Source of the DNA: the human T2T-CHM13v2.0 reference genome, Homo sapiens
DNA length: 64,000 bases
Reading direction: 5' to 3' (one strand)
Assembly (NCBI RefSeq): GCF_009914755.1
Contig: NC_060925.1
Part shown: positions 1 to 64,000 of the stretch, piece after piece
How the letters are laid out: each line of letters opens with the position of its first letter
How positions within the stretch are numbered: position 1 is the first letter of the stretch
The notes under the pieces: generated by a model
Told to the model about the DNA's origin: nothing
The model's database searches: none
The model's input: only the letters and a program-made list of their open reading frames with translations
Made by a program: the position numbers and the translations under genes

Positions 1-59
1 TTGAGCACAACACTCAGGGTTATCCTACTACCTAAATCAGATCATGCCCCTCATCTGTG

Positions 60-185
60 ATTTAGCAATCTATTTCATTCCCATTTTCCAGACAAGAAAA
101 CAAAGACTTATGAAGGTTTAAGTAATTTGCTCAATTTTACACAGCTAGTATTTGGGGGTGCCAGGATTTAAATCAAGTCTGCCAT
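60..185 (-). mobile_element. MIR SINE fragment
   Basis: attcccattttccagacaagaaaac...aagtaatttgctcaattttacacagctagt resembles the reverse-complemented MIR core. Confidence 0.65.
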
Positions 186-1032
186 TATATCACTGCCTAA
201 CTTAGCTTTGGGGTTGTCCTCATCAAATGGTAGGATGGTATTTTGCAAATTAAAAGCTCTGTGTGACTACAAGGTAATACTACCACCATTATCAACACAA
301 GCTCCTGATATGGTAGTGCTGAATGAAGAAGGTTATCAATTATATTGAAATATTTTACCTAGAAAGGAAAGGCAAGAGTTTCCCTTCCAATACTTGAAAG
401 AAAATCCAGAATGAGATCAACAATCCAGGATGAGTCTAACCCAGGAGAGCATCAATTAACTTTGTGACTTACGCTGAAACAAGCAAGGAGGGACTGGGTA
501 AAAATAAAAAAAAACAGGAGGAATGGTGGAAGCCTGCACACAGCCCCCACCAGCACCCCAACCACAAAACTCATGTGCAAGTCTGCAATATAATTTTCAT
601 CTTGGATGCCTTTCATATGGCTCTGCTCCCCATACCCAGCTCCATTCAGAGGATTAAAGAAGAGGGACAGACATGAGTAGCTAAAGAACCACAAAAATCC
701 CTGTGAAACAGGATTCTTGGTTTAAAATCACAGTGACTAGTTATGTGTACAGACATGCATAAAGCATGCATATGCTCGCACACACACACACACATACATG
801 CTGCCTTAGACTAGAAATCCACACAGCATGCTACAGCCAGAAGTTTGGGGAGGAATTTTTTATAACAGCCCCTCCCAACCATGGAAATAAATAATGACAA
901 GTTAGGGTGTCCTCAACCAGAAGAAGTCTTCAAGACAGCACGACCTTTGAGGGATGTCTGCATTTTGCTGCGGCAGTGCACTCTCAGATCTTATAAGGTG
1001 AAACTAAAGGGAATGTTGATATAGGAAAAGGA

Positions 1033-1279
1033 GGCCTAGTGCGGTGGCTCATGCCTATAATCCCAGCACTTTAGGAGGCAGAAGCAGGAGGAACGCTTTA
1101 GCCCAGGAGTTTGAGACCAGCCTGGGCAACTTGGGGAGACCCCGTCTCAATAAAAAAATTTAAAAATTAGGGGAGGATTACTTGAGCCCAGGAGGTCGAG
1201 GCTGCAGTGAGCCATGTTTAAGCCACTCTACTCCAGCTTGGGAGACAGAACAATACCCTGCCTCGAAATAAAAAAGGAA
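1033..1279 (+). mobile_element. AluJ-type SINE with ~50-bp deletion at the start of the right arm
   Basis: J-type motifs (gcccaggagtttgagaccagcctgggcaac; gaggctgcagtgagccatg); aaaaattag joins directly to gggaggattacttgag; TSD ggaaaagga at 1024-1032 and 1585-1593. Confidence 0.85.
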
Positions 1280-1583
1280 GGCCGGGCGCGGTGGCTCACA
1301 CCTGTAATCTCAGCACTTTGGGAGGCCGAGGCAGGCAGATCACGAGGCCAGGAGATCAAGACCATCCTGGCTAATACGGTGAAACCCTGTCTCTACTAAA
1401 AATGCAAAAAAATTAGCCGGGCATGGTGGCGGGCACCTGTAGTTCCGGCTACTCAGGAGGCTGAGGCAGGAGAATGGCGGGAACCCAGGAGGTGGAGCTT
1501 GCAGTGAGCCGAGATCGTGCCATTGCACTCCAGCCTGGGCGACAGTGAGCGACTCTGTCTCAAAAAAAAAAAAAAAGAAAAAA
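1280..1583 (+). mobile_element. AluY inserted in the A-tail of the AluJ
   Basis: Full-length ggccgggcgcggtggctcac...; Y diagnostics accatcctggctaa, gagaatggcg, ggagcttgcagtgagccgag; poly(A) tail. Confidence 0.9.
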
Positions 1584-2357
1584 TGGAAAAGGAGCCCCAG
1601 GGGTCCACCCCTTCCCTGCTTGGACCTTCAGGTTCCAAGTTACAATTGCAAAAATAGGAAGTTGCAGACCTGTTCTTCCAAGTCAAAAGATAAGGCCAGA
1701 GGCTTCTCTTGCTGGTTCCAAGAGAAACACCTGCCTCTATCATTCAGTGACTGGCAGATTACCTAGAGCCAGGCACAAGGGCAGGGAGACTTTTGCCTTT
1801 TGGCAAAGGAAGAGGCAGAGGAGCTCTTGTGGAGTTCCCTTTCAAAAGGCTTGTAGATACTGCCCCAGACATCCAGGAAGAAGAGACTTCTCTGGCACTC
1901 AAAAGCGAGTGCCTCCCTGAGCCCTGCACGTCTTTCCACTGTGAACAGGGAGCCATACACACTGGCATCAACCTCCATTGCACTGTACCAATGAGAGCTA
2001 CCCTGGAAGAGAACCTAGTCATTGCTATTGTCATTGAAATGTAGTGCTATTTAGACTTCAGTCATGGGCTGAATTCCTCCAAGAACAGGTCAGTACCTTA
2101 ACTCCATGAAGAAAAATATTTCTTTCCCAAACTGCATGAGATGGGCAGAGGAAAAGGGGTAGACAAAACCCACAACACAGCTTCACCAACGAGAAAACAA
2201 CTTAAAGTTCATGACCAACTAATTTATAGGCACAACTGGGAGAAATATGACTTTCATAGCACCTCCCGCAAAGACACACAAGGATCCTTATAATTAGTAA
2301 ATAGTGAAAAAGGTAATCAGGGAACCTAAATGATTGGTTATTTAAGGGAGGGGTTTT

Positions 2358-2930
2358 ATTCATATATACAACAAATATTTATTGGGTGCCTATGATTCTA
2401 GCTGCTAATATTGAGGTACTACTGCAGGTTCTAGGAATATAACAGTAAACACACTAGGGGAAAATCCTTGACCTTGGAGTTTACATTTGATAGAAAACAA
2501 ATTGGTACCAACTAAATGTCAGATGAGTGCAATGGATGAAAATGAAGGAGTAAAGGAGGATGAGAAGTGCCAGGTCTGGAGGAGTTACAATTTTCCCTGG
2601 ATAACTGACGTTAGAGCAAACATCTGAAGGAGCTGATAAGGAATGAGCCTTACCAATATCTGTGGGAAGAACATTCTAGGCAGAGAAAATAGCAGGAGCA
2701 GAAGCCCTGAGGTAGAAGTAGGACCAGCACTTTGGACAAATAGTAGAGTCCAGTGTGGCTGGGGCAAAGATGGGGCAAAAGAAAGAGAGGTAAGAGCTGA
2801 GATTAGAGAATTTACAAGGGAAAGGCTAGATAGGTCAGAGAGGCCTTGTAAATCACAGGGAGGAGTTCAACTTTTCCTCTGGAAACCAGGGGAGGGCATT
2901 TTGCAAAGAAGCAACATGCTGGATGAACTA
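2358..2930 (-). mobile_element. L2 LINE, 3' portion
   Basis: caacaaatatttattgggtgcctatg...ctaggaatataacagtaaac is the reverse complement of the L2 3' end; L2-like sequence continues after the nested insertions. Confidence 0.75.
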
Positions 2931-2931
2931 A

Positions 2932-3256
<325 letters not shown>

Positions 3257-3258
<2 letters not shown>

Positions 3259-3360
3259 TTGCTTGCTTGCTTGCTTGCTTGCTTTCTCTCTCTCTCTCTT
3301 TCTTTCTCTCTCTTTTTCTCTCTCTCTCTTTCTTTCTCTTTTCCTTCCTTCCTTCTTTCC
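3257..3360. repeat. (GCTT)n/(CT)n/(CTTT)n compound microsatellite
   Basis: Directly visible; located at the tail of the adjacent antisense L1. Confidence 0.9.
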
Positions 3361-3902
3361 TTTATTTATTGAGGAGAAATTCATAGATTTCAAAGGGAAC
3401 AATTCTATGATATTCAGTACATTCACAATGTAGTACAACTACCACCTCTATCTAGTTCCAAAACATTTCCATCATTTCCAAATAAAACCCTTTTCCCATT
3501 AGGCAGTTTCCCACCATTTTCCCTGTCATCAAATGTGGGCCACCACCAATCTGAGTTCTGTCTCTACTGATATACCTGATCTGGATATTTTATATACATA
3601 TAATCATATAATATGTGGCCCTTTGTGTCTATCTTCTTTCACTTAGCACAATGTTTTCTAGGTTCATTGCATTCAGTAGCATATATCGAGGTACATGTGT
3701 TCAGTAGCATGTGTCAATACTCCATTTTTTTATGGCTAAATAATATTCCATTGTATGATAGACCACATTTTGTTTATCCAATCATCCATTCATGCACATT
3801 TGTGCTGTTTCCACCTTTTGTCATGAATAGTGCTGCTATGAACATGTGTGCATATGTAGTTATCTGAATGCCTGTTTTCAATTCTTTCATCCTATACCTA
3901 GG
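3361..3902 (-). mobile_element. L1M (L1MB-like) 3' end
   Basis: tcttctttcacttagcacaatgttt, tttatggctaaataatattccattgtatg, catttgtttatcca...atgaatagtgctgctatgaacat are typical antisense L1M 3'UTR motifs. Confidence 0.85.
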
Positions 3903-4500
3903 ATGAAGTTTTAATGGAATCACTATCACTGCTGTGTTGAGAGATACTTGTGGGGAGGATAAGAACAGAAGGAAGAAAGCCAGTGAGAAGGCTATTGAAA
4001 TACCCCAGGTAAGAGATGACAGAGACTGAGAGGAAGAAACCAGGAAGAAAACAGGAAAGTGAAGTGGAAACCAACTCAAGTGAATATTTCAAGGGAACGG
4101 GAGTAATGAAACCCACCGAAGGTTACTGACAGATCAAGTGAGATGATGACTGAGCACTGGCAGTGGAATTCAGTACTGGGGAGGTCAGTGAGGAAGACAT
4201 GTCTAGGGAGAAAGCCTCAGTGGAATGAGAGGACATGGTGACCCAGAGTAAACATCTCTTTCAAAGAGTTTTACTAAAGAACACAGAGAAATTGAGTGAC
4301 AGACAGAGGGGGATCTAGGGTCAAAAGATTGTTTTTAATGAGAGTAATTACAGAATGTTTGCTGATAAGAATAATTTTGTACTAGAGAAATCTTCAGGAT
4401 GTAGGAGGGAAGTTGGGGAGGAGTACTGGAGTGACATTCCACAAGTAAATGAGAGGGAGATCAGAGGGGAACTAGGGCACTTGTGGAGTGAGTGTCAGCC
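3903..4500 (-). mobile_element. L2 LINE continuation
   Basis: ggaatcactatcactgctgtgttgaga...gaaggctattgaaataccccaggtaagagatgac continues the L2 interrupted at ~2930. Confidence 0.6.
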
Positions 4501-4957
4501 TTAACTTAGAGCAAGTAAAGACTCCTAGATGCTCTAGGCAGAATTCTCAGAAACTCATATTGGAAAGAGCCTAAAGTCTGGACCACTCTGGATTATTTGA
4601 TCTAATAATGAGGGAAGCCAAGTCTAAGCCAAAATATTGCATAAACCAAAGCATTCATATTTGACTGTGTAATATAATTTTGCTATGCCACATATTTACT
4701 CTTCTCTTGATGTTTTGGGGCCAGTGTTAAGGCCAAGATCATGAATGGTGAAGCAGATGGCTCAGGAGTGAGCACACTGACTGGATAAACTAAGCCCTGC
4801 GCCTCAAACCACATGCATAACGTTGAGGCCTTAGGAATGGCATTGAGAGATGTTGTTACCAAGATCACTAGTAAATATTCCCACATCTAATGCCAATATG
4901 TACACATAGTAAGTAAGGTGGAGGTATGTTTAAAATACCTTTTTCTAGTATTTAAGG

Positions 4958-5170
4958 GCAGCTATGATATAGCAGAAAGAGCACTGAAAGGTCTGGATTC
5001 GAGGCCCCACTCTACCACTTATTAGCTGTGTGACCTTAGTCAAGGTAATTAACCTCTCTGAGCCTGAATTTCTTCAACTGTAAAATGGGCTTAGTGACAC
5101 CCATGCACCAGTCATCAGCAGCAAATAAGGAGATATTTCTAAAAGCAGTTTGTAAAATAGTACACAGTTA
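4958..5170 (+). mobile_element. MIR SINE
   Basis: tagctgtgtgaccttagtcaaggtaattaacctctctgagcctgaatttcttcaactgtaaaatggg MIR core. Confidence 0.85.
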
Positions 5171-5769
5171 TCCAGATAGTCAGGCTTTAGCTGTCTACAT
5201 GTGCTTCACATTGTTATGAAAATTGTTGTAAGCCATTGCAAAGACCATATGACAGGCAACATAAAAATCCTCAAAAGCAGAGCTATACTTTCTATACACT
5301 GGAACCAAAGCCAAGGAATAGGACAGAGAGAAATCTCCAATAGTATGTGGCCTCTTCTAGAGTCTAGACTCATTACCTCATCCCTGGCTAAGCCTCCAAA
5401 GGCTCACCAAGAGCTACCCAGAGATGGATTTCCTGTTTCACCACTTACTCCCATCACCTCACCAAGAACATTTCAGTCCCTTGGAGGCTCTGGGACAAAA
5501 GAGGGTGAGATAACGAGCTTAGACTCTCAATTTGGAGACTACCTCCAGAGGGTGTTATCTCTCCCAGTGCAGAGAGCAGGGCTGCTTAGAATATCCTGCC
5601 GAGAATCAGCTTCCCTAAGGTTTGTTTGCGCAGAGCCTGCATTTCCATCCTCATAATAGACATTGCGGATAAGAGTTCAGCAAACTAATAGAATAAATGC
5701 AGGAACTGCCCCTGCACCAAAAGATACCAGAATTTCAACCACACTAGACATCTCCCCTGGTGACCCTTT

Positions 5770-6475
5770 AGATCAACCCTCTCCAGTAGAACTTCCTGTG
5801 ATGATGAAAATGTCTTAGCTCAACCATTGTGGAAGACAGTGTGGCAATTCCTCAAAGACTTAGAACCAGAAATACCATTTGACCCAGCAATCCCATTACT
5901 GGGTATATACACAAAGGAATATAAATCATTCTATTATAAAGATACATGCATGCCTATGTTCATTGCAGAACTATTCACAATAGCAAAGACATGGAATCAA
6001 CCCAATGCCCATCAATGGTAGATTGGATTAAAAAACTGTGGTACATATACACCATGGAATACAATGCAGCCATAAAAAGGAATGAGATCACGTCCTTTGC
6101 AGGGACACGGATGAAGCTGGAAGCCATTATTCTCAGCAAACTGTTGCAGGAACAGAAAACCAAGCACCGCATGTTCTCACTTATAAGTGGGAGCCAAACA
6201 AGGAGAACACATGGACACAGGGAGGGGAACAACACTTACTGGGGCCTGTGCGGGGAGAGTTGGTGAGGGAGAGCATTAGGGAAAAGAGCTAATGAATGCT
6301 GGGCTTAATACCTGGGTGATAGGTTGATAGGTGCAGCAAACCACCATGGCACACGTTTACTTATGTAACAAACCTGCAAATCCTGCACATGCACCCCAAA
6401 ACTTAAAAAAAATATATTAAAAAAAAGAAAGAAAATGTCCTCTATCTGTGCTGTCCAACATGGTAGCCATGAGCC
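5770..6475. mobile_element. MER3 (hAT-Charlie) fragment split by the L1PA insertion (5770-5814 and 6431-6475)
   Basis: ctccagtagaacttcctgtgatgatgaaaatgtc | ctctatctgtgctgtccaacatggtagcca reconstitutes the MER3 consensus start. Confidence 0.7.
5815..6430 (+). mobile_element. 5'-truncated L1PA (older primate subfamily): ORF2 C-terminus remnant, 3'UTR and A-tail
   Basis: Translates to WKTVWQFLKDLEPEIPFDPAIPLLGIY (L1 ORF2p C-terminus); 3'UTR ...aacctgcaaatcctgcacatgcacccc; TSD gaaaatgtc at 5806-5814 and 6431-6439. Confidence 0.92.
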
Positions 6476-6648
6476 AAGTTTATATGCTCCTGGAGAAAAA
6501 GTACTGAGATGCCTTAAAGTAAGGCAAAAGTGGGAAAGTGAAGACTTTGGTGCATTCTTATAGACAGTCTTATCCTGCCCCCAGCTACCTGGCATGGCTC
6601 TGTCCTCTCCACCAATCTAAATCCTTCCCAGCCCTCAAGAGTCAGCTC
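6322..6648 (+). repeat. Source arm of a ~327-bp inverted repeat (partner 8137-8464)
   Basis: Reverse complement aligns to 8137-8464 with about 7 differences; the ORF track shows near-identical peptides on opposite strands. Confidence 0.95.
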
Positions 6649-7299
6649 AAGACTCATACCCCCCATAAAATCATCTATGCCTGTCCAATTCTGTGTCTCA
6701 TGTGGGTACACTGAAAACAAGGGCTAGAGAAATTTGGAGACTCAGGAAACTCCTGTGGGGGCAAGCAAGGAAGTATTCTCCAGGGAAATGATAACTTAAA
6801 TGGGAGCCTTAAACATTAAGAATCTGAGCAGGCCAAGTTATATGTTCAGACAAGCCAAGTGGAGACCCTAGAATGAGCAAGGGTGTAGAGGCCAAAAGCC
6901 ACTCAAGGTGTGTCAAACAGTTAGAAAATGAACCAGGTTTACTGATACCTCTTTGGCAGAGGGGAGTATCAGGATGTTTTAGAAAATTCTTATTTCCTGC
7001 CAGATCTGAGGTTGGTTTGAGTGGGATGGAAGAGGGCCTTGAGTGCTGACTTCAGTCTCTATTTTATAGGAAATGGGGAGTCTTAACACATTTTTGAGCA
7101 TAGGGATAACTTGAACAAAGAACACTGTGGGAAGAATATTCTGTTAGGACCAGCACACAGGACAGATGGGAAAGAATCCTGGAAAAGTAGGGACCACTGG
7201 GATCCCGTATCCCAATGCCTTTCATTTCTCAGGAATGACTTCTCCTTTTCTGATGGTTTCAAACAACCCAGTGACAATTTCCTCTTCCAACAGTGGAGC

Positions 7300-7861
7300 C
7301 TCACCACAACAGATAACTGCTGGCTACCTTCCCAACAGCCAGCCATTTCCCTCCCAATCACCATTTTCTAGCCTGCAAAGAGAACCCTGATTTTATTAGG
7401 TAGCAATATTTCCCATCCAGGGATGAGTCCTCATTTATCCTAGCTAGGCCAACCCATCTCTTTCCCCTTTACCAAGGCTAGCCTTGGGGAAGACATGTGG
7501 TCCTGTTATGGCCAAAGAGAAATAAGGGCAAATCTGCTAAGAAAGAATTTTTTTGCTCTGTGAGTAAGAAGTAAACAATGAAAAACCCCCTGGTCCCAGC
7601 TCTTTCCTTCATACTTTGGACCCTGTCCTGTGAGGATGAGAAGCCATCATGCAGGTATTAGGTAGCAAGCTGGACAATGATACCAACATCCCAAAGATAG
7701 AGAGAGGCTGGATCCCTGATGACATTATTGAACTGCCAAACCAACACAGTATCACATACCTCCAGACTTCAGGTTTAGTAAAAATAGTTCTCCTATTGGT
7801 TTAAGCCTCTGTTCATTTAGTTTTGTGTTTGTTGCAGCCCAAAACCTACTAAACTCATATA
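7300..7861 (+). mobile_element. Ancient ERVL/MaLR solo LTR (LTR16/MLT1-like)
   Basis: 3' terminus ggtttaagcctctgttcatttagttttgtgtttgttgcagcccaaaacctactaaactcata; internal catgtggtcctgttatggccaaagaga. Confidence 0.6.
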
Positions 7862-8136
7862 GTTCACCTGGGATCTGGCCACAGAGCTGATCTGTGATTC
7901 CTATTCCTATAGCTAATCGAAGTACATGGATCCTGCAGGACATCCCTGCAATTGAGGGTGCAGTGGACCAAGAGCACAGGTCTTGGGCAGTGGCCAAGAC
8001 CGAGAAGCAACAGTCACCAAGGCTAGAGGATGCTGATCCCCATCATAAAAGGAAGAGAGCCACACTCTTCCCTTGCTGCTGGGCAGGTAGAAATACCTGG
8101 CAGGAGGAGGATGTGCCAAGCCAGAGGAAGCCAGAA

Positions 8137-8464
8137 GAGCTGACTCTTGAGGGCTGGGAAGGATTTAGGTTGGTGGACAGGACAGAGCCATGCCAGGTAG
8201 CTGGGGGCAGAATAAGACTGTCTATAAGAATGCACCAAAGTCTTCACTTTCCCACTTTTGCCTTACTTTAAGGCATCTCAGTACTTTTTCTCCAGGAGCA
8301 TATAAACTTGGCTCATGGCTACCATGTTGGACAGCACAGATAGAGGACATTTTCTTTCTTTTTTTTAATATATATTTTTTTAAGTTTCGGGGTACATGTG
8401 CAGGATGTGCAGGTTTGTTACATAAGTAAACGTGTGCCATGGTGGTTTGCTGCACCTATCAACC
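8137..8464 (-). repeat. Inverted duplicated copy of 6322-6648 (L1PA 3' end + MER3 piece + flank)
   Basis: Direct alignment; flanked by the direct repeat ccagaggaag at 8121-8130 and 8463-8472. Confidence 0.95.
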
Positions 8465-10339
8465 AGAGGAAGGGCTCAGGGCCCCAGCTAATTCATCTAG
8501 GACCACACTGCCCACCAAGGGGCTTGGTCCTCCAAACTGAGAAGAAAGATCCCTCCCACCAGCCAGGCCCAGGGCTTGACAAGCTGGATGCATTCCCTGC
8601 CAAATCCTCACTGCCTATCATACTTTACGAACACAAAAACAAATTCCACCATATGTTAAAGTTAATTGCAAACATTTGCTGCTGAAGAGAGCTCCATTTC
8701 TTAAGAGCCCACAGAGATCTGGTTACACTGGTGGCTGAAGCATCAACCACCCTCATTCACTCATTGAAAGCAGGGCAAAGTAAGGGTGGCAACCAAGTGG
8801 TGGAAGAGACCCTCATTGCTTCCTTCCCTGCCTCTTCCCCCTCAGTCTGTTTCCACCTCCACTGGGTCCAAACAAGTGCACATTCCAGGCCAGAGAGTGT
8901 GCACCCCTCTATCAACACAGAACAATGACCATAGTGGCGATTTGGGAGGACCAGGGCTGTGGGGGCAGGGAGAGATGATGTCAGGAAAGCATGGAAGGAA
9001 GAGGATGAACTGAAGTCAGCTGGCTGTGTTTCATTGCCTGGCGAGTGCTGAAATAGGAGCCACAGAGAAACCCAGCAGCTCCAGAGTACCCAGAGCAGTC
9101 AGGGTGGTTTGCTAGGGGTCTGCATAATGTCTATGAGCGATAGTTATTGATGGTGTGGTTTAGTGGGGGTAAACCTGTGGCTAACAAGGCCCTCAGCCTA
9201 GAATGCAGCCTGGAGAAGTCCCCAGACAACATAGATAGCTGGGAGGAAGTAAGGACTTAGATCTCCATGAACATTCTTCCACGGACCACAGAGGCATTAA
9301 TAAGCACATCCCTGGCAGCATGAAAGGGAAGTAGGAGGCTGTGCATTGCCTCCACATTCCCATCTGTCCCAGAAGAAGCATTCATGGTTTGAATTTGCAC
9401 CAACCCAGCTGGAGACATGAACGGGGAGGAGCTCTAAGTGCTCTCCTGGCTCAGGCAAGAGCACTACTGAGGATGTCTCCAGAGCAATTCCTTGAACTGC
9501 TCTTTGGGCAAGGGCAGATGTGTTGTGTCTGGCTGACAGAGAACTCTTTCTGAGCAACCACTTGGAGAAGGAATATCTGATGCCAGCATAGTCAGTGAAT
9601 GACCTGTCATGACTTGGAACTCATACCCCAAGCCCTTCCAAGAAGTGACTAGCATGTGTGGTCTGCAGAAGGGGGCTCACTTGGCCATCTTCTCAAGCAA
9701 CCCAATATCCCTCAGTAGGCACCTCCTAACAGCAAGTCCCAAGACACACAATCTGCATCCATACAAAGCCCATTCACACAGCCAATTCACACAGGCAACT
9801 CAAAGGAGAAAACAATCTGTCAAGAAAGTCAGGTGAACCAACTAGGAACCTCTTGGAGCTTGTCAATTGAGACCTCACCTTCCCATCTGGGATCCTGTAT
9901 ATTGACCACTTAAATATTATTTCGTCTCCTTAGATATGACTCTTTCCCTCCACCCTCCACCAAACACATTTCAGCACTTCATTATATACTATCTTATTTG
10001 TAATAAACAAGTATTTATGAAGCGTCCACTGTATCAAGTTCCCCCATGCTATGTGTATCACAAAAACATATATTGTCCTTACCAAGATAAGTCTAATATC
10101 TAGTTGGAGGTGCAAAGCATTTACATGAAAAAAACTAAGTGACAATACAAAATTTAGGTGAGAGTTCAAGATGACGGTGCAAGAGGACATTTAATGAAGG
10201 CCAACTACAAATGAGGCGCCCTTGGGAGGGCATAGAGGACCATGAGGAGCTGCCACAAGTAGTGCCCAGTGGAGACAAGAGATGTGGCCATCATCGTGCT
10301 CACCAACCCTTACATACCCAAGACGTTCCTCAAGCTGCT

Positions 10340-10440
10340 AGACTACATCATTCATTCCTCACAGCCACCCTTTGAGTCAAACATAATTGTCATCCCCACT
10401 TTACAGATTAGGAAATTGGGTATGCAGAGGTTAAGTGACC
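10340..10440 (-). mobile_element. MIR fragment
   Basis: atccccactttacagattaggaaattgggtatgcagaggttaagtgac. Confidence 0.75.
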
Positions 10441-10679
10441 ATATAATCTCATCCTAGCTTGACTGTAATGCATCTGTCCTGGGTCCTGGACAGTGCACAC
10501 CTGCCTGGGTTTCTGGAATGACTTTTTCTCTCTTTTCTACCTTTCAGGTCCAACTATGGCCTTCCTTGGCCACCCCCATCCATTGCCAATACCTCTACAC
10601 ACGTATGTATTTGCACTTTAATCTTTGTGTTCAAGGAATATTTTACACATCTACCCTGGTTTATGTTATAATATTTATA

Positions 10680-10830
10680 AATATTGGTTTATATTTGCCA
10701 CCCTCACTACTTTGTGTCTCTAGAGGAACCCATTCATTTTTGCACCCTCAGAACATAGTATACTACTTAGCATACAGTAGGTACTTAATAAATGTTGGTC
10801 AGATTGATTTAGATTGGATTGAATTGAACT
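10680..10830 (+). mobile_element. L2 3' end
   Basis: cttagcatacagtaggtacttaataaatgttggt...gattgaattgaa. Confidence 0.65.
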
Positions 10831-11179
10831 AATTTGGGGTTTCGGTTTTGGGGCATAGAAGCAAGGACTTATTGCTGATTCTGAGAGCTAAGGAATGGCC
10901 AAACAGCCCTTAGCTAATCCACCTTCCCAGCACTGGCCTCCAGGAGTGAGTATTTACTGCAGAAATCAGAAGTGGCAGTGGGACTGATGGATGGCCACCA
11001 CCCTCATAAAGAGCTGTGGGATGCAGTCTCCAGCCTCAGCCTCAGGGCTGCTATGTCCCTTGAAACTTTATGGCATCGTTGCCATGGCGGTCACGGATGT
11101 AACGTGCCATGAAGGTAAAACGTGAAATTCCCCTAGAGGTGAAACACTGGTGGGAACCCATTCACAGGCAACCCTGAGC

Positions 11180-11325
11180 TACTTAACCTCTCTGAGCCTC
11201 ACTCAGTTTCCCCATCTGTAAAATGGAAATAATAACACTTACCTCATAAGGTAGTTGAGAGGATTAAATACAATAAGGCCCAGTGACTGACACATAGTAG
11301 GTGCTCAATAATTGGTAGTAATTCC
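11180..11325 (+). mobile_element. MIR SINE
   Basis: acttaacctctctgagcctc...cagtttccccatctgtaaaatggaaataataacacttacctcat...acatagtaggtgctcaataa. Confidence 0.85.
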
Positions 11326-12195
11326 CATTTTCTTACCTGTTTGAGGGAATATGAGTTCTAGCATGATTTCATTTTGCCAGAGTGAATTTTTTTGGTCTTA
11401 TTTTAATTTTTAATTTAAATATAGGATTCATAGGTTCATAGGAGCTCTGGAGTTAATGATGAAAGGAACCCTATGGTTTCCAATAAATGAGGCTTCCCAT
11501 TGATCAAACACAGCCAGACTGACATCTGAAATTGCCCCTGAAGTGCACAGAACTCAACTCTTCCCAATTTCACAGCACCCGACAGCCCCGAGTCCTAGGC
11601 TGGAGCCTCTATCAGGCAAGCAATTTGCTTCTGGGTCCCTCGAGTCACTTGTTTGACTTTGCTGATTAATACATTAATGGCAGTTATTCATTAGCAACTG
11701 TGAACAACACTCCCCAATAAGCAGCAGTCTGGGCTTTGTTGGAGAGCCCACTGCAACTGCTCGTTAGCATTTGTGGGAAACATCCCAGTAAAAATACCAA
11801 AGGCTATCACGCTAAATCCGACTGGGGTGACAGAGGTTTACATACTTCCACGTAACTTCTAGTCATCTCCCAATATTCATAGACCCTTCCTTCCCATATA
11901 TCCCTACTGGGTTCCCCTCAATTACACTCTGTTGCCCCCCATCATATCCAGTTCCTTGGCAAAGCCCCCTTCCTTATTTCTATAGCAAATCAATTCATCA
12001 AACAAGAAGTAATCCTTCTCCAGGGAAGAAGAGCTGCTGAATCACTCTTGGGACTGGAAGGGGGCTGGTGGAGGGGACGAGGCAGATGCAAGGGGAGAAA
12101 AAAGTATAGGGATGAAAATGTGCAGCACACAGGAACGACAACTGGGAGGACTGTGCTCTCATGCCTCTGGTTTCTAGAGCTTTTATGGCGCTGGG

Positions 12196-12201
12196 GTGTG
12201 T

Positions 12202-12245
<44 letters not shown>
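12196..12245. repeat. (TG)n microsatellite, ~25 units with one interruption
   Basis: Directly visible. Confidence 0.95.
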
Positions 12246-12248
<3 letters not shown>

Positions 12249-14329
12249 TCTTCCTCCCTGTGAGTTTGAACACCAGCCAACTCAGAGAATGAGAGCAGAC
12301 TGGGGCTAGGCAAGGAGATGGCCACAACTGTGTTTGGGAATGTCGCTGAGTTTTCACAAAGGGAAGCTGGAGTGTGAGTGATGGGATGCACACACCCCAC
12401 CCGAGAGGCTGGCAGGAAGAAGAGGGGGAGGGGCCAAGATGTAAAGAAGAAAGGAAAAATCAAGTGTGCCCCTTCAGAGTGCATCATCCCTGGCTACAAT
12501 CCTGAGAATACATTTTCTGATTCTTCTTGCCAAACTTCAACTCCTGGATCACCGCATATTTTGGCAAAGCTTCTCTACCTTTTCCTGCTCATTGACCAAT
12601 CAATTGATTGATAGAGAGGTCTTGAATGCTGAGACAAGCTCCTCCTTGTCTGATACTGAGAGCCTGCTGGGATTTTAAAAACAGACCCCTGAGGATGAAG
12701 AGTTCTTTAAACATAAAATGATTCCAGCTGAGGCAGCCGCCTCTCCACCCTCACCCTTCCTATCTTTGGTAAAGCTCAGGCAGAAACATGTAGCTGTAAG
12801 TCCCAGAAAGAATCTGCACATGCAACTCTGATGATTGATAGCAATTCTCATTTCCAGCCTCAGGAGAATGAACAGCCAGTGGCCCTACAACCATATGCTC
12901 CAAACCAGGGTGAACACAATGCTCAAAGATTGAGATTATAATCACCCTGTCCTGACTGGGCCACTAAAGTCACGTTAGACAGTGCTATACTACATGATGC
13001 AGTGTTTGTAAAGAAAAGTCAAAAAAAAAAAAAATTAAGTGTGGCTGATGTTATTCTTTCTTGGAAGAAATAAACTCAGACCTGAAGAGAGGAGTTGGGG
13101 GAAAAAAGCATACAATTAGGAAGTTAAGAAGGAGGATAGCATCAGTAAGATAATGCATGTGAACATACTTTATGAGGTGCATAGGAATTCTGTACATGTA
13201 ACTGGACATTGTTATCATTATTGCTGATAACTCCACCTTACAGGAGGGGAAACAGGGCTTTGAACAGTAAAGAGATACAGAGAGGTAAAGGGAGGAACTT
13301 ACCTGAGCCCAAGATTTGGGCTCTGAAGTCCATCATCAGCCAAATGCAAGGCATGCCACAATTGTGTCAATAATTATTAGCAGCTTCAAGACAAGGAACA
13401 ACTGAGCGGTAGAAGCTACATGCAGGGTGCAAGAGCACAACAGCTCTGGGGACTTCCACTTGACTGTTTGCCACAGGAATGGTGAGTGCCTGAGTAATGG
13501 ATTTGTGTGGGTTTGTTGGTAAAAGATGCAGGTAAGGAGGGTACAGCAAGTTTACTGGGCTGGTGGAACTGCAAATGCAGGGCGAGCCAGAGTAGGAAGA
13601 CACTGGTCATAGAAGGTGGGGGTCAGAAAGGCTCTGTGGGTGGCATGTCCACTCGATGAAGTTGTCTTGGCATCGGCCCACCTCCCCACTCTCCACCAGG
13701 GCTCACTACCAGGAGCGCCAGCTTCCAGAAGACATCTCTGCCAAATCCCCCCCTTGGGAAGGGGAATTCCAGGGCTGTGCAGGAATCTGGGAGACTGTTC
13801 AGGGGTCACAGAGTATTCCAATATCACTCACTGGGTCTTCCCTCATTTGACACTCCCTCTCTCCTTGGGCAAATGTATGTTAGTGTCAGAGACAAATTTA
13901 TCCTGGGTTGTCACTGTGCCATATAAATTGTGCAAAGCACCTGACTGTCAGGAAAACCCAAGTCCGTCTTTACTCTACCAGCCCTCTCTGGGCTTCAGAT
14001 TCCTGGAATCCCCTGCTCTGTCAGTGCTGGCCACAGGCAGGTCTGATCCTTCTGCTGAGTGTACTCCAGCCTCAACTCCTACAGCTCCACACAGCACCTA
14101 AAATGCCTGCTGCTAAAATAGCAGAGCAAGGAAGGTGGGGATCTGATGTCATTTGGGGCAAAAAGAATCAAGCTTCTTTCATTTTGCTGGGTCACATAAA
14201 TGAAGAAATAAAGTGGAGTTCTTACCCAGGGGACTCTATGGTTGAGCATCAGGGAAGTCTATGGACACCCAGAAATTATATGGCTTTAAGTGTTTTTATG
14301 TGAACTTTTGAGAATAACTATAGTTGTAA

Positions 14330-14560
14330 CAGCTAATACTGTGTGCTAGTTGCTATTCTAAGAGCTTAACACATATCAGCTAATTTAATCCTTGGATAGG
14401 AGATATAAATTGTTTTTAACCTCTATTTAAAAATGAGGGAATGGAGGTACCAAGAGATTTATTAACTTGGCCAAGGAAGGTCACAAAGCTAATAAGTGGC
14501 AGAGCCAGAATTCAAACTCAGGCCACTTGACTCCAGAGCTCCTGCTCATAACCACCTTGA
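14330..14560 (-). mobile_element. MIR SINE
   Basis: ggtcacaaagctaataagtggcagagccagaattcaaactcagg...tgactccagagc. Confidence 0.8.
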
Positions 14561-17500
14561 CGTCCTGTCCCAGTTTACTTCATATTCTCACAGAGGTCCA
14601 TGACCTCACAAACTCAAACTGTCATGAAGACATCTTGCTATCAACATCTAGCGTATGGCTATGACTTACTCATCTTTGTACACTGAAAATCAAGAGCTGT
14701 GTCTGGGACGTGCTCCCGTAGCTCAGCAGCTACTCCAGGAAAAAATGAAGTTTCCAGAATCTAAGCTCCCTCTTGGACAGCTTTCCTCTTTCTTTTGGAG
14801 TAACCTCTTTCTCACATTCTCTTACTACTTGGCACTGAGTACCTGCTGCCAAGTTCCTAATCAAACACTGGATTTTTGCTGCCACAAGTTTTTTTTTCCT
14901 TCCTGCCTGCTGCATTCTCTCTTCTCTCTTCCCCATCCTCCCTCTTCACCTGCAGTCTTTCTGAACCTCACTTGCTCCATAAACCCCGGGGACAGCCCAC
15001 AACCACCTTCTTCTGGCCTACCTCCTAGTTTGAGTGGCAGTTGTATAGGAGATGGCAGGACTGAAATTCAGCACACCCTCTGCTCCAGGGGACTGCAAGG
15101 CCTCAGACACAGCACAACAAAAGCCTGCTTCTCACCCAGAGAAAACTCACCTGCTAGGAAGCCACTCAAAGAGGCTGACAGAGTGGAACTGGAGCATTAA
15201 CCCTGCACCCAGTGCTGCTGAGGTCCCAGAAGGCTGAGAGAAGGTACAGGGCAGGACCCCGCAAGGGCCATGGGCTGAGGTTCAGACTTATTATACAACA
15301 CCCTGAGGGAACCTCAGCCCAGGAGGGCACCAGGAAAGAGCTACTCTGCATCAAAGAAGGTAGGCTTCTCTCTGTTCATGGGGGCACTTTCTGGAATTTT
15401 GGAGGAGTCCAAAATTTAAAGTTAAACTTCTACCACCAGCTGTATATCGCCTGTGAGCATTCAATACATTTTCCCTCATCAATGAGTTCCAGAATAGAAT
15501 TAGGAGCCTTTTCACTTTGGATTGCAAACTTACAAAACCTGTCCAATGAAGGCTGAAGTCTGTTATCCTTTGCAGGGGCTCCTGTGGTTGTGAGAAATAA
15601 GCGGGTGGAGACTTCATCCAGTGGGAAGAGGCCTCGTCCCCAATAACTGCCTCTGCGGTCAGCAAGCACAGGCCTCAAGTTTGTTTCCTGCTCCAGATGA
15701 CCTTGGAAGAAGCACCAGAGTGCCCAGCTCAGCACCCTCTTTACAATAACGCCCAGAGTTAGGCATTTCCAGGACTGAAATTCATTGTATTAATTTTCCC
15801 TACCACAAGGGAACTTGAGAGAAGATCCAAGAGAGAAACTGGCATTAATTCCATCTACAATGCCATCTGCCCTTGAGAGAGAAGGCTGGTGCTGATGCTT
15901 GGCTCTGTGCTCTCTGTCTGGGAAGCTCAGCTTCCTTATGCCTCTGTTTCCCCTTCAGTTAAATGGGGCTGATGCTGCCTGTCCAGGACAACATTATTCA
16001 TTTGAGTATATCTAGGACTGCAGAAATGGCATAGGGCAAATTTATCCTGCTATTAGTGACTCGATAATAATAAAAATAATTTGTATTATTAGTTCCAACA
16101 AATGACCACCATTTGGGCTTATATGGCAGTGTCTCTCCACATCAATAAACATATCAACTGCCCCAAAGATTCTCAAGTGGGGATTTTTGGGGGAGGGCTT
16201 GAGAGAGTCGTTTACATGACCCTTTTCCATCTCGTGGTCCCCCTCTCCCTGGGGCGGGCAAGTGCTCGTTTTACTGCCTGGCAACCAGACTGGGACTAAG
16301 CTTGCTAAAATATGAGTGTTTTTTTGGCTGGAGTACCAGAGAGCCTGCAGCCCTACGGAGAGAGAAAAATTGAACACACCAGGCCGTGGCTCCAGAAAGG
16401 GGAAGAATTAGGCTTCACACCGAGCAGGCTGAACCATGGCATTCTTTAGATAATGCTTAACAAACCCCCAAACAAAGGCAGCCAACTTAGCTGCATGTTC
16501 GTAAAATGTATTCTCAGCAGATTCGGGCTTATTGAAGCACTGACTTGCTTTGCAGCCAGGGTCCCCATCCTAAGCTTCCCGTTTTTCCGTGCTGCTCCCC
16601 TTGTCTAAATTCCTACAGATTCTGCCAATCAGAATTCCTCACCTCGGACTCAGGGAGGCTTAGCAACCAAGGTAAATGGTGGTGCTTTTAAATTTGATCC
16701 TAACCCTTAAAAACAACTGTCTCCCACCCCAAAGCACCCCACCCTGATGAGCCATCATCTGAAGCCAGCCTCTTCAGTGGGCTGAGGGCTGACTTCTTAA
16801 AGATGAAGGGGAGCATTCAGGGATTCACCTCTATGTCTCACCATTGTGACACTTCTCATATTTATTCAATGCTGCATTAGACTGTTTATTTCTACAGTCC
16901 CAAAAATTCAACTTGAGGAATTTTCTTTGGCTTTGCGACCATCACTGTTATTTTTTAAACAATAGTTATCATTAGTGCTATTAGTATTCATGCACCCATA
17001 CAGAAAGCCAGCTTGATAAACTAGTAGGCATGCATTTGTGGTTTAGTCTGCTTTTCTATTGCATAGGGTATAAGACTAGGTAGAACTGGCAAAAGTTATG
17101 GAAGCAGACTTATATATCTGGGGCCAAACACAAACAGTACTGAACTTTATTATTACTCAATGCAGCTTCCACTCTTTTTTACCACCCCACCCCCACCGCA
17201 TGGTATCCCAGTGAGCCCTTACTCAAATTCCCCAGGATCTGTGCATTGGATAGGGCCTTCGTAACAGTCAATGGGGGGCAGAAACTTAAGGTCTAGAGAC
17301 CAGATTATGATCCTGATGGATATGCTACTTACAAATTTATTGAGATCAATTCATTTTCTGCAGAAGGTGGCACCATCCCACCCCAGAACATGGAGAAGTA
17401 GTCTGGTGGCTGGAGTCCTACTGACACTCCTTGCTAACTCTGTGACCTCAAGCAAGATTCTGTGTTAGGAACCTTCTTCCCCATAAAATGAGAATAACAA

Positions 17501-18089
17501 TTCCTCTCATTCAGGACTGAATAGGAAAAGGAGTAGAAGGCACTTTTAGTACCTCTGAGAAAAAAAAAGAAAAAGCAGAAATGCAAGACACTAAGCTTTC
17601 TGAAAAATTTCCAGGACTACTTAGTTCTTGAATTTCCTACATGTGGCCACCTTAAATCCTGGTCTCCCACTGAAAGGTGTCAGCTGAGCTGGCATACCCA
17701 GCTCTAAAGCACAGACCAGGGCTTCCATCAGGATTAGGAGCAAAGTCTACTTGGACCTGTGACCTAAATGTTCTTCAGTTCAGGTCTGGTAGATTTAAGT
17801 GGTGATCGCTGCAAACGTGGAGTCCAGGAAACACATTGAGCATGGAGTTTAGCAATCAAGTCCAGCTCAAACCCAGGAGACTGAAGAGACTCCAGGATTT
17901 CTAGAGGTGAAGATAAGGGAACTTGCATTGGAGGAAAGGTTTCAGGCTGACCACAGGCAGAGAGGAAAGCAGGCTTTATGAATGATGGCTGCAACTGTAT
18001 GCAGGAGATCAATGTGTGCATTTATGTGTAAACAGCAACTGTTTGCTAAAGACTGCCCACTTAGCCAACTGTACACACAGGCAATATTT

Positions 18090-18100
18090 TGTGTGTGTGT

Positions 18101-18135
<35 letters not shown>
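18090..18135. repeat. (TG)n microsatellite
   Basis: Directly visible. Confidence 0.95.
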
Positions 18136-18137
<2 letters not shown>

Positions 18138-18632
18138 GCCACTGTCCTTTCAAAATGAAGCTATATTGCTTAGCATATTGATAAATGTTCAGAAAGTTAC
18201 CTGTCGACTGACCAGCAATTCTGCTGACTTTTAGATTATCCATATGATTTTTCCCCAGAGATGGCAATGAGTTTTCACTGATAAATCAATTTCTCACTTA
18301 GATCTCTTGTGATCAATGACCCCCAGGTGTGAAATGGCCAACTGTGGTTAGGAGCACAGATACCTCAGACAACAGGGAGAAGGAAATACATTGGCACATG
18401 CCAGCCCTCAGACCACAGCCTTGCCACTCTGCTTCCTGCTGGGCACTGACCCCTGGGCCCCAGATTTGTGTTTCTTCCTTCTCCACACTCTCTGCCCAGG
18501 TCATCCATTCAGCCTCATGGTTTTCAATACCACCTATAGCCTGATAAATCCCAAATCTCTATCACTAGCCACTCTTCTAAATTCCAAACTCATGCTATCC
18601 AATTGCCTCTTTGACATCACCACCTGAATATA

Positions 18633-18958
18633 CAGTCACCCCTCAACATTCTCAAGGGATTGGCTCCAGAAGCCCCTCGGATACCAAAACTCTCAGGTGC
18701 TCAAGTCTCTGATATAAAATGTAGTATGTGCATGTAACCTACGCACACCCTTCTGTATACTTTCATTCTTCTCTAGGTTACTTATAATACCTAACACAAC
18801 ATAAATGCTGTGTCAATCATTGTTATACTACATTGTTTTAAAATTTGTATTATTTTTATTGTATTGTTAGTTTCTAAAAATATTTTCAACCCATGATTGG
18901 TTGAATCTATGGATGCAGAACCTGTGGCTCTGGAACCCTCAGATATGGAGGCCGACTG
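18633..18958. mobile_element. MER2 (TcMar-Tigger) non-autonomous DNA transposon
   Basis: Termini ta|cagtc...gactg; ggataccaaaa...tgctcaagtc..tgatataaaat; ttggttgaatctatggatgcagaacc. Confidence 0.85.
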
Positions 18959-19424
18959 TGTAACACAAATATAAGCTTCACGTGGCCAGGCAGAACCCTT
19001 TGCTATGCCTCCATCCATGCTTCCACTCATTCACGTGGCAGTTAGTAGGGTCTCCATCTACCTAGGAGTCACCTTTGGTTCCTCTCTGTCCTTCACCCCA
19101 CTTCTAAGTCTTCAACCAGTCCTTCTAGGCCTCCAAATCATGTACGGAGTTCCTGTACTTCTCACTATCTCCACTGCTACCTCCATCCCTTGCCTTCCTA
19201 AACTGGCACAAGGCAGTCAGAGTAATCTTTTTAAAATGTAAATCATCAGTCCTCAGTGTAAAGCCTTCCAGTGGTTTCCTAATGGATTCAGAAGAAAAAC
19301 CCAAACCTCTACTCTGACTTATAAAACATATTCCAGTTTGATCCTCACCACTGTCTCCAACCCCAAGTCACACATACTCTTTCATTCAGCTCCAGCGCAC
19401 TGATTTCTTTCCATGCCTCAACTA

Positions 19425-19766
19425 TAGTCATATGATGAATAAAGACTTTGGTCAATGACAGGCTGTGTAGACAATGGTGGACCCATAAAATTATAATACC
19501 ATATTTTTACTGTACCTTTTCTATGTTTAGATATGCTTAGATACACAAATACCATGTTGTTACAACTGCCTACAGTGTTCAGTACAGTCACATACTGTAC
19601 AGGTTTGTAACATAGAAGCAATAGGTTCTACCACACAGCCTAAATGTGTAGTAGCAGGCTACACCATCTAGGTTTGAGTAAGTACAATCTGTGATGTTCA
19701 CATGACAGAATCTCCTAACAACAGATCTCTCAGAATGAATCCCAGTCATTAAGTAACACATGACTG
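19425..19766. mobile_element. Tigger3a-like (MER7) DNA transposon
   Basis: TA-flanked termini (ta|tagtcat...atgactg|ta); ataccatatttttactgtaccttttctatgtttagat; tacaccatctaggtttg. Confidence 0.85.
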
Positions 19767-20419
19767 TATGTCAAGCTCATTTTCAACATAAAGCTTTTTA
19801 CTGGTCAAATGTCCTGCCTGGAACCTCCTCCTCCTCTTCTTTTTCCTCCTCTTCCTCTTTCTCTTCTTTGTCCTCACACTCATCTTCATCTCCCACGTGA
19901 ATGGCTCCTGACATTCAGCTCTTAGCTCAAAAGGGTCTTCCTTGACCACACATCTTAATGTAGCCATCTGGTCACTTTACCACATACCCTGCATAGCATT
20001 GCTTTTTTCATTTGCTTGTTTATTCCTGCTTGTTTTCTCCAACTCGAATGTAATTTCATGAGTAGAGAAACCATGTCTGAATGGCTAAAACGCAGCCTGG
20101 CACGTAGCAGGTTCTTAAAACATTTTTCAAATGTATGGTCTTCTAACCAATAAAATACACACAAACACAAACATTCAGTTTTTAACACATCAGGCGGGTT
20201 GTCCTCATTACTCTCATTGTCCACAATATGCCATGTATCACAAGCCTATGCTTACTTTATCTCTAATGCCCCTTTGTTGCTGGGAGGCAGAAGAAAGAAA
20301 TTGCTGAATACTCATGGCCTGGACTGGCAGGAGGTAAAGATACAAACTCATTCCCCCTCACCCCAACCTTCATCATTACAGTCTATCTCTATGGTCCACT
20401 CTGAATCAGGTATTTAAGA

Positions 20420-20640
20420 AACAGTGTTGAGGTCAAAAGACATAAATGTCCAGGGCTCGGCCCCTAATTGCACAGGCGATGCCAAACAAGCCACATCTCC
20501 TCTCTCACCTGTACTCTTTCTCATCTGCGAGATGACTGTAATATCAGCCTTGCCCACCTGACAGGGCTGTCTTGAGGAACAAGTAAGTATATGAAAGCAC
20601 TTTGCACATTGTAAAGCGTGAGCTGTAAATGTATGGATTA
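20420..20640 (+). mobile_element. MIR SINE
   Basis: ctttctcatctgcgagatgactgtaata...acagggctgtcttgagga...tatgaaagcactttgcacattgtaaagc. Confidence 0.7.
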
Positions 20641-21879
20641 TTAACGGTATTGAGATAGGTGGAATTTTCCAAAACTGCAAAATCTACCTAATTATTGATT
20701 TCATTTGATACTATCTGATTACCTTGGCTCCATGCGTGTTTGAGGTTAGAATAGGAGCTGACGAAGGACTGCTAAAGAAGAATTTCAAAGAACACATCCT
20801 AACAACAAACACTGAACGCTCATTCTGGGAGTCAAAGCTAATATTAAGAGTGAATGAGCAGGCAGGCTGTGGAGGTCAGAGTTAATTACAGCTAGCGGCA
20901 TTTTACACGGTGCCTACCCAGACCCCCTCCGCTGGGAACAACCACAGTCTAAATCTGAGCCAGCTGATATTAGCGAGCAGTGATTAGAATATGCCCACAG
21001 GGCCTTTTAAACTTTCCTCCTCTAGTTAAAGCATTTGTTTTCAGCAAGATTTATAGGCTTGTCTGCTGAGCGCAAGCAGGTTTGCCAACACGGAAGTCCT
21101 TCAGCTTACAAAGCGTTGGCCACCCAGCACCCGCCGTAGCACCCTCATGGGAAGAAAAGCAGCCTCCATCTGGGTGTTCTTTCCCACCAGGAAGAGCACA
21201 TGGAGAGATGGGAGGAGATTTTCGGGTTTCTGACCAGCCTGCAATAGCCGCCAGAACCAAGAGCCACAGCCAGAGGAAAATCACGTATGGTTGTTGCCTT
21301 TAGGAGAGCAAGAGTGCTTCAGTCTCTCTATCTGTGAAATGGGTTGACCTTGCCTGGCTATGCCAGATGGGAAGTGATTGGTGTTTGGAAGAATGTCAAT
21401 TTATACCTTAGCCACATATCCACAGTGCTGTTCTTAAAAAGATTACATGTTTAGTTTCCCTGGTTTTAAATATTAATCTGCAAAAGGCATAAGGATCTCC
21501 CAGCCTGGAGGCAAGGATCCAGTGAAGAAAATAAAATAATCCTCACCTCTGCTTCATAGTTTTGGCCCATAGCACACCCAGAAGGAAATCCTTAGGTGGA
21601 GAGAGTTCTGGAGGAATTCTAGACTCCACTTCCCCATCCATGCAGCTTAAGTGTGGGCCCTGTAGGATGAGTTTCAGCTATAAAATGAGACCCATTCAGA
21701 CTGTGTTTGAAAATCCTTCCAGTTCTAAACACAATGATGCTATATGTCTTATTGTTCCTTCCCATGATACCCACAAAATCAGAGCCCATTCTGCAAAGAA
21801 ATCAGTGACAGCTCAGAGATGCTGCACACCTTTTCTGTTCTAAGAGCTGTTCTGTGTCTCTGCGTTGTCTGGCAGTAAA

Positions 21880-22180
21880 GTCCTCTTGTACAGAAAACAA
21901 GAGAAGCCTTCAATCTCCAAGGTGAACACATGCTTATGGGCTTCCTCGGGAAGATTATGAAAGAGCCTGAGGACCAGCTGTTCACCATCTCCACTGAGGA
22001 ACAAACCAAAAGGAATGGGCTCAGCCTGATGGACTAGGGCTTAGGCTAGAAGTAGGGAAGCATTCTTAGCCAGGATGGGTTATTAAACACAGCAACGGGT
22101 TACTAAGGAAAGCGTGTAAGCTTCTTTTCCAAATGCCTTTATTAGCCCAATGGACCCTTGTCTATCTGTGGTGGCTCAGT
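21880..22180 (+). mobile_element. CR1/L3 LINE 3' fragment
   Basis: aaaggaatgggctcagcctg...cttaggctagaagtagggaagcattctt...ttattaaacacagcaacgggttactaaggaaag resembles the CR1 ORF2 end. Confidence 0.65.
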
Positions 22181-22389
22181 TGTCTGGGTATGGATTTAGG
22201 GAGGAAGGACGGGGGCTATGAGACATCTTTCTTTTGCCAGCCATGTGACACTGCTCCCTGGTGTTGATCAGAGATATAGACTAGTTAATTAGGAAAATTA
22301 TAGCTCCTCATTTTGGCCAGTAAAGAAAAGACAGTCCAAGGCTTATCGAGACTCATAGGCTAAAATCCAAGGGGAGGCAAGACCCCTGA

Positions 22390-22640
22390 GTGGTTGCTGT
22401 ACAGGGGGAAGTGGAATTGGCATGAGGGCCCCTGTCTAGAGTCCAGGGGCCTGGGTTGACTCTTATTTCCACTGCTTTCACAATCTCTGTGTGAATGAAC
22501 AACCTGCTACTTAAAACCCCTGAATCTTAATTTCCTCCTCTGTAAAATAGTCTCAATAATTCCAGTCTTGCAGGCTTCTTGTGTCTGATAATTTATGTAA
22601 AGGCACAGAGTATGTCGGCACTCAATAAATGTCAGCTTCC
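22390..22640 (+). mobile_element. MIR SINE
   Basis: ctgaatcttaatttcctcctctgtaaaatag...ggcactcaataaatgtcagct. Confidence 0.7.
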
Positions 22641-22959
22641 TTGTTTACTTCCTGGTAGACTCTGGATCTGTGCAGGAAGTGCCCTGATAGACTGCAGAAA
22701 TCCCACCTGAAAGACAGCAGCCAGGGAAGAGCCAGGGTGGGTCTGACATGCCAGTTTGTTGGATGGACCATATATCAGCCTAAATTACTCCAATTCTGAC
22801 AATACCTGGACAACAAAAGACCACAGGTTTCAGAACCAGAATCTGAGGTTCTGGTACTTGGTTTTGCCTTGGGAAAGTTACTTTAGTGCTCTGTGCCTCA
22901 GTTTCCCCTGATTTGGTAAAAATAAAATGAGAGTACCCAGAGTAGAAGGGAGAGAGCCC

Positions 22960-23160
22960 ACCAAGTACCAGACACCAGACTCTGCATATTCCATTTTTGT
23001 AAATTAATCCTCACAAGAATCCTGCAGGGTTATTGCTATTAAGTGATTTTACAGATGAAGAAACTGAGGTTCAAAAAAGTAAATTACCCGAAATCATATA
23101 GATTATGTTTGACCAGGATTCAAACCCAGCCTACTTGGCTCTGAAAACAAGCCCCTTTCC
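22960..23160 (-). mobile_element. MIR SINE
   Basis: aatcctcacaagaatcctg...attttacagatgaagaaactgaggttca...ccaggattcaaacccag. Confidence 0.8.
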
Positions 23161-23721
23161 AATCTTAAAGACCTCACAGAGGTGTTCTGAGCATTTACAA
23201 GACTGTATCTGGAAATAATTAGAAAAAAGTAAATGATAATATTACCCTATAAGTGAAGTTTGGTGCTGAAAGAGAACAATTCTTGAGTACCACAGAGTCC
23301 AAGGTGAATCCAGATTAATTCATCCATCTCTCTGCCCCCTCTCACCGCCTAGTCAGATTAAAATGCAGGGGGTAAATACAATGGGAATTAATATTAATAA
23401 TATGTTAATAGAAAGAATAAATCAAAACAGTCCCCTATTATGCTTGATAATAGGAAACATGGGAGCTTCAAAGCAAACTACCTAATTATCTGCACTGCCT
23501 TCTACCCCATTGGCTAGCCAGTTGCCCCAAGTAGCACAGAGTGGGCTTCCTTCCATAAAATCCACCTGATCCGGTCCAATCATCATATTCTGAAGATGGT
23601 TCGGGGGCAGAATATGACCAGTGACTTTAGAAATTCTCTTCACATGTGAGATAGTCCATTTCTCTAAAGGACTAAAAAAACTGAACTCTCTCTCCCTCTA
23701 TTCCTGATAGGTAAATTGGAG

Positions 23722-23752
23722 CTCGGACTACACCTCTCGGACTACACCTCTC
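23722..23752. repeat. Perfect 14-bp tandem duplication (ctcggactacacct)x2 + ctc
   Basis: Directly visible. Confidence 0.9.
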
Positions 23753-25999
23753 CTAAAAGAAAGAAGCCCAGATTCAAGAAGTAATTTGCCAAAAGGGAGG
23801 CGGTGACAAGACTGGGCTGGAATTGGGCCCTCAGGGTGAGTTACAACTGTGAATTCTTTTGTTCCTTTGTGTCCCAGAGCACTGGTATGCTCCAGTTATT
23901 CATCTGGGAAGGGTGAAGGTGGGTCCCTCTGCCCAGGTCTCCCAGCCCAAACATTCCAGGATTCACTCAACTCCCAGGCAACACCTCCTACAAGGGCCAC
24001 ACCAGCCCTGTGAGCCATGCTTAATACAGAGGTTTATTGAGGAATACTCTAACTCAACAAATTTATTTTAAAAATCTGTTAGGGGAAAATTATTCATGTT
24101 CCAAGATGGCTCTTGGCTTTGCTAAAAAAAAATAAAATTAAATTAAAAAAATTAAAAACAGACTGACGTACTATATGCCTTATATTTCTCTAAAGGCTCT
24201 TTTATTTCAAAATTCTGATTTATAGACAATTTCCCAGGAATGCTGCTATTGTGTAAATCAAGGTACACTTGTCCTGAGAGTGAGCTTCCCAGCCAGGGTG
24301 CCTTGTTTGGTTGTATAGTTTCAGAGCCAGATTGCGTTATTCATTAACTTCCTGTGTGAAAACCGAATAATAAAACTGAAGTGTGTTAAACAAATCCAGA
24401 TGAGGGGGTTTAAATCACCTCCAGGTCACTAGGCTGAAAACCGCTGTCATTTCTCCTGGAACAAATATTCTCTACCTTACTCTAGCACCACATTATTAAA
24501 TGGAGATAACAATATTTATGCCCTTCCCAAGGGGTAACAGGGATGGACAGCTCTCCTGGGTTGGGCCTGCTTGGATGAGGAAGTGACAAGCAGTGGGGAA
24601 ACAGGTAGGTGGCCCCCAGAGTCTACTTCCAGCCCTGTGATTCCAAAACATGCACAGAGATTAGGGGCAGAAAGGTGTCTCGGGATGAGAAAGTGTGGTC
24701 TGGAAGAGGCAGGAATGTTTCTGTGACTAGCTATGGGAGTCAAACCCATCACCCCTTTGTAACAACCACTTAGCTCTTATTTCTCCCCAGGGATTTATGT
24801 GTGAGCGAACAGCAGGCAGCTGTCTCCTCGGCAGCGGCTGCCACCGGGAACTACAAGGCAACGTGAAGCCTGTGCTAGAAAAACCCCTCCTGGGCCGGTC
24901 CTGCAAGCAGCCAAGATGCGGTTAAAGATTCCAATTCTGATGGGATCCCATGTCTCCTAGGTTACAGCTGAGGACTGTGTTTTCCTTTATTACAACAGAA
25001 AATGTGTGTTCCCCAGGGACTGTTCAAACATCTGTATGAGGTACACCGTGTGTGTGTGCGTGTGTATGCGTGTTTGCGCGCCTGTGCTCACACACAGGCT
25101 CAGGCGGCAGCTATCATGACCTGGCTATTCAAATAACCCTCTCCAGATAGTTAAAATTCATGGTGCCTTATTGCTGTTCCAGCAGCCAGTCTGCTACAGA
25201 TGTGTGGCGGTGCAGTTGCATTTGAAGCAAACAGTCTCAGAAGTCTAATTAAAATAGAGGAAGCGATCTCCTCCTCAAATTTCCTTTAGATTTAACTCCA
25301 TAAAAATCACTAGGTAATATCCAACTGGCAGAGTGAATCATCAGAGCTGGCAGCTGGGCCAAGCAGGCAGAGCAAACAGACTTCTGGCCCCTGCTGGGGG
25401 TGTCTTACAAAACACCCACACCAGAGACTCCAGCCTCCTTGCCCTGTGCCTTCATCTAATCTTTTGTGGTCACATTTATGAAGCTATGATTATATGTCCA
25501 TCTGGAGTTGGGAGGGGGTAAGGGTATTGTTGATTCACCTTAAAATCCACTGACCCAAAGTCACTGAAATGTGTGCTCAAGTGCTTTTCTCTGATTATTG
25601 ATAAAAAAAAAAAAAGAGAGAGAGAGAGAGCCAGTTGCCTGGATATTCACACAAGCAAAATGGCACTACAGATCTAGTTATCCCAAAGGGAGATCCTTCG
25701 TTTGCTGATATGAGCATTCTAGCATGTGTTTGGAACCATTTGTCACCCATGTCTAGCCCAAGAGTCAGATGTAAAATGCCCCAGGAACTGGTTTGGGATG
25801 AATTTAAACTCCCTCTAAAGAAGGGTTGCCAAGGCTCCCTGGCTTCAAATCTTACCTACCTCTTCTCCCATAATAAGTTTAAAGTAATTCAGCATGTAAA
25901 ATGTTCATGTTTCCAGTGTCCAAAATCTCAGGGCTGACAATGAATTTACCTGAATAGTCATTAGGTGCACACATTCACACATCACTGCTGAGGGCAGGA

Positions 26000-26200
26000 A
26001 CTGCCGTGTAGCACAAGAGGCTCTGGATACGGAGTCAGAGAGCTGAGTCTGGTTGGAGGATTGGCTGCTCCAAGATAGCTAATTTTCCCCAGGGCTTCAT
26101 TATTCATCTGGGAAATGATGGCACCCACCCTGCCTGCCTTAGACAGCTGTTGTGGGGTTAGATCTGATAGGAGTACTGTGCAAACTCTAAAGCCTCTGGT
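26000..26200 (+). mobile_element. MIR SINE
   Basis: ggctctggatacggagtcagagagctgagt...tcatctgggaaatgatggcacccaccctgcctgcctt. Confidence 0.6.
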
Positions 26201-26534
26201 GTGCATTTAAGCTCTCAGCAGTCATACTGAGGATCAGCCAGCTTCTATGACATAGCTCGGTCTAGGCAGTTTTCAATCCTGGCTGGTGAACTTCTGAAAC
26301 AATAGTGAAGCACAGGCCCATCCTTAGGGAGTCTGATTTCATTGTGCAGTTGGGCTAGTAGAAAGGAAACTGAGGTAGGTGACAGATTTGGGCCTCCCTT
26401 TCAGTAAACATACACTGCACATTTGGACCTGAGACATGAAGCCCTCAGTTTATGTATCAGTTAAATGGACATCACATAGTCTACATCTGGCTCCCCTATT
26501 CATTTCATTGATGTTTACTGACTATCAACTACAC

Positions 26535-26981
26535 TTATTTCTTATGGTCACTGTAACAAATTACCTGACAATTGGTGGCTTAAAACAACAGAAATTTATT
26601 CTCTCGCGGTTCTAGAGACCAGAAGTTCAAAATCCGTTTCACTAGGCTGAAACAAAGATATCAGCAGAGCTACGCTCCCTCTAGAGGCTTAAGGGAAGAT
26701 TCCATTCCTTGCTGCTTCTGGCTTCTGGTGGCTGCCAATGCCAACATTCCTTGGCTTATGGCCACATCACACCCATCTCTGCCTGTCTTCACATTGCCTT
26801 CGTGTGTGTGTGTGTGTGTGTGTGTTTGTAAAATGTCTCTATTTATAAAAACCCTTGCGATAGCATTTCAGGCCCACCCAGACAAACCAGGATTACGCCC
26901 TCATCTCAAGATCCTTAATTTAATCACATCTACAAAGATCTTTTGGACCTGATGTCTTTGGGGAACGTTTTCAGTCTACTA
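26535..26981 (-). mobile_element. MLT1B/C-type MaLR solo LTR containing (TG)n at 26802-26825
   Basis: ctgtaacaaattacc...ggtggcttaaaacaacagaaatttattctctcgcggttctagagaccagaagttcaaaatc; ccttaatttaatcacatctacaaag. Confidence 0.85.
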
Positions 26982-27106
26982 TGCCTTTTATGGATCAGAC
27001 ATTGTGCTAAATGCTGAGAACATAGCAGATAAAAAGACCCTATTGTACTCCCAAGGAATGAAAGATTATTAAGGATCACAGACTCTCAGATTTGGACAAG
27101 ACATTA

Positions 27107-27292
27107 GAAATGCGGTTCTCAAAGTGTAGTCTCCGGACCACCAACATCACCGGAGAATTTTTTGGAAAGGTAAATTCTTGCCCCCCACCCACCTTCTGAG
27201 TCAGAAGCTCAGTGGTGGAACCCAGCAGTCTGTGTTTTAACAAGCTTTCCAGGTGATTCTGATGCACATAATGTTTGAGAGCCACCAGTCTA
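27107..27292. mobile_element. MER5A (hAT-Charlie)
   Basis: ggttctcaaagtgtagtc...cccagcagtctgtgttttaacaagctttccaggtgattctgatgcac...tttgagagccacc. Confidence 0.85.
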
Positions 27293-27919
27293 GTGGGAAT
27301 GAACTTTTTTATTTTAGTGTTCTTTCCCCAGCATCTCTGCTAAATTATATCCAGCTTTGGCTTAAATACTAACAATTTATATACCTGCCCACTGCATTGC
27401 TTACTGTTAAAATGGTTAAAAATGGCTCAGAATTACTAACATAAGATCTAAGATTATTACCATTAACCCTACAAACACCAGACATCACCAATATTCTCCA
27501 CCTTAGCAACAGTTTCAATTTGCACAGCCCCACGCTTGAGTAATTAAGCAGCTAATGATTAAATGCCAACTTCTGGTCTAGAGCACTGTCCTGGGCACAG
27601 AAAGGAATACAAAAGGATATAACACACAGATTCTGGCTTTAAGGATGTGATGATGAAAATGGAGAAACCCACCAAAGGCATGTGAAGTGCTGATGGAAAG
27701 TAGCAGCAGATACCTGTACCTGGCTTAGAGATGAAGAGGAGAGTTCATTCTGGGCTTGCCTGTTTCCATCTGTTATGTTCCAGCTGACTGAATTTGGGCC
27801 CATCATTTTACCTCTCTGTGGTTCAGTTTCTTCATCCAGAAAGTGAGGCAAATAAACTGGAGCATGTCTAATCATCTATGACTCTGAGTACAGCCAGAAG
27901 TGCTACCAGAATTCAAAAT

Positions 27920-28125
27920 AATGATAATGCCTAATACGGAATGAGTTGGGGCAAGTACTGGTTTAAAACTTTGTGATTCATTTATTCTTCATTTCAACCC
28001 TGAGAGGTTCTGGCATCATTTCCATTTTATAGATGGGAAACTGAGGCACAGAAAAATTTTAAATTACTTTCTTAAGATCATACAGCTAACAAGTAGCAAA
28101 GCTGGGATTTAAACCTGTACTCTTA
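27920..28125 (-). mobile_element. MIR SINE
   Basis: ccattttatagatgggaaactgaggcacaga...atcatacagctaacaagtagcaaagctgggatttaaacc. Confidence 0.8.
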
Positions 28126-28141
28126 ACAATATGCTATATGC

Positions 28142-28571
<430 letters not shown>

Positions 28572-29196
28572 TCATGTTCCAATAGGATGCTAGATTTTTT
28601 CTTTTTTTAACAAGTGGATCAAAATAAGTGTGGCTACTGGGAACATGTCTTTCGCAGTAGCTCAAGACTCATAGTTACCTATTCAGAAAACATTTGTTTT
28701 TAGTTTTAAAGATCTGAGAACCACACAGGTAAAAGCTGGAAGCAAAGCTCCGGAAAGTGAGTCAGAAGTAGAAGGAGTTGTTATGTATCAAAAGGCAGTG
28801 AGGGAAAGAAAAGATATGAGAGATATACGAAGTGGCTATAAGGCTCATATGGAGAAGAGCAGGTGGCTTCCAACCGGGAGGGTCACCTGTGCGGCAGGAT
28901 TATTGAGACTGTGGCATCAATCTGTGCACCTATCAGCTAACAGGCCTGACTGGTTTGTACATTAAAATGCCTGAGGATGAAAATTATTTCACTTTATTTC
29001 CTCCAAATAGGCAGCATTCATTTGCTCATTCTCTGAAATTTTATGCTATATGTTGGAACTCAGAGAAGAACAGGACCCAGGGAATTGGAGCAGATAAACA
29101 AATAACAACCCAGGGCTATAGATTTTCCACTCTAGTCTGTTGTCTTGGGCTTTACCCACGTGTCACATTCATTGTCTTCATAAAAAACTTACTGGG

Positions 29197-29514
<318 letters not shown>

Positions 29515-29946
29515 TTACTGGATTACAGCTGTATGCAAGACACTAGACCAGATGTCCTCAGGGAAGCAAGGGCTTAAGAAGACCCAGTTCACTGAGTGTT
29601 CCTTCAATTTGAGTTTTATTTTTCATGGGCCATATAGACAGTGCACAATCAACTAACATTGGATAAATGTGTAAATGTTTAAAATAGCACTTTCACAAAT
29701 AATATTTGGTCCTCAAAATAACCATCTGAACCAGGTAGTAGTAACACCCCTGTGAGCAAGTCACATTACTACTCTTACCTCAGTTTTCTCATCTGTAGAA
29801 TAAGAGAATTGGGCTACAAGATTATTAAGACCTTTTCCAGCTCTGTAAGGCTGTGATTCTCGGCATTCGAACTAAAACTCAGAGAGCAAAAGAGACCTGA
29901 GAACATTACACCTAATAAGGATAGTTCATAGTTGTTAAGCATGTTG

Positions 29947-30300
29947 TGTGTTATAGTCCATTCAGGCTGCTATAGCAAAATGTCGTAGACCAGACAGCTT
30001 AGAAACAACAGATGTTTATTTCTCACAATTCTGGAGGCTGGAAAGTCCAAGATCAAGGCAGATTCAGCGTCTGGTCAGGGCCCATTTTCTGGACAGTGCT
30101 TTCTTGCTGTGTCTTCATAGAGTGGAAGGGATGACCAGCCTCCCTCAGGCCCCTTTTATAAGGGCTCTAATCCCATTCAAGAGGGCTCAGGCCTCCTGAT
30201 CTAATCGCCTCCCAAAGCCTCCACCTCCTAATACCATCATGTTGGAGGTTAGGATTTCAACATGTGAATTTGGGAGGACATTAACATTCAGGCCATAGCA
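29947..30300 (-). mobile_element. MLT1A-type MaLR solo LTR
   Basis: tagtccattcaggctgctatagcaaaat...tttatttctcacaattctggaggctggaaagtccaagatcaagg...gttaggatttcaacatgtgaatttggg...cattcaggccatagca. Confidence 0.9.
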
Positions 30301-30304
30301 TTCC

Positions 30305-30530
30305 ATATGCTGGATACTAAGGAAAGTACCATATAAGAGTTTTCTCACTGATCTTCATTAGAGCCCTATGAAAGAGATGGGCACTATCATTAGGTCCATG
30401 TTCTACAAATGAGGGAACTGAAACACAGAGAGCTTACACACCTTGTGCAAGGTAACACAGCTGATCAGTAGGGACTAAGGTGGAACCAAAACCAAGTCTG
30501 ACGCTAGCAACTGCATTTCTAACCACCACA
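30305..30530 (-). mobile_element. MIR SINE
   Basis: tacaaatgagggaactgaaacacagagag...caaggtaacacagctg. Confidence 0.75.
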
Positions 30531-30714
30531 CCGTCTGGTCAGCCCTGCACGGGAAGTGACCATGCTGACTTAGGACACAAGCCTAGATACTGCAGTTACG
30601 AGCCCAGGCTCTTTCAGCTGAACCACTCACACACAGTATTTTCAAGTGGCTGTGACTCCAGTGGTTGCACTAACTCAACCATACTTGATGGTAAATTATA
30701 AGCAAAGTGCCGGA

Positions 30715-31776
<1,062 letters not shown>

Positions 31777-31790
<14 letters not shown>

Positions 31791-31843
31791 TTTATATTTT
31801 TATAATATATAAAATATATATATAATATATATTATTAATATAT
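31777..31843. repeat. AT-rich/(TA)n low-complexity tract
   Basis: Directly visible. Confidence 0.8.
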
Positions 31844-33609
31844 TGGAGACATAACATAATGACATCACCTTGACAAACTTGAAGATTCATTTTTTCCCAA
31901 CTCCCAGATATAAGATCCCAGCCTTCCCAAGGAAAAGGCATCTGTGTCAAAGCCACCTAACTGAAATCAAAGTACATGATCAGTGGATGCTGATACATTC
32001 CACATACTTGTGTGTAAAAGTGGAGATACTTTTCTCCCCTTTTAGGAGATAGGGTGAAACAATAGGTATTAAACCCATAAGCAGAAAGGTGAGATTGTCC
32101 CTGCTGTTTAAGGAGAGGATTCCCCCAACTGGCAGGTCTCAGTCACATGCCCAGGAGAAAACTACCTCCCAGAGGCAGACAGGAAAAGAACCGGGATAAA
32201 CATAAAGTTCATGTTGCTGTTAGAAGCAAATCGAACATATGGGCCTGGAATCTGCACACCAGGTCTGGGGTGCCATCCTGGACTACAGGAGGGGATATTG
32301 CATATTTATTCTTCTCTTGCTCTAAATATTTCTTTGGCCAGAAAAGGTTTGTTGGAAACAGTTGTAACCTTTAGAGAACTTATTAAAGATCTGGTTTAGC
32401 AATCCCACTCAAAATATATACATATATAGAAACTGATGCACCAATCAAACTAGTTATATTTCCCAACATATCTCCCCTCCTTCGTCTATCACACTCTGTC
32501 CATCCTTACATACTTTTCAAAAGACATGGTGAAATGGTGAGCACCAAACATGCATGTTTCTCAAAGTGCAAGTCTCAGATACAGCAAAATCTTCCTGCAA
32601 AAGAAGGGCCCTGGCTTGAGTTTCAACAACGAAGAGAAATTAATCCATTGAGGAAAAGCGAGAAGGGTGTTACAACCAGGGGAAGCACACATGCAAGGCA
32701 CAGAGACACATACTACAGTGTGAAGAGTGAGGCAGGGAATGGCACAGGAGCAGGCCCCACAGGGCACACTACAGTGAACCTTCTCAAGGGAGAGGCACCA
32801 TCATACCCTGCAAAGTGTTCTGTGTGCCCAATTGCATGTGGCTCAGTGGAGAAGGGCCTGCTCTTAGAAAGTCAGTTCAGGTATCACGTTGACTGTGTCA
32901 CCTTCTTCAATGTCGCCATTCAGAATTAACTGCTCCTTCCCCTTGCTCCCTCAGACACTCTCTTCATACCTCTAGTGTGGTATAAACGGCAGATGTCTGG
33001 GCCCCACCCAAGGTTCCTATATCAGACCTCATATAATGGGATCTGGGCCTCTGCCCCTTTTCCCTCTCACATCTGCTGTTTCTTGTGTGAATGAACAGAT
33101 ATCTCAGGGTGAACAAGGCTTCCTGAACTGGCTAATGTTGCAAGCAATGTATTTTTATATTTTTGTTTTAAAGAATGCACATTTCCTTTCCATTATTGTG
33201 TATATTACAAGAAAGGCGTGGGGTTTAATTTTGCTTGATTTAGCAAGAAGGTGGACCCACATTTAGCAAAAGTGTTAGCCAAAAGGCTTCTGCATTTGTA
33301 ACAAGTTCCTTGGATGAGTTAGATGTACAGGAAGGTCCGCAAACTCCTAACAGGTGTCCTGGTCTGAGTGCAATCACAGTTCATTTTCTGTGTGTCTGTC
33401 TCCCCCAGCAGACCGTGAAGGAAGTGGATGTCTTAGACATCTGTAGAGCTCAGTTTCCAGCACAGTGCTTGGAACACACTAGGTCCTAAATGAATGAGCA
33501 CGTGAAACTCCCTGTCTCTACCTCTGTTCACTCAAACCCTTCCCACTTCTGCCCTTGTGTTCACCCAGGTGCTGGAAATCTCTTTCCTTCAGAAATTAAA
33601 ATAAAGGCT

Positions 33610-33745
33610 GTCTACCCTAGCAGCACATTAGAATAACCAGGTGAGTTTTTAAAAAGTCAGATGCTCAGGCCACATCCCTAGAAATTCTGGTGTAATTGGT
33701 CTAGGCAGGGGCTAGGCATTAGTATTTTCTAAAGCTTCCCAAGGA
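33610..33745. mobile_element. MER5-family fragment
   Basis: gcacattagaataaccaggtgagtttttaaaaagtcagatgctcaggccacatccctagaaattctggtgtaattggtct. Confidence 0.7.
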
Positions 33746-34149
33746 AGGAATATTGTATCCTTTATCTCAGCTGGAAAACATGGGGCTGAAAACAGCCCTG
33801 GAAGTCTGGATTCTTAGTGGAAGTTGAAACAGTCTAAAACAAAGTCTCTGGCTGTCCTCAGTTTGCACTTAAGAAGCAGAACACTCAACACTGAAAAGCA
33901 GGATGGCAAGCAAAGGTCTTATATGGCCTCCACACTCCGGATGGAGACAGTGGGGATCAGGATGGGCTAGTGGCTAGAGTCTAGTAGAAATAGAAAGGGG
34001 TTCCCAAGAGACTCCAGGCCCCAACATTGAGCTTTTATTGTGACTTCCAGGGCTGTGTCCCAAATGACCCTTTCTGAGACCCTCCACAACCAGCCTCCAG
34101 GGAAGCCTGTGAACCAGGGAGAAGAAGGCTCACTCTACTGAGCCACTGC

Positions 34150-34340
34150 CAAGCTTTGGAGTCAGCGTAACTGAGCCCCATCATCGGCATCAATGTTTTA
34201 TAGCTGTGGGAACTCAGGCAAGTCATTCAGCCTCTCAGATTCCTCATCTATAAAATAAAAATAACAAAACCCAGTCCACTGCATCAAGCCGTGAGGCTTC
34301 AATGTGACAATGTATGTCAAATGTCTGTCACATTAAAAGT
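34150..34340 (+). mobile_element. MIR SINE
   Basis: gctttggagtcag...tagctgtgggaactcaggcaagtcattcagcctctcagattcctcatctataaaat. Confidence 0.75.
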
Positions 34341-35269
34341 TAATTCTTGTTTCCTAAGCCAGGAAAGCAGACATGTGGCATAAAGACAATGCAAGATGTT
34401 CTTTGAAGAAGTAACCTTACAGGACTTGAAAGAAATAAACTTGAGATAAGAGTTGAAACCTAAAATGTGCCAGAGGGGCATCTCCTTGGGTGCAAGTACC
34501 CAAGCTCAGGGCTGATTCTCTTTCTGCTCATTAGAGCCCGCCAGCGCCTCAGTGCAGGTGTGCTTTCCTCTGGCCAGACTGGTTTTTATGCAGCTATTTG
34601 CGGAGATGAGAGCTGATTTACTGCCGGTGAGGGCCTCCATCACTTGAAGGCTGAAATGACTCTGGGGGCTCAAGAGCAACTTTTCAGCTGAAAGGCTTGC
34701 AGGCCCGTCAGGGAGAAAGTACAGCCTGGGGCTGAGGCAGCCATCAGGGACAAAGGGAGGAATTCAGCACAATTGGCCACATAGTTCTAAATGGCAAGCA
34801 GGACATGCTGCTATGGACACACACAGTCAGGAGGTCCAGGTGCAAGAACACACAATTAACCGGGGGCTGAAAGGGCTGGGAATGATATTTTACCTGCCAT
34901 TCTGGATTTTGGCGGCTAACCCCTGTCCAGGGCCAAGGCAGCTGGCCCATGTGAAATGCTGCCACATCATCTGAGATCATCTCTTGTCAGTGTTCCAAAA
35001 GAAACCGAGGTGGCATTTTCTGTTATGAACCCACATAAGGTGTAACTTCCCCATAAAAGGAGCCTCCAAGGCCTACAGAAAGGACTGTAGCTTTTAGAAA
35101 CAATCAAAATGACCAAGAATTATAAATTTAGCAAATTACCCTACAGAACACTGGACAGCCACTAACAATAGTGAGTGAAAGACTGCAGAATTACAGAAGG
35201 TGCTTATTTTATAAGGCAGCATATTAAAACAATACAAACAGTATGATTTCAGCTATATGAAGTGTCTGC

Positions 35270-35450
35270 ATGTGAGAAGAGATCAAATACTGAGCATGTG
35301 TTATATACTAAGCTGTCTTCAATAATAATTTTATTTAACCCTACAACAACTCCAAGAGATATTTTTATTTTTCCCATTTTGTAGATGATAAAAATGAAAC
35401 TCAGAGAGGCTAAATAACTTGTCCAAGGGTAGTATGTTTCAGACCCATGA
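35270..35450 (-). mobile_element. MIR SINE
   Basis: cccattttgtagatgataaaaatgaaactcagagaggctaaataacttgtccaagg. Confidence 0.75.
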
Positions 35451-37059
35451 CTTTAACAAAACCCAGCATCCTTCTGGTATATCTCAGCCCCAGATGCCTG
35501 ATTCTTCCTCTTCTCTTCAGTATCTGCTCTCTGACAAGAATGCTGTAATGGACATTTACACGTCAGTATAAATTTAAGCCATTACTTCTCTCTGGATGTT
35601 TGAGAGTAAAATGAAAAGGAAAGCTCCCTTTTTAATGGATCTGAGGCTTCAATAAGCAGCTAAAGGAGTCCAGCGCCCCTCCATTCTTGTAGCCAGTCCT
35701 AGCTGGATGGCTGTTTGGGGATCAGGAAGGCAGGGAACCTAAGTTCTCTATTTCCTGCCTAGACACTGGCCATGGGGCCATGCTCTCTATCCTGGAAAGC
35801 CCTTAATACCATAGGACGGAAGGTATTTTCTGCCTGAAAGATATCATTATTGAACAAAAGGGGAGGGAAAACAGAAAAAGGGCATCAAAGCCTAAACAAA
35901 TAACATCAGCATGAAATCTTTAATGAATGGCTCATCCAATGCGATCTACTGAAATCCAGAAGGTTTAGTAAAAGATGCCTTAAACCCAGTTTATACTGCA
36001 AATCGACCATGAAGAAAAGTCAACACCAAGTTAATCCCATTTAATAATTCAGTTTCGGGATGTTAAAACATATTTCTCTCTTGGAGTTCCTGCACGTATG
36101 TCTGACAACAAGGAAACCAAGAAACACACTAAAAAAAAAAAAAAAAAAGTAGTAGTATTATTTTAGTAACTATACTGTACTATTAGCAACCTGCAAGAGG
36201 TGGCAGTTAGTTCTTCCTGACCCCTTACTTTATCTCCCAAATACCTTCTTTTCTCCCTGACCTCCCCCAAGACAGGGAAATTTTAAGCCTGGCTTTGGAG
36301 CCTAGACTTGACCCAGTACGACTATAGGGTCACTGTTTCTGACACCTAGGCCTGGCTGCTCAAGAATCTTGGGTGAGATAAGAGCCATTGGATCAGGAGA
36401 CTCTTTCTCAGACCCTTTTGGGAAGAGTCAGTCTCATGGTGCTTCTGATCTCACTGGACACCTTGCTGAGCATGCCCCCCAACGAGTGGTCCCAGGTCAA
36501 CTCCTTCACCTGTCCAATTCTCAGAACCCCTACAACTCTCAGCTGAAATCCGGAGCATTCACCAAATCATTTTGAGCTTGGAGCTGACCAGAGCCTGCTA
36601 TCAATTAAAATATGCTCACAACTTTAGGCCCGATGTGTGACCTGTTTACTTAACTACCCACTTAACCTTCTGGAAAGGGCTTTCTCATCTCTAATGTTCA
36701 CTTGGATTGGGGCAGCTTCCAAGACTTTCCTCAACAGAGTTGCTCAGACTCACAAGAAAATGCCTAACCCATCCTTCTTCCCATTAAAACCTTGAGCTGA
36801 CCCAAGTTAAGGGCTTTTCTTTCTCCCAAGCCTCCCTTGCTTTTACTACAGAGAAAACTCTAGAGTGAAAGTGGTTCTCATCAGCTGTTCTCAGAAGAGC
36901 AGCACTTTATGCATACATTAAGCAGGAAGGACCAATGGTCAAGTCCATAACTGACCACAAAACAGCCTCAGCTCCTCCCTGAGGCTCCCTGCTTCTCTGG
37001 TCCCCATGACAGCTCCCTGGATGCTTTGGTAGTGCTTGCAACTGCACAGAAGAGAAATT

Positions 37060-37140
37060 AAAAGCAAATTTGCATCACCTTTGCTCAGTGCCAGAGCGCT
37101 CAGTTTTAATTTGCATTTTATTTGCAGAGCACTTGCATAT
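37060..37140. promoter_or_regulatory. Candidate POU/octamer motif cluster
   Basis: ATTTGCAT at 37068-37075 and 37109-37116; 1-mismatch variants at 37120-37127 and 37131-37138. Confidence 0.35.
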
Positions 37141-38515
37141 AATATTGTAGAAATGCCGAGAACTCTCCCTTCCCCCTTCTCACCCTGCCTGCTTCTCCTC
37201 ATTCATGATTCCCAGGATGTCTGTGAACCCAGGTATATTACAGAGGGACTTAGCCCACTGGGGAGCTAAAGTAGAGAAACCCTAGGTGGCATCTAAGGGC
37301 TAGAGGATCTGAGGGCCAGGAGTTTGACAGCAGTAGGCTCAATCTGTAATGAAATGGAGCCCAGATATCTGCTTTCCTTATTTATGAAATCATAGGAAAA
37401 TTCTCCTCACTGCCCACTGTGCAAATATGCATGATGCTGACTCAAAACCACCAACTCTCAGGACCGGCTTAACACAATTCCAAACCTGGTGAGAACCCGT
37501 GGGGCAGCTACACTGTACCATCTGTGGAAACCCTTGATGGGCCATTTTAATATCCCTTCCCCTTTAACACGTGGACTTTCCACTGCTCTGGTTCCATTGG
37601 GTGTTACACCCACCTGCCTCTCGTCCCACCTGGCAACTGTATGGTTGAATACCTGATTGCAGAGCCCCCCATCGCTGCACAACGTTTGGCTTACACCAAA
37701 ACTAGCCTGAGTCCAAGATTACACTCCCGACAACACACACACACACACTTCTCTGCCAGTACAATTCTATAACACATTATGATTTCTGTAAAACCTAAAG
37801 TTTATTTACATCACACACACAGAGGACAAGGAGCTGGGAAATGCACTGCATCATACCAAGCTAACATTCCTGCTTACTCAATGCCCATTCCAAGAAGTGC
37901 CCTTCTCCCTGTTTACCCAGACAGGCAGCTTCCAATCTGAGGAAATTTGGTGTTAAAAAACAAACAAACATAAAAGGTGAGAATGCGCTGCTAAATATGC
38001 TCCTCCAGTGTCAAAAATGACAGCCAGGTTCCAAGATGTACTTTTAAAAGAAAACAAAATCAAGCAATGAGGATAGTGAACACAGAAACAAAACAAAACA
38101 AGAACAAGAATAAGAAGAATGAAAGAACAAACTGGTTCTTTTCTTTTTCTTTTGTTCTAAACTGTTGCCAAGTTATTTATCCCTGGAAAGCCACTTACTT
38201 TTTCAAGGTGAAGTATTTCCTTGTGAGATGACTTATTTCACTTGGTTCCACTTAAGTTTATAGCTATTGGTTGGGGGTGGGGGGAATATCAACTCATAGA
38301 ATGCTGGAGTACAAAGGGATCTTCAAAACATCATTCGTCTTCTTGTTTTACAGAGGAAGAAACTGTAAGGCCTGAATTTTGCTCAACCACAATTAAGTGA
38401 CTTCCCCAAGTTCACACAGACAGACACTCAAAACAGCAGAGACAATAAGAAACCAAGTCTCCCAAACCCCCTTTTCTGCTTTCCCTCCCTCTGTACTAGT
38501 GAAAGAAGAGAATGA

Positions 38516-38850
38516 GGCTGGGTGTGGTGGCTCACACCTGTAATCTCAGAACATTGGGAGGCCGGTGGGGGGCGGGGTGGATCACCTGAGGTCAGGAGTT
38601 CAAGACCAGCCTCGCCAACATGGAGAAACCCCATCTCTACTAAAAATACAAAAATTAGCCGGGTGTTGTGGTGCATGCGTGTAATCCCAGCTACTCAGGT
38701 GGCTGAGGCAGGAGAGTTGCTTGAACCCAGGAGATGGAGGTTGCAGTAAGCCAAGATCACACCACTGTACTCCAGCCTGGGCAACAGAGTGAGACTCCAT
38801 CAAAAAAAATAAAATAAAATAAAGGAAAAAAAAGAAAGAAAAGAAAAGAA
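38516..38850 (+). mobile_element. AluS (Sx/Sq-like) with G-rich expansion in the left arm
   Basis: gatcacctgaggtcaggagttcaagaccagcc; patterned A-tail; imperfect TSD gaaag(a/c)agagaatg. Confidence 0.9.
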
Positions 38851-40469
38851 AGCAGAGAATGTTCTGAGATGTGGCTGGTGATGCTGACATTGCTTCTGTT
38901 CAAAATCTTCCTCCTCACTCATTCACTACCCTTTGCAATGACGATCCATGTCCTTGCCTTCAGTTTCCACTTCTATCCATCAAAACCATCTGTGCCTAAA
39001 CAATCACTTTTACTTCACCTGGCCATAATGAAGACGAATGACACAGCACTACCACTGAATTTTTGGTAAGGTCATTTTTATTGCTGTCTAATTGCTCAAT
39101 GACCCTAGGACAATCATCCTTATGTTTCCTCCTCCTTAGAGAAAAGTGCCAGGGTTAGGTTTTTCTCTCTAGGTATGTGAGGAGGCTACCAGTTGCTAGA
39201 AATGTAGCCTCCTGTAACTCAGCATAGTTGATTTTCCTCCCAGCTTCTAGGAAGCTCAGAACTAGGTTTCATGTGCTTAACTGAAATGATCCCCTTAGCC
39301 TATGTTGTTTGGAACACTTCTTGCTCCACACTACTCCCTTCATTACTTTGCTGTTATTCTTCTATTCTTTTTACAATCATCTTATTATATCTTTGTCTTC
39401 ATTATAAATTGCTTCAAATCTTCTTTGGAAGGATAGAGTATAAATAATCATAATGAAACACTCAAGACTTTTCAAGCTTTGAGGAGAAAGATAATGTATA
39501 ATTTTCATGCATCTTGGTCCAAAACCAGGAATGTTGAGCTAGTGAGAACGCTCCTTGTGTGCCAAAATTACCACACAAAACAGTCAGAGAACTCCAAGAT
39601 GCTCCTGAACCTTAAGGTAAATCTGGGACCTGCTCCCTGTGCTTCCACCATTCCATAGCCCACAGTGTTTCTGCTGCATTTATCCACAAAAGTGATCATC
39701 TCCTTTATGGCTCAGAAGTGGCATCTTACTTCTTCCCAATGTGCTGGGGGCTGGGAACGCTTCATGGTTGGCTGACCTTGTACCCACTCTGGTGCTTTGG
39801 GTTGTTCATTGATCCTCGTCAAAATTTACAAAAGCACAAGACAGATGAGAAGGGGGAAGTACATTCCTCAGCTGGAAGAGTGGCCAAGTAACCACAAACT
39901 GCTGGCCCTCCTGGGATTGTGCTGGTCACGGACTTGGCTTCGGCAGCCCAATGACTTGTTCCTCCAGACATCGCCTACGCCTGCAGTCAGTTATCCTTCA
40001 CTCAGACCACCAGCCCTCTGGGTCCCAGGGACGCAAAGCATGATGGGAAGTAGGCGGGTACTGGACAGGAATGTAAAGGGCCAAGGTAAGACCAGGAAGG
40101 AAGCCACTTCCCCCAGAGTCAGCCTCCTGCTAGATCCTAAGACCCCTCTGCTCTAACAATTATTTTTCTAAACAGCCTCATTCCAAGCTGTGGAGGCTGG
40201 GGTGGACTTTAAAGCAGTAGGAACAGAGTATAAAGCTTTCCATATCTTCCACGCAGATATTATATCTAGTATATGGGTGGGATTACCCCACGCCAGAGAT
40301 TGTTGTTTTCTTAAATTGCAAAGTTTATTACACCCTTCATCTAAGGTGCACAAACCCTGGGCCTGAGAAAGGAAAGGGTCACGGTGGTCACTACATTACA
40401 CATTGGTTTAATCCTCAGTTCTACTGGTTCTACTGATCCTCAGTTCTGGAGGTGATCAGAATGGAGGTG

Positions 40470-40640
40470 GTGAAGCCAGGCTCCACTCTTTACTAATAGG
40501 GTAACCCTGGGAAAGTTACTTAACCTCTCCAGGCCTCGGTTTCCTCATCTATAAAGTGGGAACAATAATAGAGCCCATCTCATGGGATCAGAAAGCCCAT
40601 GGTATGTGCCTGGCTTAGGGCAAGTGTCATATAAACTTTA
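40470..40640 (+). mobile_element. MIR SINE
   Basis: ctgggaaagttacttaacctctccaggcctcggtttcctcatctataaagtgggaacaataatag. Confidence 0.85.
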
Positions 40641-40959
40641 GCCTCTCCCACCCCAAAAATATCTTGTCCTCCAAGATTGTAGTCCAGTCTCAGAAAGAAA
40701 AAGGAACTCAATAACCATGAGAGTTGGTTCAGGCTTCTCTCAATTATTTATATAAACAACACATTTCCTGTTTGGGGACTATGTCACCCAAGATATGCCA
40801 CTTCTAAACTTGGTCATCAGGAGCATGCAGGACTGGTTTGGATATACAGTCAAAGATGAAAATCAGTTATGATTGGGTCTGCTCATTTCTACTTATTTCT
40901 ACTCCCTCGACCCAGATAATTAAGAATTAACTGCACATGGTTAATGTTCTTATATAAAC

Positions 40960-41530
40960 ACAATGCAAATCTTACCATGTCATTCCCCTGCTTCAAGCTT
41001 TTCAAAGATCCCTAAACCCAAGTCCCTTCCATGATATCCAAGGATCTCCATGATCTGACCCTCGTTGCCCTTCCCTGCCTCATCACCTGCTAGTCCCTGT
41101 CTGGACCTTCATAATCTAGCAATGCTGAACTTCTTTTTTCTCCCTGGTGCCTGGCATCCTCTTCCTTGTCTGGTGCCTTTACTCAGATTGTCCCATCAGC
41201 CTGGAAAACTTCCCCTCTCCTCGTCTGCCAAATCTGCTCAGGCATCATCTCCTTCCAGACACCTGTCATGCACCTTCCCCCACCACCTGCCCCACAGCAG
41301 GCTGGGTGCATCTACCTCATGCTCCAGTTATAACCTGCACATTGTTTCATCACTCTACACTTACCACTTTGCATTATAAGGATCTCTATTCCTTGTCTCT
41401 TGGGCCCTCTAGAGAGTGCCCCCTCCCTGAGATCAAGGAGTGTGTCTGTCTCTCTTGCGTGTGTATGTCTGTGTGTCTCAGGTGCCCAGCACATAGTAGG
41501 TGCTAGTGAAAGGAAACACAGAAAGGAAGG
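40960..41530 (+). mobile_element. L2 LINE, 3' portion
   Basis: aatgcaaatcttaccatgtcattcccctgcttcaagc...ggtgcccagcacatagtaggtgct. Confidence 0.7.
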
Positions 41531-42263
41531 TGAGAGACATGTGCAGTTGGACTAGTCAACAGGTAGCGGTAATTTAGCTAAATAGCACACTTCCCAGGTA
41601 ATGGGGTCGATGGACTCGTCGACACATATTGCCACCCAGCAGTGGCAGGATCCTGGAGAAAGGGCCCCTCCACTGGAAATTTATGACTGAGCAAAGGGGA
41701 GAGGAAAGAGAGATGAAGGGAGACAAACTTATGACATATAACACCATCTGGGATGGAATGTTCTAGAAAGCAAGCGTGAGAGGGAACAAAGACATCAAGC
41801 AGAGAATCTTGAAGCTTAAGTATGAAAGGACCCAGTAGGCCAAATATCACATTTTAAAATAAACCTCTCCACTCAGGGCCAAAGCAAGAAGAGGGGCTAA
41901 GTATCATGAAGCAGAGGAGTCCCTACAACCACTGTCCTTTCTGACACAGCTCCTGGGCAGAGCTTAGCTAACTACACATTCCACAGTGAAAACGTCAAAT
42001 TGGATATCCATCAGTTGCTCCAAAGAAACACAGAGATACAGAAATCTGACAAAAGTACTGGCAGTATCCAACTTGAATCTGGCTTCTTTTTATCTTTATT
42101 ATTGGTCTCACTCATGGGCACACAGCCCACATTCACAGTTCTTTGAAAACCACAGCAGGTTAAGTACCAAGACTCCAGAGTTAGGGCCAATGAGATATGA
42201 TATGGTGAGTGAGCCAAGGAGTGACCAACCAAGAGCCATAGCACATGCAAAACGAGCACAGCC

Positions 42264-42376
42264 CTGGTCCTGACATTCTGCACACACCTCCAGAGAATTT
42301 CCATCCATAGGAGCCCGGACCACAGGAGGAAGGACCAAGGAGAAGTACAATGCGTTACTAGCATGAACGTCATTTG
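42264..42376 (+). repeat. 113-bp dispersed direct repeat, copy 1
   Basis: Aligns ungapped to 44061-44173 with 12 mismatches. Confidence 0.92.
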
Positions 42377-42589
42377 TGAAAACCATGTCCCAGACGTGCG
42401 TACAGAAAAAGTCAGCTTTCTCATTGCCCAGCTCCTGTCTGAACCTGTATCCCTAAGCTCTCCCCACACTAAATTCATACCCACCCATCAGACATCCTTT
42501 ACTCCTCCAACCTTCTTCCTCCCACCTGTTCATCTAGTCTCCAGAGCTCAGGTTAATGGAAATTGTAGATGTGTAACCTTGTGTGATAT

Positions 42590-42965
42590 TTTAGATTATC
42601 ACTTAATAAATAGTCACTCTCCTGTTGCCCCTCCCTTTGGATATAAATTTCCCTCTTCCACTTAGGTTGGGTTCACCATATGACTTGTTTGGGCAGTGGA
42701 ATGTGAGTAAATGTGAGTGTGTGGTTTGGCTTCTGTCATTCTCCATGAGAACACATCTAAGTGGCTCTTGATCCAAAAAGAATGTGGAACAATACCTGGA
42801 CCCCGCCTGAAGCCTGGGTAAGTCCAGGTGACCCATAGTCTGAAACAAAGTTGCCCCTGCCCACCCAGAGACCCAAGGGTGAGAATAAGTGTTTGGCTTT
42901 TTTAAGTCTTTAGTTCTAGGATGCTTTGTTATGCAACAGTCCTGTAGCTATAGCTAACCAATACA
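42590..42965 (+). mobile_element. MLT1 (I/J-like) MaLR solo LTR
   Basis: ccatatgacttgtttgggcagtggaatgtgagt; 3' end ttttaagtctttagttctaggatgctttgttatgcaacag...gctaaccaataca. Confidence 0.7.
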
Positions 42966-44060
42966 CTCTCAGAAAAGCTCAACTTGATTGCTAGTTTGCT
43001 CTTTCTGTATTTTCCTGTATAACACAGTGATGGCTCCTTCCCAAATGTAGTCAGCACAGGATGGGCTCTGAATATCCCCAACAGCCTGTTGGTGGCACTC
43101 ACACCACAATATATCCAGAATACACAGTGCCTGGTACCTCCCAGAGATGAGATGGCTAGTGGTTTGGCTGCCTCTGCCTGACTTCCCACCATCAGTAGGA
43201 TTTCCACTCTCCAGTCCTTGTTGAAAGCTGTGTGCGCCATACCACCCTCCTCCGCCTCCCCCTGCCCAGGCAGCACATAGAGTGAAGCGGTCAGCAGGAG
43301 AGGGGCTCAGCCTGAGCTGCTGGCAGCAACTCTCCCCATGTCCTCTCGGGCAGAAGCCAGAGGCTGCGTCTGTGCATATGGGCAGTGGTAATGAGAATTC
43401 CCTGTGGCTTCATGCAAGGGAATCAGGCAGTGCAGGCAAAGCAGGCCAAACTTCCCTTCTTTTTCCAGAAATGACAGTGAAACAAATGGCAGGAAACTCT
43501 TTGTGCTGACCAATACAGGAAGGATTGCCAGGGCACAGCTCTAGAAGTGGGAAGAAAGTGAGAGGAAAGATAAAGGGAGAAAGAGAAAAAGAAAGTGGGA
43601 GCGCAACTACAACTTTAGTGTGAATCACTCTATATTACATCATTGGCCTTCACAGCTCTGTCCATCAAATATTACCAAATCCAGTTCCAGAAAGGCTTAA
43701 AACTTATAAATATTTGCTATCCAGAAAACATGGTTGATGACATTCCACAAGCATTCTGGATAGCCAAGGTGCCAGATAGGTAGAAAAAAATGAGCTGGTT
43801 TGAGTAAGCCCAAGGCCACAGTACAACTTGGGATAGTTCTTAGTTACAAAGGGGCCTATGCCACAGGCAGAATGAAGAAGAGCATCAGGATCCCCTCCCC
43901 AAGATTATGCTATGCCTAGAAGGGATTCTGGGAGGTGTGCAGTGCATACATGCTATACATATGTGCTGAGATTGTAGTAGATTCACTCCCATAACCTCCA
44001 ACCCTCAATACCCTTACAACAGATCCATGTGAGTTTGCAACTAACCCCTACCCACGTCAG

Positions 44061-44173
44061 CTGGTCCTGGCATTCTGCACATACCTCCAGGGAATTTTCA
44101 TCCATAGGAGCCTGGACCACAGGTAGAAGGACCAAGGAAAAGTACAATGAGTTATTAGCATGACCGTCACTTG
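44061..44173 (+). repeat. 113-bp dispersed direct repeat, copy 2
   Basis: Aligns ungapped to 42264-42376. Confidence 0.92.
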
Positions 44174-44899
44174 ACCATATGTATTTAGACTGGCATTTAG
44201 ACTCAGAATTTAAATGAAAAACAGTTCCTGAACAACAACACATTTTAAATTTTAACTTTATTTTTAAAAAGACTGTGTGAAGGCCACCAACCATGGCTAC
44301 AAATGCTCCTCCCCCTTCCTCCTTGGTTCCATAAATGTTGAGTCAGAACAATTTCAGGAGGTCAAGCAGCCAGAGAAGGGCTTCTGGAACTTGCTTGACA
44401 ACATAAGAAGAAAAAAAGAAGGGAAGGAATCACACATTAAATAAATAGTTTTGAGGAAAAATCAGTCAATATTTTCATAAGGAAATTATTAGTCCAAGAC
44501 TGAAAGAGATACACTGATGCTATCGTATTCAACATATCCACAGGACAGGAGGCTGGTCCCTGGACCACTGGGGAATACTCGCTGGACACCAAGGAACCAC
44601 AGTTAGCCCTCTGAGAACCAGATGCCAGGGAGGAGAGCCGATAACACCTTCCATACAAGCTTTGTGGCCAAGTCACACCAGCCTTACTCAGGTTCCTCCA
44701 GTGCAAATGGAAATGGTAAGAATTGCAGCAAGAAACAGACAGAATCATTCTGAATTCAATAAGGCTCTATATACATTTTAGATACCATGTGTATGTGATT
44801 CCATGATTCTGCAAAGTGTCTGCTAAGAACTGAAGAAAGCAAAGTCCCTAAGGTAACATGATAGGAAAGACATTGAATCTCTTTAATATAATTTTTTAA

Positions 44900-45045
44900 A
44901 ACAGTACTGAGCACGTACTTGGTGATTCGCACTTTCTCAAAGTTGTATCATTTAGTCCTCACAACGATTCTATAAAACAAACATTATAATCCCCACTTTA
45001 CAGGCAAGAAAATTGAGGCTCTGAAAGATTAAGTGACTTGATTGG
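44900..45045 (-). mobile_element. MIR SINE
   Basis: tcatttagtcctcacaacg...atccccactttacaggcaagaaaattgaggctctgaaagattaagtgacttg. Confidence 0.8.
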
Positions 45046-48000
45046 TCCCCTGGACTTGTGGCTTTTTACTCCCTTGCATTACATTCCACAGCTTGGGTCT
45101 ATGTGAGTGTAATGAGTGACTTTTCCTGGGCCTATTAATTTAGAGACAGAATCTGTGCCAGTGCATCCACTCCCAGTCTCTGCCTCAGAAGACACTTGAG
45201 AAGTCATGTGTCATCTGGAGGGGTGATCTGCTCATCTTGAAAGCACCTCCCAGGTTAGCCAATGGGACCTGACACAATCCTGGGTTATTGGTCCTTCCCC
45301 CTCTGTTTTGTTGACCTGAATATTATTATAGATGATGCTAAGAAAGGCTCATGGGTGTCTCATATTCTATCTCCAGTCCCCTTTGGAAAGAAGAGATGCT
45401 TATGGAAAACCTCCCTTTCTGTCCTGAGTCAAGACATTCCTTGGGTGATTGGAGGGGAGCCCCCTCCCCGCCCTGCCACCATTTGGAAGTGATTACCACC
45501 GAGATACCCTGACAGAGTGAATGATGCTGAGGGCTCGCTCCTGGATGCTGAGCGAAGAGCTTGCTGCACGCTCCCCACCCCCAGCCCTTGGCACACGCTG
45601 CTACAGAGAGCCTGGAATCCCACTTGGATGCTGATTTCCAAGTCTTGCTTTCCATTTTCTGATACATGGGATCAACTTTAATAACAAAAACCTGGCAGGG
45701 AAGGCACCTCTGCCTAGCAAGAGCCCCCAGTGGCAAAACTGAGGAAGTCCTGGTGGGGGGCTGGAGGGCAGACTGTCAGCTCATTTGTTACCCTCCGCCA
45801 GAGACGCAAGGGCACCCTGTGACCTTCCCCCAGGCCTTCTGCCTCAAAGCCAACAACAGCAGCAACTGTCTATATAGTGGCTTCTTCTTTTCCTTGAGGA
45901 AGTCCCTCCCACCATCTCCAGCCAAGATCTGCCCAATCCTTCCTGTAGGTTCAGCTTGTGCTGTAGATTATTGGGGTAATTTGTACTCCCCACATGGCTC
46001 TCGGCAGCCTCTCCAAAAAGCAATGCAAAAACCACTGGGACCAGACGTTGCTGGATGCTCAAGAAGACCAGTGAACCACCCACCTTCCCCATGAACTTTG
46101 TGTCTGGAACTGAAGGCTTGTTGGTAAGCTGGTCTTGACAAGCCAAATCATAGCATCGCAACCTCTACAACAGTCACCACATTGTAAGGTGCCAGAGAGA
46201 GGATGTATTCCATCCCACTGCCTTCACGAGAAAAAAAATGAGAAAAATGCTCATCCACTTGTCCTGAACAGTCATTTCCTCAAAGATGTCTCATTAGATA
46301 TTCCCAACAATCTTATGGCACAAATATTCTCCTCATTTTACAGATGAACAAAAGCCTCAGCTTTGTTATCCGATGCCCTACTGCCAATAAGTGGCAGTCA
46401 CAATTTGAATCCCAGTATTATAACTAAAGGGCATAGCTCTCTGCTTCATTTCACAGAGTTTCAGTCTCTCTGAATTCTTGTCCACCACAGTGGCTTGATA
46501 GTTTTGTAAAGGCAGGGACATTTGACACCCCAACAAAATTCTTCCCAGCTCTATGCAGTATGAATTTGAATTCTTCATTAGTGATGGGTGACAAAATGAT
46601 ACTTCCTCTTTAACCCAGATTTGGTCTCTTTCCACCCTCCTAACTTTCTGTACCTTCCCTCCAAGCTCTTACCAGGCAGGAAGATTTGACAGGCTTCCAG
46701 TGATGAAATAAATGAGCAGGGTAAGGTGACAAAAAGCACCTTCTTTGTCTGTTTTCTTTGTGTTTTTAATAGAAACTCATCAGGTATAGTATTACAAAGT
46801 CAAAGTTGCCTCTATCAAAAGCCACAGGGCACTGAAGATAGAACAGTAAGTAAAAGTGAGTTATCATGCATAGCTAGCCATCATTATACCCCCTGACGAA
46901 ACTGGAAGCCAAGCCAATCTGGCTCTCTGTGCAGTATGAGCAACCAACAGAAGGCTCATGCATCCAATGGGGTGGAGATGCAGATGTTGCCTAGGCACTG
47001 TTATTCTCCCCGTTTCCTTCTCCACACTCCTTTATTTTGGGCATCGCTTCATGTTAGTGAATGATCCTGGTTTATTTGAGGTGTGGGTACTGAGGGCTGC
47101 TGGAAAGTAATTACCACTGAAAGTCAAACCACAAGTGAGGAGAGCTCAACTCTGCTTTCATCTGCATTGCTCAGGCATTTGCAATACAGAGGGAATGCGA
47201 TGCGGACAAGGACTTGAGAAAGTATGTTGTATTTGATTATGATTCCCGGAATAATCTTGGATAAATGTGATCATCCACAGGACAATTAAAGAACTTTATA
47301 TGCAAAAGTTACCATTATGACAATATTCACCATGATGTCCCCCAGATCTGGGAGTCTATTTCTATTTTGACTTTCCCACTTCTTTAAGTTCTAATGTTCA
47401 AGAAGTTTAAGGCTTATCTGCAATCTCATCCACAGATGTAATGGAATTCCGAGAACTAAGTATTTCAATCAACAGGATTTACATTTTTTCTTCCGCCAGG
47501 GCCCCTTGCTCTTCCCTAGAAATGCCTGACTGGAATTGGAGTGATCAGAATAAACTGCATTATTCATCAGAGATTTTCAAAATAATGGGCCCAAAGGGCT
47601 GAAGTGATAAATACTTTATTGGAGGTTCCTAATTATATGAAAAATGATCTCCCATCTGTAAAAAGAATCTTAGGCCCAGTTATCCTTGGACCACATTCCC
47701 AGCTTTATGTGGGTTTGTGTGACAAGAAGCCTCCTCTCAACTGGATAGTGAAATCATCAGAAGTTCCCAAGCCCATTCTACTTCCACTGAAGGGATGACA
47801 CGACAGGAGTGGCCTGCCCCTCAGAACCCCAGGTACTGCAGCTGTCGGCTGTGGAGGCCCAGCTCACTGGTTGGCTCTTAACACCCTCATGCCCCTGAAG
47901 CTACTGCATGGACATGCCTGAAGATAGGCATACCATACCAAGGGCCACACACTCCAAACTTTGAAGACCAACAGCCTCCTTCCCAGAATTGTCATCAAAG

Positions 48001-48764
48001 GTTAAGGGATGTCACCCTGAGTTAGGCAACCTCTAAACTGTAGCCCCAGCTTTGAAAGAGAAAGAGAAGGGTTTGTTTGCCCCAGAGGCTCCTGGAAAAG
48101 CAAGCTCTTCAGGCTTCTCCTGCACAAAGGCATTCAAGATCTTTGAAGGATGATGGGGCAAATTTTTGCTATAAGGCCCAATTCCCTCAGAGCATCTCAG
48201 AGGGCACTGATGTGTGATGTGCCGTTCACGATGGCTGAGAGCTCCTCAAAAGCCTTCAGTCTTAACTCGCAGCTTTGCAGTGACCCAAAACAGAACTCCT
48301 AGTGCCACCATGGCCATTCTAGCAGATGGTCCTGAGCTACCCACTCTGCCTCTAGAGGAGCAAGAGGCAACCACGTACTGTTATATCCTCATATTCTTTA
48401 TTCAACTCTGACAAATGATAATTGCTTCTGCTTTTAATGATTTGGATGTTTTCCTTTGTTTTCAAATGCCTGGACTCTATTTTAGCAGTTCTAAAAAAGT
48501 ACTGGAATTTCTCCCTTATTATTATTCTAATGGGCTTTGAGGTTGAAAACCAGGGCCATGAGAACAAGGAAGAGTTATTGCTGTGTATTAGATTAGCAAA
48601 AGAGCAGTATGGTATGATAGGCACAGTACAGTCTGGGAAATCAGGAGCTTATGAGCTCTAAGTCCAGCTCTGCCCCTATTTGCTGTTGCTCTGAGAAAAT
48701 TTCATTGTGCTGTTACTTTTAGTTTTTTTATACATAAAACAGGTATGCTTATCCAGATTAAAGA

Positions 48765-49265
48765 CATCTGGTTATAAATTATTTGACTGTCTTCCCACCA
48801 AGAACTGGGACAATTTCCCCCTCCATGAGTCTAGCTGGGCTCTATGACAGGGGAAGTCACACTGTGCCAGTTTCCCAGCCCAGGTTTTAAGAGATTGGTA
48901 GGTTCCACTTCCTGTCTCTTGGATTGTTCATGCTTGGAATCCAGCCACTATGCTGTAAGGAAGCCCAAGCAACTCTATGTAGAGGCTCAGATGGAGAGGA
49001 AATAAGATCCCCTAGCCAACATCCCCAGCCGAGCTCCCAGGCAAGAGCCAGGACCAACTTAATGGCCCCATGTGTGAGCCATCCTGGAAACAGATCCTCC
49101 ATCCCCAGCTGGTCCGCCTGCAGCAGACACTGTACCAAACAACAACAAACCATCCTTGCTGAGCCCTACCCTACTGCAGATTCATTAGCAAAATAAATGG
49201 TGGCTGTTGTTTCCAGTTGCTAAATTTTGGCTTGGTTTGTTATGTGCCAATGAATGATAGGAATT
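48765..49265 (+). mobile_element. MLT1 (F/H-like) MaLR solo LTR
   Basis: gaagtcacactgtgccagttt; ccagccactatgctgtaaggaagcccaagc; aataaatggtggctgttgttt...ttttggcttggtttgttatgtgc. Confidence 0.8.
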
Positions 49266-49503
49266 TATATTTAGACTTCAGTGGAAGAAAATGGAATGGA
49301 ACCAAATATAAAGGAATTATCTTTTTCAATTATACCTCTCTAGCTCACACAAAGAGACTGAATATCAGAGGGAAAAAAAAGTCCCCTGAAGAAGTGGCAT
49401 TCTTGTCTAATGACCTTATATCCTCATCATTGACAGAGGTTTAGTCATGCTCAACTTATGCCAATTGGAAACAATATAGAGTCTACAGGTAAGTTCATCC
49501 CAG

Positions 49504-49640
49504 CAGGATCAGCATAATTTATGGGGCCCAGTGGTGAAGTGAAAATGCAGAGTTCCATGTTGAAAAATTAATAATTATATATAAAAGTATAAATGATTTC
49601 AAGAGGGAGCAGCAGATGATTAAACCAAGAAGCTGCCCTG
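49504..49640 (-). mobile_element. MER45A-like hAT element with internal deletion
   Basis: cagg...cataatttatggggcccagtg...tgaaaatgc...tgttgaaaaatta...atttcaaga...cagcagatgattaaaccaag...gccctg. Confidence 0.7.
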
Positions 49641-52600
49641 CATCCCAGCTTAATGGCCTAGCTGATCTGATCCATATCATAGAAACACATATCCTAAACC
49701 CTAGATGCCCATCTCCTCCACTCCTTACCTGATATTTCATTTAGAAAAAGCCAAAATCTGCCTGGTGTCATGAACCATTCTTTAAAATGATCAACCAACT
49801 TCTTCATACTTAGTCACACACACCTTCTTCCTTTTTTTTTTTTTTTTTTTTTGTTGTTGTTGTTGTTATTGGGGTCAGGGTTGGATAATAGAGAAGAGTT
49901 TTTTTAAAGGTGTGGGCAGGGCTTAAGGAAAGCAACAAAAAATGGTATGGAATCCCAGGCTGGAAACTTCAGGGAGCTATTGCCAGCCCTAGGCCTGAAG
50001 GGAGCAGTTACCAGAGCCCACGAAGGAGCTGGGGGAATAAATTCCCAGCTCATTTCCCTTCTGCCTTCAGCTCTTCTGCCAGTGCCTCTTGCTGGTCAAA
50101 CCAAGAGAGGCCAGAGGACAGATGAGTTCACTGAGGCATGGCATACAAGCCAGTCTCATAGGAGCATACATGAAAGCTAAGGTATTTTTAAGAAAGCTAG
50201 AAAAGCCCTCTTCAGAAAAACTCAACATTTTCTCACTTATCCCTGCAGGTAACAACAACAACAAAAACAGCATCACAGGAGGAACCCCTTGGCTGACATT
50301 TCCCAAACTGCTTTCAGAAATCAGGGCTGAGCTCGGTAGCTGAGGTAATGAAGGCAGTGAGTGGTTATGCTAGAGATGGCAGGGGCCAGCCCTCACCCCA
50401 CAGCTATGGGAAGGAGTGTTAACAACAGAGAGAGGCAACCAAGCCAGCTCCCTAAGCCAGGCAGCAAATAACTCCACAAGCTCACACCTCCTTGAGAAAT
50501 AACTGCTGTCTCAGCCATTTGTATGGAACATTCCTAAGGGTGGCAGCGGTTGGGGGAGTGACAGCGTGAGGACAGTCGCCACATGTGCAATAGCTGAGCT
50601 CTAGAACAAAGCAGAGAGCATGGCAAAGGGGGCCTAAGAACATCCCCCTACCCTCCTGGAACCAGCCTCTATGAATGCAGCATCCCAGATGCTTCAAAAA
50701 GGGCTAAAGCAACTTCACCTTTATGCTTGCATCTTAAGTGCAGGGTGCTCCCAGGTCAGTGGTAGCATTTTCACAAGTCACCCTTTTCTGCCTTTAAGAT
50801 CTGACAGGAGACAGGGTGCAGTAGCTCTAATGTTAGATCAGTCCCCTTTCTAGCTGGTCCCCCATCTTATTGACCTTTTTCCTTCTTTAGGTCTTAGCTT
50901 TGTCTTTCTTCATTTTGTTTCTTCTAGTTTTTTCTCTACCCTTTCAAAACTGTAATTTCTTCCAATATCTTTTTTTTTATTACCTCTCATTCTGTAGATC
51001 CCATCCCTTTTCTCTTTTTTTAGTCTCTCAGGGCTTGAACGAAGAGAGAACACAGATGTTCAGGGTCTCCACATCCACAAGATTTCTAGGGTCCAGCATC
51101 TCTCTTTAAGCAAAACTAGCAGTTTCTGTTTTCTACAGTAGCCAGCATGTTGTCTTTACTCATACTAAGCACCCAATAATTATTAGAATTATCTGAGTAA
51201 TGAGGGCATAACTAGCAGATAGTGGCGGATGGCTTCCACTTGGCATCAGATGGAGCACAGCAATCACAGGCAGCCCCACTTCATCCCAGGCAGAAGCCCT
51301 GAACACCAACACCCCAGAGGCTCCTACTAGACTGGTGACATACTTCCTTCTCTTGCTTCCCAGACCCTAGGTTAGGTGACTGATCAGATACCTATACAAG
51401 ACAGGACAGTCTGGAGTTGCACTGCTTGTCTCTCTTGACATGTTCAGCAAGGCACGTCTTATCAATTAATTCTCTCATTAGGGCTGTTCTCTATCTTCAT
51501 CTTTCCCTTTCATTCTGTTCTCTACCCCTCCCTGTTTAGTGAAAGTCTTTCTAGTAAGTCACAACTTTTATGTTTATGAAGGGGATGTCCCCACGAACCA
51601 CATCTACAACTCCCCTCTGGCCACTCCCTCCTTTGGGCTGATTCCAGCCACCTTCCTAAACTCCCCTCTCCCAACATCCACACTAACGAAAGAATATTCA
51701 GGAAAAGCCCTACTTCCTTTCATCTCTACCCATTCCAACCTTGGTTTAAAGCCCCCCAGGCCCAGCACATCAGCACAGGAACTTCGGAAATCTTAACTAT
51801 AGCTTTGTACTTTGAATACTGGCTTTGAAGTATGTGCTAACAGCTGTAATTGGCATTATGGAAGAAGGTTAAAATAAATTACTTGTAGCTAAGGAGCCAG
51901 CAAAGTGGAAATTATCCAAGTCATGTTGTATTTGGTCCGTAATCCAACACTGTAAAACTAAATCCTTGTCACCCTGACTCCTTGTTAGGCTGAAGTACAA
52001 CACAGCATTTCACAATCCCACACTGTGTCTGACAGCCTTGAGATCTGGCCCCCTCTACCCCCAGGAAAAACCTCAAAACCATCAAGGAGGCACCATGCGG
52101 TTTCAGAGAGTCCCATCCACCCCTGACACATGTGACGCATCAAATACCTCTGCCTCTCTCCTAGAACCTTGACTTCAGCAGCTGAGAGTTGATCCTCACC
52201 AGGGTTCTGCCTACAAAAACATTCAAGGAACACCTCTCTCAGCAGTACTGATTTTAAATCAGGGGTTCTGAAAATTGGAAATCTTAAAGACGCAAAGGGC
52301 TTCTTCTTTCTGGTAGGATTTCAGATCCTGTCATGGGAGGCAGATGTGCACTGGTCAAGTAAGGACCTACTGGACGTCTCTTATAATAGAGTGCCAAAGT
52401 CAAGGTCAGGTGATGGGTGCATAGACACCCCCTCACCCACAGTCTGTCCATGGGACATGGTATGCAGGGGACATTTTATTTTTTGACAGGAGTAAGGTTT
52501 TTCTTTCTTGGTTGGGTAGCTGCCTTGGTGACATTCTGTCTTTATGTATGTGCATGTGTATGTTGTGTGAGACACAGTGCACACAGGCATGAAGGACAGA

Positions 52601-54871
52601 CAGGTGGACACTGGGCAGCATCTGTCCCCTTCCCAGCCCCATGAACACATGCTGAGAGCTTACCACGGGGAGATGGGGAGGGCAGAGCAGAGAGGCCTGG
52701 GAGCACAGCGTTGCTGCTTCAGGGCCCAGGGACAGAGCAAAACGCCCAGCTGCCTATGGAACCAGCACCACGGTCACTTTGAGGACTGGAGGTCCTGGGG
52801 GCACTGATACCACCTGCTCCTTGGTCCCTACACTAGCAACCTCATGATGGGCACCCTTGGCAGTAAGACTTATGACTCCCTCAAGCTGCTTCACAAGCAG
52901 AGAATACTGCAGGGAGGCGCTGGGCAGGAAAAACTGGGGCTTCCCGGCTGGTACTGAGACATACGCACAAGTGCTTTGTCGGGGAGGTGGCTGGAGCCAT
53001 AGGAGAAATCTTTAAAGTTAACATGCCCTCATTTTCATCCACATCCAGGCGGTTTCCCAGGGGCATCCGAGTTACACACAGGAGGCTGGCCATGGAGGCA
53101 GATGTACTTGTACTTTTACAGCACAAGACAAAAATGGCAGATGAGGAGGAGTTGGAAAGAAGCCCAGCAGCCCTGTTGCAGCAACACCTCCCCATCCGGA
53201 TCCCACAGGGCACTCGGGCCCGGGCAAAGCTGCCTCCCTAAACAGGATTGAGGCTTCCCTTCCCTTTGAGACATGTACATTTTCTGATCAGGATCCAGTT
53301 CAGTGAGAATGAGTTTAGAAAACCTAGAAGGAAAAAGAAAAAAACCCAAAAGATAGGATTATTTACGGAACTGATACTTGTAAATGGCTTGAGAAGAAAG
53401 TAAACTCTCCTTCATACATTTCTGAACCCCCTCCATCATCACCACAATACCCAGCATGTCCATCATATACAGTGAGCCCTCAGCCCATGTTCATTACTCT
53501 GCTTATCTGAGGGGTGCTCTGAATTTGTGGAACCCACTCAGAACAAGGAGAGTAGAGAGGTGAAACCCCAATAGTTCCAAGTCTAGTTTATTTTTAAGCC
53601 CATAGAAATGCAACTATCCATAGATAGAATTAATACATATGCTCCAATGATTCCAACTATGGGATACATGGGAAATACCTGAATATTTTTACAGGGAAAA
53701 TTATAAAGGAGGCAGCAGGATGAATAAATTGCATTCTAGATTTACCCTTCTCTTTGTATTAGTTAGGATTTTGGACTTCAGAATAAGGTGAAATTGAAAT
53801 GTACATATTAATACAAAATAACTACAGTATTAAAAAGTAGAGGCAGAGCATGCATGCACACCAAGGCATTTCAGATGTGTCAGCCAGGGCTCTTACCACA
53901 CGGGGAAAAAATAAAGCCATTCTGGGAACCACTGGGACACAGGTCCAGCCCCCAAATGTGAAGCCTGATAATAGAAGAGGACAAAATCCTTTTGAGTGGG
54001 GCTCCAGGCCCAGAAGATTTCTGCAAACTATTATCTAATTTGATTCCCCTCATTGCATTACAGGAGGATTTAAAACACATCACCTCCAGCTGAAATGGGT
54101 TCTGGTAAATTTCTTGAGAGCTCTCACCGATCTCACGTCATCCTCTGGGTTCAGGGTCAACGCTACATTAATGACCCACCATTTATCCTCTGCGTAATTC
54201 ATTCCCTGGCAACCTATTTTATTTATGCTGTATAAATTCAGGAAGCAATTAATAGTTGCCACAAAAGCAACATGATTCAGGGTGCTTTTCTCAACAAAAC
54301 TTCAGAGCACGGCACTTCTCATGCCCCAAGGCAGGGAAGGGAAGCAAAGCTGACTGAGGAAAAGCACTAAATCATTTCGCTTCATGTTCTATCCTCCTTC
54401 TGCCCCTGGTTGGAGAGAGGCTGAGGTAACTTTCTGGCTTTTTCTCTTAGCACTTTCTTTTCCCCTTTCAAAAAGAAATCATTCCTGTTGCTGACAGCTG
54501 TCCATGCTACCTTTTTTGGTATCCTGTTTACCTTATGGTTCTGTTCAGGCAAAAGTAATTTAATAATAACACCATAAAAATCATGAGGAAAGAGCAGTTT
54601 ACTAATTAACCAAAAACAAATTATCCCAATGCAGAAAAGAAATGAAAATCGGAGTCCTTCCAGGATTTGACTTTATCTGCACTCCACAAGCATCCTCCCA
54701 GGTAGCTGAGACAGATATCAGCCAAAGAACGGAGAGGTGACTTGTTCATGTTGGCAGAGGGTCAAAAGAGAAGTCAGAATTCAAACAATCTGCTGGCTTC
54801 AGGTTCAGAGCATTTGTTAAGGCATTATATAATTTTTTTTTCTCTGAGGACTCCAAGCCATTTGCTCGTAA

Positions 54872-55335
54872 GCTGTGGTAGATGCTGTGGATTGGTTAAC
54901 CCAGCTCACATCCTCAGGCCCCTTCTCCCAGACAATTTTACTGTTAAGAGCTGCCCATTTGACTCAATGAGATGTAAGTGGAAGCCCCTGGGTGGCTTCC
55001 AAGACTGCTTTTTAAAGGAGACAAGACCCAGCTAGTGTGATTCTTTGGCCTTTTACCCTTCACCTTTTGGCCCTACACTCTTCTTGCCTGGAATGTGATT
55101 ACAAAGCTCCAGCTGCAGTCTTCCTGTGGCCCTGAGAATAAAGACCTATGTGCTAAAGAGATGGAAAGGAAAAATATAGAAAGGGCCTGGATTGCTGATG
55201 GCATCGATGAGCCACCATACCATCTCTGTACTGCCTATCCTCAGAATCTTGTAACGTGGAAGAAACAAACTTACCTCCTGGTTAAGCCCGGGTTAATTAG
55301 GTTTTCTGTTATCTGAAGCTGAAAGTATTGCAGCT
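54872..55335 (+). mobile_element. ERVL-type solo LTR (LTR16/LTR33-like)
   Basis: tgtggtagatgctgtg start; caatgagatgtaagtggaag; cttgcctggaatgtga; ggttaagcc...ggttttctgttatctgaagctgaaag end. Confidence 0.7.
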
Positions 55336-55339
55336 GAGA

Positions 55340-55343
<4 letters not shown>

Positions 55344-55398
<55 letters not shown>
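55344..55398. repeat. (CT)n(CA)n compound microsatellite
   Basis: Directly visible. Confidence 0.95.
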
Positions 55399-55400
<2 letters not shown>

Positions 55401-55419
55401 CAACTTCTTAGTAGGAACT

Positions 55420-56250
55420 AGACATTCCTTAACATGATAAAGAATGGCAATCTTAAACCTACAGCCAACATTATATTTTAATCAGTTGAAAGACATTCAT
55501 TTTCCCTTAAAATCCAGGAGAAAGACAAGAATGCTCCATATTACCTCTACTATTTAAATACTTAAGAAGTTCTGTCTTAAAAAATAGATAAATACATAGA
55601 GATACAACTGCTGGAAAGAATAAGATAAAATAGTTATGATGTGCAAATGAATAAACCCAAGAGAATAAAGGAAAGGCTTACAAGTATAGATTTATTAAAG
55701 TATAAGAGACACAAGACAATATATAAAAACTAAAAACACTTCTATGTTGCTAGTAACAAGCAAAATTTAAAACAGAGAAATCGAACCTTTAAAAATGTTA
55801 ATATGCTTTATGCTATAATCCTCCCTCCAGTAATCTAAGGAAAAATCCAAGATATGATAAATAAATATATAATAAATATGTATTATCAGGAAGGCCACCT
55901 AAGTGTCAGCAACATCATAAGTAGGTAAACAAATTATTCTATGACTTAAGTTCGATAATATTAAAACCATATTCTCAAAGACTAATGACATGAGAAAACA
56001 TTAACAATATAATGTTAAATGAAAATAGATGTTTATAAGACTGTACACATCATATAAATAGGCAAAAGGCAGACAGACAGGCAGACACACAAACACACAC
56101 ACGAATAATGGGGGAGGGGAAAATACTAGAAAGAAATACACCAAAATACTAAGAAGGTAATCTGTAAATAGTGGGATCATAGATTATTTTCATTTCTTTA
56201 TATTTTTAATATTTTCCAAATATTCTCTACTAAGCATTTACTTAGCTTGT
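55420..56250 (+). mobile_element. Degraded L1M (L1ME-like) fragments
   Basis: cttaacatgataaag...aaacctacagccaacattata...ttcccttaaaatccaggagaaagacaagaatgc (ORF2); aaatactagaaagaaatacaccaaaat (3'UTR). Confidence 0.65.
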
Positions 56251-57274
56251 AATTCAGTGTCTCTGACCATTACAACATGGTAACTCTCAATCACATGGAC
56301 CACCAGCTTTGTCAGGGTTATAGTTCTGCATAACAACCACTAAGACAGCACAACCTCTACCTCCACCTAGATTTTTTTTTCTTTATAGGGTAGTAAGGAA
56401 CATTTGTTTTCTCCCTAGTGAAGAAGTAAAAATGCTTCTTTTATAAACACTAGAAACTCCTTTTACAAACACTTAAGAAAACTGGAATAGAAAATTGGGA
56501 TCTTTTGATAAGTGTCTGTTCATGTCCTTTGTCCTTTGGTTTTCTAGGGGCTGACATTAAGTTAACAGGCAGTACTACTGATAAATATCTCATAACCTGG
56601 ACTACTCAACCCAAGAAGTGCTGAATACAGTGAGGATGGCTAACACCCACACCATAGAGAGCGTGCCACAAAGAAGTCAATGTCTTTGGTTTGCTGAGGT
56701 CTCGAGCCCACCCCAATGTGATTGTTAGCTAAGACACTAAGCACAAATTAAATGTAGAGACTGAAATGTGTTTTTCCCCTAAAAATTAAGAGTCAGGATG
56801 TGAGTCTTGAAGGATATTCTGCAAGGCAGAAGGAAGAATGAGAGAAAAGAAGAGACTGTGTCTGCATTAAGCTTTGGTCACTGGCCATATGGGTCTTCTC
56901 AAGGGCAGAGCACCAGTACTCTAGTAGGGGGCTCCACAGAGTCATCTCAAACCTAAAAGAGACGTTCATACATTCAGCAGAAACTTCAGAGGAATCCCTA
57001 AGATCAAATGTGTACCCTGTGAAGTATTAATATTTGCCTGGTCTTGCTCATTGCATATCTTTCTAAATAGGATTGTCATCACAAGTAACCCAGCTTTTCT
57101 GGGATGCTAGGAGTATTGCCTAGAGATAAGGCCATCCACCTAAGAGGGAAGCCGGTAGTTTTAGCTGCCTGAATAGTAATTCCATGTGATAAGTCAGATA
57201 CATTGTAAGAAAAGATAAAGGTAGAAAGCAATGACAAAATGCCATGTAGTATTACACAAAAGCTAAACATTATG

Positions 57275-57800
57275 TCCATACTAAAACTTCTACATAAATG
57301 TTTATAGTAGCATTACTCATAGTAGCCAAAAAAAGTTAAAACAACCCAAATATCTACCAACAGCTGAATGATAAACAAAATGTGGTACATCCATACAATC
57401 AAATACTACTCATCCATAAAAAAGAATGCAGTACTGATACGTGCTACACATGGACGAACCCTAAAAACATTATGCTGAGTAAAAGAAGTCAAATACAAAA
57501 GACCTCACGCTGTATGATTTCATTTATGTGAAATGTCCACAATAGGCAAATCCATAGAAACAGAAAGTAGACTAATGGTTGCCAAGGGCTGGGGAGTTAT
57601 GGATAGGTAGTTACTGCTAATGGATACAGAGTTTCTTTGGAGGGTGATGACAGCATTCTAAAATGATAGTGAAAATAGGGGTGACAGTTGCACAACTCTG
57701 TGAACATACTAAAAAACCACTGAGTTGTACAATTCACTTCAAAGAGTGAATTTTATGGTATGTCAATTATATCTCAATAAAACTACTACTAAAAAAATAA
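57275..57800 (+). mobile_element. L1MB-like 3' end
   Basis: gataaacaaaatgtggtacatccatacaa; ggcaaatccatagaaacagaaagtagactaatggttgcc; ends tcaattatatctcaataaa. Confidence 0.85.
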
Positions 57801-57934
57801 ACATATGTTTTGATTCCTCTCTCCTCTGCAATAGCTTCCTTGTTTTTCTCTCAGTTTTTCTGTTTCACTCTAAAGATAACGCCAGAATAATCTTCCTAAT
57901 ACTGCCATCAAATAATTTCTACGGTCAAGAACCC

Positions 57935-59190
57935 ACCATGCCTTACCTCACACCATATAAAACATCAACACAAAATGGACCAAAGACCTAATTGCAAGGG
58001 CAAAAACTATAAAACTCTTACTAGAAAATATAGAGATAAATTTTTATGACTTGGCAATGGCTTCTTGGATATAACAACAAAAGCACAATCAACAAAAGAA
58101 AAAATAAATCATTTGACTTTACCAAAATTGAAAACTTTTCTGCATCGAAAGACACAATCAAGAAAATGAAAAGACAACCCACAGAATAGGAGAAAATATT
58201 TGCAAATCATATAACATATACAGGTCTAGTATCTAGGATATATAAAGAGTGCAACCTGCAGAATGGGAGAAAATATTTGCAAATCATATATAAGAGTCTA
58301 ATATCCGGAATATATAGAGTGCTAAACAATTCAACAACAAAAAGACAAACACAACTTTAAAATGGGCAAAGGACTTAAATAGACATTGTTCCAGAAATAG
58401 CAAACAAATGGCTAATAAACATATGAAAATATGCTCAACATCATTAGTCTTTAGGGAAATGCAAATCAAAACCAGAATGAGATACCACTTTATACCTACT
58501 AGGATGGCCATAATATAAAAATGAAAAATAATGAGTGTTGGTGAGGATATGGAGAAATTGTAACCCTCATATATTGCTGGTGGGAAGAAAAATGGTACAT
58601 CTGCTGTGGAAAACAGTTTGACAGTTCCTCAAAAACTTAAACATAGAATTGTCATGTGACCAAGCAATTCCACACCTAGGCACAGGCCCAAGCGAACTGA
58701 AAATAGGTGTTCAAACAAAGCTTGTACAAAATCTTCATAGCAGCATTGATTCACAATAGTCAAAAGGTAGAAACAACCCAAATGTCTACCAAATGATGAA
58801 TGATATGCCAAATGTGGTGTGTATATATACGGTGGAATATTACTTACCCATAAAAAGGAACGTAGTACTGATACATGCTCCAGCATGGATGAACCTCAAA
58901 AATCTTATGCTAAGTGAGAGAAGCCAGACATAAAAGGCCACATACTGTATGATTTATTTTATATGAAATATCCAGAATAGGCAAATTTATAAAGATAGAA
59001 AACCAAGTAGGGGCTCTGGTAAAGGAAGAAAGGGGGCTGTCTGCTTAATGGGCACAGAGTTTCTTTCAGGGATGATGGAAATATTCTGGAATTAGATAAT
59101 GGTTGCACAAAATTGTGAATTTACTAAAAGCCACTGAATTATACACTTTACAATTTTATATGACTTTTATCTCAATAAACAGAAAAAAAA
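57935..59190 (+). mobile_element. L1MB-like element: ORF2 3' remnant and 3'UTR
   Basis: ccttacctcacaccatat...aaatgggcaaaggacttaaatagaca...agggaaatgcaaatcaaaacc..atgagataccac; ends atctcaataaa. Confidence 0.88.
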
Positions 59191-59429
59191 TTACCCACTA
59201 TGGTTCCTTAACACCTAGACTTTGAAAGCACTTCTTCAATTATTCCTATCCCTTTCTTTTCTGACTTTTCCATTCCTTTTTATTCATGTCCTAATTCAGT
59301 ACACCAGTGCTGTGCCCCTTAGATCAGAACACAATTTGCTGATTCCAAACTCTATTTCCTCAAATGCTATTTTCTTCACCTGGAATACCTCCCTTACTCC
59401 CCTACCATGTAAAAAATCTCAGAATCAAA

Positions 59430-59660
59430 AGGGCCAGAATGTAATTCCAGATCACTACTTACTGTCTTACCTTGAGCAAGTCAACTTTTCCAAGCCTCAT
59501 TTCTTTACGTGTAAAATGAGTAGTCAAATTTCAATTAATAAATATATGTATCAAAATTCTGCTTTGTTCTAGAGTAATATTACCTGCCCAGCCCACTATA
59601 CAGGTCAGTTAACCATACAAAATATACAGAAATGCTTCATGAATTATAAAGCACCAAATC
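59430..59660 (+). mobile_element. MIR SINE fragment
   Basis: accttgagcaagtcaacttttccaagcctcatttctttacgtgtaaaatgag. Confidence 0.6.
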
Positions 59661-60999
59661 TATGTAAGGTCATAATATAATCTATGCCACTGTTTCCCAA
59701 GCTTCAGGAATTTTCATATCACAAAAGTGGTGTATGCCAAGTCTCACCACCATAAAATTATAACTTAACATTTGTAATCAACTCACTCATTTTACTTAAA
59801 CAGATTCATTTTAAAATAGAAAGCTTATATCACTGCCATGACATCATTGGTTTCATGTTATAATGTTTCTATACATGTTAAAAATAAAGACACTACCATA
59901 ACAATATAAAATGCGTACCCAGATGCCACGTAAAGTCACCTTCTGTACCATCTCTAGCAGCACACATGGTAAACACTGATCTCTGCAAACTGCCTTTTTA
60001 AAGATCTGAATCCAAATTTACCTACTCTAGAAAACCTCCCCCTCCCTTGATCTACTTTTCATCCCATTTTAGGACTTCTTTGCTCCTTCATGATAAGTCC
60101 TTGCGTGTTTAATTTATACCCCATCACTTTTGTGTGTTTTAACTTCACTGTTCTCAATACTTTCACATCTGTGCTTTTTCTTCTGTACTAGATTGTAAAA
60201 TACCAAAGGCAAAGACTTTGACTTGTTTCTTTTAGTTCCTCCCATAGGCCCAACTACAGCACAAAAACATTTACTGAATGGATAAAAGGTTGACTGGATG
60301 TTAATTGTCTACTAAATGCTTGTAGTTAACCTATCATCTCATTTCTAAAGATAGAGCAAAATTAACCCACATCACTTCCTACTCTATATGTAGCTACACT
60401 AATAGCCTAATACAGATACCAATCCATGAGAAAGGTGAAAATAAGACTCATGCCTGGCACATCGCAGGCATTCAGTCGATTCTGTGGAATGGATGTTGAA
60501 TAAGTGAGATGATTACTTAGCAGTGCCTGCTTTTTCAGACAGACCACCTGCAGAAGGTGAGGGGCACAGACTAGTCAGCGTGTGAAAACTAACGCCCACC
60601 TAGGGCTGAACATCCGAGCTGTGAGCAGCTGAACTCAGGGCTCTGGTCAAAACCACCTTCCACCAGCCCAAGTGCAGCTCTACCCTGATGAGGGGCTCAG
60701 TCCTCAGCTTGCTACTCTACTAATTAGAAGTAAATCTCTATAATACAGGAGAGCCTTTGAGTGTCCACAGTGCATTTTGGCCATGAGTCTCAAAGCAGTG
60801 ACAAAAGAAGCTGTGAGTGAAATTACTGATTGAATACATCGAGACCCAGAGCAATCCTTGTGTCAATGTTGACAGACCAGCTCTTTATCATCCAGCTCCA
60901 GGAGGACAAACGTAAAGCAAAACCACCAGAGATATAGGGAGAAAAGGAATGTTTGCAACTACAGGACCATGGAGTTTTGGATTAATAAAATAATAAATA

Positions 61000-61200
61000 T
61001 TAATAACAACATGAATTGTTTTTAATCCTAAAGGAGCATAGCTCTTTACAGTCTACAAAGTGTTACTCAAATTTCATTATCCCATATGATCTTTATACCA
61101 GCCTTATCAGAGAAATAATTTGCCCATTTTTACAAATGAAGAAACTGAGGTTCAAAGGGCATCTTAAGCCCAGGTTTTCTGACTCCAAATACAGTGCTCT
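61000..61200 (-). mobile_element. MIR SINE
   Basis: tgcccatttttacaaatgaagaaactgaggttcaaagg...cccaggttttctgactccaaa. Confidence 0.75.
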
Positions 61201-61785
61201 TTTGATCTCAGCATCATTTAGTTAAGCCAGCTTTCTTCTTTGTGCTGAAACATAGTAAGTAAATGTTTAATATAAGAAGATTCTAGAATGCCTTCTATAC
61301 CAATGTTATAACAAAGATTCACTCCAAGTTTAAAGCACTGCTACAAAGTCTTCCTTATGTGAGCTAAATGTCTCTCCAGGGAGCCCCTGCCACTCCTTAG
61401 CCCCCAGATGACCACCACATCATCATCTCTAAAACCCTCCAAAGGCTACTGCACAGACCCTAAAAGAAACTCAAGCAAACTCTACCTACTAGATTCTTAA
61501 TCACAACATCATCATGTTGGTCTCAAAACAAGACCCTGCTCCTCACCATAATTCTCGTTAGAAGATCTCTATCTGGCCTCCCAGACTTGTATAATCAGTT
61601 TGTTCCCCTTACTTACTCTTGGATTATCTGTACTAGTGAATAACTGGAGAAACAGAACTATACATTCTAATTAAACCATTCTATTGTTTTTATTTTTTTC
61701 CTTTTGTGTATTTTGTACCAATGATAACTAGATGAGGATAGTATAATTCCTTTCCTTCATTGTTCAATTTAGATCACTATTTAAA

Positions 61786-61840
61786 AATATATATGTATAT
61801 GTATATGTATATACATATGTGTGTGTGTGTGTGTGTATAC
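61786..61840. repeat. (TA)/(TATG)/(TG)n compound microsatellite
   Basis: Directly visible. Confidence 0.9.
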
Positions 61841-62320
61841 ATTCTTTCCAACACTGTCTTTTCACAAGCTATCCAGTGCCCCCAAGATGAGGATTATCTA
61901 TGACAGCCCCACAGTCCTTGGATGAGAGAGAACAGAGCATCCTCTTCTCAGTTAATTACCATTTCTTGCCTGTGCATTTGATTTCAATAAAGTCTCTCTA
62001 ATTACTTCAAATATCACCGTGCCTCCCCCCTCCCTCTCTCCTGTGCCCCTCTTTCTCTTTGAGAGCGTGAGACTGATGAACTCAAACACCAGCAAGCCTC
62101 AGGCATATGCTGCAACGAGCAAAGACTTCTCAAAGTTAATAAGCCAGGAGAGTTAATAAACCAGACTTCCCAAAGTTAATAAACCTGGAAAACACAATTA
62201 TCACTACTTTTACTATTATTAAAATATTGCCATTATGATTGTTGTTGTTATTCTCAGCCTTATCTGCAGCTACCCTAAGACCCTCCCCCGGGCCTGCCTG
62301 CCTCCTCTTCCTTCCCCCAT

Positions 62321-62580
62321 CCTCACCAGTGGCAGTAATATTGTGTGAGTAATCCCAGGGGGGCTCCCCGGCACTGCCCTGTTGGAGGAAGCAATATTGG
62401 AGCTCGTGCAGCCCCTGGTCCCTTCAGGCCCAGCTCTGCCCTTTTATATTACACACTGTTCAGTCAAATCCATCACTGGCCTCCCAGATCTTTCCAATAG
62501 GCATGAGAAGGCTGGGTGGAAATGATGATTAAAGGAGCTAGAGACGGGGAGGAGGGGAAGGGGGGTAGATGAGATAGGGG
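62321..62580 (-). promoter_or_regulatory. Candidate TATA promoter and short first exon (unconfirmed)
   Basis: Minus-strand TATAAAAG at 62448-62441, CCAAT at ~62494, G-rich boxes at 62546-62580, donor CTG|GTGAGG at 62327/62326. Confidence 0.25.
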
Positions 62581-63164
62581 AGAAGATATTTGGGTTTTGG
62601 ACATGCCTGAGCTGTCACTGAGTCCGATTTCCATATGATGGCTTCTGAGGATCAGTACTTCCCTGCACCCTCTAGGCAAGGCATGATTCTCCCAGGATCC
62701 ACTAGGAATGTCTCAAATCAGGGTAATATTAACCGTAACTGCTTTGCAGACTCCCCACAAATGTGTTCCTCTCTCTCCTGCTTTCTTTCCCTTTGGAGGA
62801 ATCAATGGAGACGGAATTCTTTTAGAACTGGTCAATGGTATTAAACAAGTGGGGAAAGGATCACAGGGCAGCAGGGCCTTACAATTCATCTAGGCCAACT
62901 TCTCATTTTATTCATGAAGAAACTGAAGCCCAGCAAAGTCAAGTGTGCCTGGGCCAGCTGGTTAAGAGGAGTTTCTAGACTGGCCGCCTGGCCTGTTGAT
63001 CTCCAGCACACCTTCCTTTTGCACCTGGCTGCATCCTTTTCTTCCCCAGTTCTTCCTAGGCCCTCTTCATCCTGTTTCCTGTCAAACTCAACCATTTCCC
63101 CCAAACTTGCTCAGTTCCACGTAGTTGCTATTTCAGTGATTTGTATCACTATGCCCCTGTGATC

Positions 63165-63366
63165 CCCAACTAGGAGAGATTCTAGATGTCTAGAGATATA
63201 CTTGATTGTTACAAGTGCAATCACAATTGGCATCAAGTGGGTAGAGCCAGGGATGCTGCTAAACACCCTACAATGTGCAGGGCAGCCCCCTCACCCCCAG
63301 ACACACACACAGAACAAATAATCATATGGCTTACAATGGCAATAGTGCTGAGACAGAGAAACCCTA
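63165..63366. mobile_element. MER20 (hAT-Charlie)
   Basis: tggcatcaagtgggtagagccagggatgctgctaaacaccctacaatgtgcagggcagccccc...caatagtgctgagacagagaaaccct. Confidence 0.85.
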
Positions 63367-64000
63367 CTACATCCACCATGGCTCAACAACTCAATTACCT
63401 TGAAATTTCCTTGATGGGCAGCTGAAAACATGCATCTAGAGACTAGGGTAGAGATGGATTTGGTAGGTTTGAGATCCAGAAGTCACCCTCTGGAGACGCC
63501 AGCTGAAACTGGGAGAGTGGACAAGTTCATTGGCTGGAAGAAGGTAGGCAAAAGAGATATAAGGAGAGGACTGTGGGAAAGGACCACAGAGGGACCGAAA
63601 GGAGGAAGCAGCAGTACTCCAAGGAGAGAAGAAATCCAAGTGCAACCCAAACAATGGGCTAACTCTACCTTTGCAATACAACCAAGCAGAGGCTCAAGCC
63701 ATGTTTCAAAGGACTACTGCAGTAGACATGGACACCCAGAAAAAGCCCCAGGTCACCCTGATCCCAACAAAGCCAAGCCTGACTTAGAGAAAGAGCTACT
63801 GAAGATGGCCCTCTGAGCGTGCAGAACCACCAGAAGGCAAGGGCAGGACTGCTGCCAAATCCTGGAGCTGAGTCTTGAATTCCAGGTCCTATCCCAGAAC
63901 CCATCCAGAAAGGACACAGACACAAAGGCAGCGATTCCTCCACTGCCCTGAACAACCAGCACTTAGGAATCCCCTCCCAACTGACAGCCTCAGGTTTCTC

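What the first reader, a model, noticed from the sequence alone, without database searches (positions are those of the whole stretch)
6322..8472. Locally templated inverted insertion: 327 bp copied 1.5 kb away between 10-bp direct repeats
Seen: 8137-8464 is the reverse complement of 6322-6648, with about 7 differences (~98%). The copied block crosses element boundaries: the last ~110 bp of the L1PA, its A-tail, its TSD, a MER3 remnant and ~170 bp of downstream flank. The copy is bracketed by ccagaggaag (8121-8130 and 8463-8472). One junction has a 6-nt filler, ccagaa (8131-8136), resembling a restart of that same motif. The other junction has a 2-nt cc microhomology. There is no new poly(A) at the copy's 3' end. 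Inference: this is not a normal retrotransposition or 3' transduction but a template-switch repair product (MMBIR/FoSTeS or polymerase-theta-type templated insertion) at a staggered break, younger than the L1PA. At two positions the copy matches my recollection of the L1PA consensus (cacatcc, atgtacc) where the source differs, consistent with independent divergence after duplication.
Basis: partly seen in the sequence, partly recalled or inferred. Interest (0 to 1): 0.8.

Follow-up and report, generated by a model that had tools for sequence, protein, structure and literature searches.

The report
Inverted local copy from template switching
A 328-base stretch in an intron of human LMX1A is a backwards copy of DNA lying 1.5 kb away, most likely pasted in millions of years ago when a broken or stalled DNA strand briefly copied the wrong template; it is a clean but ordinary scar of DNA repair.

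Summary
Window 8137-8464 is the reverse complement of 6322-6648, with 6 substitutions and one 1-nt indel. CCAGAGGAAG occurs only twice in the 64 kb, exactly at the two edges of the copy.

The block holds the last ~110 nt of a 5'-truncated L1, its A-tail, the L1's own downstream TSD and about 210 nt of flank. As a whole it has only two places in the T2T genome, so it is not a repeat family. The L1's own TSD pair shows that 6322-6648 is the original.

Canonical retrotransposition fails its tests. There is no poly(A) at either end and no endonuclease-like target motif, and the source L1 is a fragment of about 0.6 kb.

The 6-nt filler is a restart: AAGCCAGA recurs 10 nt downstream of itself.

Best reading: one DNA-templated switch-and-return event (foldback or FoSTeS/MMBIR type). 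Divergence dates it to roughly 9-19 Myr.

No primate outgroups were available, so the empty site is unverified. It is a well-resolved, unusually long member of a known kind. Interest is modest.

The parts
5806..5814 (+). Upstream target-site duplication (GAAAATGTC) of the source L1 fragment
   Evidence: Longest shared word between 5780-5830 and 6405-6460. L1 homology to other genomic copies starts mostly at 5815.
5815..6430 (+). 5'-truncated L1 fragment (about 0.6 kb: ORF2 end, 3' UTR, A-rich tail). Its last ~110 nt lie inside the copied block.
   Evidence: 37 of 37 other genomic L1 3' ends align here at a median 87% identity. Starts run from 5799 upward with a mode of 5815; ends fall at 6421-6439. 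NCBI masks 5796-6238 and 6262-6461 (hub annotation).
6431..6439 (+). Downstream TSD of the source L1. It was copied internally into the insertion, where it maps to 8346-8354 in reverse complement.
   Evidence: repeat pair and coordinate map.
6322..6648 (+). Source (template) block, 327 nt
   Evidence: It is contiguous with the rest of the L1 on its left and with unique flank on its right.
6649..8120 (.). Unique spacer between source and target, in ancestral orientation (both 10-mers are direct and both flank the copy)
   Evidence: blastn of 6649-8136 against the window finds only itself.
8121..8130 (+). Left direct repeat CCAGAGGAAG (original target sequence)
8131..8136 (+). Filler CCAGAA. CCAGA is a re-copy of 8121-8125 after a 3-nt AAG re-alignment, and the last A has no template.
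   Evidence: AAGCCAGA at 8128-8135 is identical to 8118-8125.
8137..8464 (-). Inserted inverted copy, 328 nt
8463..8472 (+). Right direct repeat CCAGAGGAAG. Its first two bases (CC) are shared with the end of the copy (2-nt microhomology).

Best explanation
This is a single DNA-templated 'switch-and-return' event in the germline of an ape ancestor.

Proposed steps:
1. A + strand 3' end that had just been synthesised, or exposed by a break, through ...CCAGAGGAAG (8130) came off its template.
2. It re-aligned once 10 nt back on the AAG at 8118-8120 and re-copied CCAGA.
3. It came off again and primed on the + strand itself, or on the lagging-strand template, which has the same sequence, 1.5 kb behind at 6648.
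4. It copied 327 nt leftwards to 6322, passing through unique flank, the L1's TSD, the A-tail and the L1 3' end.
5. It then returned to the original template by CC/GG pairing at 8121, 10 nt behind where it had left.

Returning behind the departure point, or equivalently filling in a 10-nt staggered break, produces the flanking direct repeat. The inverted orientation follows from using the same-sense strand as template.

Shown: the anatomy, the direction of copying, the uniqueness of the pair, the absence of retrotransposition hallmarks, and divergence after the event.

Inferred: the order of switches, which polymerase or pathway acted (foldback synthesis at a resected break joined by end joining, or FoSTeS/MMBIR at a fork), and the date.

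The product has no evident function. It leaves a 327-bp inverted repeat with a 1.5-kb loop inside an LMX1A intron.
For: - Exact anatomy.
- The whole block has only 2 places in the 3.1-Gb assembly. Its 213-nt non-L1 part has only these 2 plus two 35-40-nt hits (4 of 4 candidates scored).
- The source is the original. The L1 is contiguous from about 5815 to about 6430 with its own TSD pair, and the copy carries only the downstream one, internally.
- The template lies 1,488 nt from the target. By my arithmetic from the genome size, a copy landing at random within 2 kb of its source has odds of about 4 kb / 3.117 Gb, or 1.3e-6. This argues for a mechanism acting in cis on DNA.
- The filler is an 8-nt identity offset by exactly 10 nt, as expected for an aborted restart between serial switches.
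- There is a 2-nt microhomology at the return junction.
- No A- or T-run lies at either end. No endonuclease-like A/T pentamer lies within the 40 nt around either junction, where A+T is 0.40-0.44.
- Independent divergence: at 6379 and 6392 the copy has the base found in 32 of 37 and 35 of 37 other L1 3' ends, and the source differs. The result holds in the 29 loci picked for similarity to the source (24 of 29 and 28 of 29).
- Published frameworks cover this geometry:
  - The four-point template-switch model includes events where point 4 precedes point 1 (PMC7954356, passages; PMC5453318, passages).
  - Foldback inverted insertions form at yeast DSBs by Pol delta synthesis on one end and NHEJ capture by the other, with 0-5 bp of microhomology at the capture junction (PMC11724301, passages).
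  - Inverted and dispersed duplications in human genomes are attributed to MMBIR (PMC9510932, passages).
Against: - No orthologous empty site could be examined, so the single-10-mer ancestral state is inferred, not seen.
- The initiating junction (8136|8137 against 6649|6648) has 0 nt of microhomology, and one filler base (A at 8136) has no template. The yeast foldback model and MMBIR both expect priming at microhomology.
- The insert (327 nt) and the jump (1.5 kb) are well beyond typical values. Foldback insertions in yeast are 2 to about 150 bp (PMC11724301). Human short-range template switches have a mean of 11.6 bp and a longest of 318 bp (PMC9435742, passages).
- Sequence alone cannot separate synthesis in place from ligation of a pre-made fragment, or a DNA template from an RNA one.
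- The third L1-part difference (6398) is unpolarised (A 20, G 17 of 37). The three flank differences cannot be polarised without outgroups.
Confidence: 0.72

Rival explanations
1. Capture of a pre-made DNA fragment. A free single- or double-stranded piece derived from 6322-6648 (a displaced flap, a replication by-product or an excised fragment) was ligated by end joining into a break with 10-nt staggered ends 1.5 kb away. Fill-in of the overhangs produced the direct repeat.
For: - The junctions look like end joining: 2-nt microhomology on one side, and 0 nt plus 6 extra bases on the other.
- Fill-in of staggered ends yields small duplications (PMC8355091, abstract and passages).
- Copy-paste insertion of genomic fragments at breaks without loss of the donor is described in yeast (PMC11724301, introduction passage).
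Against: - The donor is intact and only 1.5 kb away, which a freely diffusing fragment does not predict.
- The filler is a re-copy of the target itself, which points to a polymerase sampling templates rather than simple ligation.
- Neither argument is decisive.
Confidence: 0.12
2. RNA-templated insertion. A local transcript was reverse-transcribed at the break, by L1 ORF2p acting without its endonuclease or by another polymerase with reverse-transcriptase activity. Two transcripts are candidates: LMX1A pre-mRNA, whose sense sequence equals the + strand of the copy, or a + strand read-through RNA covering the L1 tail and flank. This would be an atypical 3' transduction or a templated-sequence insertion.
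For: - The block begins inside an L1 3' end and runs through its A-tail into 3' flank, the layout of a 3' transduction.
- A 10-nt TSD is present.
- The window lies in an LMX1A intron on the - strand (hub annotation), so a - strand 3' end ...CTGG could prime on the pre-mRNA by 2 nt.
- ORF2p-made ends are reported to undergo many non-canonical outcomes, including templated insertions and inversions (PMC11702581, passages).
Against: - No poly(A) at either end of the copy.
- No endonuclease-like motif at the target.
- The source L1 is a 5'-truncated fragment of about 0.6 kb that cannot drive its own transcription or mobilisation.
- Chance proximity of about 1e-6 for a trans event (arithmetic).
- The event fits neither TSIP class as defined (PMC5110952). 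Class 1 needs poly(A) and a TTTT/A site. Class 2 has no TSD and a distant template.
- LMX1A is not known to me as a germline-expressed gene (recalled, not tested).
Confidence: 0.08
3. Multi-step history. Either a larger inverted duplication or an inversion with duplicated breakpoints was later trimmed by deletions, or a 10-nt tandem duplication already existed at the target, so that the flanking repeat is not a product of the insertion.
For: AAGCCAGA recurs at a 10-nt offset at the left junction, so a pre-existing tandem unit cannot be excluded without outgroups.
Against: - The staggered-break inversion model predicts that the second 10-mer sits next to the source arm in inverted orientation. 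In fact both 10-mers are direct and both abut the copy.
- A pre-existing tandem pair would still need a 3-5-nt duplication at the right junction to give the full AGAGGAAG after the copy.
- This history needs several precise events where one suffices.
- The spacer 6649-8136 is single-copy and undisturbed.
Confidence: 0.05

Closest known systems
Short-range template-switch mutations (four-point model; Loytynoja & Goldman 2017, PMC5453318; Walker et al. 2021, PMC7954356; Loytynoja 2022, PMC9435742)
   Same: One switch-and-return in which a nearby fragment (2->3) is copied in reverse complement and creates an inverted repeat. The order here is 3 (6322) < 2 (6648) < 4 (8121) < 1 (8130). Events with point 4 before point 1 are explicitly reported (PMC7954356, passage).
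   Different: - Scale: the reported human events have a mean of 11.6 bp. The longest is 318 bp in masked sequence and 97-180 bp per individual in unmasked sequence. The short-read filter discards a switch-point distance over 250 bp (PMC9435742, passages; the point labels in that passage were lost in the held text). Here 327 nt were copied from 1.5-1.8 kb away, which such scans do not search.
- There is also an extra aborted restart (the filler).
FoSTeS / MMBIR templated insertions and inverted or dispersed duplications among complex SVs (Hastings et al. 2009, PMC2621351, listing only; Mako, PMC9510932, passages)
   Same: Copy-number gain of a small segment inserted nearby in inverted orientation. 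Several successive switches, with 2-3-nt microhomology at two of three switches. The donor is left intact.
   Different: Much smaller than the kb-Mb disease rearrangements for which these models were built. One switch has no microhomology. A replicative origin cannot be shown from sequence.
Foldback templated inverted insertions at double-strand breaks in yeast (PMC11724301)
   Same: One end primes on its own strand, the new DNA is unwound, and the other end captures it with 0-5 bp of microhomology (2 nt here). The result is a longer inverted repeat beside the break.
   Different: The yeast events are 2 to about 150 bp, mostly under 14 bp. They start from a 10-nt inverted microhomology with a 41-nt loop. 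Here the loop would be 1,488 nt, the insert is 327 nt, and no inverted microhomology exists at the priming site.
L1 3' transduction / class 1 templated-sequence insertion polymorphism (PMC5110952; PMC11702581)
   Same: Contains an L1 3' end, its A-tail and downstream flank, and is flanked by a 10-nt duplication.
   Different: No terminal poly(A), no TTTT/A-like target, a truncated and inert source L1, and an insertion only 1.5 kb from the source.
Small tandem duplications from fill-in of staggered breaks (PMC8355091)
   Same: The 10-nt direct repeat could arise by fill-in of complementary overhangs before joining.
   Different: Here 334 nt of foreign and filler DNA lie between the two repeat copies. 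Overhang polarity and the enzymes involved are unknown.

Membership tests
Canonical L1 TPRT insertion / 3' transduction | Flanking target-site duplication | tested here: met
   CCAGAGGAAG at 8121-8130 and 8463-8472, the only two occurrences in 64 kb.
Canonical L1 TPRT insertion / 3' transduction | Poly(A) at the 3' end of the inserted sequence | tested here: not met
   Neither edge of the copy has an A- or T-run. The only A-rich tract is internal, being the source L1's tail.
Canonical L1 TPRT insertion / 3' transduction | Target at an endonuclease motif (TTTT/A type, as stated in PMC5110952 and PMC11702581) | tested here: not met
   No such A/T pentamer in 8101-8140 or 8455-8495, where A+T is 0.40-0.44. 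The pentamer list used was partly recalled.
Canonical L1 TPRT insertion / 3' transduction | Source is a transcribed, retrotransposition-competent L1 | tested here: not met
   The source L1 spans only about 5815-6430, about 0.6 kb of its 3' end.
Class 2 templated-sequence insertion (DSB patch; PMC5110952) | No TSD; template from a distant region; NHEJ-type junctions | tested here: not met
   A TSD is present and the template is 1.5 kb away. Only the junction features fit: microhomology and extra bases.
Template-switch mutation (four-point model) | [quoted passage not shown] | tested here: met
   Points are 1 = 8130, 2 = 6648, 3 = 6322, 4 = 8121.
Template-switch mutation (four-point model) | Short range and short length (tens to hundreds of nt; mean 11.6 bp, longest 318 bp in PMC9435742) | tested here: not met
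   327 nt copied from 1,488-1,814 nt away, at or beyond the reported maximum.
FoSTeS / MMBIR | Microhomology at each template switch | tested here: inconclusive
   3 nt (AAG) at the restart, 0 nt at the jump to 6648, and 2 nt (CC) at the return.
FoSTeS / MMBIR | Arises during replication or break-induced replication | not testable with these tools
   Sequence alone cannot show this.
Foldback insertion at a DSB (PMC11724301) | Inverted microhomology that primes self-templated synthesis | tested here: not met
   The 3' end ...CCAGAA has no complementarity to 6649-6654.
Inversion by staggered breaks with inverted duplications at both breakpoints | The short duplicated segment lies in inverted orientation at the opposite breakpoint | tested here: not met
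   No reverse-complement copy of the 10-mer exists anywhere in the window. Both copies are direct and adjacent to the insert.
Composite interspersed repeat / transduction family | Many genomic copies of the whole block | tested here: not met
   Only 2 full-length places. The other 38 scored hits cover only the L1 part, query 210-328 (40 of 1,065 candidates scored). The flank-only search gave 4 of 4 candidates: self, the copy and two 35-40-nt hits.

The most novel reading that the evidence does not exclude
This may be a kilobase-range intrastrand foldback (or leading-to-lagging template) switch in the ape germline. It would then sit in the long, so far unsurveyed tail of the 'short-range template switching' process, an order of magnitude beyond the mean event and outside the windows that current scans search. 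In a single step it created a 327-bp, 98%-matched inverted repeat with a 1.5-kb loop inside an LMX1A intron. That repeat could form a long double-stranded RNA in the pre-mRNA (computed duplex about -620 to -630 kcal/mol) and so be a target for A-to-I editing. It is also a substrate for recurrent inversion of the 1.5-kb spacer. If such events are common, a class of de novo long inverted repeats in primate genomes is being missed or mis-filed as 'L1 fragments'.
Probability: 0.3. Interest if true: 0.45.

Novelty: new member of a known kind. Interest (0 to 1): 0.3.

Why it matters
It is a textbook-clean natural example of a templated, inverted, local insertion. All three switch junctions are readable. 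The template's composite content (L1 tail, TSD and unique flank) proves the direction of copying and rules out retrotransposition without needing outgroups.

It shows that repeat annotation alone would mis-file the copy. NCBI masks 8324-8466 as a repeat, where it would pass for an independent L1 fragment.

It suggests a simple genome-wide search: inverted local copies of at least 100 nt, within a few kb, flanked by short direct repeats. Such a search could measure how far the template-switch size spectrum extends in primate germlines.

For LMX1A itself no effect is expected. The event is deep in an intron, more than 33 kb from the only annotated regulatory element in the window (41622-41791, hub annotation).

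Tried and rejected
2. Primate orthologues and pangenome haplotypes: no tool here holds them. Only the window's own assembly could be searched.
3. Known RNA families in 5000-10000: 0 matches at gathering score.
4. Alternative template for the filler: the junction-spanning 10-mer AGAAGAGCTG (8133-8142) also occurs at 12027-12036. It does not extend, lies 3.9 kb away, and about 0.2 such hits are expected by my rough arithmetic. I treated it as chance.
5. Naming the short repeat remnant after the L1's TSD:
   - 6433-6470 matches L014 (38 nt, 95%) and 6443-6472 matches L013 (30 nt, 100%).
   - The sequence upstream of the L1 (5700-5814) has no adjacent match at those loci.
   - No repeat library was available, so 'MER3' stays untested.
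6. Hairpin potential at the target and at the two ends of the source (DNA parameters): -11.5, -3.1 and -7.4 kcal/mol for stretches of 70-101 nt. No shuffled control was run, so no conclusion is drawn.
7. Staggered-break inversion model: rejected on the orientation of the 10-mers.
8. One literature search failed on a typing rule and was re-sent in allowed form.
Full report
**What is there**

Reading 5500-9000 and a repeat scan show two inverted arms. A gapped alignment resolves them as 6322-6648 (327 nt) and the reverse complement of 8137-8464 (328 nt). They differ by 6 substitutions and one 1-nt indel in an A/TA run. Homology ends abruptly on both sides.

The 10-mer CCAGAGGAAG occurs only twice in the 64,000-nt window on either strand, at 8121-8130 and 8463-8472. 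These are exactly the two edges of the copy. Six bases (CCAGAA, 8131-8136) separate the left 10-mer from the copy. On the right, the last two bases of the copy (CC) are also the first two of the 10-mer. Among 200,000 random 329-nt intervals of the same window, 116 had a flanking 10-mer repeat and 943 a flanking 8-mer within the same tolerance.

**What the copied block contains, and which arm is the original**

Thirty-seven other L1 3' ends from the same genome (8 loci, 29) all align to the left arm's neighbourhood at a median 87% identity. Alignment starts have a mode of 5815, and alignments end at 6421-6439.

This L1 fragment of about 0.6 kb is flanked by its own 9-nt direct repeat GAAAATGTC, at 5806-5814 and 6431-6439. 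The left arm is therefore part of an intact, ordinary, 5'-truncated L1 insertion plus its downstream flank. The right arm carries only the last ~110 nt of that L1, the A-rich tail, the downstream TSD (now internal) and about 210 nt of flank. Copying went from 6322-6648 to 8137-8464, and it happened after the L1 had inserted.

The names 'L1PA' and 'MER3' could not be tested. The only evidence for a further repeat remnant is two 30-38-nt matches elsewhere in the genome to 6433-6472, together with NCBI's mask reaching 6461.

**Is it a repeat family?**

No. Searching the whole 3.1-Gb assembly with the copy gave two full-length places, itself and the source. The other 38 scored hits cover only the L1 part, query 210-328 (40 of 1,065 first-look candidates were scored, so L1 counts are lower bounds).

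The 213-nt non-L1 part alone gave 4 candidates, all scored: self, the copy, and two 35-40-nt hits. Within the window this is the only duplicate pair above 91% identity. The other six pairs are interspersed repeats of about 300-314 nt at 80-90%.

**Is it retrotransposition?**

The layout (L1 tail, A-tail, 3' flank, TSD) resembles a 3' transduction, but the other defining features fail:
- There is no A- or T-run at either edge of the copy.
- There is no A/T-rich endonuclease-type motif within 40 nt of either junction, where A+T is 0.40-0.44. The motif definition comes from PMC5110952 and PMC11702581 (passages read).
- The source L1 is an inert 3' fragment.
- The copy lies 1,488 nt from its template. 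For an insertion landing at random, the odds of falling within 2 kb of the source are about 4 kb / 3.117 Gb, or roughly 1e-6 (my arithmetic).

It also fits neither class of 'templated sequence insertion polymorphism'. Class 1 needs poly(A) and a TTTT/A site. Class 2 has no TSD and a distant template (PMC5110952, abstract and passages).

**Junction anatomy and mechanism**

The string AAGCCAGA at 8128-8135 repeats AAGCCAGA at 8118-8125, exactly 10 nt upstream. The simplest reading in the + direction has five steps:
1. A 3' end that had reached ...GGAAG (8130) re-aligned on AAG (8118-8120).
2. It re-copied CCAGA.
3. It dissociated again and, with one untemplated A and no microhomology, began copying the + strand at 6648 leftwards to 6322.
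4. It returned through CC to 8121.
5. It continued from there.

Returning 10 nt behind the departure point gives the direct repeat. A 10-nt staggered break with fill-in gives the same product (PMC8355091, abstract and passages).

Using the + strand as template for a + strand 3' end is what two models predict:
- Self-priming of a resected 3' tail (foldback). This is demonstrated in yeast as Pol delta synthesis on one end and NHEJ capture by the other with 0-5 bp of microhomology (PMC11724301, passages).
- A leading strand switching to the lagging-strand template behind a rightward fork (FoSTeS/MMBIR).

The opposite polarity would need the - strand at 6322-6648 as template. After resection from a break at the target that strand would be degraded rather than exposed, and for a leftward fork the region would still be unreplicated duplex. 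I therefore favour the + direction. This is inference.

In the four-point description the order is 3 < 2 < 4 < 1. Events with point 4 before point 1 are reported in great apes (PMC7954356, passage).

A staggered-break inversion model is excluded because both 10-mers are direct and both abut the copy. The same fact shows that the 1.5-kb spacer is in its ancestral orientation in this genome.

**Evidence against, and what stays open**

- The initiating switch has no microhomology, which both the foldback and the MMBIR models would lead one to expect.
- The insert and the jump are far larger than typical foldback or short-range switch events. Yeast foldback insertions are 2 to about 150 bp. In humans the mean is 11.6 bp and the longest 318 bp (PMC11724301; PMC9435742, passages).
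- Ligation of a pre-made fragment cannot be excluded from sequence.
- Reverse transcription of a local RNA cannot be excluded either. LMX1A pre-mRNA has the sense of the copy's + strand (hub annotation).
- I rate these two rivals at 0.12 and 0.08, and a multi-step history at 0.05.

**Age**

Six substitutions in 327 sites give 1.83%, or 1.86% Jukes-Cantor. I used recalled, not computed, germline rates of 1.0e-9 to 0.5e-9 per site per year. These give 9.3-18.6 Myr. The Poisson 95% interval on the count stretches this to 3.4-40 Myr.

The differences are not just copying errors:
- At 6379 the source has A, while the copy and 32 of 37 other L1 ends have C.
- At 6392 the source has C, while the copy and 35 of 37 have T.
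- Both results hold among the 29 loci that were picked for similarity to the source: 24 of 29 and 28 of 29.
- The third L1-part site, 6398, is unpolarised (A 20, G 17).
- The three flank sites need outgroups.

Gene conversion between the arms would make the event look younger than it is.

**Comparison with what is known, and verdict**

The thing works like a template-switch or foldback templated insertion. It would be called an inverted dispersed duplication in structural-variant catalogues, where such calls are attributed to MMBIR (PMC9510932, passages). It is not a member of the L1-mediated classes. It sits at or beyond the upper size limit of the published human short-range template-switch sets. 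One filter in those scans discards a switch-point distance over 250 bp (PMC9435742, methods passage; the point labels in that passage were lost in the held text).

It is therefore a new, very clean member of a known kind, not a new kind. No functional consequence is evident. No Rfam family matches, there are no exons in the window, and the only annotated enhancer is over 33 kb away (hub annotation).

The two arms could form a very stable duplex in the LMX1A pre-mRNA (about -620 to -630 kcal/mol). They could also mediate inversion of the spacer. Both are untested predictions.

Noticed in passing
window 6241-6281 (+ strand): A loose G-quadruplex-type motif (four G3+ runs, loops of 12 nt or less) lies in the L1 3' region on the strand proposed as template. 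It sits 41 nt beyond the point (6322) where copying stopped. It is one of only two such motifs in 5001-10000; the other is 8944-8970. It could be why synthesis ended nearby, but the 41-nt gap makes this only a lead.
   Followed up: partly
window 8101-8130: The 30 nt just left of the insertion point are 77% purine on the + strand and include AGGAGGAGGA. The right flank 8473-8512 is 45% purine. This may be relevant to stalling or to primase-poor fill-in. Not tested.
   Followed up: no
window 12027-12036: The 10-mer AGAAGAGCTG, which spans the filler/copy junction (8133-8142), recurs here on the + strand. It does not extend and is probably chance.
   Followed up: partly
window 6404-6417 and 8371-8385: The single indel between the arms lies in the A-run/TA-run of the L1 tail: A8 then TATATT in the source, A7 then TATATATT in the copy read in source orientation. 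This is typical microsatellite slippage rather than a junction feature.
   Followed up: yes
window 6433-6472; L013:1504-1533; L014:1501-1538: A piece of 30-38 nt right after the L1's TSD matches two other loci in the genome at 95-100%. It looks like a remnant of an old interspersed repeat into which the L1 inserted.
   Followed up: partly
window 1274-1583, 2946-3264, 28138-28448, 29199-29509, 31042-31339, 38512-38823: Six further repeat pairs of 304-314 nt at 80-90% identity, in both orientations. Their sizes and the NCBI masking suggest ordinary SINE copies (the family name is recalled, not tested). None has the >97% identity of the pair studied.
   Followed up: no
window 6322-8464: The event created a 327-bp inverted repeat at 98% identity with a 1,488-nt spacer. 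The spacer is in its ancestral orientation here, because both 10-mers are direct. Such a structure could support inversion polymorphism or double-stranded RNA in the LMX1A pre-mRNA (duplex about -620 to -630 kcal/mol).
   Followed up: partly
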